In this document: piece after piece, positions 1 to 30,645 of the stretch
Layout of the letters: each line of letters opens with the position of its first letter
How positions within the stretch are numbered: the stretch's first letter is position 1
Assembly (NCBI GenBank): GCA_002771615.1
Contig: PCSD01000094.1
Location: 1 to 30,645 of the forward strand
Reading direction: 5' to 3'
Length of the DNA: 30,645 nucleotides
From: Candidatus Falkowbacteria bacterium CG23_combo_of_CG06-09_8_20_14_all_49_15
Lineage (GTDB): Bacteria; Patescibacteriota; Patescibacteriia; Patescibacteriales; UM-FILTER-48-10
Made by a program: the position numbers and the translations under genes
The notes under the pieces: model-generated
What the model was told of the DNA's origin: nothing
The model's input: only the letters and a program-made list of their open reading frames with translations
Database searches by the model: none

Positions 1-114
1 AATTTAGATTCAACCACCGAAATGGCTATAATTTACCGAACCTTATTGAAAAAATACTAACTAAGTATTAGCGGTGCTATACAAGCCCCTATTTTTAAAC
101 TGGATAAATCGTCG

Positions 115-729
115 TTAAACCCGCCGCGCTTTCCTGACCCGGCAGCCGTTGTGCGGGATGGGAGTGATATCTTTAATCATATTAACGTTAATGCCATTCG
201 CAAAAAGCGCCCGGACGGCTGATTCCCGCCCTGTACCTACACCGTTAATAAAAACATTCGCTTCCCGGAAACCATATTCCTTGGCTCGATCCACGGCAAT
301 CCGCGTAATGATTTGCGCCGCGTAAGGGGTGGATTTTTTTGGCCCCTTGAACCCGGCGACGCCGGCGCTTGCCCAAGCGATGACATTACCGGTCATATCC
401 GTGATGGAAACGATGGTGTTGTTATAAGTCGCGTTAACAAAAACCTTGCCCATGGGCACTTGGCGCACGGATTTTTTCTTTTTCTTTTTTGATTTAGCCA
501 GCGATTTGAGCCTTTCCTGCTTTCTTTTTTCCAGCTTCTGTTTTATTTCATCCGGCAATTCATTATCGCTCTGCAATTTTTTCAGGGCTAACTCACTTTC
601 GTCAACGCCGGGCTTTTCCGGCGACAATTCAGCTTTAATCGCTTCGCTAATCGCGCTTGTCGATTTTTGCTCCAACGCCTTCGCCTCCTCTTTTATTGCG
701 TTTGGGGAATTTTTTTGCGAATCTGTCAT
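115..729 (-). CDS. rpsK: 30S ribosomal protein S11 with ~80-aa N-terminal extension
   Basis: S11 core motifs ATYNNTIVSITD, WASAG..GFKGPKKSTPYAAQ, GTGRESAVRAL, DITPIPHNGCR; follows rpsM; GGAG 7 nt before ATG. Confidence 0.97.
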   Translation of the reverse strand: MTDSQKNSPNAIKEEAKALEQKSTSAISEAIKAELSPEKPGVDESELALKKLQSDNELPDEIKQKLEKRKQERLKSLAKSKKKKKKSVRQVPMGKVFVNATYNNTIVSITDMTGNVIAWASAGVAGFKGPKKSTPYAAQIITRIAVDRAKEYGFREANVFINGVGTGRESAVRALFANGINVNMIKDITPIPHNGCRVRKARRV

Positions 730-766
730 TTGATTTCTCCAAGGTAAATATTAAAATGCTTGATTT

Positions 767-1159
767 TTAAGTCTTCTGCGCGGACGGTTTGCGTCCGGAA
801 AGCATGGTCATTCTTTTATTGCCGCGAATGGTCCGGCTGTTGGTTTTTGTTCTCTGCCCCCGCACCGGCAAATTTTTTCCATGTCGGGAGCCGCGGTATG
901 ATCTGATTTCCTTTAAACGTTTGATATTGCCGTAAACTTCCCGACGCAAATCCCCTTCCAATTTTTCATTTTTTTCCAGAATCACGCGCAAACGGTTAGC
1001 TTCTTCTTCGGAAAGATCCTTGACACGGACCGCGGGATTGATTTTGGCTGTCGCGAGGATTTGGCCAGCCTTGGTCAAACCGATGCCGTAGAGATAGGTC
1101 AATGCAATCTCCAATTTTTTTTCGTTCGGGAGCACAATCCCGGAAATTCTTAATGACAT
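767..1159 (-). CDS. rpsM: 30S ribosomal protein S13
   Basis: RISGIVLP..K...[31 protein letters not shown]...[14 protein letters not shown]. Confidence 0.98.
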
Positions 1160-1168
1160 AAAAAAATA

Positions 1169-1282
1169 TTAGCCCTGCCTTTGTTTATGCTTGGGATTTT
1201 TACAAATTACGCACACCTGGTTTTTACGCCGGATAACTTTGCAGCTTTTACAGATTTTTTTTACTGAAGCGCGAACTTTCAT
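1169..1282 (-). CDS. rpmJ: 50S ribosomal protein L36 (37 aa, Zn-ribbon type); not in the ORF track
   Basis: Manual translation [37 protein letters not shown]; lies between infA and rpsM. Confidence 0.97.
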
Positions 1283-1334
1283 ATTGTCATTTCTATTGTT
1301 GCCATTTATTACCTAAAAGAAACGGAAAGATAAA

Positions 1335-1586
1335 TTACAGCCTATAAGTTATACGGCCCTTGGTCAAATCATAGGGACTGATTTGCACTTTGACTTTATC
1401 GCCGGGCAATAAGCGAATTTTGTTCATTCTCATTTTTCCGGAAAGATGGGCAAGGATTTCATGCCCGCTTTCCATCTTCACCTTAAAAGTCCCAGCCGGC
1501 ATCAATTCCATCACTTCGCCGACCATTTCAATGAAGTCTTTGGAATTGGCCGCCACTGCGGATCCATTTTGATTGGTTACACTCAT
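1335..1586 (-). CDS. infA: Translation initiation factor IF-1
   Basis: IEMVGEV.E.MP...[44 protein letters not shown]; start moved from 1640 to ATG at 1586. Confidence 0.96.
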
Positions 1587-1717
1587 TGAAAAAAAGTATT
1601 TATTTTTGTAAATAAAAAAAGATAAAACAAAATTTACCAATAATAATTCTTTATTAGCTGATATTTATCAAGAATTGATTATTATTAGAACTTGGCTTTG
1701 ATTTTATGAATAAAAGA

Positions 1718-1746
1718 ATTATATATTTATATTACAAAAAAGTCAA
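1718..1746 (-). promoter_or_regulatory. sigma70-type promoter for infA-rpmJ-rpsM-rpsK
   Basis: TTGACT (1746-1741), 17 nt, TATAAT (1723-1718) in AT-rich intergenic DNA. Confidence 0.8.
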
Positions 1747-1809
1747 GAAAATAATGAAAAAAAATATTTAGATATAATTTGTTTAATTATAAAGAAAAAA
1801 TTAATATAA

Positions 1810-3675
1810 TTAATTCAAAACCGCTTTCAGTCGGCGGATGCCGGCTGAAGAGCTTTCTTCTTTTATTATTTTAAACACTCCTAATTGTCCGGTCTGTACG
1901 ATGTGCGGACCGCCGCATATTTCTTTGGACGCGGATATAATCTCGTTGCCAATGGAATAAACTTTCACTTTGTCTCCGTAACGAGAAGCGAAAACGCCCA
2001 TCGCGCCCGTTGCGCGAGCGTTTTCCAGTGTCATCTCTTCGCATTTTACCGGCAAATCGGCTTTTATCCAGCCATTCACCAGATCCTCAACTTGTTTGAT
2101 TTGTTCGGGGGACATTTTTTCCGGATGCGAAAAATCAAAACGCAATCTTTCGGTGGTGATATTACTGCCTTTCTGCAGAACGTGCTGTCCCAATACCTGG
2201 CGCAAGGCGGCAAGGGTCAAATGAGCGGCGGTATGGAGTTTGGTGGTCATTTCGCTGTGGTCAGCCAAGCCACCTTTGAATTTTCCCGCCGCGGCGCTTC
2301 GGGATAACAGCTGATGCTCCCGGAATTTTTGCCTGAAACCTTCCTCATCAACAGACAGACCTTTTTCCGCGGCCAATTCGGTCGTGATTTCCAAAGGAAA
2401 GCCGTAAGATTGAAAAAGATTGAAAGCCGCTTGCCCGCTGACGCGTTCAGTCCCTGATAATTTGGAAAATTCCGTTAAGCCGCGGGCTAATGTGCGGGAA
2501 AATTTTTCCTCTTCGGCGGCCAGGATCTGGCCAGTGTCCGACGCTTGCTGATTGATATAGTCATAAGAATTTTCATAGATTTTTCCGACCAAAGGAGTGA
2601 GAGACGAAAGCCACAATTTTTTTTGTATGCCCAGAACGCGCCCATAGCGCAAAGCGCGCCGGATCAAACGCCGGACGATATAACCTTGGTCCAGGTTGCT
2701 CGGTTTAACTCCCAACGGATCAGATAAAATAAAAACCGCCGCTTTCAGATGGTCAACAATGATTTCAAAAGGCAATCTATTCTCTTGATATTTCCGGCCG
2801 GATAAATCTTCCACGGCCTGCGTCAACGGCCAGAACAAATCCGTGGCAAAAACATTGTCCAAATCTTGGGCCGCCATCGCCAGCCGTTCCAAGCCGCCCC
2901 CGAAATCAACGTTTTTTTGGCGCAAGGGCGCGAAGCCATCGGCGGTTTTAATAAATTCAATAAAAACGCTGTTGCCAATTTCCAAGAAGCGCCCGCAATC
3001 GCAATTCGGATGGCAGGGCTTGTCGCGCCAGCGAGAATTTTCGTGCTTTTTCCGGTCCGCGCCCAAATCATAAAAGACTTCGCTATCCGGTCCGCCAATC
3101 TCACCGACCGGCATCTTATCCGGAGCGCCGGAGCGGGACCACCAGTTTTTTTCTTCGCCGTAAAAAAAGATCCGGCCCTCGTCCAAATTGATGGGCGAAG
3201 AATAATCAAGGACTTTCGGTGCTAAGCCGGCTTGCCGAAAAAGCTCCTGCCAGATTTCCCTGGCTGTCTCATCACGCTCCACGCCGATGGATTCATTGCC
3301 GCGAAAAACCGTAACATAAAGCCGGCGCGGATCCAAACCGATAATTTCCGTTAAAAATTGCCAAAGCCAAGAAATCTGCTCTTTTTTGAAATAGTCGCCC
3401 AATGACCAATTCCCCAGCATCTCAAAAAAAGTGTTATGACGGCTATCGCCAACCTCATTAATATCGCCGGCGCGGAAACAAAGCTGGCTGTTGGCCAGAC
3501 GGACGCCGGCCGGATGTTTTTCGCCCATTAAATAAGGGACCAAGGGCTGCATACCGGAACTCGTGAACAAAGTTGACGGGTCATTTTCCGGAAGCAATGA
3601 AGCGCTGGGCAAAACCGTGTGTCCCTGTCTTTGGAAAAAATCAAGATAAGCTTGCCTGATTTCTTGCGCGCGCAT
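1810..3675 (-). CDS. alaS: Alanine--tRNA ligase, short form (621 aa, no C-Ala domain)
   Basis: SAS L.PENDPSTLFTSSGMQP, HNTFFEMLGNWSLGDYFK, LEIGNSVF, DFGGGLERL; editing motifs HTAAH and EICGGPH; ends at SAGIRRLKA. Confidence 0.96.
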   Translation of the reverse strand: MRAQEIRQAYLDFFQRQGHTVLPSASLLPENDPSTLFTSSGMQPLVPYLMGEKHPAGVRLANSQLCFRAGDINEVGDSRHNTFFEMLGNWSLGDYFKKEQISWLWQFLTEIIGLDPRRLYVTVFRGNESIGVERDETAREIWQELFRQAGLAPKVLDYSSPINLDEGRIFFYGEEKNWWSRSGAPDKMPVGEIGGPDSEVFYDLGADRKKHENSRWRDKPCHPNCDCGRFLEIGNSVFIEFIKTADGFAPLRQKNVDFGGGLERLAMAAQDLDNVFATDLFWPLTQAVEDLSGRKYQENRLPFEIIVDHLKAAVFILSDPLGVKPSNLDQGYIVRRLIRRALRYGRVLGIQKKLWLSSLTPLVGKIYENSYDYINQQASDTGQILAAEEEKFSRTLARGLTEFSKLSGTERVSGQAAFNLFQSYGFPLEITTELAAEKGLSVDEEGFRQKFREHQLLSRSAAAGKFKGGLADHSEMTTKLHTAAHLTLAALRQVLGQHVLQKGSNITTERLRFDFSHPEKMSPEQIKQVEDLVNGWIKADLPVKCEEMTLENARATGAMGVFASRYGDKVKVYSIGNEIISASKEICGGPHIVQTGQLGVFKIIKEESSSAGIRRLKAVLN

Positions 3676-3711
3676 AGATTATTTATTTTCTATAATGTTT
3701 TATTCGGATTA

Positions 3712-5676
3712 TTATCTGATCAGCCCATCGGTTTGGGCGATGGAATCGTCTTCCAGTTTAGTGGTTTTCGGCTTGGTTGATTTTTCAATCACCTGATTGG
3801 TTTCATTGTCCAAGGCGGAAATTTTTGCGCCGTTGGAAATGACAATTATTTTTCCTAAATTTTCCGCGGTCGGCGTCAAGGACAGACTGAATTCCGCGTC
3901 GGAACGGAAAATAGCCACTGGTAAGCGGCTGATTTCCCAAATCACCGCTCGTTCCTCCGGCTGGTAATAAATATTCCCCGCGGAAGTCCTCTCGTGCTCG
4001 GCCCATTCCATATGCAATGGCAGTTTAAAGTTGACTTTGATATTTGTCAAATCATGCAAATTATTCTTGATGGTCCAATAAACCTTGAAAGTCGTCTGCT
4101 CGCCGACCCGGGGCGGCAGGGGGCCGGTGCCAACGGCAATGTTATCAGCATTAAAATAACGGATTTCTTCTTGGAGTTTCAGGTCGCTATTCACGGTCGC
4201 GATGATGACATTGCTTCTGTTTTCGGCATTGATGTCCACTTTTGGCTGTTCGCCGATATTAAATTGGGCGTAGGCTTCAAGGCTATGGCTAACGCCGGGC
4301 TTGATTTGGTCTTCAGTTTTCACTTTTAAAGAAAAATCAATTACGCCTTCATGTCCGGCCCCAATCGCGGCCAAAGCCGGCAGTTCTGATTTACTCCAAG
4401 AAATAAAATTGCCTTTTTCTTTGCCGGGCGAACTGGTTTCCAAACTGGCCCAGTCAAGATATTCGCCGTTTAAAACCGCCATGATGACCACATCTTTGAG
4501 CTCAGACTCGCCTTTATTGGCATAAGAAACGGCGTAATGGAGATCCTGGCCGAAATCCACAGCCTGATTGGCTCGCGAACCGTTCAATAACAAAACCATA
4601 TTTAAGTCATTTTTCATAATGGCAAATTTCAGTTGATCGCGATAAAAAGGCCGCCACTTCCCGTCCGGATCTTCGTATTCAAAACGAAAAGGTACTTCCT
4701 GCTCGGTTTGCGCGTTTAATTTTTTGGTGAAGGTCAAAGGCAAAAGCAAACTGGTATCCGTGTCCGCAGCCAAATTTATCAGCCAAATATCCGCGCCGGC
4801 GCTCACCGCATTTTTATCGCCAGGCAGACTTTTAGCCGGATCGAAAGAAATATTTTCAGCAGGTGAAATCACCAGGCGAAAGGCGGATAAGCGGTTATCT
4901 GGTTCGGGGGAAAAAATAAATTTGACTTCGTTTTTGTCGTTGACCAGGATATTGGCCAGATAATCAAGTTTGGTCGTGAATCCGGGTCCGGAAACCGTGC
5001 TTACCCAAGATGTTTCCTTTTTAAATTCCGAAGAAAAATTTTCCAAATGATAAGTAAACGCGGCGTTAGCGACATTTTTGCCATTGGCGGCGTCAATCAG
5101 CGCGCCGCGGATCCGCAGGTTTATTTCTTCACCCACGCCCAAGCGCGCGAAAAGCCAGATTGATTTTTTTTCCGCCGGCGGGCGGGACGCGTCATAAAAA
5201 ATATAATTTTCCGGATAAGCGACTTCCAGCCGTCCGTCCAATAAAGGGCTGTTCGTGTTGTTTTTCAAATATATCTCATAATTGAATTCTTCCGCCGCCC
5301 GCACGGTTTCCCGCCCAAAAAATCTGAGCTCCAAAGCGGACGCGTCCACCGTAGCGGTAAAAATATAATAATAAGCGCTATAAGCGGCGGAAGCGGCGAT
5401 AAAAGAAAAAATCAGGAAGGAAAAAAACCAAAACAGGAAGCCGCGCTTTTTCCTCCTTTCCAGACGCTTGATGTCTGTTTCCTGGCCAGTGCCGTTGTAA
5501 ATTTCATTCAAACTTTCCTTAATCTCTTCTTCTTTATTTTCCTGCTCGACATAGCCTTCAAACGCTTCCACTTCTTTCTCGGAAGGCAAACGGCGGCGAA
5601 CAAATTCGCTTAAACTGGATTCGCCGGCCGCGGACAAATCAATTTTTTTTCCTTCAGATGGTGGCTCGCTGGTCAT
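3712..5676 (-). CDS. Single-pass membrane protein with repeated Ig-like (DUF11-like) extracellular domains
   Basis: Acidic N-terminus, hydrophobic helix FLFWFFSFLIFSFIAASAAYSAYYYIF, then three segments of Y.I...N.....L....l.v.lP type; domain call from motif recognition only. Confidence 0.6.
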   Translation of the reverse strand: MTSEPPSEGKKIDLSAAGESSLSEFVRRRLPSEKEVEAFEGYVEQENKEEEIKESLNEIYNGTGQETDIKRLERRKKRGFLFWFFSFLIFSFIAASAAYSAYYYIFTATVDASALELRFFGRETVRAAEEFNYEIYLKNNTNSPLLDGRLEVAYPENYIFYDASRPPAEKKSIWLFARLGVGEEINLRIRGALIDAANGKNVANAAFTYHLENFSSEFKKETSWVSTVSGPGFTTKLDYLANILVNDKNEVKFIFSPEPDNRLSAFRLVISPAENISFDPAKSLPGDKNAVSAGADIWLINLAADTDTSLLLPLTFTKKLNAQTEQEVPFRFEYEDPDGKWRPFYRDQLKFAIMKNDLNMVLLLNGSRANQAVDFGQDLHYAVSYANKGESELKDVVIMAVLNGEYLDWASLETSSPGKEKGNFISWSKSELPALAAIGAGHEGVIDFSLKVKTEDQIKPGVSHSLEAYAQFNIGEQPKVDINAENRSNVIIATVNSDLKLQEEIRYFNADNIAVGTGPLPPRVGEQTTFKVYWTIKNNLHDLTNIKVNFKLPLHMEWAEHERTSAGNIYYQPEERAVIWEISRLPVAIFRSDAEFSLSLTPTAENLGKIIVISNGAKISALDNETNQVIEKSTKPKTTKLEDDSIAQTDGLIR

Positions 5677-5742
5677 ATACTTATTTTTTTTAATCTTGAT
5701 TAATATGCTTTAAATCGTTAGCGCGAAAAAATTAGCGAATAG

Positions 5743-8352
5743 TTAATTAGTGATTGGAGAGATGGCGGCCGCGGGCTGGAAAAGCGCGGCCAAGTATGCT
5801 TGGCGGCTCAAATCCAATGAAACATCCCAACCCCGCGGCGACGTATTCAGGCCTTGGGGATAGCGCCACACAAGATTCGCTGCCGGTGCGCAAACCAAAC
5901 GGCTATAAAATTTGGCCGTTTTGGCGCCCGGTTGCTTTTCCGCCAACAAGACATAGGGAGCCAACTCCGCTGACTGGCTGGCGTCCAATTCCGTTGAATT
6001 GGAAAAAGCCAAAGGCGAAAAACGGAACGGCAAGCGGTATTTAAAGGTGACAATCAGAGTTTCACCCGGATCAACCTGTGTCCAGTTGGCAAAAACAGTT
6101 TTGCCCAATTCATTATAAACTTTTGTACCGCTGGGATAATGGGCAAAAGATTGCCCTTCGCCCCGCAAGATATCCGGATCCGCTTCAGCGCCGGCGGCCG
6201 GATAGGAAAAATATTGGCTGTCGGGACGGGAAAAACCGCTGGCCTCCAAGAGCACGCTGCCCATTGGAACATAGACCCGCAGCCAATCGTTATTCCGGAC
6301 GCCGATAAACTGGTCTTGTTTGGAAGCGGTGTGCTCACGGATAATCGTGAGAGTATCCACGATCGCGCCGTCCGCCTGGATCAGCGCTTCATGCTTGATG
6401 GTTTCGCGGATCGCGCGATCCGATTTTCCGCCGGCGATATTTGCATGCGCCACCAGCAAATAATCCCATTTGGTATTTTTCATTTCTCCAGCCCAGCCCC
6501 AGCGAAGGAAAAATTCTTGAAGTTCATTGTCCGTGAAATAATATAAGATATTTTTCTCATCCATCGCTTGCCATAAAATTCCAGCCGCTTTGGACAGGCG
6601 CGCTTTATCTTTTTCCGCGCTTAAACGGTCAAGCAATAAAGGTAAAAAATCGCCGATAATCTTTTTGGGCGTATTTTCCCCGCCGTTTTTGTTCTCCACG
6701 GTTGTTTGGACAATTGACCAAAAATTATCCGCGTCAATCGTCGTGTCATACGGTTCGCCCAGACGGATCGGACCCAGAAGACGGAGAATATCTTCCACGA
6801 CGGTCGGCGTCAAGGCAATCACGCCGTCCACGGTCGGTCCATCGCTTTTTTCCAAAAACCAAGCGAGTTTTCGCGCTGAAGTCGGCCAATCCGGCCACCA
6901 ATTGGCATCCCAAAAATGCCAACGCGGATTAACCAGCCAAAGCGGCTCGGGGGCGATAATATTCTTCAGCAATCCGCCGGCGGTATCGTAACTGCCGCCC
7001 GGCGGCACTTCCAAATTTTTAATTTCACCCCGATCAAAATCCACCAGGGCATAACTGCCGACAAATCCGCCACTGCCGCGCATTTCCGAATTATTCTGAA
7101 AAACCAACAGATAGCGGGTTTTCCGTTCAAAACCGAGAATTTTTACCATTAGATTGCCGAAAAAAGACAATTCGCGCAAACTGTCAGCCGCGCGAATAGC
7201 CGTTTCCCGAGTTGATAAAAATTGACTGCGGTATTGTTCCGGAATATTTTTTTCCCCAATCCGGCCTAATTGATCGGCGAGGCCATCGGCCAATCTGGAC
7301 GCGGCGATTAAATGGGAATGGCTGGCATAAATTTTTTCCGCCCAAGCCGCCGGTGCTGTTCCCTGCCAAGCCGCCGCCACCCAGGAAAGATGTTCGCCGA
7401 TCGCGGCGCCCAGTTCCCCGACATTAAGGATTGACTCCACTTCACCGGCCAAACGAAGTTTTTCCGCCGGCATAAATTTCATGATAGACAGAAGATTTTC
7501 GTTGATCTGGCTGATTTGCGCGCGAGCGCTTTCCAAGGCGCCGCCGGCTTTCTGGAAATTATCCTGCGCGGCCAAAAAATCAAAATCGCGCAGATTAGCC
7601 AAGGCCGCGTTGAAGCTATCCGCCGCTGTTTCCGAAACTCCTTTGATTTGACCGGGCAGGTTTAACCAATCATTCTGGAGGGATAAGGAAATAAATTTAA
7701 AAGGCAAAATTACGGCCAGTAATACTACCGCCAAATTCAGAGCGCCAAAAAAGCATTTTCGCCGAAAATTTTGATCCAATTCAACAAAATCTTTTCCCTG
7801 GCCACTATCCGCCAAAGGCAACGGCGGGCAAACAGCTTCATCTTTGGCCGCGACCGCGCTTTCCAACTCGTCAATTTGGCCGGCCGCGAGCATCGGCTGG
7901 ACGGCCAGCGCATTCGGACAGGCATCTCGCTCTTGGCCATTTTCTTCTTCCCTGGGTTTTGGAAGGCTATCTTGGGAAAAATCCGGTGATTGAGAAGACT
8001 TTTTTTGGCCAAAAACTAAAGATAAAATATGCAGTTTAGCCGGAATAAACTTTTTTTTACCTGAAAAAAAATCTATAAGGCCAAAAAATATCAAATTTTT
8101 AATTTTCTGAAACACGCTCCTCGCGAAGACATAAAGAGAAAAAAATAATTTTACTATAATAAAAAACCCGTTTTTCAGCCAACGGGAAAATTTAATAACT
8201 TTTTTTTCACTTTTTGCCGGCCGATTGAGGTTGGTCGGATTAATCGTTAAATTAACCAAAAAACGGGAAGGACGGCTTTGCTCCGGATTAGAGCCGCTTG
8301 TTTTGGATATGTAAACAAGATTTTTTTTTACATTCTGAGCAATTTTACGCAT
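5743..8352 (-). CDS. DUF4012-type membrane-anchored protein
   Basis: RYLLVFQNNSEMRGSGGFVGSYALV, DANWWPDWPTSA, VDGVIALTP, NIAGGKSD motifs; TM helix near residue 200. Confidence 0.8.
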   Translation of the reverse strand: MRKIAQNVKKNLVYISKTSGSNPEQSRPSRFLVNLTINPTNLNRPAKSEKKVIKFSRWLKNGFFIIVKLFFSLYVFARSVFQKIKNLIFFGLIDFFSGKKKFIPAKLHILSLVFGQKKSSQSPDFSQDSLPKPREEENGQERDACPNALAVQPMLAAGQIDELESAVAAKDEAVCPPLPLADSGQGKDFVELDQNFRRKCFFGALNLAVVLLAVILPFKFISLSLQNDWLNLPGQIKGVSETAADSFNAALANLRDFDFLAAQDNFQKAGGALESARAQISQINENLLSIMKFMPAEKLRLAGEVESILNVGELGAAIGEHLSWVAAAWQGTAPAAWAEKIYASHSHLIAASRLADGLADQLGRIGEKNIPEQYRSQFLSTRETAIRAADSLRELSFFGNLMVKILGFERKTRYLLVFQNNSEMRGSGGFVGSYALVDFDRGEIKNLEVPPGGSYDTAGGLLKNIIAPEPLWLVNPRWHFWDANWWPDWPTSARKLAWFLEKSDGPTVDGVIALTPTVVEDILRLLGPIRLGEPYDTTIDADNFWSIVQTTVENKNGGENTPKKIIGDFLPLLLDRLSAEKDKARLSKAAGILWQAMDEKNILYYFTDNELQEFFLRWGWAGEMKNTKWDYLLVAHANIAGGKSDRAIRETIKHEALIQADGAIVDTLTIIREHTASKQDQFIGVRNNDWLRVYVPMGSVLLEASGFSRPDSQYFSYPAAGAEADPDILRGEGQSFAHYPSGTKVYNELGKTVFANWTQVDPGETLIVTFKYRLPFRFSPLAFSNSTELDASQSAELAPYVLLAEKQPGAKTAKFYSRLVCAPAANLVWRYPQGLNTSPRGWDVSLDLSRQAYLAALFQPAAAISPITN

Positions 8353-8485
8353 GGAGATTACAAAAACTTAACGATTAATTTTATTCTTTTTTAAAAAAAT
8401 AAAAAATTATTTTGCTGATGTTTTTTTAAACTAGACTGAAATTATTATTAACTATAAAATGATCCGCGTGTTGATAACTAATGAT

Positions 8486-8515
8486 ATTATAACACATTTT
8501 TTCCTCTATCCGCAA
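8486..8515 (-). promoter_or_regulatory. Extended -10 promoter for the DUF4012 gene
   Basis: TTGCGG (8515-8510), 18 nt, TGtTATAAT (hexamer 8491-8486); TTATCAACA at 8477-8469 just downstream. Confidence 0.65.
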
Positions 8516-8529
8516 TTAAATATAATTAC

Positions 8530-9720
8530 TTAATTAAGTAGGCCATGATATATCTGCCAATGCTCGCGCGCGCATTCCCACCAACTGTATTTTTTGGCCT
8601 GCTCTTTCCCTTTTTCAATCAAAGCCTGCCTGATGGCCGGAAAATTTGTAATCTTAAGCAAGCAGGCGCGCATTTCGTCCTCGCGCGCCGGATTAAAATA
8701 AAGGGCGGCAGAGCCAAGAATTTCCGGCAAGCAAGTTTGATTTGAACTTATAACCGGACAGCCTTTGGCCATGGCTTCCAAAGGCGGTAAGCCGAAGCCT
8801 TCATAAAAAGAAGGAAAAATGTAGGCGGTGGCTTGCTGATAAAAAACTTCCAAATCCTTATCCGGCACATAGCCGGTAAAAACCACCGGATTAGCGCTCT
8901 TTTTTTCCGCCCACAAGCCCATTTTTTCAACCTGCCTCTTTAAACGGCGATAAAAATAATCTTCCTTTCCAACTAAAACCAATTGATAATCTTGTATTTC
9001 CCCGTTCGCGAGCATTTTTTGGAAAAGTTCAAGCAATCCCTCAAGATTCTTATGCGGATAGGCATTACCGACATATAAAAAAAATTTTTTATTCAAGCCG
9101 TAAGCGGCCAATGTCCCGCTTGGATTCGCAATATCCGCGAACAGATCGTCACGGCCTTTGGCCAAATTAGCTACGCCTTCATAAATAACGCGGATTTTTT
9201 CCGGTGAGATGGAAAAAATTTCTATAATATCCTTTTTCGTAAATTCAGAAACCGCGATTATCCGCCGCGCCCGCCGCAAGGCGGTTTTAACGACCAGCCA
9301 ATAAGCCCGATTTTTTATTTTATAAAGCCAGGGGCCGAGCGTACTGGCCCGGGGCGTCGGATAACGGACCAGGATCAAATCGTGGATGGTGACGAGAAAT
9401 GGCACAGGACACAAAATTGCCGCGTTGAAATGAGGAAAATGCATCAGATCAAGACTTTCGCGCCAAATCAAATAAGGCATGCTTATTTGCTCGCTCAAGG
9501 TGTACCAGCGGGATCTGGCTAAAACTTTACGGATACGAGGTGGCCGCTCTTGGAAAAAATCATAATTGGCCGGCGACAAAAAAATGACATATTCGTTTAC
9601 TTCGTCCATCTTGAGGATATTATCCACGATTTCCTGCTGATAACGGCCCAAACCCTTGCCGATCGGACCATAAAAACGCGCGTCAATGCCGATGCGATAA
9701 ATTTGTTTTTTTTCTGCCAT
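8530..9720 (-). CDS. Glycosyltransferase family 4 (GT-B fold)
   Basis: RIGIDARFY, IIAVSEFTKKDI, LYVGNAYPHKNL, FPSFYEGFGLPPLEAM, YSWWECA. Confidence 0.93.
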   Translation of the reverse strand: MAEKKQIYRIGIDARFYGPIGKGLGRYQQEIVDNILKMDEVNEYVIFLSPANYDFFQERPPRIRKVLARSRWYTLSEQISMPYLIWRESLDLMHFPHFNAAILCPVPFLVTIHDLILVRYPTPRASTLGPWLYKIKNRAYWLVVKTALRRARRIIAVSEFTKKDIIEIFSISPEKIRVIYEGVANLAKGRDDLFADIANPSGTLAAYGLNKKFFLYVGNAYPHKNLEGLLELFQKMLANGEIQDYQLVLVGKEDYFYRRLKRQVEKMGLWAEKKSANPVVFTGYVPDKDLEVFYQQATAYIFPSFYEGFGLPPLEAMAKGCPVISSNQTCLPEILGSAALYFNPAREDEMRACLLKITNFPAIRQALIEKGKEQAKKYSWWECAREHWQIYHGLLN

Positions 9721-9795
9721 AAATTTTCTCTATTGTCATCTCTATCACCTATAATACATCACAATAAAACAAAAAAACAATAGCCGGTTAAAAAT

Positions 9796-9825
9796 TTGCG
9801 GCCAACGACGCAAACATGCTATGAT
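9796..9825 (+). promoter_or_regulatory. Putative extended -10 promoter for greA
   Basis: TTGCGG (9796-9801), 18 nt, TGcTATGAT (hexamer 9820-9825); same -35 and spacing as the promoter at 8515. Confidence 0.55.
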
Positions 9826-9873
9826 AATAAAGGAAAAAAATTTAAATACTTCCGAATTTATAAAGATTGCCCT

Positions 9874-10383
9874 ATGCGCGTACCGATCCGCAAGCCCGGT
9901 AAATATAGCCAGCGGACCACCGATCCGATCATGACCGCGGATAAACTAATTGCTTTGATTAAGCAACTGGAAAAATTGAAAAAAAGAATCCGGCCGGGTC
10001 TGATTGAAGAAGTTAAGCGCCTGGCTTTGATGGGCGATTTTTCCGAAAATGCCGCTTACCAAATCGCCAAAGGACGACTGCGAGGATTGAATCAAGCCAT
10101 CTGGGAAATTAGCGAACAGATAAAAAAAGCCGCGGTGATCAAGCCGGATCAGAATTGCGATTTTGTCCGAATCGGCCATTGGATAAGTTTGGAATGCCAA
10201 GGGAAATTATCCGCTTATCATTTGCTCGGTTCAGCCGAAACCGATCCTTTGACGGGCGTAATTTCCCGCTCTTCCCCGCTTGGCGCCGCTTTACTGGGCC
10301 GACGGGTTGGTGAAATAATCAAAGTTCAATTGCCCAAAGGAGAAAAGACCTATCGGATAACCAGCATTGCGAATTCCAAATAA
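9874..10383 (+). CDS. greA: GreA/GreB family transcription elongation factor
   Basis: GDFSENAAYQIAK tip with both catalytic acidic residues, LGSAETDP..G.ISRSSPLGAALLGRRVGE; start moved to ATG 9874. Confidence 0.9.
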   Translation: MRVPIRKPGKYSQRTTDPIMTADKLIALIKQLEKLKKRIRPGLIEEVKRLALMGDFSENAAYQIAKGRLRGLNQAIWEISEQIKKAAVIKPDQNCDFVRIGHWISLECQGKLSAYHLLGSAETDPLTGVISRSSPLGAALLGRRVGEIIKVQLPKGEKTYRITSIANSK

Positions 10384-10423
10384 CATTAATCATCATTATT
10401 GAATAATTATCAGTCCGCTTAAC

Positions 10424-10453
10424 AAAAACATCCTTGCCGGAAAGGATGTTTTT
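10424..10453. terminator. Bidirectional intrinsic terminator between convergent greA and dnaX/tRNA
   Basis: Perfect 12-bp inverted repeat AAAAACATCCTT-gccgga-AAGGATGTTTTT. Confidence 0.85.
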
Positions 10454-10459
10454 TAATTG

Positions 10460-10530
10460 CTGGGAGACCTGGATTCGAACCAGGATTATCAGGGCCAGAA
10501 CCTGACGTCCTACCATTAGACGATCTCCCA
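10460..10530 (-). tRNA. tRNA-Gln(CUG), CCA not encoded
   Basis: TGGGAGA/TCTCCCA acceptor stem with U1-A72 and G73, D-arm GTCTAATGGTAGGAC, anticodon arm TCAGG-TTCTGGC-CCTGA, T-arm CCTGG-TTCGAAT-CCAGG. Confidence 0.96.
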
Positions 10531-10554
10531 ATTATTTGCTTTTGCAGTATTACC

Positions 10555-12150
10555 TCAGCCGACCACTCGGCCGCCGAAATTTTTTAAAAGATTGTCAATG
10601 GCCGCATCGCTTTTTTCATCAATCGGCAATGCGGCCGGCTTGTCCCCCTCGGGAACAACGGCATTATTAACTTCAATTGATTCGTCAATAACCGCTTCCA
10701 AATTAAAATCAGTATTATAGACTTCTTTCAAGACATTTATGACCAAATTTTTTATTTCCGGATCGCCCAGCCGTTCTTTGTGAAATTTATATTTGAATCC
10801 CAAGCAAAGATTTTTTTCCGACAAGCTTTTCGGCTGGCAGACGCGCAGAATAAAGGATAATGAATGATTGTAATTTTTGACCCGCCCCAGGACTTCCGAC
10901 CAGCGTTTGTTGATATCCGCCAAGGAAAAAACATTCCCGCGCAAATCGGTCTGATTGTTATTTTTGACAACTTTTTCACTTGGTGCGGATTTTTCGGCTG
11001 AAGCTGGATTAGCCGCCGTCGGCCGCGCCGAAGAACGCAAGTCCTTGTCCGCGGCCCCGGCCAGGCAAATTTCCACGGCCGCCATTTCCAATGGTAATTG
11101 GATCATGAACCCGTCTTTTATTTCTTGGCGCGCTTTAATCAGGCAGTTGATCGCCGTGAGCAGATGGCCAAAATCAAAGGCCTGGGCAATACTGACAATT
11201 TTCAATTCTGCCTGCTCTCCGAATTCAAGGCCGAATTTGTCAATCAGGGCCGGACTAACTTTTCCCAAAAGCATTTTCCGGCCGATTTCCAGAATATCGT
11301 TGACAAACTGCTTCAAATTTACGCCTTCGTCCATAATCTGGTTGATCAGGCGGAGAGCGGCGGCGGCGTCCTTTCTGGATAAGGCTTCTAAAAAATCTAT
11401 GGACGCGGACAAATTATTCCGGGGGATGACCAGATCGGCTTCGGCGCGGCTGATTTCTTTGCCGCCAATCGCCACGACCTGCCCAAGCAGACTTTCCGCG
11501 TCCCGCATATGTCCGTCCGACCAGCGGGCGATCGCCTCCAGGATGGAATCTTCCATTTTGATTCCTTCCTGGTCAATAATATAGCGTAATTTTTTCACGA
11601 CTTCCGCCGGCCCGATGCGCTTAAAATCAAAACGTTGGCAACGGGAAATGATCGTTAAGGGCACTTTATGGATTTCGGTCGTGCAAAAAATAAAAATGAC
11701 ATGCGGGGGCGGCTCTTCAATGACCTTCAGCAAAGCATTAAAAGCGGAAACGGACAGCATGTGCACTTCGTCAATGATAAAAATTTTATAACGGCTCAAG
11801 GTGGGCAAAACGCGCGCGGCGGCAATCACGGCTTCCCGCACATTGTCCACGCCGGTATTGCTGGCCGCGTCAATCTCAATGATATCCAGGCTCCGGCCGG
11901 CGCCGATTTCCTGGCAGACTTGGCAGTGGCCGCAAGGATCCGCTTTGTCCGCCTGGCGATTTTGGCAATTTACCGCCTTGGCCAGCACCCGCGCCATAGT
12001 CGTTTTTCCCACGCCGCGCGGACCGCAGAATAAATAGGCATGCGCTTCCTGGCCGGTCTGGATCTGATGCTCCAGGGTCGTTTTGATGTGATTTTGGTTG
12101 ACGATTTCCCGGAAATTGATCGGACGATATTTGCGGTAAAGGACTGCCAT
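10555..12150 (-). CDS. dnaX: DNA polymerase III subunit gamma/tau
   Basis: LYRKYRP..F, HAYLFCGPRGVGKTT, Zn-finger C..DPCGHCQVC, EIDAASNTGVD, IIDEVHMLS, TIISRCQRFDF. Confidence 0.97.
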   Translation of the reverse strand: MAVLYRKYRPINFREIVNQNHIKTTLEHQIQTGQEAHAYLFCGPRGVGKTTMARVLAKAVNCQNRQADKADPCGHCQVCQEIGAGRSLDIIEIDAASNTGVDNVREAVIAAARVLPTLSRYKIFIIDEVHMLSVSAFNALLKVIEEPPPHVIFIFCTTEIHKVPLTIISRCQRFDFKRIGPAEVVKKLRYIIDQEGIKMEDSILEAIARWSDGHMRDAESLLGQVVAIGGKEISRAEADLVIPRNNLSASIDFLEALSRKDAAAALRLINQIMDEGVNLKQFVNDILEIGRKMLLGKVSPALIDKFGLEFGEQAELKIVSIAQAFDFGHLLTAINCLIKARQEIKDGFMIQLPLEMAAVEICLAGAADKDLRSSARPTAANPASAEKSAPSEKVVKNNNQTDLRGNVFSLADINKRWSEVLGRVKNYNHSLSFILRVCQPKSLSEKNLCLGFKYKFHKERLGDPEIKNLVINVLKEVYNTDFNLEAVIDESIEVNNAVVPEGDKPAALPIDEKSDAAIDNLLKNFGGRVVG

Positions 12151-12211
12151 AGATATTATATGCCCATTAAACCGGCGCTGATTTTTTCCCGAAGCCGGCC
12201 AAATTATTTAT

Positions 12212-12252
12212 AAAATAAAAAATCCGCGCGCGCGGCGCGTTTAAAAAACGCG
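12212..12252 (-). terminator. Tandem hairpins plus U-tract after the 220-aa gene (possible terminator)
   Basis: CGCGTTT-ttt-AAACGCG followed by CCGC-gcgc-GCGG and ATTTTTTATTTT on the minus strand. Confidence 0.45.
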
Positions 12253-12254
12253 GT

Positions 12255-12917
12255 TTATCTTGCCGCCCGCACGATATTTTCCACCGCCGCCCATTGGCTT
12301 TCACCGGTTTTCGGCACCAAAATCACGGTCTCATCTCCGATTTGCCCCTTAAAATATGTCACACTGGCGGTCAGAATCCGCCACTGCCGGCCATTAGCGG
12401 CAACATAGTAGTTGCCGTTATCGGCTTTTTCTAATGAACCGATAACGCGGCTCCGCTCAATGGGGCCGATCTGCTTATAGATGAATGTACCGTTCGGCGC
12501 GATGGTCAGCTTCATAATGTCACCCTCCACCAGTTTTGACTTGGATGCGTAATTGGAAGGGACGCTATAACGTTTGCCGTCCGGGCCGATCATCTGCTCG
12601 CCGTCAAAAACACCCTCGATAATCCGCCCCTCGGAACCGTCCGCCTCCGTAAAATCTTCATCGGCGGCTTGGCCGATTTTTATTTTTTTCAAATCTTCAA
12701 GATTATAGACAGACAACAAATCCAAAATTTTTTCATTGCTTTCCTTGACGGTCATAGCCAGCTGGCGCAATAAAGCCAACTGTCTTTGGCTGACCATGAC
12801 GGCCGGGGACTTTTCCTGGCCAATCGCGGCTGGCGCCTGATAATTGTCCTCCAGTTCATCCCAATTCAGCTTTTCTTCTTGATTTTCATTTTTGGTATTT
12901 TTATTAATTTTCGTCAT
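12255..12917 (-). CDS. Conserved hypothetical protein, beta-rich C-terminal domain
   Basis: Clean ORF; IIEGVFDGEQMIGPDGKRYSVPSNYASKSKLVEGD resembles a family I recall from CPR genomes (not verified); function unknown. Confidence 0.8.
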   Translation of the reverse strand: MTKINKNTKNENQEEKLNWDELEDNYQAPAAIGQEKSPAVMVSQRQLALLRQLAMTVKESNEKILDLLSVYNLEDLKKIKIGQAADEDFTEADGSEGRIIEGVFDGEQMIGPDGKRYSVPSNYASKSKLVEGDIMKLTIAPNGTFIYKQIGPIERSRVIGSLEKADNGNYYVAANGRQWRILTASVTYFKGQIGDETVILVPKTGESQWAAVENIVRAAR

Positions 12918-13112
12918 ATTTTTTAGTTTTTTAATTTTACCTTTTCTTTTATATAAATTTTTTATTATTGGTTTCTGATTTTTTACCCAACCAAAAAAAT
13001 ACTCTAACTGATTAATTTTACTTATTATAGATTAGCGCAATTACCGGTATTTGTAAAGAATAGGATTATTTTTGCCTGATTATAAATCATTTCGATCATT
13101 TTCTGCCGGCGC

Positions 13113-15653
13113 TTATTTTTCCGTCATGTCCGGATCAGTTTCCGTCATGTCCGGATCAGAAAATTTTTTCGCGCGATTCAGGATTTCCGCTTCAATAATG
13201 CGCCGATCTTGGCCGAACTTTAAACGGCTCAAACTTTTAATTTTTTGCGCTAATCCCGGTTGAACCTGGCCGGGCAAGGGCCAGAGAGTATTCATGGAAA
13301 AGGGCCGGCCGGCGGCATTGTCAATCAAAAGCTTGACATAGGCGGTGTATTTATCAATGTTAATCAAATCAAATTTGTTGAAAACCGGAGAAAATTCTTT
13401 GTCAATAATTTCCGCGTCCTCGGAGCCAATTTTGAAAACCGCCCAGGTGCCGACATTGCCGAATACCGCCTGTTTGATTGAACTATCCTGGCCTTTGACC
13501 AGCTGGCCAAGGTATTGATGGGCGATGATCAGGTTTAAATTATATTTTCTGGCCTCAGAAAGTATGGAAGAAATGGAATCAGTGGTAAAATTCTGGAACT
13601 CGTCAATGTAAAGATAAAAATCCTTACGCGCTTCGCGAGGCATATCCGTGCGGGACAGCGCGGCCATCAGGATCTTGCCGACCATAATCATACCCAAGAG
13701 ATACGAATTCATTTCTCCGACACGTCCTTTGGCCAGATCCACCAGGAGGATCTTCTGCTTGTCCATCACATCCCGGAAATTAAAAGAACTTTCCTGTTGG
13801 CCGATGATCGGGCGCATCGTATCATTGGAAATGAATTGGGTAAGTTTGGAAGTGATATACGGCACAACATTAGCCAGAGCCGCGTCGCCGCCGGCTTTTT
13901 CCGCTTCTTTGCGCCAAAAATCAACAACCGTGTAATCCGGGCAACGGCTGATTTTCATCCGCCGGAAATCCGGATCGGCAAGCACTTTCGGGATTTCCAT
14001 CAACGTGGAGCCGCTTTCCGGATCGCTCATCACCAAAAGCATGGCATTGCGCATATATTGTTCAAAAATCGGACCGCCCGTCTGCCGCAGATCATAAAGT
14101 TTATCAAAAATCTTGATCATCTCATTAATGACGAAAGTTTTTTGTTCCGGATAGCGGCTGTCAAACTCCAGCAGATTCAAAGCCAGCGGCCTTTCCGTAT
14201 CCGCCGGCGCGAACAGGATGACGTCCTCGGCCCGTTCCGGCGGAATCCGATCCAAAACATCGGTGATCAGATCGCCATGCGGATCAATCACGCAGACGCC
14301 ATCTCCGTTCAGAATATCCTGAACGGCCAGACCGGCCATGAATTGCGATTTGCCCACGCCGGATTTTCCGATCGCGTACATGTGCCGGCGTCGATCCTCG
14401 CGCTTGATACGGATATCGTTCGCGATGCCGCGATAAACGCTCCGGCCGATAATCACGCCTTCCGTCGGCAAATTCGGCGGTGGCGGAGCTTGCCGGGCCG
14501 TTAACCAAAGGATATTGGGGGTTTCCGCCCAACGCAACGGAAAATGGTATAAGCTGGTAAGCTCTTCCGTGTTTAACAATAAACGGCGGGAATGGTCAAA
14601 GCGCCGATAGATATAATTATTTATTTCCCGGCGGGCTGAACCGGTTTTATAGCCTTCCAAGCGATTTCCATATTCATAATAATTATACTGCCCATAGGCA
14701 TTCAAGATATTCATCAGATAGGATCGCGCCTGTTCAGCGCGGGGAGAGCTGGCGACCACCCTGATATTGACTTCCAAGCCGGCTTTCGCGTTCTTTTCTT
14801 CAATGCCTTTGAGCATTTCCTCCTCCAGAGCGGTCAGACGGGGATTAAATTCATTCTGCTTGCGCTCCTGAACGGCCGGATCCTTGCTCGCGCTGTTTTT
14901 AAAGGTGCTGAACATTTCGCGGAAAAAACCGAAAAAACCGAGAAATTCCAAGGCCTGCGCCATTGTCTTCCCTTTTTTCATCAGCCGCGCGACTTTGATG
15001 GATTTCTTGTGCCAGCGCGGCCGCGCGCTGCGCGCGACATACTGCACGACCAGTCCTTCATCCTCTTGGATTTTTGAAATAGTGTTGATTAAGGTATTGA
15101 CCGGATCCGCCTCCATTTTCATGTAAGTGCGGATCGGAAAAATATAAAGCCTTTTCGCTTTGATCAAACCGGTATAAATATGGCTATCCGGGCGGAAAAT
15201 GTTGTAATCCTTGATTTCGTCCACCACCGCTTCCGGATAATGCGCCTGGATCTGCTGTTCCAAAAAACGGGAGTATTCCAGCGGCGCGATGACATAAAAA
15301 GAAATGATCTTTTTCGCGGCCACGATTTCAAACGCAAAATGATCACGCCGGCCGAAAAGGAAACCGCGCCAATCGGTTTGCGGTTTCAAGCCGCCGATCT
15401 GATGGAACATGGTTTCGCCTTTGGCGATTTCCTCGCGCAGACTTTGCAGGCTGAAGGCTTTTTCCGCGTCTCCCGGCTTGTCTTTAGGCAGTCTGACCAA
15501 ATAGATTTTCTGCTGGAAATAACGGCTGTGGCGCACAAGATGGCGGAAGATTTTCCCGGCCGCGAACACAAGGCCGGCCGCGGAAAAAATCAGCCAAAAG
15601 AGCGGATTGGATAATGGCAGATCGTTTAATAATCCAAAAAAAATATTCTGCAT
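13113..15653 (-). CDS. Membrane-anchored VirD4/TrwB/HerA-like P-loop ATPase
   Basis: N-terminal TM helix; RRRHMYAIGKSGVGKS (Walker A), VIDPHGDL, LYIDEFQNF (Walker B), SEARKYNLNLIIAHQYLGQL. Confidence 0.88.
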   Translation of the reverse strand: MQNIFFGLLNDLPLSNPLFWLIFSAAGLVFAAGKIFRHLVRHSRYFQQKIYLVRLPKDKPGDAEKAFSLQSLREEIAKGETMFHQIGGLKPQTDWRGFLFGRRDHFAFEIVAAKKIISFYVIAPLEYSRFLEQQIQAHYPEAVVDEIKDYNIFRPDSHIYTGLIKAKRLYIFPIRTYMKMEADPVNTLINTISKIQEDEGLVVQYVARSARPRWHKKSIKVARLMKKGKTMAQALEFLGFFGFFREMFSTFKNSASKDPAVQERKQNEFNPRLTALEEEMLKGIEEKNAKAGLEVNIRVVASSPRAEQARSYLMNILNAYGQYNYYEYGNRLEGYKTGSARREINNYIYRRFDHSRRLLLNTEELTSLYHFPLRWAETPNILWLTARQAPPPPNLPTEGVIIGRSVYRGIANDIRIKREDRRRHMYAIGKSGVGKSQFMAGLAVQDILNGDGVCVIDPHGDLITDVLDRIPPERAEDVILFAPADTERPLALNLLEFDSRYPEQKTFVINEMIKIFDKLYDLRQTGGPIFEQYMRNAMLLVMSDPESGSTLMEIPKVLADPDFRRMKISRCPDYTVVDFWRKEAEKAGGDAALANVVPYITSKLTQFISNDTMRPIIGQQESSFNFRDVMDKQKILLVDLAKGRVGEMNSYLLGMIMVGKILMAALSRTDMPREARKDFYLYIDEFQNFTTDSISSILSEARKYNLNLIIAHQYLGQLVKGQDSSIKQAVFGNVGTWAVFKIGSEDAEIIDKEFSPVFNKFDLINIDKYTAYVKLLIDNAAGRPFSMNTLWPLPGQVQPGLAQKIKSLSRLKFGQDRRIIEAEILNRAKKFSDPDMTETDPDMTEK
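13118..13159. repeat. Perfect 21-bp tandem duplication at the 3' end of the ATPase gene
   Basis: TTTCCGTCATGTCCGGATCAG x2; encodes DPDMTET-DPDMTEK. Confidence 0.95.
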
Positions 15654-15707
15654 AATTTATAATAATGGGAAATTCCCCGGTCTGACCCTGATTATATTTC
15701 TAAGGCT

Positions 15708-16211
15708 TCAAATTTCTGTCAGCCGGATTATCTCATCGGCTTTGATCTTGGCTTCCTGCTCCACAAAAAAACGATTCACGCCGGGAATAACCATCAGCCA
15801 TTTTCTAATCAAGCTGATGATTTCTCCGATCTTCACTTTCGCCTTCTTAAACAAAAGATTGATTTTGGCCGCGGTCTCTTCCCCTCTTTCTTTAAAAACT
15901 TTCTGCTGGTCCGAGTCCAGCTGGGCATAAATCTCCAGCAAGCCATCGGAAAGAATTTTTTCAATCTGCTCTAAACGTTCTTTCTCGGCCGTGGCGGCCA
16001 ATCCGCTGCTTTGATTGTCAGGCGCCGGAACGATCCGGCCGGCCGCCTGGCCGGATGAGGGAGTTTCCGACCCTCCGGAAACGATTTTTTCTAAAGATTT
16101 CTCCGTTTCCGGACCGGGAATATTTCCCTTCGGCCTTTCCGGAGCGGCCGAGGGGAATTTCACTTGGCCCGCTTCTGTCCGATGTAAGTCTTGTTTGCTT
16201 AATGGCGGCAT
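15708..16211 (-). CDS. Hypothetical protein: Pro/Glu-rich disordered N-half, helical C-half
   Basis: Clean ORF 54 bp upstream of the ATPase; C-terminal block WLMVIPGVNRFFVEQEAKIKAD. Confidence 0.8.
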   Translation of the reverse strand: MPPLSKQDLHRTEAGQVKFPSAAPERPKGNIPGPETEKSLEKIVSGGSETPSSGQAAGRIVPAPDNQSSGLAATAEKERLEQIEKILSDGLLEIYAQLDSDQQKVFKERGEETAAKINLLFKKAKVKIGEIISLIRKWLMVIPGVNRFFVEQEAKIKADEIIRLTEI

Positions 16212-16283
16212 ATTGGGATTGATAAAAAATACCTTAAGATTATTTTATTCTATATTTTATTCGATTAGGATCATTTTGATTAA

Positions 16284-16312
16284 ATTATACTATATTTCGC
16301 GCCAAGCAGCAA
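16284..16312 (-). promoter_or_regulatory. sigma70-type promoter for the hypothetical-ATPase unit
   Basis: TTGCTG (16312-16307), 17 nt, TATAAT (16289-16284). Confidence 0.6.
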
Positions 16313-16385
16313 ATGGAACAGGTGGATATTTTTTGCGCTTTTATCATGTTTAATTTAAAAACCGCCGTAAAATAATTCCCGCCTT

Positions 16386-16414
16386 TTGTTATCGTCCGAT
16401 ATTTATGCTATAAT
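16386..16414 (+). promoter_or_regulatory. Extended -10 promoter for corA
   Basis: TTGTTA (16386-16391), 17 nt, TGcTATAAT (hexamer 16409-16414). Confidence 0.75.
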
Positions 16415-16422
16415 ATTTAAAG

Positions 16423-16431
16423 TTATCCACA
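16423..16431 (+). promoter_or_regulatory. Consensus DnaA box overlapping the predicted corA transcription start region
   Basis: TTATCCACA, exact match to the canonical DnaA box, 8 nt after the -10 hexamer. Confidence 0.55.
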
Positions 16432-16439
16432 AAATCCCC

Positions 16440-17405
16440 ATGTCCAATTTTGAAAAAATCTCCGATAATATCCAAGCGGTAAAAATCGGCGGTAGTGAGC
16501 TGGATGAAAAGATCATCTGGCTGAATGTTGTCCGCGCGGGCCGGCCGGAAATTGAATATTTGCGCAAAAATTTTGGCTTTGATTTGAAATCACTCCGCGC
16601 CACCCTGTCTACTTCCCTGGCGGAACGTTCAATTTTTGAATTTCTGGATAACGGCTACATATTTATTATCCTCCATTATCCGCGTCTGGCTGATGGCCAA
16701 ATCAGCACCGCGGAAATTGATTTTTTCCTTGGCCGTAACATCTTGGTGTCCGTCCATAATAATGAACTGAAAGCGGTCAATGATCTGTTCAATTACCGCA
16801 AAAAAGAAAATAGCGCCTCATTTTCCGGCCAACGCGGTCATGAGGCGTTTTTATTTGCGGAAATCCTGGAAAAACTGGCCCATCATGTCTACGAAATAAT
16901 CGACCGGCATAGCTCCGTAATCAAGCAGATTGAACAAACGATATTCGCTTCCCAGCAAAAAAAAGCAGTGACGGAAATATTAAATCTACGCCGCAATATC
17001 ATCAATTGCCGGCGCATCATGCAAGGGCACAAAGATATCCTGGCCTCATTCCTGGCTTCCCCCTTTGTGAAAAACGCCCCGGACCGCCAGGAACCATTTG
17101 TCCATCTGATCGAGCATGCGAAAAACATCTGGAAAATCCTGGAAAACCAAAACGAGATAATCAATGTCCTGAACAGCACCAACGAATCACTGCTGAATTT
17201 CCGCCTTAGCGACACCATGAAAACCCTGACGGTCTTCTCGGTAATGATTTTTCCGCTGACTTTGGTCGCCGCGATTTTCAGCATGCAAACAAAAAGCGGC
17301 ATGCCCTTTCTTGACCAACCGAATAATTTTTGGCTGGTCATAATCTTAATGGCCTTAAGCGGTGTTGCCATGATCTGGTATTTCAAAAGGAAAAAGTGGC
17401 TTTAG
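16440..17405 (+). CDS. corA: CorA/ZntB-family divalent cation channel with altered signature motif
   Basis: EIDFFLG...LVSVH, long coiled-coil stalk, TMKTLTVFSVMIFPLTLVAAIFSMQ, MP loop, second TM helix, basic tail KRKKW; start moved to ATG 16440. Confidence 0.88.
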   Translation: MSNFEKISDNIQAVKIGGSELDEKIIWLNVVRAGRPEIEYLRKNFGFDLKSLRATLSTSLAERSIFEFLDNGYIFIILHYPRLADGQISTAEIDFFLGRNILVSVHNNELKAVNDLFNYRKKENSASFSGQRGHEAFLFAEILEKLAHHVYEIIDRHSSVIKQIEQTIFASQQKKAVTEILNLRRNIINCRRIMQGHKDILASFLASPFVKNAPDRQEPFVHLIEHAKNIWKILENQNEIINVLNSTNESLLNFRLSDTMKTLTVFSVMIFPLTLVAAIFSMQTKSGMPFLDQPNNFWLVIILMALSGVAMIWYFKRKKWL

Positions 17406-17416
17406 CCGCTTTTTTT
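17394..17416 (+). terminator. Probable intrinsic terminator overlapping the corA stop
   Basis: AAGTGGC-ttta-GCCGCTT followed by a T run. Confidence 0.55.
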
Positions 17417-17456
17417 GATATAAATCGTTCTTTAACAAAAGAAAGGAGGTCAGACT

Positions 17457-18563
17457 ATGCCAGCCAGCCAGTATAAAGGCCAGCCGGATCTAAACAGCAA
17501 CGGCGGTAAACGGGTGGAAGAAGTGGTAATTGACGTTTTTATGCGCGTCTTAACGAATCTGCGCGGCCACAACCAAGGCGTGGTTATGTGCGCGGCCAAT
17601 GGCATTTATACCATCATTTTCGCCGTGCCGGCTGATAGTCTGCGCCACGGCCTGTTCCAAAAAGGAGAAATCGCGCCGGACAGCGGCAGTAAAAAAATGC
17701 TTTTAGCCGATGCTTGCCAATTAAAAAAAACGATTATCGTCCAAGACGCGATCAATGACCAGCGGGTGGAATACATGCGTGACCATATCCGGAACAAACA
17801 AATCAGATCAGTCGCGGTTTATCCGGCTTTTTTCCGTGAACTGACCTATTTGTCGGTCATTGACAAAGTCGCGCCCAGCGAGCCGGGTTTTTGTAAAGAA
17901 GAAATCGTCATTATGGAGCGCTGTTCAGCCATCCTGCAAAGCGATCTGGCCAAAATGTCCTACCGCCTGCGCAATAGCCGAACGGGTGAAAAAGCCAACG
18001 GCCAGAATACTTTAAAAGGGATTATCAACCATTATTTGCGGAACCGGACGCCGGTCATCGGCGGGCTGGCGAAAAGGCTCTATGAAAACGGCACTTTGAG
18101 CGAAGAGCAAAAAAAACGCTATGCCCAGCTAATCATGAGCGAAATCGCAATATTTGAAAATGATCTCTTGGATTTGAGCGAATTTCTCTCTCTGGAAGAC
18201 GGTTCGGCCATCGGTTCGGTTGATCTGGCCGATTGCCTGCGCTTGATCTCCGGCGGATTGACAATGGACGGAAGCGTAAAAATTAGCCAAGGCTGTCCCG
18301 AAATAGTGGAGTGGCCGCTCCGGGAAATAAATTTTATTGTCAGCCAAATGGCCAAATATCTGGCCGACAACAGCAAAGGCGCCATCGCGGTCAGGGCTGA
18401 TTGCGCGGAGGGGAAAATCGCGATTGAAATCGCAAACGACGCTTTCGCGCCCTACAAGGATACCGACATCAAGCTGAACATTATCAAGTATGTGGTGGAG
18501 CACCGCCTGGACGGAGCATTCCAATTATCCAAAGATTGCCTGGTAATTCTTCTGCCCTGTTAA
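17457..18563 (+). CDS. GAF-domain protein with HisKA-like helix and degenerate HATPase-like domain
   Basis: IIVQDAINDQR and RSVAVYP (GAF-like); NHYLRNRTPVIGGLAKRL (H-box-like, His192); strong SD AAAGGAGGT. Confidence 0.7.
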   Translation: MPASQYKGQPDLNSNGGKRVEEVVIDVFMRVLTNLRGHNQGVVMCAANGIYTIIFAVPADSLRHGLFQKGEIAPDSGSKKMLLADACQLKKTIIVQDAINDQRVEYMRDHIRNKQIRSVAVYPAFFRELTYLSVIDKVAPSEPGFCKEEIVIMERCSAILQSDLAKMSYRLRNSRTGEKANGQNTLKGIINHYLRNRTPVIGGLAKRLYENGTLSEEQKKRYAQLIMSEIAIFENDLLDLSEFLSLEDGSAIGSVDLADCLRLISGGLTMDGSVKISQGCPEIVEWPLREINFIVSQMAKYLADNSKGAIAVRADCAEGKIAIEIANDAFAPYKDTDIKLNIIKYVVEHRLDGAFQLSKDCLVILLPC

Positions 18564-18586
18564 AAAACCTTTCTTTCCAACCAACA

Positions 18587-18621
18587 AGCGGTTAACAATA
18601 AATGTTAACCGCTATTTTTTT
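18587..18621 (+). terminator. Intrinsic terminator after the GAF gene
   Basis: Perfect 11-bp stem AGCGGTTAACA-ataaa-TGTTAACCGCT then ATTTTTTT. Confidence 0.85.
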
Positions 18622-18803
18622 CGTCCGGAAAAAATGGTTTCAGTCTAAAATCTAACGCGGCACTTTGAGATTAATATGCGCGGTAAAACTTGTCTATTTT
18701 CTATTTATTCCGATAAATATTTGTTCAAAACTATTAATTACTAATTACGGCTCGGTATTTTTTAAATTGTTATGCGCTTAATTTTGACATTGGAAACGTT
18801 GTG

Positions 18804-19850
18804 TTAGATGCGAGCGGCCAACAGATGTTTAGAATTCTTAATGGCTTTCAATAAGGCTGGCCAATCCGAGCAAGCCATCAGGTTGGCTCTGATTTTTCCG
18901 GCCGTGCGTTCGCCCCGGCAATAGGCGCAAAGATGCTTGCGGATTTCCAGCGAATCGCTCTCACCGTTCGCCGCCGCCAAGCGGGCCTGTTCCAACATCA
19001 CCGCGGCTTTTTCCGGCCAGGAAAGATGGATTTCTTTTTGGCTTTTTAACTCCTGAAAAAACCAAGGGCGGCCCAGAGCGCCGCGGGCAATGCCCAGGCC
19101 GTCCGCCCGGCTTTGGCGCAGAGCCGCGTTGGCACCGGCCAAATCCAAAATCCCGCCGTTAGCCAGGATGACGCCGGGAAAACAGTTCCGCGCCGATCTG
19201 ACCATCTCAAGATCAACCGGTCCATTGTGCCCTTGGCTCATGGTCCGGCCGTGGATTATGACCGCCGCCAAAGGCAGATCGGATAAATAATCAAGAAAAA
19301 CCAAGGCATCCGTCCGTCCCACGCGCGCCCGGATTTTAATTGACACCGGCCGATCCGTGGACGCGCAAACCGCTTTGACGATCTCCCGGGCGATTTTTTT
19401 ATTATCCATCAAGACCGCGCCGGCGCCCTGTTTCACCACCTTGCGGACCGGACAGCCAAAATTGATATCAAAACCGTCCGGCGGCAAGCGGCGGTGCGAC
19501 CGCGATCCGCGCCCGCTGACGGCCGCAGGCAAACCATGGCGGATAATCAGGGCGATAGCGGCCTGAAAATGTTGCGGCTGGGCGCCGAACAATTGCACCA
19601 CATACGGCCTTTCCCGCGGCGCGGACGCCAACAAGCGCAAGGTATTCTCCGGCTGAAAAGTCAAAGCGGCGGCGCTCGCCATTTCGGAATAAACGATATC
19701 AGCGCCAAACGATTTGCAGACCTGCCGGAAAGGGCTGTCTGTCCAGCCGGCCATCGGCGCCAAAGCAAAAATCGGCCGGCCAGCCGATTTCAAGTCCGTC
19801 CAAAAATTATCAGCCTTGACTGTTTGACGGTTTTTCTTGATCCGCGTCAT
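18804..19850 (-). CDS. dusB: tRNA-dihydrouridine synthase (DusB-like)
   Basis: LAPMAGWTDSPFR, YSEM, VVQLFG, DINFGCP (catalytic Cys), GAGAVL, IHGRT, ANGGI, IARGALGRPWFF. Confidence 0.9.
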   Translation of the reverse strand: MTRIKKNRQTVKADNFWTDLKSAGRPIFALAPMAGWTDSPFRQVCKSFGADIVYSEMASAAALTFQPENTLRLLASAPRERPYVVQLFGAQPQHFQAAIALIIRHGLPAAVSGRGSRSHRRLPPDGFDINFGCPVRKVVKQGAGAVLMDNKKIAREIVKAVCASTDRPVSIKIRARVGRTDALVFLDYLSDLPLAAVIIHGRTMSQGHNGPVDLEMVRSARNCFPGVILANGGILDLAGANAALRQSRADGLGIARGALGRPWFFQELKSQKEIHLSWPEKAAVMLEQARLAAANGESDSLEIRKHLCAYCRGERTAGKIRANLMACSDWPALLKAIKNSKHLLAARI

Positions 19851-19952
19851 CGTGTTTTTTTGCTAATATTTATGCTTGGCCTGCGCTTCTTAGCCTCAGG
19901 AATATTAATAAATTTGATCCGGGCATACGGATCGGGACATAACGGCCAAAAA

Positions 19953-21353
19953 TTATCTTTTGAATATTTTCTGGCCGTCCTTTTGGTCCGCCACTTCATA
20001 ACCCATATCTTCCAGCTGGCGCCGCAATTCATCAGACCGTCCGAAATCCTTTTTTCTTCTGGCCTCCTCGCGCTCGCGCGCCAGAGCCTGCACCGCAGGC
20101 GATATTTCATCTTCCTGGCCGCTGATCCCCAGGCCGAGTACGCGGTCAAAATCAAGCCAAAGGGCAAGCTTCACAGCGGCGGGCAGTTCGCTTTTTAGCA
20201 TTTCCTGGGCAACGGCCAGGGCTTTGGGCGTATTCAAATCGTCATTAATCGCCCGCTGGAAATCTGCCTGGAAATTCCGGCCAGACGCGTGTCCGCCGTC
20301 CGGACCTTCAGGCCCGGTCGACTTTATTTCTCTGATCTGCCGGCGCAAATGCAGGAAACTTTGGCTGGCATTGGCCAGTGATTCCTCGCTGTATTCCATG
20401 GGCTTGCGGTAATGCGTCTGTAAAGCCGCGAAACGATAAGCCAAGGGCGGAAGATTTTTCTGACGCAATGAATTGTCCAAAGTCAAAAAATTTCCGGCGC
20501 TTTTGGCCATTTTTTTTCCGCCCGTAATATTCAAAAATTCGTTATGCAGCCAATAATTGAAAAATTTCCGGCCATAAGCCGCTTCGTATTGCGCGATCTC
20601 ATTGGTGTGGTGGACATTGATATGGTCAACCCCGCCGCAATGGATATCCCTCATTTCCTTGAGCCCGAGCGCGCTCATGACCGAGCATTCCAGGTGCCAG
20701 CCGGGAAATCCGATCCCCCAAAGACTTGGCCATTCCATCTGCCTCTTTTCTCCGCGGGGAGAAAATTTCCATAAAGCGAAGTCCGTCGGATGTTTCTTCT
20801 CTTGGTTTTTTTCCACTCTCGCCCCCTCTTTCAAAGTTTCCAAATCCAAATGCGATAAACGGCCATAAGCCGGGAAGCGGCTGGTATCAAAATAAATGCC
20901 GTCGCTGGTTTTATAGGTAAAGCCTTTCTCTTCCAGGATCTTGACCAAGGCGATCTGCTCAGTGATCGTTTCCGTCGCTTTAAGCCAAACATCAGGCTCA
21001 ATGATATTCAAGGCTTGCAGATCTTTTTTAAAGGCATCCGTATAGAAAGCCGCGATTTCCCAAATATTTTTTTTATCCGCCCGCGCTTTTTTTTCCATCT
21101 TGTCTTCACCCATATCCATGTCGCCGGTCAAATGGCCGACATCGGTGATATTCATCACATGTCTGACCTGGTAGCCGTTATAAAGAAGGACCCGTTTTAA
21201 GACATCTTCAAAAATATAGGCGCGTAGATTGCCCAAATGGGCGTAGTTATAAACAGTCGGCCCGCAGGTATAAAGTCCGGCATGATCAGGAATGATCGGT
21301 TTGAATTCTTCTTTTTTCCGGCTTAAAGTATTATAGAAAATAAGTTTTTCCAT
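19953..21353 (-). CDS. cysS: Cysteine--tRNA ligase
   Basis: YTCGPTVYNYAHLGN (HIGH), NITDVGH, DFALWK, GFPGWHLECS, DIHCGGVDH..HHTNE, KMAKS. Confidence 0.98.
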   Translation of the reverse strand: MEKLIFYNTLSRKKEEFKPIIPDHAGLYTCGPTVYNYAHLGNLRAYIFEDVLKRVLLYNGYQVRHVMNITDVGHLTGDMDMGEDKMEKKARADKKNIWEIAAFYTDAFKKDLQALNIIEPDVWLKATETITEQIALVKILEEKGFTYKTSDGIYFDTSRFPAYGRLSHLDLETLKEGARVEKNQEKKHPTDFALWKFSPRGEKRQMEWPSLWGIGFPGWHLECSVMSALGLKEMRDIHCGGVDHINVHHTNEIAQYEAAYGRKFFNYWLHNEFLNITGGKKMAKSAGNFLTLDNSLRQKNLPPLAYRFAALQTHYRKPMEYSEESLANASQSFLHLRRQIREIKSTGPEGPDGGHASGRNFQADFQRAINDDLNTPKALAVAQEMLKSELPAAVKLALWLDFDRVLGLGISGQEDEISPAVQALAREREEARRKKDFGRSDELRRQLEDMGYEVADQKDGQKIFKR

Positions 21354-21483
21354 AGTATGTATTACTTATTTGCCTTAGCTGTTGTTATTTGGTTAATGAC
21401 CTATCCTGATTCGCCAATTAATTTCTTTTTTACCAAACAATACCAGCGCCAGGACAGGCTGATCATATTTAAAAATTTCCTAT

Positions 21484-21512
21484 ATGCTATACGTATAATT
21501 TGATTTATACAA
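21484..21512 (-). promoter_or_regulatory. Putative promoter for cysS-dusB
   Basis: TTGTAT (21512-21507), 17 nt, TAGCAT (21489-21484), just downstream of a terminator. Confidence 0.45.
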
Positions 21513-21539
21513 TAATTATCTTGAATAATCAAGAGTAAT

Positions 21540-21566
21540 AAAAAAGAGGACCAATTAAGGCCCTCT
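21540..21566 (-). terminator. Intrinsic terminator ending the dcw-cysteine synthase-hypothetical transcript
   Basis: AGAGGGCC-ttaatt-GGTCCTCT followed by TTTTT on the minus strand. Confidence 0.8.
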
Positions 21567-21580
21567 ACGGATTCAAATCC

Positions 21581-21970
21581 CTAGTTTAACAAATCTTCCA
21601 GGGATAAGGATTTAATAAAAATGTAATCTCCTTCTTTATCCGGCTGAAAGTAATCAACCGTAAAGTCACCTTCGTCGGTCAAATAAACGATGACCAAATC
21701 TTTTCCTTTGGTTTTTTGGTCTGAGGGCGGAAAAGGATTGGACGGTTGATAATTTAGCTCAAGAAGGCGGCTGGCAATCTTGGCGGCCGCGGCAATTTCC
21801 TGATGTTTTTGGAAATGAAAATCAAAAATGATATTAGGCCGCAAGCCATGGTATTCGTAATAGGCGGTAAAACTGATACTTTTCATTTTCTCTTCTCCTT
21901 GGGCATTCACGAAAGATCCGATTAATAAGAACGCGGCCAATACAATCAACCTAAACAATGATTTTGCCAT
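21581..21970 (-). CDS. Hypothetical secreted protein (129 aa)
   Basis: Signal peptide MAKSLFRLIVLAAFLLIGSFVNA-Q; strong SD AAAGGAGGG; followed by a terminator. Confidence 0.8.
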   Translation of the reverse strand: MAKSLFRLIVLAAFLLIGSFVNAQGEEKMKSISFTAYYEYHGLRPNIIFDFHFQKHQEIAAAAKIASRLLELNYQPSNPFPPSDQKTKGKDLVIVYLTDEGDFTVDYFQPDKEGDYIFIKSLSLEDLLN

Positions 21971-21984
21971 TTTTACCCTCCTTT

Positions 21985-22887
21985 TTATCTTTTATTAAAG
22001 AATAATTCCGTGCTTAAATATTTTTCACCCCGATCCGGAAAAATTGTTACTATATTACCACTTTTTATCTTTTTGGCAAGCTTCAAAGCCGCGGTCATGG
22101 CCGCCCCGGAACTCATGCCGACAAAGATACCCTCTAACCGGATAATACGCCGCGCCATGGCGTGAGCCTCCGCGGTCTTAACCTTGAACACGCCATCCAG
22201 CTTATCCCGCTCATAAATGGCCGGCACGATGGCGTCTTGCATATTTTTCAGCCCTTGGATATAGTGCCCGCTTTGCGGTTCGGCGCTGTAAATTTTGACT
22301 TTCGGGTTATACTTCCGCAAATAGGCCGCCACGCCCATTAAAGTGCCGGAAGTGCCGATGGCGGAGACAAAATAATCCACCTGGCCGTTCATCTGGTGCC
22401 AGATCTCCTGAGCCGTCCCTTCGTAATGCGCGATTTTATTATACTCGTTGGAAAACTGATCGGGGCAAAAATATTTTTCCGGTTCGGCGGCCAGCAATTC
22501 CCGGACTTTCAAGATTGCTCCGTCCGTGCCGGTCCGGCCGGGCGTGAGGAATAAATCCGCGCCAAAAGCGCGGATCATATTTTTCCTTTCCTCGGAGACA
22601 GCCTCACTCATGATGATTTTCACACGATAGCCTTTCACTGCTCCGATCATCGCGAGCGCGATGCCCGTATTTCCGGAAGTCGCTTCCAAAAGCACCTTTT
22701 TTTTGTTCAAGCGGCCGCTGGCTTCCCCTTCTTCAATCATTTTCATGACAACGCGGTCCTTGATGCTGCCGCCCGGATTAACTCCTTCAATTTTCGCGAA
22801 CAAACCGGTTTTTTTACCCGCCCAAAGCCGGTTGATTTTAACCAAAGGCGTCTGGCCGATCGTCTGCAGAATATTTTGGTAGATCAT
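21985..22887 (-). CDS. PLP-dependent cysteine synthase family protein (CysK/CysM-like)
   Basis: IGQTPLV, EGVNPGGSIKDR (PLP Lys), EATSGNTGIALA, GTSGT, IQGL, GIFVGMSSGA, IFPDRGEKYLST. Confidence 0.92.
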   Translation of the reverse strand: MIYQNILQTIGQTPLVKINRLWAGKKTGLFAKIEGVNPGGSIKDRVVMKMIEEGEASGRLNKKKVLLEATSGNTGIALAMIGAVKGYRVKIIMSEAVSEERKNMIRAFGADLFLTPGRTGTDGAILKVRELLAAEPEKYFCPDQFSNEYNKIAHYEGTAQEIWHQMNGQVDYFVSAIGTSGTLMGVAAYLRKYNPKVKIYSAEPQSGHYIQGLKNMQDAIVPAIYERDKLDGVFKVKTAEAHAMARRIIRLEGIFVGMSSGAAMTAALKLAKKIKSGNIVTIFPDRGEKYLSTELFFNKR

Positions 22888-22890
22888 ATT

Positions 22891-24198
22891 TTATTTTTCT
22901 TGCCACTCCTTTTCCTGGCGGACTAAACAGGCGGCGGCCTGCGCCGGTTCCGGCATCAGTCCTTTGACGATCTTCTCCATCCGCGCGCCCTGCGAGCCTT
23001 TGACATAAATAATATCGTTATTTTTCAACTCTCGCCATAAAAAGTCAAGGGCCTCGTCATGATTTTTAAAATGTAATAATTTTTTTTCCGGAAAACCTGA
23101 TCTTTGCGCGCCTTGGATATAATTACCGGCCAAATCTCCGATCGCGGCTAAAAAATCATATTCTAAATTCGCTACCAAAGCGCCGATTTTTTCATGTTCT
23201 TTTACTCTGTCCGGCCCAAGTTCCAGCATATCGCCCAAAACCGCGATTTTCCGGTATTTACGGCTGAAATTAGCGGCCGTATCCTCAAGACCGTTCGCCA
23301 TCGACAAAGGAGAAGCGTTATATGTGTCATCCACAATCAGGGAGCCATTCAGGCCAGCCAACAAATTCATCCGACCCTTAGGCGGCTTGAATTCTTTCAA
23401 GCCAATAGCGATTTCAATCAGATTCAAGCCGAAACTCACGCCAACTGCCGCTCCGGCCAAAGCGGCATAAACGGCGTTATGTCCGAAAAAACCCGGCAAA
23501 AAAACGGGGACAGCCGAACCTTTATGAATCAGCTTAAAACTGATGCCAATCTCATTTTCAAAGGCTTTAAGCCCGTTCTGTCCGCGCGGTCCCAGGCTAA
23601 AACGGATTTCTTTGGCCTGGAAATCCGTCTTGTCTTTCAAGCCGTAACTAAATATTCGGCCGGGATAATCTTTGGTAATCTCTTTGGCGAATATTGTATC
23701 GGCGTTTAATATCGCCTGTCCGTCCGGAATTAAATTGCGAAAAATTTTCTGTTTTTCATTTTTTATTTGTTCCAAGGTGCCGAAAAATTCCAAATGCGCC
23801 GGTCCGATAGCCGTGATCAACGCCACTCGCGTTCTGATAAAATCTGAAAAATAATCCAAATCGCCGGGATGATCAACACCCATTTCCAAAATTAATATTT
23901 GTGGATATTCGTCTTTCGGCCCGGTCAAGATGGCCCGAAAAATAATTTTAAGCCAGCCAAGCCAGGAATGTCCGGCCGATTCGGCGCCAATGATGGTCAA
24001 AGGGACGCCCAGTTCATTGTTGTAATTTTTTATGTTCCGGCGGACGGTAAAATGATTTTTTAAGACCGCATAAATCGCCTCTTTGGCGCTGGTTTTTCCG
24101 ACACTGCCGGTCAGACCGACGAGGCGCGGACGATGAGCGCGCAATTGCCGACGGGCGAGGATTTTTAAAACATATTTCAGGATTTTTTTCATATACAT
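22891..24198 (-). CDS. murF: UDP-MurNAc-tripeptide--D-Ala-D-Ala ligase
   Basis: VGLTGSVGKTSAKE, NYNNELGVPLT, LEMG, HLEFF, KGRM, DDTYNASP, GDMLELG, VKGSQGARME; start may be 24192. Confidence 0.92.
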   Translation of the reverse strand: MYMKKILKYVLKILARRQLRAHRPRLVGLTGSVGKTSAKEAIYAVLKNHFTVRRNIKNYNNELGVPLTIIGAESAGHSWLGWLKIIFRAILTGPKDEYPQILILEMGVDHPGDLDYFSDFIRTRVALITAIGPAHLEFFGTLEQIKNEKQKIFRNLIPDGQAILNADTIFAKEITKDYPGRIFSYGLKDKTDFQAKEIRFSLGPRGQNGLKAFENEIGISFKLIHKGSAVPVFLPGFFGHNAVYAALAGAAVGVSFGLNLIEIAIGLKEFKPPKGRMNLLAGLNGSLIVDDTYNASPLSMANGLEDTAANFSRKYRKIAVLGDMLELGPDRVKEHEKIGALVANLEYDFLAAIGDLAGNYIQGAQRSGFPEKKLLHFKNHDEALDFLWRELKNNDIIYVKGSQGARMEKIVKGLMPEPAQAAACLVRQEKEWQEK

Positions 24199-24225
24199 AT
24201 AATTATTTTCTGAAAAAAAATCTCA

Positions 24226-26136
24226 TTATTGCTCTTTCGGAATTTGATAATAATCAAGTATGAAGGCGGCTAACTTGCTGAAAGTGGGCGCGGCCGATGA
24301 AACTGCAAATTCCGTATTCTGGGGGCTATCCAGCTTGACCAAGGCGATAAAAACTGGATCAGCCACCGGCCCAAAACCAATGAAACTCTGGGTCGTTTCT
24401 TCTCCATAGCCGCCTTTATCTTGGTGCGCGATTTGTGCGGTGCCGGTTTTGCCGGCCAGATAATAACCTTCCACTCGGGCGTTTTTTGCGTGTCCTTTTT
24501 CCATGACATTGACCATCATACCGGACAGAATCGTGGCCGTCCGCTCGCTGACCACCCTTCTGACCTGGCGCGGCGAGGTGATTTGCTCCGAATTGTCCGC
24601 TCTGACGATTTTTTCCACCAAATACGGTTTCATTAAAATCCCACCGTTCGCCACCGCGCTGAACGCGGTCACCATCTGCAACGCGGTCACGGTTAGGCCT
24701 TGACCAAAAGTCGCGGTCGCCGCCTCCACCGGCCGGATTGTTTTTCGTTTCAAATTGCCAATATCACCCATCGCTTCCGTTTCCAGCTCCACGCCGGTCT
24801 TTTCACCGAAACCGAAGGCTTTGACATATTCGGAAAATTTTTCCGCGCCGATTTGTTCCATAGAATAGACGGCGCCGGTGTTCAGGGAAAATTCCAAAAC
24901 ATTGCTCATGGTTGACAAACCGTGCGCGCCATGCGTGTCAAAGTCGGAATTCTTGATCGGTTTCGGCCAACCCTTAACCATAATATATCCTTTGTCTAAA
25001 TATGTCGATTCCGGCTTGACCGCGTTCAGGTCCAAGGCGGCGGCCATCGTCAGAGGCTTCATGATTGAACCCGGCTCCCATTGGTCAAAAATCACCGGAT
25101 TGTTATAGGCATAAATATCCGCCACTGCCGCATAGTCATTCGGATCATAATCCGGCGCCGAACACATAGCTAAAATCGCCCCGCTTTGGGGTTGCATGAC
25201 AATGATACTTCCGCTTTTGGCCTGATATTTTTCCACAGCTGCTTTTATCTGCCGGCAGGCAAAAAACTGGATTGGCCGCTCCAAAGTCAGATACAAGTCG
25301 CTACCATCAACGGCTTGATGCAATTCCCGATGGCTGGCAATATTTATTTGTCCGAAAGCGTCTTTTTCCGCCTTTAGATTTCCGAAGCGTCCGGACAATT
25401 CATCATTAAAAAATCCTTCCAGCCCATACTGGCCAAGAGGGGGGTCGGATTGGGCGCTCACAAAACCAAAAAGATGCCCGCCAATTTCTTTTTCCGGATA
25501 AAAACGGAAATCTTCTAAATAATAATCAAGTCCGGCCAAACCGTAAGTCATGAACTCTTTAACTTTCTCTTCTTCCACTTTGCTTTGCAATGGTTCAAAA
25601 GGATCGTCCGGTTTATCAAGTTTTTCAAGATAATAAGCGATTTTGGCGTCTTTGGCTTTCTTGGCCTCTAATTCATATTTGATCTGAAATAGTTCCTGAT
25701 CGGCGGGAAGCAAAGACGCGCTTGATGTGCCTGATCCGGCGAAATAAGGATCTTGCCGGAGATTGGAAAAAATCTTCTCCTGTTCTTTGGCCGCGTCAAA
25801 AAATTCGTATAATTTTTCCGCCGCCGCGTCTGGTTCGTCCACCAGGCGCGGGTCCGCGTAAAGCAAAGCGAATTTTTTATTAACCGCGGCCGGATAATAA
25901 ACATCAATCTGGTCTTTTTTTTCTTTGATCATAATCCGGCCGCGGCGCGGCTCAAGTCGGCGCTCGACTTGATGCTGGGCCGAAGCCAGGCCGGCATAAT
26001 GTCCGTATTTTAAAATCTGCAAGTTAAAAAGACGGTAAAGGGACATTAAAACAATTAAAAAAATAATCGTCAGCAATAAGTTTAAACGATTATTTTTATC
26101 TGTTTCGCGGCGCGGTTTTTTTTCCCCGTAGCTCAT
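24226..26136 (-). CDS. ftsI: Class B penicillin-binding protein (FtsI/PBP3-like)
   Basis: N-terminal TM helix, RRGRI, GLEG, EPGSIMK (SxxK), SLN (SxN), GKTGTAQ; located after ftsL-like gene. Confidence 0.9.
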   Translation of the reverse strand: MSYGEKKPRRETDKNNRLNLLLTIIFLIVLMSLYRLFNLQILKYGHYAGLASAQHQVERRLEPRRGRIMIKEKKDQIDVYYPAAVNKKFALLYADPRLVDEPDAAAEKLYEFFDAAKEQEKIFSNLRQDPYFAGSGTSSASLLPADQELFQIKYELEAKKAKDAKIAYYLEKLDKPDDPFEPLQSKVEEEKVKEFMTYGLAGLDYYLEDFRFYPEKEIGGHLFGFVSAQSDPPLGQYGLEGFFNDELSGRFGNLKAEKDAFGQINIASHRELHQAVDGSDLYLTLERPIQFFACRQIKAAVEKYQAKSGSIIVMQPQSGAILAMCSAPDYDPNDYAAVADIYAYNNPVIFDQWEPGSIMKPLTMAAALDLNAVKPESTYLDKGYIMVKGWPKPIKNSDFDTHGAHGLSTMSNVLEFSLNTGAVYSMEQIGAEKFSEYVKAFGFGEKTGVELETEAMGDIGNLKRKTIRPVEAATATFGQGLTVTALQMVTAFSAVANGGILMKPYLVEKIVRADNSEQITSPRQVRRVVSERTATILSGMMVNVMEKGHAKNARVEGYYLAGKTGTAQIAHQDKGGYGEETTQSFIGFGPVADPVFIALVKLDSPQNTEFAVSSAAPTFSKLAAFILDYYQIPKEQ

Positions 26137-26159
26137 GGCCGTTAAATTTATCTATTTTT

Positions 26160-26510
26160 CTAATCAGGCTTGATCGCGACTGTTTGATTGTTGCGCGTCA
26201 AATAAATATTGTCCGAGCCGCTCGGCACCAAACCGATTTTTTGCGCTTGGGCCGACACGGACTCCAGAGCCGACATCTTGGCCGCCAGCAATTCGTAGTC
26301 GCCGTTTTCCCGGCGTAATTCGCCCAAACAGGATTTTTTTTCAAATATTTCAAAACCCTTGCCGGACAAACTGTTGACCACGGCCGCGTTGCCGAACAGC
26401 AGGAATAAAACCAACAAGGATAACGCCCAGGCCAAAGATCGGAAGCTTGGGCCCTGTTTGGCCAAGCGGCACCGGCGGATCAAAGAACATTTTATTTTTG
26501 TTTTAGTCAT
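26160..26510 (-). CDS. FtsL-like cell division protein (TM plus coiled coil)
   Basis: 116 aa, basic N-terminus, one TM helix, heptad region; between rsmH and ftsI; 8-bp overlap with rsmH. Confidence 0.7.
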   Translation of the reverse strand: MTKTKIKCSLIRRCRLAKQGPSFRSLAWALSLLVLFLLFGNAAVVNSLSGKGFEIFEKKSCLGELRRENGDYELLAAKMSALESVSAQAQKIGLVPSGSDNIYLTRNNQTVAIKPD

Positions 26511-27423
26511 GAGTATTGATAATCCGAATCGCGGCGCGCAGTTTGGCGCTTCTGGCTCGGGGATTATTTTTGATTTCAGCGGCGGCGGGCACTAAAGGTT
26601 TTTTTGTCAGCAGGCGCAAGGCCGGCTCCGGCCCGTCGCTTATCCGTGATTTTTGCCGGAAAAAAATCTTCACGATCCGATCTTCCAAACTGTGGTAGGA
26701 AACAACCGCAATCACTCCGCCCGGACGCAGGCAACGGACAGCCGGCGCCAAAGCGGCGGATAAATTGCCCAGCTCGTCATTGACGGCGATGCGCAAAGCT
26801 TGAAAAACACGAGTGGCGGGATGAAGGCGGCGGGACGGGGGCTGGACAAAACTCACAATCCGCGCCAGTTCAGCGGCCGTGCGGATTTTTTTCTTTTGCC
26901 GCGCTTCTTTAATGGCGCGAGCGATGCGCCGGGAATTCCTTTCCTCGCCGAAACGGAAAAAAATATCCGCCAGCTCTTTTTCTGTCCGAAAATTTATCAG
27001 ATCATACGCGTTGGGACCTTGGTTGGCGATATTCATATTTAAAGCGCCATCGGATTGGAAAGACATGGCCAAATTTTCATCCTGAAGCTGGTCCGAAGAT
27101 AAACCCAAATCAAAAACAATGCCCGCCGCTTTTCCCCAAAATTCAGGACAATGGCTTTTTACCGCTTCTTCCAAATAGCGGAAATTAGCCTCGGCCATGA
27201 GTAAATTTTCCAGGCCTTGTTCCTGGTGCAACTTGTTCAAACGGTCAACGGCGCGCCGATCATAATCCAAGGCCAAGACCAGTCCTTGCGGGCCGACTTT
27301 AGCCGCGAAAGCCAAACTGTATCCCCCGCCCCCGGCCGTTGAATCAACGATAAAATCGCCCGGACGCGGATCAACCAAGCGGATCACCTCGTCCCGCATG
27401 ACTGGTTGATGGGCCGTGGCCAT
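26503..27423 (-). CDS. rsmH: 16S rRNA m4C1402 methyltransferase
   Basis: HQPVM..EV, VDSTAGGGGYS, FDLGLSSDQL, FGEE, HPATRVFQALRIAVNDEL, SYHSLEDRIVK, NPRARSAKLR; start moved from TTG 27486 to ATG 27423. Confidence 0.97.
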   Translation of the reverse strand: MATAHQPVMRDEVIRLVDPRPGDFIVDSTAGGGGYSLAFAAKVGPQGLVLALDYDRRAVDRLNKLHQEQGLENLLMAEANFRYLEEAVKSHCPEFWGKAAGIVFDLGLSSDQLQDENLAMSFQSDGALNMNIANQGPNAYDLINFRTEKELADIFFRFGEERNSRRIARAIKEARQKKKIRTAAELARIVSFVQPPSRRLHPATRVFQALRIAVNDELGNLSAALAPAVRCLRPGGVIAVVSYHSLEDRIVKIFFRQKSRISDGPEPALRLLTKKPLVPAAAEIKNNPRARSAKLRAAIRIINTHD

Positions 27424-27436
27424 AGTGAAAAATAAT

Positions 27437-27568
27437 TTATAAAACCAAAGCCCGGGCGCGGTCAAACAGCAAGCGGCGCAATTCAATCGTATTGACGAGC
27501 GGCGGCTTGATGATGCGGACCCGGACTTTTTTTTGATTTTGATTCTGGCTGATTTTTATTTTGGCCAT
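27437..27568 (-). CDS. Putative 43-aa basic small protein between mraZ and rsmH; not in the ORF track
   Basis: MAKIKISQNQNQKKVRVRIIKPPLVNTIELRRLLFDRARALVL*; A-rich leader; 22 of the last 29 codons end in G/C; fills the gap, stop 13 nt before rsmH. Confidence 0.6.
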   Translation of the reverse strand: MAKIKISQNQNQKKVRVRIIKPPLVNTIELRRLLFDRARALVL

Positions 27569-27622
27569 TTTGTTTTTATTTTTTGTAATTTATTTTTTGC
27601 TCAAAGGTCTTTGCGGCAAATT

Positions 27623-28054
27623 TCAAATATCCAGATTGCCGAGATTTTCCGCGATCTCCGCGCTGTTTTTCTCTGTCCCGGTCTTATATTTCCCCCAATT
27701 ATCCTCGTCCCAAATTTCCAAACGGTTATAAAGCCCGGCGACGATGACTTTCTTTTTTAAACCGGCAAAGTGGCGAAGATATTCCGGAAGATTGATCCGA
27801 CCTTGGCTATCAAAGTCAACTTCCGCGGCGCCGCTGAGCATAAAACGGGCAAAAGCCCTTGATTTTGACTGGCCGATTGGTAAGTTGGAAAGCTTTTCCG
27901 CCAGAGCGGCCCACTGCTTTTTCGGATAAACGATCAGACAATTATCCAAGCCCTTGGTCGCGACCGCCCCTTCTTTCAATAAAACACGAAACTTGGCCGG
28001 AATCGCCATCCGTCCTTTTTCGTCTAAGCTATGCTTGTATTCACCGATAAACAT
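27623..28054 (-). CDS. mraZ: Transcriptional regulator MraZ
   Basis: MFIGEYKHSLDEKGRMAIPAKFR, TKGLDNCL, DSQGRI, GLYNRLEIWD; 143 aa from ATG 28054. Confidence 0.98.
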   Translation of the reverse strand: MFIGEYKHSLDEKGRMAIPAKFRVLLKEGAVATKGLDNCLIVYPKKQWAALAEKLSNLPIGQSKSRAFARFMLSGAAEVDFDSQGRINLPEYLRHFAGLKKKVIVAGLYNRLEIWDEDNWGKYKTGTEKNSAEIAENLGNLDI

Positions 28055-28161
28055 GCGGCCCAATGCTATTAAACGGAAATTTTAATGCTTAAAAGAATAT
28101 GTAAAACAATAATTAATGGAATTTATTTTTGTTTTTGTTTGTCTTTTTTTGATTTTTATAT

Positions 28162-28455
28162 TTATCGTTTAAGGCCGATAAGGAGGCCGGTCAATCTGTT
28201 TGTGGCGATTGAACCAGACCCCTTCTTTGTCTTAAAACCGCTTCGGATTGATTTTGCTGGCCCGAAGCTTTCCAGCCAAGCATGTGTTTTTGTTTTTCGG
28301 CCGGCGTTAATTGTCTTGAACCGTCCGGAAGACTCTTTTTTATTTTTGTTTGCTTTGCCGTTTATTTTTGTTTTAGGCAGACAAGGAGGTCGGCCATAAA
28401 GACCAAACCCCTTCTTTGCCTTAAACGCGCTTGCTAAAGGCGCGCTGATCCCCAT
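28162..28455 (-). CDS. Doubtful 97-aa Lys-rich ORF spanning the structured leader
   Basis: ATG with A-rich upstream context, but low complexity, and the homologous 3' arms of the repeat are read in different frames. Confidence 0.2.
   Translation of the reverse strand: MGISAPLASAFKAKKGFGLYGRPPCLPKTKINGKANKNKKESSGRFKTINAGRKTKTHAWLESFGPAKSIRSGFKTKKGSGSIATNRLTGLLIGLKR
28168..28432 (-). ncRNA. Candidate structured leader RNA with two copies of one stem-loop motif (28432-28372 and 28243-28168)
   Basis: 27/31 identity between 5' arms; stem AAGGGGUYUGGU/RCCGRCCUCCUU with a U-A to C-G compensatory change; A-rich linkers; no match to RNA families I recognise. Confidence 0.6.
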
Positions 28456-28487
28456 GCTATTTTATTTGGTAAGGCGTAAAATGAACT

Positions 28488-28514
28488 TCACCATATTTCA
28501 CCACTCATCACCAT
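28488..28514 (-). promoter_or_regulatory. MraZ operator (three direct repeats, 10-bp period)
   Basis: ATGGTGAtga-GTGGTGAaat-ATGGTGA just downstream of the -10; same architecture as known triple MraZ boxes. Confidence 0.8.
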
Positions 28515-28523
28515 TATGATTTT

Positions 28524-28552
28524 ATTATATGCCACTGGTGGCCCTATGTCAA
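28524..28552 (-). promoter_or_regulatory. Consensus sigma70 promoter of the dcw operon
   Basis: TTGACA (28552-28547), 17 nt, TATAAT (28529-28524). Confidence 0.9.
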
Positions 28553-28594
28553 CATTTTCCAGTAAAATTTAATTTATTTAATATTAAAGACAAA

Positions 28595-28630
28595 AATAAA
28601 AAAAATTCGGCCTATGCACAGGCCGAATTT
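28595..28630 (-). terminator. Intrinsic terminator after tsaB, insulating the dcw promoter
   Basis: Perfect 11-bp stem AAATTCGGCCT-gtgcat-AGGCCGAATTT followed by a T run. Confidence 0.85.
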
Positions 28631-28697
28631 CGTAAAAAAATATTTATCAATTATTCTAACACGTTTTTTTCAACATTCCGTCCACAAGTTAGAAAGT

Positions 28698-29108
28698 TTA
28701 CAGGAGTTTTTTCTTCTTGGTAATGCGGGGCGGACAACGGTACTCGGGCAAAATCACCTTAAAGCCGTTTTCCCCGACTTCGGCCGGATTGGCAAAATTG
28801 GGATCATTTAAACCTCCCCAAATGAATAAATTGCATTTCCAGCCATATGCCAAGGCATTGGCCGTGGCCGCCACAATCCTTTGGGTGGTATAACTTTCTC
28901 CCCGCGGATTAGCCAAAACCGCGTCAAGCGCGGTCTTTTCTAGGCCGCTTTGCTTGAGCAAGCGGTCTAATCCGGACAGAATAGCTTCCCCGTGGTCCAC
29001 CGCCGGATCTAAAATCGTTTGCGCGCAAATTTCCCCCCGGACGCGCAAAGCCAGATAAATGGCATCCTTTTTAGCTCCATCAATGAGAAGCTGGAATGTT
29101 TTCCGCAT
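28698..29108 (-). CDS. tsaB: Short, divergent TsaB-like protein (t6A biosynthesis)
   Basis: L.ID, H.E.IL..LD.LL, LDAV, G.SYT..RI..ATANALAY pattern; 136 aa, lacks the usual C-terminal half. Confidence 0.7.
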   Translation of the reverse strand: MRKTFQLLIDGAKKDAIYLALRVRGEICAQTILDPAVDHGEAILSGLDRLLKQSGLEKTALDAVLANPRGESYTTQRIVAATANALAYGWKCNLFIWGGLNDPNFANPAEVGENGFKVILPEYRCPPRITKKKKLL

Positions 29109-29129
29109 GGGCGTAAAGATAAAACAAGC

Positions 29130-30428
29130 TTATTCAATAAAGAAGCCGAGCGAATAATGCAAACGGCTGTCCGCGCCGCTCACTTTAATCTCCGTGGCCA
29201 AAGGTTTTTCCACGACCGGCACGGTGATGATTTCGTTGAAGCGGCCTTGTTCGTCAGAGTAAATTTTTGTTATTGAAGATTCAAATTTGATGGTTAATGG
29301 CTCCCTAATCCCGAAACCGCCGCCGCGCAAAAAAATCTGGCCGCCGGCGGCTGAACGATTTTTATCCGTCTTGAGAAAAAGCCCTTCGGCCGGACGCAAA
29401 TCTTCTTCGGAACTGGCGAAATAATCCAATAAGCGGAGATTTCCGTCATAAACTGCCAGACAGGAGCTGTTAAAAAGTACGATGATTTCGCCCTGATCGG
29501 TCATTACCGCTTCCAAACCCGCGGCCCAGCCGTTATCCAAGGGAGCGGTCGTCGTGTATTCCCAGGCGACCGGCTCCATGGTGTTTTTGTTCATTTTTAC
29601 CACGCCGATGCCGTCGGAAAAATAGACATAAGGGCTGCCGGCGGTCCCGGCGGCGTCATAGCCCAGATTGGAAGTATGGTAAAAAATTTTATCAATCCGG
29701 CCATCCAAGCTAAGTTTTTTCAATCCTTCATTATCAACCAGATATAAAGCACCATTCAAGCTGTCGTTATAAATCGCGTTTTTCTGATAATCTTCCAGGA
29801 GAAAATCCCTGGCCGCCGTTACCTGGCGATCGCGACGATTATAAATTTTCAACTGCCCGTCGGCAATTTGAAAAATCTGATCCCCGTTCGGAGAAAATTT
29901 GACATTATCCGGATGCGGACTTTTGACCTCATAGGCGTCAATCACCATTAAATCATAATTATAGATCTTCGTCCATTTATTGCTCACGGTCGCCACGTAG
30001 CGGCCAAAAATTTCCACGCCCGTAAACCAATCCCAGGAATTATCCTTGACGGATTTGACCAGGATCGGATTGTCCGGATTACTCACATCATATTTGGAAA
30101 AATACCGCCCTTCCGCCGTATAGGCGTAAAGCCGGCCATTCTCAACATTAAAATCCGCGTCAAAAAAATTCAGTTCCCGGCTCCAACGGTCCGGCTGGGG
30201 CTGGATGACAGCGGTGCGGCGCAGATAGCCATTTTCAAGCACGAAAAATTCAGCGTAACTCATGTTGGTAGTCACAATCACCACCTGCCCGTTATAATAG
30301 GCGGCTTTCCCGTGGGAATAGGCGCGGATCCGGCTCTGGCCCGGCTGGGCAAAAATAAAAACACCCAGGCCGCTCACCAGCAAAAAGAGCGCCACGAACC
30401 AAAAAAAGTTTTTCTTTGCTAATTTCAT
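29130..30428 (-). CDS. Exported beta-propeller-like protein (LVIVD-like repeat) with C-terminal Ig-like domain
   Basis: Signal/TM segment FFWFVALFLLVSGLGVFIFA; YDVSNPDNPILVKS; repeated short beta-strand segments; start moved to ATG 30428. Confidence 0.6.
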   Translation of the reverse strand: MKLAKKNFFWFVALFLLVSGLGVFIFAQPGQSRIRAYSHGKAAYYNGQVVIVTTNMSYAEFFVLENGYLRRTAVIQPQPDRWSRELNFFDADFNVENGRLYAYTAEGRYFSKYDVSNPDNPILVKSVKDNSWDWFTGVEIFGRYVATVSNKWTKIYNYDLMVIDAYEVKSPHPDNVKFSPNGDQIFQIADGQLKIYNRRDRQVTAARDFLLEDYQKNAIYNDSLNGALYLVDNEGLKKLSLDGRIDKIFYHTSNLGYDAAGTAGSPYVYFSDGIGVVKMNKNTMEPVAWEYTTTAPLDNGWAAGLEAVMTDQGEIIVLFNSSCLAVYDGNLRLLDYFASSEEDLRPAEGLFLKTDKNRSAAGGQIFLRGGGFGIREPLTIKFESSITKIYSDEQGRFNEIITVPVVEKPLATEIKVSGADSRLHYSLGFFIE

Positions 30429-30565
30429 AATTAGTGATGTTGAATAAATAATATCCTTTCTTAGCATAAACAAGCTTAAAAGTCAATGGATTTTTTGTTC
30501 TGCTTCTTTTCTTGTTTTTTTGCTTATTTTTCTTATTTTTCTTCTTGTTTATCTTCTTCTTGTTC

Positions 30566-30645
30566 TTATTTTTCCGCCCGAACGGATTCATATAAAGCCA
30601 AAATCTCGGCGCTAATCTTTTCCCAGCTGTATTGCTCGGTTACTC
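30566..30645 (-). CDS. 3' end of a probable GT4 glycosyltransferase (partial, runs off the window)
   Basis: Manual translation ..VTEQYSWEKISAEILALYESVRAEK*, typical GT-B C-terminal ysW...ly helix. Confidence 0.65.
   Translation of the reverse strand, partial: VTEQYSWEKISAEILALYESVRAEK

What the first reader, a model, noticed from the sequence alone, without database searches (positions are those of the whole stretch)
28168..28432. Tandem covarying stem-loop RNA motif in the long 5' leader of the mraZ/dcw operon
Seen: a consensus promoter and MraZ boxes lie ~460 nt upstream of mraZ. The leader holds two copies of one element ~190 nt apart. The 5' arms AAGCGCGUUUAAGGCAAAGAAGGGGUUUGGU and AAGCGGUUUUAAGACAAAGAAGGGGUCUGGU are 27/31 identical. 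Each arm pairs with its own 3' arm in a two-tier stem: an outer UUUAAG(G/A)C/GCCU(U)AAA stem, an AAAG/RUCK internal loop, and an inner 12-bp or longer helix. The differences preserve pairing: U-A becomes C-G at pair 8 and U.G becomes U-A at pair 12. G.U at pair 5, a U/C mismatch at pair 7 and U.G at pair 9 are kept in both copies, while the apical loops differ freely. The inner hairpins differ by 14 nt (not a multiple of 3), so the 97-aa ORF reads homologous 3' arms in different frames, which points to selection on RNA. Inference: a tandem ligand- or protein-binding cis element controlling division and cell-wall genes. I do not recognise it as a known riboswitch.
Basis: partly seen in the sequence, partly recalled or inferred. 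Interest (0 to 1): 0.85.

Follow-up and report, generated by a model that had tools for sequence, protein, structure and literature searches.

The report
Conserved hairpin RNA in mraZ leader

Summary
Two hairpins (window 28425-28372 and 28237-28168, minus strand) lie between a perfect sigma-70 promoter with three MraZ boxes and mraZ. They share a 27/31-identical 5' arm, and their differences keep the pairing.

A covariance model built from relatives finds the hairpin in 59 of 151 genomes of the same order. All 69 testable hits are upstream of mraZ on the mraZ strand. None was found in 147 genomes of other orders of the class. Rfam 15 has no match and no paper describing it was found.

In 65 aligned copies, 92.7% of cells pair and 12 of 19 pairs show compensatory changes. 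About 15% of cells are G.U, which fixes the strand as mraZ sense. The 97-aa ORF is not conserved.

Tandem copies are the exception (8 of 59 genomes). The hairpin is one module of a larger conserved leader (H1 hairpin, GCAUGGGGAU, CAUGCUUGUCGUG). Its distance to the start codon runs from 1 to 487 nt, so it does not act by simple RBS masking.

Best reading: a new cis-acting leader RNA recognised by a trans-acting factor, probably a protein, acting after initiation. The mechanism is inferred.

The parts
28524..28552 (-). sigma-70 type promoter of the mraZ/dcw transcript (TTGACA-17 nt-TATAAT)
   Evidence: 12/12 consensus match and the only promoter-like site in 27500-29200. The same TTGACA...TATAAT plus box arrangement is seen in relatives.
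28488..28513 (-). three MraZ boxes (GGTGA at a 10-bp period), just downstream of the -10 and so probably transcribed
   Evidence: Coordinates. [quoted passage not shown] GGTGA/GTGGGG/GGTGA boxes are conserved in relatives with and without the hairpin.
28448..28457 (-). leader element H2, GCAUGGGGAU; its AUG starts the non-conserved 97-aa ORF
   Evidence: Conserved as GCAUGGGGAU(GC) 10-83 nt upstream of a hairpin copy in most leaders. The 9-mer is not enriched genome-wide.
28372..28425 (-). hairpin motif, copy 1 (promoter-proximal)
   Evidence: CM R1 hit 28368-28428, 53.8 bits, E 2.5e-11, against 21.3 bits on the antisense strand. MFE fold.
28298..28328 (-). leader hairpin H1 (stem plus loop UCAAGACAAUUAAC), a diverged copy of the family-wide CNAGAYAAU-loop hairpin
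   Evidence: Folds at -8.1 kcal/mol. About 45 distinct H1 sequences in relatives have different, fully complementary stems.
28256..28284 (-). CAUGCUUGGCUGG element overlapping a small hairpin (GCUGG...CCAGC); window variant of the conserved CAUGCUUGUCGUG element
   Evidence: Coordinates and fold. CAUGCUUGUCGUG recurs in many relatives' leaders.
28168..28237 (-). hairpin motif, copy 2 (mraZ-proximal), with a longer apical stem
   Evidence: CM R1 hit 28165-28239, 60.3 bits, E 4.2e-13, against 25.4 bits on the antisense strand. Fold.
27623..28054 (-). [quoted passage not shown]
   Evidence: ORF list. 64-74% identical MraZ found in 198 of 201 genomes of the order.
28162..28455 (-). 97-aa ORF spanning both hairpins; judged not a gene
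   Evidence: No Pfam hit. No ORF in a consistent frame covers the motif in 65 homologous copies. uORFs from the H2 AUG are 5-43 codons long with no fixed stop or frame.

Best explanation
The two elements are copies of a new, order-restricted structured RNA motif of the mraZ/dcw 5' leader. It is a 60-90-nt hairpin with four parts: a sequence-conserved basal stem (AUUAAGR/YCUUAAU); a small internal loop; a middle helix whose purine strand AAGAAGGGG is invariant and pairs with a pyrimidine strand CYUCYYYU through an invariant G.U; and an apical stem-loop that is free in length and sequence. It is transcribed from the MraZ-controlled promoter as part of a long, modular leader (MraZ boxes, A-rich spacer, H1 hairpin, GCAUGGGGAU, the hairpin motif, sometimes CAUGCUUGUCGUG and terminator-like hairpins). 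Shown: conservation, structure, strand and exclusive linkage to mraZ. Inferred: the lower half of the hairpin is a recognition site for a trans-acting factor, most likely a protein. That factor would set dcw-operon output after initiation, through leader processing or stability (RNase III and RNase Y are the nucleases these genomes have) or through read-through of leader terminators. Direct masking of the ribosome-binding site is unlikely. The second copy in this genome is a lineage-specific duplication that would add a second binding site.
For: Family and linkage:
- CM R1 hits 59 of 151 genomes of the order.
- All 69 hits with mraZ on the contig are on the same strand and upstream of it; the one exception sits at a contig end.
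- There are only two hits in the own genome, both at this locus.
- 0 of 147 genomes of other orders of the class have a hit.

Structure (65 copies):
- 92.7% of cells pair, against 87.6% in shuffles and 31-57% with slid partners.
- 12 of 19 pairs carry double changes; 0 of 500 shuffles reach this.

Strand:
- 189 of 1234 cells are G.U, one of them invariant.
- Sense scores are 41-73 bits, antisense 21-41 bits.

Sequence-specific lower half:
- AAGAAGGGG and the UUAAG/CUUAA stem are nearly invariant, while apical stems vary from 6 to over 25 bp.

Action at a distance:
- The hairpin lies 1-487 nt from the AUG.
- Five leaders tolerate a PF05635 gene inserted between hairpin and mraZ.

Leader position:
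- The promoter and MraZ boxes lie upstream of all modules in the window and in relatives.

Machinery:
- RNase III and RNase Y are present in 5 of 5 genomes.
- Terminator-like hairpins lie between motif and mraZ in several leaders.
Against:
- No candidate binding protein was identified. There is a single NusG and no CsrA or Hfq. PF05635 genes do not track the motif.
- Much of the covariation sits in the apical and basal stems. The central helix is invariant on the purine strand, so it is supported mainly by C/U changes opposite G.
- Related genomes are not independent, and no phylogeny-aware test (R-scape) was run.
- 92 of 151 genomes of the order do without the motif and have short leaders, so the function is dispensable.
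Confidence: 0.5

Rival explanations
1. Target site or source of a regulatory small RNA (UpsM/StsR-like logic). The invariant purine strand AAAGAAGGGGU is a landing pad for C/U-rich, anti-SD-like sRNAs. Alternatively, the leader is processed into a stable sRNA that acts in trans.
For: A long mraZ leader giving the sRNA UpsM, with the sRNA StsR pairing to it, is established in Rhodobacter (PMC5089854, PMC8266604). In this genome, contig C41 carries two promoter-terminator mini-units. Their single-stranded CCCCUUCUUUAU and ACCUCUUCUUU segments are complementary over 10-11 nt to the motif's invariant strand, and one also carries CAUGCUUGUCGUG. A near-universal ncRNA of the order shares CAUGCUUGUCGUG and contains the exact complement of H2.
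Against: - The purine strand is buried in a stable helix.
- The C41 units are not conserved beyond the sister genome by BLAST.
- [AG]AAGAAGGGG occurs 13 times in the genome, so one complementary 10-mer is not significant.
- H2 variants are not matched by compensatory changes in the ncRNA.
- Hfq and RNase E/G, on which the Rhodobacter mechanism depends, are not found.
- No terminator follows the hairpins in the window.
Confidence: 0.13
2. Small-molecule riboswitch aptamer, tandem here for cooperativity, sensing a cell-envelope or growth-state metabolite.
For: It is a conserved, covarying structure in a 5' leader with no Rfam match. Single-hairpin aptamers with internal loops, and tandem arrangements, are known (own knowledge: NAD+-I, guanidine-II, xanthine). 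Some leaders carry terminator-like hairpins downstream.
Against: - The 3' side of the internal loop is not conserved (GA, GG, UA, CG and others). Conservation lies in helical strands rather than in loops or junctions.
- There is no fixed expression platform.
- The distance to the start codon is 1-487 nt, and a whole gene can intervene.
- Only 8 of 59 genomes have two copies.
Confidence: 0.12
3. A generic RNase III processing or 5'-stabiliser hairpin with no specific partner. The long duplex is cut or caps the mRNA, and that sets mraZ mRNA half-life.
For: The irregular duplex is about 25-30 bp. RNase III is present in all five genomes checked. Function would be independent of position in the leader.
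Against: RNase III substrates and stabiliser hairpins do not need an invariant 9-nt purine strand, an invariant G.U and a conserved basal-stem sequence across 20 or more families.
Confidence: 0.1
4. An intramolecular Shine-Dalgarno/anti-Shine-Dalgarno mimic. The AAGGGG:CCUCCUU helix imitates or competes with the 16S 3' tail (CACCUCCUUUCU), so that 30S subunits are recruited to or kept off the leader.
For: The 16S 3' end of this genome is GGAUCACCUCCUUUCU. The copy 1 3' arm reads ACCUCCUUGUCU. The purine strand could pair with the anti-SD. An earlier first-stage note made the same point.
Against: - The 3' arm is CUUCUC in many relatives, which is not an anti-SD.
- No start codon follows the SD-like strand consistently.
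- This genome barely uses SD sequences: about 2 of 23 long ORFs.
- The distance to the mraZ AUG is variable.
Confidence: 0.06
5. Not RNA: either the 97-aa ORF is a real basic protein with an internal repeat, or the inverted repeats are a DNA site for a dimeric regulator.
For: The two 5' arms are 189 nt (63 codons) apart and in one frame, giving AFKAKKGFG and GFKTKKGSG.
Against: - No ORF is conserved across 65 copies and there is no Pfam hit.
- 15% of cells are G.U, which would be A/C mismatches in DNA or in antisense RNA.
- The sense strand scores about twice the antisense strand.
Confidence: 0.03

Closest known systems
UpsM / extended dcw 5' leader of Rhodobacteraceae, with its partner sRNA StsR (PMC5089854, PMC8266604)
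   Same: It is an unusually long, structured, family-restricted 5' UTR directly upstream of mraZ that regulates dcw expression after initiation. The E. coli leader, by comparison, is 38 nt.
   Different: There is no sequence or structure similarity (no Rfam hit). UpsM depends on an internal Rho-independent terminator, RNase E and Hfq. Here RNase E/G and Hfq are not found, and the window has no terminator after the hairpins. This leader is about 470 nt and is built from repeated or modular hairpins.
mraW RNA motif (Rfam RF01746; Actinobacteria, upstream of mraW/rsmH; recalled from own knowledge)
   Same: It is an orphan conserved RNA structure at the head of the dcw cluster, of unknown mechanism.
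   Different: cmscan at E<=10 over the window leader and at E<=0.1 over ten relatives' loci gives no RF01746 hit. The phylum and architecture differ.
Protein-binding leader operators (ribosomal-protein leaders, thrS operator, phage boxB/nut-type hairpins; own knowledge)
   Same: A hairpin whose lower helix and internal loop are sequence-constrained while the apex is free. It can occur in one or more copies and acts on the transcript that carries it.
   Different: No mimicry of rRNA was found: 16S h44 and the 3' end were compared, and the rrn boxA GCACUUUAACAA. No specialised NusG paralogue is present. The partner is unknown.
Tandem-hairpin riboswitches (guanidine-II mini-ykkC, NAD+-I nadA; own knowledge)
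   Same: Two similar hairpins in one leader.
   Different: In those classes the loops or bulges are conserved and tandemness is the rule. Here the loops are free, the helical strands are conserved, and a single copy is the rule.

Membership tests
Any Rfam 15 family (including mraW RF01746, 6S, SRP, riboswitches) | Covariance-model match at or near the gathering score | tested here: not met
   cmscan over window 27500-29200 at E<=10 gives no hit on either hairpin; there is only a weak L20_leader/ctRNA hit on the upstream gene's terminator at 28592-28724. Ten relatives' loci at E<=0.1 give none in the leaders.
UpsM-type dcw leader sRNA | Extended (>200 nt) 5' UTR directly upstream of mraZ | tested here: met
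   The -10 ends at 28524 and the mraZ ATG is at 28054. The TSS itself is inferred, not mapped.
UpsM-type dcw leader sRNA | Rho-independent terminator inside the leader that releases an sRNA | tested here: inconclusive
   None is found in the window leader. Terminator-like hairpins lie between motif and mraZ in several relatives.
UpsM-type dcw leader sRNA | Processing by RNase E with Hfq | tested here: not met
   PF10150 and PF17209 are absent in 5 of 5 genomes that are 92-100% complete.
Riboswitch | Conserved aptamer fold supported by covariation | tested here: met
   12 of 19 pairs carry compensatory changes and 92.7% of cells pair.
Riboswitch | Conserved ligand-pocket nucleotides on both strands of a loop or junction, and an adjoining expression platform | tested here: not met
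   The 3' side of the internal loop is variable. The distance to the AUG is 1-487 nt and no terminator or RBS pairing is fixed.
Riboswitch | Specific ligand binding | not testable with these tools
   Needs in-line probing or ITC.
RNase III substrate | About two turns of dsRNA, and the enzyme encoded in the genome | tested here: met
   Folds. PF14622 is present in 5 of 5 genomes. Cleavage itself is not testable here.
Kink-turn | A 3-nt bulge followed by tandem sheared G.A/A.G, with GA on the non-bulged strand next to the C stem | tested here: not met
   GGC-AAA-GA on the 5' strand fits. The opposite strand reads GA only in a subset (mainly family f16) and UGUCU or UAUCG in the window copies.
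Nus/boxA or LoaP-type processive antitermination site | A boxA-like sequence matching the rrn leader, or a specialised NusG paralogue | tested here: not met
   The rrn boxA here is GCACUUUAACAA, with no counterpart conserved in the motif. Each genome has one NusG.
Protein-coding gene (97-aa ORF) | Open frame and peptide conserved in relatives | tested here: not met

The most novel reading that the evidence does not exclude
The hairpin, together with the other conserved leader modules (H1, GCAUGGGGAU, CAUGCUUGUCGUG), forms a new RNA sensor. It would be either a riboswitch for a cell-envelope precursor or host-derived metabolite, or an operator bound by MraZ or RsmH themselves. Either way it would give genome-reduced, Rho-, Hfq- and RNase E-less Patescibacteria a second, post-initiation checkpoint on cell division.
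Probability: 0.12. Interest if true: 0.9.

Novelty: new variant of a known kind. Interest (0 to 1): 0.6.

Why it matters
How ultra-small, mostly uncultivated Patescibacteria control cell division is essentially unknown, and they carry few recognisable regulators. In about 40% of sampled genomes of one order, the dcw operon has gained a 300-500-nt modular structured leader downstream of the canonical MraZ operator. That implies a second regulatory layer on division and cell-wall genes. These organisms lack Rho, Hfq, RNase E and CsrA. The hairpin is a clean, covariation-supported candidate for Rfam. It is also a handle for pull-downs, probing and reporter assays to find the partner. It is a third, independent case of a long regulatory mraZ leader, after the Rhodobacter UpsM leader and the actinobacterial mraW motif.

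Tried and rejected
1. Known RNA family: Rfam scans of the window and of relatives found nothing.
2. Genomic repeat or MITE: the element occurs only at this locus.
3. Protein-coding 97-aa ORF and an MGM... leader peptide: not conserved.
4. Mimic of 16S h44 (the RsmH target) or of the 16S 3' tail: the h44 sequence of this genome is not similar, and the anti-SD likeness of the 3' arm is not conserved.
5. Kink-turn: fits only a subset.
6. boxA/nut-like site or a LoaP partner: the rrn boxA differs and there is a single NusG.
7. Rho-dependent attenuation on the CA-rich spacers: no Rho.
8. CsrA site at GCAUGGGGAUG: no CsrA.
9. PF05635 (23S IVS protein) as the partner, because its gene follows the hairpin in 5 leaders: the family is hugely expanded and does not track the motif.
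10. H1 loop pairing with the hairpin's 3' internal loop: no covariation seen by inspection.
11. Pairing between leader H2 and the order-wide ncRNA: exact complement, but H2 variants are not compensated.
12. The pattern scan of genome contigs was too degenerate and returned mostly chance hits. Five true hits were confirmed, one of them labelled Candidatus Falkowbacteria.
14. The 23S rRNA of this genome could not be located by two universal signatures, so 23S mimicry is untested.

Full report
**1. What is there**

On the minus strand the window reads, in order:
- the terminator of the upstream gene (28631-28602);
- a perfect TTGACA-17-TATAAT promoter (28552-28524; the only promoter-like site in 27500-29200);
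- three GGTGA boxes at a 10-bp period (28513-28488);
- about 430 nt of leader;
- mraZ, with ATG at 28054.

The leader holds two hairpins, at 28425-28372 and 28237-28168.
- The 5' arms are 27/31 identical and 189 nt apart. The 3' arms are 203 nt apart, so the hairpins differ by 14 nt.
- The core occurs twice in the window against 0 expected, and nowhere else in the 1.07-Mb genome.

**2. It is a family, tied to mraZ**

MraZ genes were located in 198 of 201 genomes of the same order. The core sequence was already visible upstream of mraZ in about 19 of 30 fetched loci.

A covariance model (R1, 18 seed sequences) then found the hairpin in 59 of 151 genomes of the order. The distribution is patchy but clade-wise: f16 18/18, f9 5/5, f19 4/4, f3 11/19; f10 0/19, f12 0/18, f17 0/11, f8 0/9.

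- Every one of the 69 hits whose contig also holds mraZ lies on the mraZ strand, upstream of it, at 1 to 487 nt.
- The single apparent exception sits 119 nt from a contig end.
- In 147 genomes of other orders of the same class there was no hit at E<=1e-5.
- One confirmed hit is in a record titled Candidatus Falkowbacteria; the others are labelled 'Patescibacteria group'.

**3. The structure is selected, on the mraZ sense strand**

In the model-guided alignment of 65 sense copies (A3):
- 92.7% of cells form standard pairs, against 87.6 +/- 0.4% in column shuffles and 31-57% when partners are slid by 1-3 columns.
- 12 of 19 pairs carry changes on both sides; 0 of 500 shuffles reach this.
- 189 of 1234 cells are G.U or U.G, including one invariant G.U (columns 20-95). 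These would be A/C mismatches on the other strand.
- Accordingly the sense strand scores 41-73 bits and the antisense strand 21-41 bits.

Caveats: the alignment was fitted to the model, relatives are not independent, and no phylogeny-aware test was available.

Consensus: AUUAAGGC-RA-AGAAGGGG-U-CUGAU...[free stem-loop]...AUCAG-N-CUYCUYYU-NN-RYCUUAAU.
- The purine strand AAGAAGGGG and the UUAAG/CUUAA stem are almost invariant.
- The U opposite C/A is a mismatch in about half of the copies and a pair in the others.
- The 3' side of the internal loop is free (GA, GG, UA, CG and others).
- The apical stem ranges from about 6 to over 25 bp.

**4. Not a gene, not DNA, not a known RNA**

- In the 65 copies no ORF covers the motif in a consistent frame; many copies are closed in all three frames.
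- Short ORFs starting at the conserved AUG of GCAUGGGGAU run 5-43 codons with no fixed stop.
- The 97-aa product has no Pfam match.
- Rfam 15 gives nothing on the hairpins in the window at E<=10, nor in ten relatives' loci at E<=0.1.
- Full-text searches found no description of this motif.

**5. The hairpin is one module of a larger conserved leader**

Upstream of the motif, relatives share:
- an A-rich spacer;
- a hairpin H1, whose 6-8-bp stem covaries freely across about 45 distinct sequences and whose 12-13-nt loop reads CNAGAYAAU...;
- the element GCAUGGGGAU(GC);
- often a further hairpin with loop GRGCCUAUC.

Downstream, many leaders carry CAUGCUUGUCGUG, and some carry terminator-like hairpins just before mraZ.

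The window has all of these in diverged form. In single-copy leaders the order is boxes-H1-H2-(H3)-motif. In two-copy leaders, including the window, it is boxes-H2-motif-H1-motif. Only 8 of 59 genomes have two sense copies, so tandemness is a local duplication and not the design.

Relatives without the motif have short leaders, with the MraZ boxes 10-150 nt from the ATG. The structured leader is therefore an accessory layer added to the MraZ operator.

**6. Constraints on mechanism**

- The distance to the start codon is unconstrained. In five leaders from four families a PF05635 (23S rRNA IVS protein) gene sits between the hairpin and mraZ. The hairpin therefore cannot work mainly by occluding the mraZ ribosome-binding site.
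- This genome hardly uses Shine-Dalgarno sequences: about 2 of 23 long ORFs.
- Of the usual post-transcriptional machinery, RNase III and RNase Y are present. RNase E/G, Hfq, Rho, CsrA and a second NusG are not found in five 92-100% complete genomes, with or without the motif.

The conservation pattern has a sequence-fixed lower helix and basal stem, a free apex and a free 3' loop side. This is what protein operators look like, and it is unlike small-molecule pockets.

I therefore favour a factor-binding cis element that acts on leader processing or stability, or on read-through of leader terminators. Confidence that this is a genuine conserved leader RNA is about 0.9. Confidence in this mechanistic class is about 0.5. 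The partner is unknown.

**7. Leads followed that did not resolve**

The 13-mer CAUGCUUGUCGUG also occurs in an unlinked 130-150-nt RNA-like locus.
- BLAST finds this locus in 140 of 151 genomes of the order.
- It has no Rfam match, and no small-SRP RNA is detectable in five genomes.
- Its AUCCCCAUGC is the exact complement of leader element H2. However, H2 variants are not compensated.

In this genome, contig C41 carries two promoter-terminator mini-units with C/U-rich stretches complementary to the motif's purine strand. They lie upstream of a SpoU-family methylase gene and rny. They are not conserved beyond the sister genome, and the complementarity alone is not significant. These observations keep an sRNA-based model alive at low probability.

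**8. Comparison and novelty**

The closest known system in logic is the extended dcw leader/UpsM of Rhodobacteraceae with the sRNA StsR. It depends on RNase E and Hfq, which are missing here, and it shares no sequence or structure with this leader. The actinobacterial mraW motif is another orphan dcw-leader RNA, and it does not match.

This is a new RNA family of a familiar kind, a structured cis-regulatory leader, in a lineage whose regulation of division is unexplored.

Noticed in passing
L213:1395-1550 (= G113:C10:57597-57752) and homologues L227-L256: An RNA-like locus of about 130-150 nt (AAGCGGGUAGGCAAGAAAAUUUC ... GAAAAUCCCCAUGCUUGUCGUGCCUGACCCGC, flanked by an A-run and a U-run) is found by BLAST in 140 of 151 genomes of the order. 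It has no Rfam match, and no small-SRP RNA is detectable in five of these genomes. It may be the lineage's divergent SRP-, 6S- or other housekeeping RNA. It shares a 13-mer with the mraZ leaders.
   Followed up: partly
G000 contig C41, about 4150-4640, minus strand (L217/L257): Two tandem promoter-terminator mini-units, candidate sRNAs or an attenuator leader, with C/U-rich anti-SD-like stretches (CCCCUUCUUUAU; CAUGCUUGUCGUGACACCUCUUCUUUAAGG). They lie directly upstream of a SpoU-family rRNA methylase gene followed by rny (RNase Y). Only the sister genome shows a partial BLAST match.
   Followed up: partly
L009:1963-2355(-), and the same position in L023, L037, L074, L084: A 23S rRNA-intervening-sequence protein gene (PF05635, E 1e-15) is inserted between the hairpin and mraZ in five leaders. 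The family is strongly expanded in this order: present in 111 of 151 genomes, with up to about 19 matches in a 1-Mb genome and more than 600 matches in all.
   Followed up: partly
relatives' loci L004-L030, between the upstream tsaB-like gene and the mraZ promoter: TGTGGATAA (DnaA-box-like) sequences, often as an inverted pair TGTGGATAAG...TTATCCACA, recur just upstream of the mraZ promoter in many families.
   Followed up: no
whole window and five genomes: Only about 2 of 23 long ORFs have a Shine-Dalgarno-like sequence, although the 16S 3' end keeps CACCUCCUUUCU. RNase III and RNase Y are present. Rho, Hfq, RNase E/G and CsrA are not found.
   Followed up: partly
G000:C41:4516-4641 and copies on C116, C118, C2; also several copies in G052, G066, G089: A repeat of about 125 nt (82-99% identical) containing AAATAGGACATTTCTAAAAAAC twice lies mostly at contig ends. 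It is probably the terminus of a mobile element shared across genera.
   Followed up: no
leaders of L063, L042, L064, L053: In some f16 leaders, CCCCAUGC immediately precedes a terminator-like hairpin (GCGCAGAU...AUCUGCG UUUGUGGUUUU). It could pair with the upstream GCAUGGGG (H2), which would give a possible antiterminator/terminator alternative enclosing the hairpin motif.
   Followed up: no
window 27437-27568 (-): The 43-aa ORF between mraZ and rsmH, noted by a first-stage reader, has no Pfam match.
   Followed up: partly

Follow-up and report, generated by a model that had tools for sequence, protein, structure and literature searches.

What does a long leader at the head of a division operon carry in a lineage with few recognisable regulators? 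A large share of bacterial diversity belongs to the Patescibacteria (CPR), which are mostly uncultured and possess few recognisable regulators; to our knowledge, nothing is known on how they control division. In the window analysed here (the whole stretch of DNA, 30,645 nt), a first-pass annotation placed a tandem covarying stem-loop RNA in the leader of mraZ, the first gene of the division and cell-wall (dcw) operon. Our analysis indicates that this hairpin, termed HP3, is very probably a conserved structured leader RNA specific to mraZ. It constitutes a new orphan family of leader RNAs, the general kind being known already.

The mraZ operon and its promoter

In the source genome, the leader is located on the minus strand, with the promoter and three MraZ boxes lying ~460 nt (~463) 5' of the mraZ ATG (Table 1). 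A consensus promoter and MraZ boxes had been described at this distance, and the analysis recovers them, with 12/12 consensus positions in the promoter, boxes at 28514-28487 and the ATG at 28054. The boxes at 28514-28487 are direct repeats with ~10-bp spacing near Pmra, the arrangement that defines an MraZ operator. We infer that mraZ transcription starts near 28517. On its 5' side, the mraZ transcription unit is bounded by the intrinsic terminator of the upstream TsaB/TsaD-like gene. Downstream of mraZ follow rsmH (Pfam MraW methylase, 1.5e-79), a small FtsL-like ORF and a PBP/FtsI gene whose PBP assignment is also by Pfam, giving the order mraZ-rsmH-ftsL-ftsI (dcw). In relatives, the same consensus promoter is found ~150 nt 5' of the hairpin, and the triple MraZ box follows the promoter both in relatives with the hairpin and in those without it.

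Table 1 Features of the mraZ leader and its surroundings, in 5' to 3' order of the minus strand
Feature	Position	Strand	Basis
Intrinsic terminator of the upstream TsaB/TsaD-like gene	28602..28631	-	13-pair stem followed by a T-run
Pmra, TTGACA-17 nt-TATAAT	28524..28552	-	12/12 sigma-70 consensus matches
Three MraZ boxes [AG]TGGTGA[AT], ~10-nt spacing, just 3' of the -10 element	28487..28514	-	sequence
GCAUGGGGAUC element of unit 1; in about two thirds of leaders; fits the MraZ-box pattern	28447..28457	-	sequence, relatives
97-aa ORF across both hairpins, not a gene	28162..28455	-	no Pfam match; unconserved in relatives
H2 of unit 1, GCGCGC stem, loop from GCCUUUA	28425..28445	-	fold; counterpart of the covarying hairpin/pseudoknot of relatives
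HP3-1 (copy 1), 59 nt	28369..28427	-	fold z = -3.6; R1 60.0 bits
A-rich tract of AAACAAAAAUAAA type, opening unit 2; counterpart of AAAAUAAAAACAAAAA in relatives	28333..28368	-	sequence
H1-like hairpin, loop UCAAGACAAUUAAC, degenerate H1	28298..28327	-	fold; loop similarity and position only
H2' of unit 2, GGCUGG/CCAGC	28255..28282	-	fold z = -1.7; assigned by position
HP3-2 (copy 2), 73 nt, same architecture, apical part 14 nt longer	28166..28238	-	fold z = -2.6; R1 61.5 bits
A-rich tract after copy 2	28120..28165	-	sequence; repeat families D1 and D2
mraZ, start MFIGEY, ATG 28054	27623..28054	-	Pfam MraZ 9.6e-40; starts aligned with relatives

Two copies of a two-tier hairpin

HP3 occurs twice in the leader. 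HP3-1 is composed of the outer helix P1 (UUAAGGC/GCCUAAA), a 5x5 internal loop, the helix P2a (AGGGG/CCUCCU) including a G.U pair, a U/C mismatch, the helix P2b and a 5-nt apical loop. The two-tier hairpin proposed for each copy is borne out, since each folds alone as drawn (z = -3.6 and -2.6), with energies of -29.1 kcal/mol for HP3-1 and -24.7 kcal/mol for HP3-2 in isolation. When the whole 467-nt leader is folded, HP3-1 and the inner helix of HP3-2 are retained. The covariance model R1, described below, recognises both copies with E of about 1e-11. It yields no rRNA or other match elsewhere in the 1.07-Mb source genome, in which no further copies were found beyond the two.

The two copies agree closely in their stems. 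Their 5' arms (28432-28402 and 28243-28213 on the minus strand) are identical at 27 of 31 positions, and their starts are 189 nt apart, in line with the identity and the ~190-nt distance reported earlier. Similarity between the 3' arms (28396-28365 and 28193-28162) is 78%. The differences noted between the copies do preserve pairing: from copy 1 to copy 2, U-A is replaced by C-G at pair 8 and U.G by U-A at pair 12. Both copies share a G.U at pair 5, a U/C mismatch at pair 7 and a U.G at pair 9. The 14-nt length difference (59 vs 73 nt) is likewise correct. The 3' arms are read in different frames of the 97-aa ORF, as the first-pass annotation had stated; to this we add that both 5' arms share one frame, because 189 = 63 x 3.

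Covariation and strand preference

In many families, blastn searches of relatives recover 21 nt of the 5' arm with 95-100% identity. The loci behind these matches are complete hairpins with differing apical parts. Seventeen such loci from relatives form the alignment A2, from whose RNAalifold consensus R1 was built. The consensus consists of a 7-bp P1 (UUAAGRC/GYCUUAA), a 5x5 internal loop, P2a (AGGGG/CUYCU), a 1x1 position and then P2b. Pairing statistics were compiled on 41 sequences and then on 103, of which 83 are distinct.

Among the 83 distinct sequences, 94.2% of cells are paired, both sides have changed at 10 of the 18 pairs, and 92 cells are compensatory. None of 500 shuffles reaches the observed value on any of five measures, and sliding the partner strand lowers pairing to 28-59%. 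The pairs A16-U79 and G17-C78 are invariant, the wobble G19.U76 is present in 83/83 sequences, and G18 is paired with C or U about equally. Nine nucleotides are invariant across order-level divergence. In the internal loop, the purine strand AAGA is invariant, whereas the opposite strand varies (YNUKR).

The hairpin also has a preferred strand. In 38 of 41 sequences the sense strand gives a more stable fold than the antisense strand (mean MFE -28.7 vs -23.2 kcal/mol), and R1 scores 50-75 bits on the sense strand and 22-44 bits on the antisense strand. Such a preference is expected, because G.U pairs become C/A mismatches on the other strand. The element thus recurs in relatives and covaries there under a covariance model, as the earlier proposal required, and its claim of selection on RNA rather than on an ORF is sustained by the pairing (94%), the compensatory pairs (10/18), the shuffles (0/500) and the strand comparison (38/41). 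The hairpin is a sense-strand RNA under purifying selection for structure and for its invariant purine strand AAGAAGGGG, including the invariant G.U.

An explanation without any RNA element would take the region for a 97-aa gene, a DNA operator or cruciform, or a dispersed repeat (REP/MITE). It could appeal to the single ORF that spans both copies and holds both 5' arms in one frame, and to the arms being an inverted repeat in DNA as well. Conservation of the 97-aa protein, which would count against an RNA, was looked for and not found: Pfam returns no match for the ORF, the ORFs starting from the same AUG in relatives are 4-97 aa long without a kept frame, and the AUG is missing in about one third of them. 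The G.U pairs and the strand-asymmetric folding speak against a DNA element, and the spacing of the arms changes with the apical insert. We therefore regard the non-RNA explanation as extremely improbable. A dispersed repeat was rejected on the two copies in 1.07 Mb and the single locus in each relative genome. The hairpins were also compared with the MraZ box, and their AAGGGGUC does not fit [AG]TGG[TG]GA[AT]. A leader peptide or uORF starting at the conserved AUG of GCAUGGGGAUG was rejected as well, with lengths of 4-97 aa, a lost frame and no fixed stop position.

Distribution and association with mraZ

Of 151 genomes sampled from the source order, 60 are positive for the hairpin with R1, at one locus each; 147 genomes of other orders in the class yield none. 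Some families are fully positive (f16, 18/18; f9, 5/5; f19, 4/4), one is mixed (f3, 11/19), and others contain no hairpin (f10, 0/19; f12, 0/18; f17, 0/11; f8, 0/9). The hairpin is spread over roughly 15 or more families in part of one Patescibacteria order, and the relatives carrying it are labelled Falkowbacteria or Parcubacteria.

An exact 21-mer scan of 185,579 genomes, one per species, gives 24 matches. Most carry the titles Patescibacteria group, Candidatus Falkowbacteria or Parcubacteria, and a few lie in MAGs titled "uncultured Gammaproteobacteria", "uncultured bacterium" or "bacterium". A match in Neobacillus and six from metagenomes were set aside as chance, none being recognised as a hairpin by R1.

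The association with mraZ is strict. The hairpin is positioned 5' of mraZ on the same strand in 12/12 loci and, in the larger set, in 36/36 decidable loci. Metagenome loci show the same position in 72 of 80 cases, which equals 72/72 of those decidable; of the remaining eight, a contig end truncates two and R1 does not recognise six as hairpins. Of the 151 genomes of the order, 149 possess mraZ. In families negative for the hairpin, only ~10-130 nt separate the promoter and three boxes from the ATG, and from these short leaders we take the structured leader to be a lengthening, in part of the order, of the interval from operator to start codon.

HP3 is the 3' domain of a larger leader unit

Single-copy loci share a series of 5' modules in fixed order: an A-rich block, H1, a GGGG element, a second hairpin and HP3. 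The A-rich block is conserved in relatives as AAAAUAAAAACAAAAA. H1 has a 6-bp stem with 8-15 double changes per pair and a conserved 12-13 nt loop (CCAAGAYAAUnnnC), and its covariance model R2 finds one match per hairpin-positive genome, adjoining HP3. The GGGG element, GCAUGGGGAUGC, is present in about two thirds of leaders. The second hairpin covaries, and its loop RGCC is able to pair with GGCY just 5' of it, forming a small pseudoknot (an H-type candidate). Compensatory cases for this pseudoknot, counted by script, are few (for example AGUC/GACU and GGCU/AGCC). HP3 is the 3' domain of this ~190-nt modular leader unit.

The 189-nt spacing of the copies in the window equals one unit, so that we read the window as carrying a duplicated ~190-nt unit that has partly decayed. 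In unit 1, the AUG of the 97-aa ORF sits in the GCAUGGGGAUC element, and GCAUGGGGAU at 28457-28447 fits the box pattern [AG]TGG[TG]GA[AT]. In unit 2, the H1-like hairpin (28327-28298) is not detected by R2; it was rejected as a true H1 and is kept as a degenerate look-alike. Just 5' of H2', CAUGCUUGG is possibly a remnant of the GGGG element.

The earlier description of a tandem motif therefore stands in part. Tandem copies do exist here, but HP3 is the last domain of a larger unit rather than a stand-alone element, and the tandem arrangement of the source genome is a minority form, seen in 8 of 60 positive genomes, the remainder being mostly single copy. The tandem loci belong to four families (the window and G001; G030 and G006; G113, G050 and G128; G025). 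All of them possess the GGGG element ahead of copy 1 and an A-rich tract ahead of copy 2. An H1-type hairpin lies between the copies at most tandem loci and was not seen in two f6 loci (L063, L093).

Several further pairings within the unit were tried and rejected. A GGGG-tetraloop hairpin in GCAUGGGGAUGC is unsupported, because the 3' half of the element varies without compensatory change. Long-range pairing of the H1 loop with the HP3 internal loop, P1, the linker or mraZ codons 2-4 shows no covariation. Pairing of GGGGA with the HP3 3' arm as a switch can be drawn on paper and does not covary (L052, L044). An all-against-all column scan gave only nested helices and phylogenetic artefacts.

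Comparison with known RNA families

The first-pass annotation did not recognise the element as a known riboswitch, and the Rfam comparison agrees with this. With Rfam 15 applied to window positions 27900-28800 at E up to 10, nothing falls over 28166-28427, and ten loci from relatives give no leader match. The sole match with E < 0.01 is a spurious L20_leader (30.2 bits against a gathering threshold of 58.7) on the terminator of the upstream gene. Full-text literature searches found no published description of this hairpin.

The closest context is that of the mraW motif of Actinomycetales (RF01746), an orphan scored 'y' as RNA, 'y' as cis-regulatory and '?' as a switch (Weinberg et al. 2010, PMC2864571). 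Like HP3, the mraW motif is a presumed cis-regulatory structured RNA heading the mraZ/mraW (rsmH) division and cell-wall cluster. However, it belongs to another phylum, and its model matches neither the window nor the ten relatives. Moreover, HP3 differs from it in lying between the MraZ boxes and mraZ, in being modular and in being sometimes duplicated. Since HP3 shares only the context with the mraW motif, it is not a member of RF01746.

Other systems resemble HP3 in single aspects. PyrR binding loops of pyr attenuators and the RAT hairpins of LicT/SacY overlap terminators and act by antitermination. They are short like HP3, with a purine-rich internal loop or bulge, one conserved face and a variable apex, and occur in one to three copies per operon, comparable to the one or two of HP3; unlike them, HP3 lies in a leader without a terminator and has no known cognate protein. 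Tandem riboswitches and rod-like aptamers (glycine, guanidine-II, THF-II, xanthine/NMT1) share with the window two domains per leader and a conserved internal loop, whereas HP3 has no evident ligand or platform, conserves one loop strand and is mostly single copy. HK022 put and the Bacillus EAR are processive-antitermination leader RNAs of long operons, distance-independent and sometimes duplicated. HP3 has a similar position at the head of a long operon but no likeness to them in sequence or structure. Ribosomal protein S15 reads a G.U/G-C step in 16S h22 and in rpsO leaders. HP3 likewise contains an invariant G.U followed by G-C (5'-GG/5'-CU) within a helix, a step of the protein-read type; this is a resemblance only, and HP3 differs in having no r-protein gene in its operon and no three-way junction.

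A kink-turn, with its 3-nt bulge, tandem sheared G.A/A.G pairs and an A at position 1n of the opposite strand, was rejected: the 5' strand fits (GGC-AAA-GA), but the opposite GA beside P1 is present in only ~20 of 41 sequences, the others having GG, UA, CG, UG or CA. Mimicry of 16S h44/h45 or of the anti-SD as a target for RsmH was rejected as well. In the 3' domain of the organism's own 16S, compared around C1402, the h44 tip and h45, only CAAAGAA of h44 is shared. The resemblance in GAUCA falls within a helix that covaries freely, and CCUCC is found in about half of the 3' arms.

Position of HP3 relative to the start codon

The spacer between hairpin and ATG ranges from 13 to 456 nt and is 13-35 nt in 13 of 36 loci. 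Within it, a microsatellite and an inserted 23S_rRNA_IVP ORF are accommodated. Within the leaders of the window and of two compact relatives, no terminator-like site was found, nor was any promoter-like site found between hairpin and ATG. Because no such promoter intervenes and the spacer is so short in 13/36 loci, HP3 necessarily lies within any mraZ mRNA made from Pmra. HP3 was rejected as an intrinsic terminator or attenuator, A-rich sequence without a U-tract being located 3' of both copies. No SD precedes mraZ, a feature that is not special to this gene, most genes of the window also having none.

No riboswitch expression platform, whether a terminator or an RBS-sequestering helix, is visible in these SD-less leaders with spacers of 13-456 nt. 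An SD-sequestering helix in particular was looked for: the two strands do pair, but the SD-like string has no start codon after it, and only about half of the sequences resemble an anti-SD. The same features could be read as an SD/anti-SD mimic, with the 5' arm as a masked ribosome standby or decoy site and CCUCCU of the 3' arm as a copy of the 16S tail. The 5' arm pairs with the 3' tail of the organism's own 16S at -12 to -14 kcal/mol, P2a including its G.U mirrors AAGGGG paired with CUCCUU, and mraZ lacks an SD of its own. We nevertheless consider this mimicry very unlikely, as the SD-like string is not followed by a start codon, about half of the 3' arms read CUUCUC instead of CCUCC, GAUCA in P2b covaries freely, and an SD is mostly absent from the genes of the window anyway.

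Possible modes of action

We tentatively favour, with a confidence just short of even, a distance-tolerant cis-regulatory RNA that binds a factor, more likely a protein than a metabolite. In this model, HP3 in the 5' leader of the mraZ-rsmH-ftsL-ftsI mRNA made from the MraZ-controlled Pmra would offer a cis docking site to a factor acting in trans. Recognition would involve the invariant purine strand, the G.U and the internal loop, and binding of the factor would set the amount of full-length dcw mRNA or protein. The invariant loop and P2a strand facing a drifting opposite loop strand, together with the invariant G.U, point to a docking site and to a protein rather than a metabolite; so do the gain and loss of modules and the copy number of one or two. 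As the spacer varies from 13 to 456 nt and tolerates inserts, the common mechanism should not depend on distance. The route may be transcript stability or processing, or elongation, with RBS masking less likely. Where the hairpin ends 13-35 nt before the ATG, in about one third of genomes, translation initiation may also be affected. Candidate binders would be an operon product (RsmH or MraZ) or a dedicated RNA-binding protein. The named binders are guesses, since the hairpin is unlike the MraZ DNA box and no mimicry of the RsmH rRNA target was found. As a variant reading, HP3 could be an RNA operator for post-transcriptional autoregulation by RsmH or MraZ, a second layer over the MraZ DNA boxes. 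On the other side, genomes of sister families do without HP3, and small riboswitches, too, typically have features such as a conserved internal loop in a rod-like hairpin, an adjoining pseudoknot and tandem copies.

The first competitor of the docking model, though a somewhat unlikely one, is a riboswitch for a small molecule, tandem in the window. Its pocket would be the HP3 internal loop, possibly together with the pseudoknot and H1, and would bind a metabolite linked to the envelope or to RsmH, for example a UDP-sugar or peptidoglycan precursor, SAM or SAH, or a nucleotide second messenger; refolding of the leader would then tune the dcw operon. A highly conserved, covarying 5'-leader structure with invariant loop nucleotides is what such a sensor would present, and the nearby H-type pseudoknot candidate with some covariation, the recurrence of tandems in four families, the closeness to the ATG in 13/36 loci, the alternative pairing of GGGGA in the upstream element with UCCUC of the 3' arm, and the lack of a match to any known class are all in keeping with it. 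However, one strand of the putative pocket is unconserved, many lineages dispense with modules, no terminator or SD-sequestering platform accompanies a distance to the ATG of up to 456 nt, and the GGGGA/UCCUC pairing does not covary. By a further explanation, which we hold to be unlikely, HP3 would work through RNA or the general machinery without a dedicated sensor, as an RNase III-type processing or stability hairpin or as a put/EAR-like antitermination element, helping the polymerase or the transcript through the long dcw operon. An irregular duplex of ~22-28 bp with internal loops would suit a double-strand RNase, and the distance-tolerant position, the duplicated copies and the location at the head of a long operon fit as well. 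Nine invariant nucleotides and an invariant G.U, however, exceed the usual needs of such elements.

The readings differ in what they would mean for division control. If HP3 binds a metabolite or an operon protein, the dcw operon would be under post-transcriptional control beside the classical MraZ operator. The leader could even represent a new class of sensor RNA coupling an envelope or methylation metabolite to the division and cell-wall operon in ultra-small, host-dependent bacteria, a minority possibility in our judgement; were it so, the duplicated unit of the window might give a sharper or two-input response. If HP3 is merely a stability hairpin, it would be a modest addition to the orphan leader motifs. 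The analysis provides, as a resource, a sequence-defined, statistically well-supported RNA element exclusive to mraZ/dcw, documented by two covariance models and over 80 distinct examples. At ~190 nt, its compact versions are of a size suited to probing, gel-shift and reporter assays.

The MraZ operator and a distal box-like element in the leader

The MraZ operator is very strongly conserved across the order (window and relatives L104-L117), and consists of a TTGAC-N17-TATAAT promoter with three boxes immediately after it, typically of the form GGTGAAaaGTGGGGAAttGTGGTGAA. Since the promoter directly precedes them, the boxes lie within the first ~40 transcribed nucleotides. Downstream of these boxes, at a distance of ~60-150 nt, a further match to the box pattern, GCAUGGGGAU, is kept in about two-thirds of the leaders. 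The genome contains the 10-mer 7 times, where ~2 copies would be expected. This element may serve at the DNA level as a fourth MraZ site, distal to the others, or else be an RNA element. The string AAAGAAGGGG is found again within the mraZ coding sequence, spanning the codons LKEGA; with 14 genomic occurrences of the 9-mer versus ~8 expected, this recurrence is probably due to chance.

Coordinates of features in the window and in one relative
Feature	Position	Strand	Remark
Three MraZ boxes	28487-28514	minus	pattern [AG]TGG[TG]GA[AT]
GCAUGGGGAU	28447-28457	minus	matches MraZ-box pattern
AAAGAAGGGG in mraZ	27965-27975	minus	
rsmH ORF as listed	26503-27486	minus	TTG start
FtsL-like ORF	26160-26510	minus	8-nt overlap with rsmH ORF
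Upstream gene, 136 aa (short)	28698-29108	minus	weak Pfam TsaD match
23S_rRNA_IVP ORF, 128 aa	L016:1582-1968 (= G007)	plus	Pfam 3.8e-16

The spacer and the upstream gene

The spacers between the conserved hairpin of the leader and mraZ evolve by junk insertion. In the relative G007, an ORF for a 23S_rRNA_IVP four-helix-bundle protein is inserted in the leader between the two, and three further relatives possess spacers of 420-460 nt. The spacer of locus L052 is filled by an AAUUAUG microsatellite (about 7 units) together with its partial inverted copy, and a CATAATT-type repeat is present in L093. On the other side of the promoter, the sole Pfam match of the upstream gene is to TsaD, at a sub-threshold 19.1 bits (cut-off 24.8), and the gene may encode a reduced TsaB-like protein. 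What looks like its counterpart is found in several relatives immediately 5' of the terminator and promoter.

Translation starts

Most genes of the window (all gene starts considered, for example 26136, 24198, and 19850) have an A/U-rich upstream region instead of a Shine-Dalgarno sequence, and GGAGG precedes only a few, such as those at 17457 and 21970. This scarcity contrasts with the 16S tail, which has the canonical sequence CACCUCCUUUCU. Start-codon calls in the mraZ-rsmH-ftsL cluster need care. The listed start of rsmH places ~21 extra residues ahead of the conserved METAHQPV-type start, and the 3' end of this ORF overlaps the FtsL-like ORF by 8 nt.

Record titles

Five contigs of metagenome-assembled genomes carrying the hairpin (L074, L077, L079, L083, and L092) are titled 'uncultured Gammaproteobacteria bacterium'. 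These titles look like mislabels, because the mraZ loci are Patescibacteria-like.

Follow-up and report, generated by a model that had tools for sequence, protein, structure and literature searches.

What is the RNA that lies between the promoter and the first gene, mraZ, of a division and cell-wall (dcw) operon in Candidatus Falkowbacteria, and why does it carry the same hairpin twice? Patescibacteria (CPR) are ultra-small and have few protein regulators, and to our knowledge the control of division and wall synthesis in this group is essentially unknown. For the window studied here, the whole 30,645-nucleotide stretch of contig PCSD01000094.1, the original prediction proposed a tandem ligand- or protein-binding RNA element in the mraZ leader. 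The analysis below bears out a conserved cis-located RNA in that leader, while a ligand switch is not indicated. We conclude that the leader very likely holds a functional cis-located RNA element of the dcw operon that represents a new RNA family, and that it is probably a so far undescribed element controlling division genes post-transcriptionally.

The operon comprises mraZ, rsmH, an ftsL-like ORF, ftsI (class-B PBP) and a Mur ligase gene, in this order; rsmH, assigned to Pfam Methyltransf_5 (MraW family), comes second after the leader. The features of the locus are compiled in Table 1. An intrinsic terminator closes the upstream gene, and a separate transcription unit hence starts downstream of it. 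The sigma-70 promoter and the MraZ boxes predicted about 460 nt upstream of mraZ are present, the promoter lying at that distance from the ATG and three GGTGA boxes following directly 3' of the -10 hexamer. Transcription would thus be expected to start near 28517, from a promoter putatively controlled by MraZ, the boxes being assigned by likeness to published MraZ operators. The same promoter stands 5' of the hairpin in relatives, which keep the boxes as three GTGGnGAA repeats, families without the hairpin included. As all relatives begin with ATGTTYATCGG, the mraZ start is most likely ATG 28054 rather than TTG 28063. No terminator-like site with a clear T-run was found inside the operon, the first on the minus strand beyond mraZ being located at 21566-21545.

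Table 1. Features of the mraZ leader and its surroundings in the window, in order of transcription (5' to 3' on the minus strand).
Feature	Position	Strand	Description
Intrinsic terminator of upstream gene (28698-29108)	28602-28631	-	13-bp stem followed by a T-run
Pmra-type promoter	28524-28552	-	TTGACA (-35, 28552-28547), 17-nt spacer, TATAAT (-10, 28529-28524); 12/12 match to sigma-70
Three MraZ-type operator boxes (putative)	28487-28514	-	GGTGA cores from 28512, 28502 and 28492; exact 10-nt period
GCAUGGGGAU (GGGG) block	28448-28457	-	AUG at 28455 opens the 97-codon ORF, judged spurious
97-codon ORF spanning both hairpins	28162-28455	-	Judged not to be a gene
Short GC hairpin between GGGG block and copy 1	28427-28445	-	Predicted fold
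Hairpin copy 1	28370-28426	-	P1 UUUAAGGC/GCCUAAA; P2 AAGGGG/CUCCUU with G.U; P3 UUGGUC/GGCCGA
Module resembling the loop-conserved hairpin	28298-28328	-	Block UCAAGACAAU at 28319-28310; relatives GCCAAGAUAAU..CGC in large loop
H-type pseudoknot (predicted)	28240-28276	-	S1 28276-28272/28260-28256; S2 28268-28261/28247-28240
Hairpin copy 2	28168-28236	-	P1 UUUAAG/CUUAAA; P2 AAGGGG/CUCCUU; P3 CUGGU/ACCGG; longer apical stem
Spacer between copy 2 and mraZ	28055-28167	-	A-rich and G-poor; no SD, no terminator
mraZ	27623-28054	-	Pfam MraZ; start ATG 28054

The two hairpins are close copies of one another. Their 31-nt 5' arms are identical at 27 positions and are spaced 189 nt apart, as had been noted, and both copies fold into the anticipated two-tier stem, with a purine-rich internal loop between P1 and P2 in copy 1. 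The compensatory differences between them (U-A to C-G and U.G to U-A) could be verified, as could the shared G.U pair and U/C mismatch and the 14-nt difference in length of the apical parts. The predicted folds reach -29.1 kcal/mol (z -4.07) for copy 1 and -24.6 kcal/mol (z -2.47) for copy 2. Exactly two occurrences of a 24-nt core, UUUAAGRCAAAGAAGGGGUYUGGU, were counted in the window, at 28425-28402 and 28236-28213 on the minus strand (none expected from 100 shuffles), and the core is unique to this locus in the 1.07-Mb genome. A dispersed repeat of the REP or MITE type is not seen, the element being confined to this locus here and to one or two copies, all at mraZ, in relatives.

Both hairpins are spanned by an ORF of 97 codons. 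Its reading frame was said to run through the homologous 3' arms in different frames, and this is the case: the 5' arms share one frame (189 = 63 x 3), while the apical parts differ by 14 nt. No Pfam family was found for the ORF. Across 68 loci neither frame, length nor peptide is conserved; ORFs from the same AUG in relatives span 4-43 codons with varied ends, recurrence being confined to the first residues (MG, usually MGM), in the closest relative the ORF has a mere 7 codons, hairpin lengths differ by non-multiples of 3, and most loci have no in-frame ATG. That the ORF encodes a real small protein, with the repeats as an internal duplication of its gene, would agree with the uninterrupted 97-codon frame and its conserved initial AUG, but these observations and the covariation of the conserved arms as paired RNA leave this reading with next to no probability. 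Judging from these comparisons, we consider the ORF spurious. The AUG itself lies in a conserved block, GCAUGGGGAUG, and ribosomes starting there might open the hairpin and thereby gate mraZ translation. The block is found in 38 of the 68 loci, often after an A-rich run, and in 20 of those 38 the ORF stops inside the hairpin. Against such coupling, the block was not found within 120 nt 5' of the other 30 hairpins, the peptide beyond MG(M) is unconserved, with 4-97 codons and many ORFs ending well before the hairpin, and the block is conserved as nucleotides, occurring in all three frames relative to the hairpin. We therefore regard upstream-ORF coupling as highly improbable.

To define the distribution of the hairpin, a core pattern was searched with up to 2 mismatches in 316 genomes of the same order, with the reversed pattern as a control. 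The pattern matched 96 genomes, the reversed pattern giving few matches. From 73 loci fetched, 70 hairpin instances were judged not to be chance matches; 68 of these are followed by mraZ on the same strand, with 69-553 nt between pattern start and ATG. At the two others (L094 and L097) mraZ was not detected on the DNA fetched, which for L094 ends 166 nt past the hairpin. Weaker pattern matches with no mraZ nearby were dismissed as chance. A covariance model built from an unguided MAFFT alignment (A2; 64 sequences, 19 pairs) scores the two copies of the window at 50.1 bits (copy 1) and 51.6 bits (copy 2), and matches 62 of 151 evenly sampled genomes of the order (~40%), in 16 of 26 families. 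It recovered 11 diverged instances beyond the pattern, all 11 upstream of mraZ. Overall, mraZ was found downstream, with the hairpin on the sense strand, for 79 of 82 instances. Each genome has a single locus and the hairpin is confined to the operon, as is characteristic of protein-binding autoregulatory operators. Relatives include Candidatus Falkowbacteria and Parcubacteria group bacteria. The source DNA is represented in groundwater and aquifer metagenomes; most stretches listed in a 17-mer scan of genome contigs (596 Gb) are no more than chance would give.

Three families carry the hairpin in every genome sampled (18/18, 5/5 and 4/4), while four large families of the same order have none (0/19, 0/18, 0/11 and 0/9), from which it follows that the hairpin is dispensable. 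Families without it retain promoter and boxes, and their leaders are short (35-110 nt). Among ~147 genomes of other orders in the class, the covariance-model search gave no real match, the single one outside the order being a low-complexity false positive away from mraZ. The tandem arrangement emphasised by the original prediction is real in this window but does not define the element: two copies were found in 9 of ~70 genomes examined, the remainder having one. A sister genus shares the two-unit layout, and the duplication thus predates this genome.

The alignment provides evidence for selection on a folded RNA. In A2, 91.3% of cells form standard pairs and 13 of the 19 pairs show changes on both sides; none of 500 shuffles reached any of five measures, and sliding the partner strand as a control left only 33-54% pairing. 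Aligning 76 matches to the model (75 distinct rows, an antisense match among them) leads to the same conclusion. Covariation among relatives is observed with both MAFFT and the covariance model. It resides mostly in P3 (UCUGAU/AUCAGA, UUUGAU/AUCAAA, CUUGAU/AUCAAG, UCUCAU/AUGAGA), while P2 is nearly fixed: successive pairs are A-U in 64/64 sequences, G-C in 64/64, G-C or G.U in 64/64, G.U (G20.U65) in 64/64 and G-C in 63/64, although the invariance of the 5' arm is partly inflated since most loci were gathered by a pattern in that arm. That of the 3' arm is not a search artefact. Members found by the model only depart from the pattern at several positions, with the AAGGG/CUYCU core kept in the ten aligned matches listed; one substitution among diverged members converts the last P2 G-C pair to A-U. 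The near-invariant purine strand AAGAAGGGG pairs with CUYCU through the fixed G.U wobble, and P2 positions that could vary with no loss of pairing never do.

G.U pairs are frequent elsewhere in the hairpin as well. Read from the opposite strand, these pairs would turn into A.C mismatches, and sense scores (50-75 bits) exceed those of the antisense strand (about 30 or less). Selection therefore acts on the mraZ-sense RNA and not on duplex DNA, in agreement with the selection on RNA that had been proposed. The conserved unpaired bases are one-sided, the internal loop having a fixed 5' strand and a varied 3' strand; reading this loop as a K-turn was discarded on account of a register misfit and because GA/GA is limited to roughly half of the members. 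Between the purine strand, (AAG)(AAG)(GGG), and the pyrimidine strand, (CUY)(CUY)(NU), two pairing registers offset by 3 nt are possible, in which 100% and 92% of cells pair.

Comparison of the upstream sequences of the 68 loci shows that the hairpin is the best-conserved module of a larger modular leader. The typical order is promoter, three GTGGnGAA boxes, an A-rich run of the AAAAUAAAAACAAAAA type, a hairpin with locus-specific stems and a conserved 12-13-nt loop (CAAGAYAAU...), a second A-rich run, often the GCAUGGGGAUGC block, an H-type pseudoknot, a short A/U linker and finally the mraZ hairpin. The GGGG block is conserved at the nucleotide level in 38/68 loci, irrespective of frame. The loop block is found in most relatives, where by inspection the stems differ yet stay complementary. 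For the pseudoknot, a MAFFT alignment (A3) was too ragged for pair counting, and direct parsing with shuffle controls was used instead. The predicted pseudoknot of the window scores 30.7 compared to a shuffle maximum of 15.3, and the same topology was parsed in 26 loci. Their arms, complementary throughout, comprise 22 distinct pairs for S2 and 18 for S1, S1 being GGCN/NGCC and S2 variable. Since the parse optimises pairing by construction, this is weaker evidence than the hairpin alignment. Plain hairpins replace the pseudoknot in some families. The two copies of the window differ in what precedes them: the loop-conserved module and the pseudoknot stand before copy 2, and the GGGG block and a small hairpin before copy 1.

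Several properties of the locus constrain how such a leader could act. No terminator-like site was found in the leader, and neither hairpin resembles an intrinsic terminator or attenuator (GC-rich hairpin plus U-tract), A-rich sequence following in place of a U-tract. A search of the genome, which is 96.5% complete, found no Rho, CsrA or Hfq, while RNases III, J and Y are present. With no terminator in the leader or inside the operon and no Rho found, attenuation is unlikely. SD sites are rare genome-wide (5% of 898 long ORFs, compared to 3% at a control position) and mraZ has none in any lineage examined; in such an SD-poor genome, initiation should depend on an open start region. The hairpin foot lies 8-30 nt from the ATG in 17 loci and <10 nt away in three diverged loci; for copy 2 this gap measures 113 nt, and elsewhere it reaches about 460 nt. 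At one long-gap locus (L036) an ORF of the 23S_rRNA_IVP family intervenes between hairpin and mraZ, and three more long-gap loci look much the same. Given distances from <10 to ~460 nt, one mechanism may not fit all lineages. No RNA data are listed for this locus; separately, one soil RNA-seq library yields a single 153-nt contig (28219-28370; depth ~4, 95-99% alike), which may be DNA carry-over and which we do not count as expression.

The reading we favour, tentatively and on sequence comparison, is that a protein or the ribosome docks sequence-specifically on the hairpin and thereby sets translation or stability of the dcw mRNA. Transcription would start at the MraZ-controlled promoter, and the leader of the mraZ-rsmH-ftsL-ftsI-mur message, as the comparison shows, folds into modules between A-rich linkers. 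We propose that the P2 helix would then dock a macromolecule acting in trans, in the first place a protein or, with less likelihood, the 30S subunit. In loci whose hairpin foot adjoins the SD-less mraZ start, its occupancy would govern translation initiation; in those with the hairpin farther upstream, as here, occupancy would govern stability or processing of the dcw mRNA through RNase Y, J or III. A post-transcriptional layer would thereby be added over MraZ repression. As the element is found at no other operon, suspicion falls naturally on an RNA-binding protein that is encoded in the operon or linked to growth. The only RNA-binding product known from the operon is, we presume, RsmH, and we take its target to be 16S helix 44 around C1402; the hairpin showed no likeness to helix 44, as judged by eye only. 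Autoregulatory protein-binding mRNA operators are well known from ribosomal-protein leaders, the thrS operator and the ermC methyltransferase. The element resembles these in its single locus per genome, invariant helical bases, fixed wobble pair and nearby pseudoknot, in often adjoining the start codon, and in an operon that encodes an rRNA-binding enzyme, RsmH. It differs from them in that its rRNA resemblance is that of the 3' arm to the 16S tail, in half of the members, and in that the distance to the start codon is not fixed.

The pseudoknot beside the hairpin fits a small-molecule aptamer as well as a protein site, and the leader might instead be a riboswitch, with pseudoknot and hairpin forming an aptamer, doubled here, for a cell-wall precursor, second messenger or cofactor. 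A conserved covarying fold with an H-type pseudoknot is in keeping with this, the two P2 registers could support switching, and the lack of an Rfam match would make it a new class. Tandem riboswitches, such as that for glycine, likewise place two homologous units in one leader, as is seen here and in 8 other genomes. However, a single copy is normal for the present element and the upstream modules of the two copies are unlike. No expression platform is visible either, there being no terminator and no SD to sequester, no Rho having been found and the ATG distance being variable; conserved unpaired bases occur on one strand only, plain hairpins replace the pseudoknot in some families, and there is one locus per genome. 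We consider a riboswitch unlikely on balance. The same holds for the broader proposal that the leader represents a novel class of sensory RNA, be it a riboswitch or a sensor of ribosome or 16S-tail availability, in which pseudoknot and register-shifting helix would couple the division and wall operon to metabolite or ribosome status. Somewhat less likely still is a structural stability or processing cassette with no dedicated regulator, in which RNase Y would cut the A-rich linkers and the hairpin would shield the resulting 5' end from RNase J or provide a site for RNase III. All three enzymes are present, the hairpins (-23 to -38 kcal/mol) stand between A-rich single strands, and the effect would be independent of the ATG distance, but the near-invariant run of ~18 nt and the fixed G.U pair would be left unexplained. 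A phyletic link to RNase III was rejected, the enzyme being universal in the order and not tracking the hairpin.

Interplay with the ribosome could also be direct, the 5' arm offering the 16S tail an SD-like site that the 3' arm (ACCUCCUU in copy 1) masks as an anti-SD mimic; such a site might be a STAB-SD-like stabiliser or a standby site for the SD-less gene. The 16S rRNA ends in GAUCACCUCCUUUCU / CACCUCCUUUCU, and the 3' arm resembles this tail with ACCUCCUU in copy 1 and GAUCAGCCUCCU in many relatives. Pairing of the 5' arm with this tail is worth -10.2 kcal/mol, but ~1950 genome sites bind the tail as well or better, and SD mimicry was given little weight since this energy is unexceptional. 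SD-like or polypurine 5' stabilisers have been described for B. subtilis hbs (PMC5737220) and mycobacterial katG (PMC2358910), with the cryIIIA STAB-SD cited therein; like these, the element is purine-rich, complementary to the 16S 3' end, far from start codons and found in an RNase J organism. In contrast to them, the purine run is predicted to be paired, and it has a wobble G, never the A of canonical GGAGG, where A binds better. About half of the relatives (30/64) have CUUCUC instead of CCUCCU, and the site, at 45-450 nt from the ATG, is enclosed in a stable helix. We thus rate direct 16S-tail pairing as improbable. An action on DNA, as an auxiliary MraZ operator or cruciform, or on RNA polymerase, as a processive antitermination RNA, is highly improbable as well. 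The GGGG-containing blocks do recall the GTGGGGAA boxes, and leader RNAs that modify RNA polymerase act regardless of distance, but the G.U pairs become A.C on the other strand, antisense scores are far lower, the hairpin lacks the GTGG core of the boxes, there is no operon terminator to override and no Rho was found, and the leader has no clear copy of the rrn boxA (GCACUUUAACAA).

As anticipated, the element does not correspond to a known riboswitch. A cmscan against Rfam 15 gave no match over the hairpins, either in the window (gathering threshold and E<=10) or in six relatives (E<=1). The sub-threshold match to L20_leader (28592-28724) is just the terminator of the upstream gene, and the one overlapping match, to CrcZ and likewise sub-threshold, falls on an A-rich spacer. 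The closest parallel in context is the mraW RNA motif (RF01746), a candidate cis-regulatory structured RNA listed for Actinomycetales whose status as a switch is open (Weinberg et al. 2010, PMC2864571). Both reside in a dcw-operon leader and are restricted to one lineage, the mraW motif being named after a gene of the same operon (mraW = rsmH). However, the present element lies upstream of mraZ, behind the MraZ boxes, and in the phylum Patescibacteria, and RF01746 is unmatched in the window (E<=10) and in the six relatives, so that the element is not a member of the mraW motif family. A search of full-text literature found no description of an mraZ leader RNA in Patescibacteria. The element would add an undescribed family, an orphan leader RNA, to the bacterial cis-regulatory RNAs.

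An RNA family exclusive to mraZ would give the most conserved division operon a second layer of control, acting post-transcriptionally. The presence of the hairpin in 16 families, yet not in the most reduced ones, offers a concrete experimental handle. Furthermore, should the leader prove to respond to a ligand or to the state of the ribosomes, division would be tied to growth state in organisms not yet cultivable on their own.

The leader between the promoter-proximal MraZ boxes (three GGTGA-core operator-like repeats) and mraZ carries conserved sequence besides the covarying hairpin. Upstream of the hairpin, the block GCAUGGGGAUGC is kept at the nucleotide level in 38 of the 68 relatives' loci compared. 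Folded on itself it could give a stem of 4 bp closed by a GGGG loop, and it contains a TGGGG resembling the MraZ boxes. The short ORFs opened by its AUG begin with MG, usually MGM; they run for 4–43 codons, or 97 in the window, and are not conserved.

A second leader module, likewise compared with relatives, has a stem that varies by locus (GCCGGC, GUUAGC, GUUGGC and others) and a large loop, CAAGAYAAUnnnC, that is kept across loci. Such conservation of a loop hints at a loop-receptor or protein contact. In some families (loci L074, L080-L082, L088, L093 and others), the main hairpin is followed by two further conserved elements, the block CAUGCUUGUCGUG and a hairpin formed by CCCCAUGCGCAGAU...AUCUGCGUUUGUGG. 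In the window, CAUGCUUGGCUGG, where the H-type pseudoknot begins, looks related to these downstream blocks. With Rfam at the gathering threshold, a tRNA gene was the sole match across the whole window.

Features of the mraZ leader and other elements of the window
Feature	Window position	Strand	Remark
Block GCAUGGGGAUGC	28448-28457	minus	upstream of hairpin
Soil metatranscriptome match	28219-28370		95-99% alike
Loop-conserved hairpin module	28298-28328		second conserved leader module
CAUGCUUGGCUGG	28271-28283		pseudoknot start
Longest-ORF TTG of mraZ	28063		
mraZ ATG	28054		
Third copy of GAAAGAAGGGG	27967-27977	minus-strand sense	codons ..LKEG..
tRNA gene	10460-10530	minus	Rfam match

One soil metatranscriptome library (oligo-dT) yielded a 153-nt contig that spans the region between the two hairpins, too thin as evidence of expression. 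The genome (G000) is SD-poor, with GGAG or GAGG at -18 to -5 in ~5% of 898 long ORFs, although its 16S rRNA retains the canonical CCUCCU tail. All relatives begin mraZ at the equivalent of the window ATG; the upstream TTG is probably not the true start. The purine run GAAAGAAGGGG recurs within the mraZ coding sequence, oriented like the 5' arms of the hairpins; pairing between this copy and their 3' arms is conceivable.

A 23S_rRNA_IVP-family ORF, of the four-helix-bundle type, sits between hairpin and mraZ in the relative's locus L036 (1600-1965, plus strand), the one locus whose family assignment was checked (Pfam PF05635, E 1e-10). A similar ORF is probably inserted in L037, L020 and L066. 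In genomes with this insertion the leader hairpin therefore precedes another first gene.
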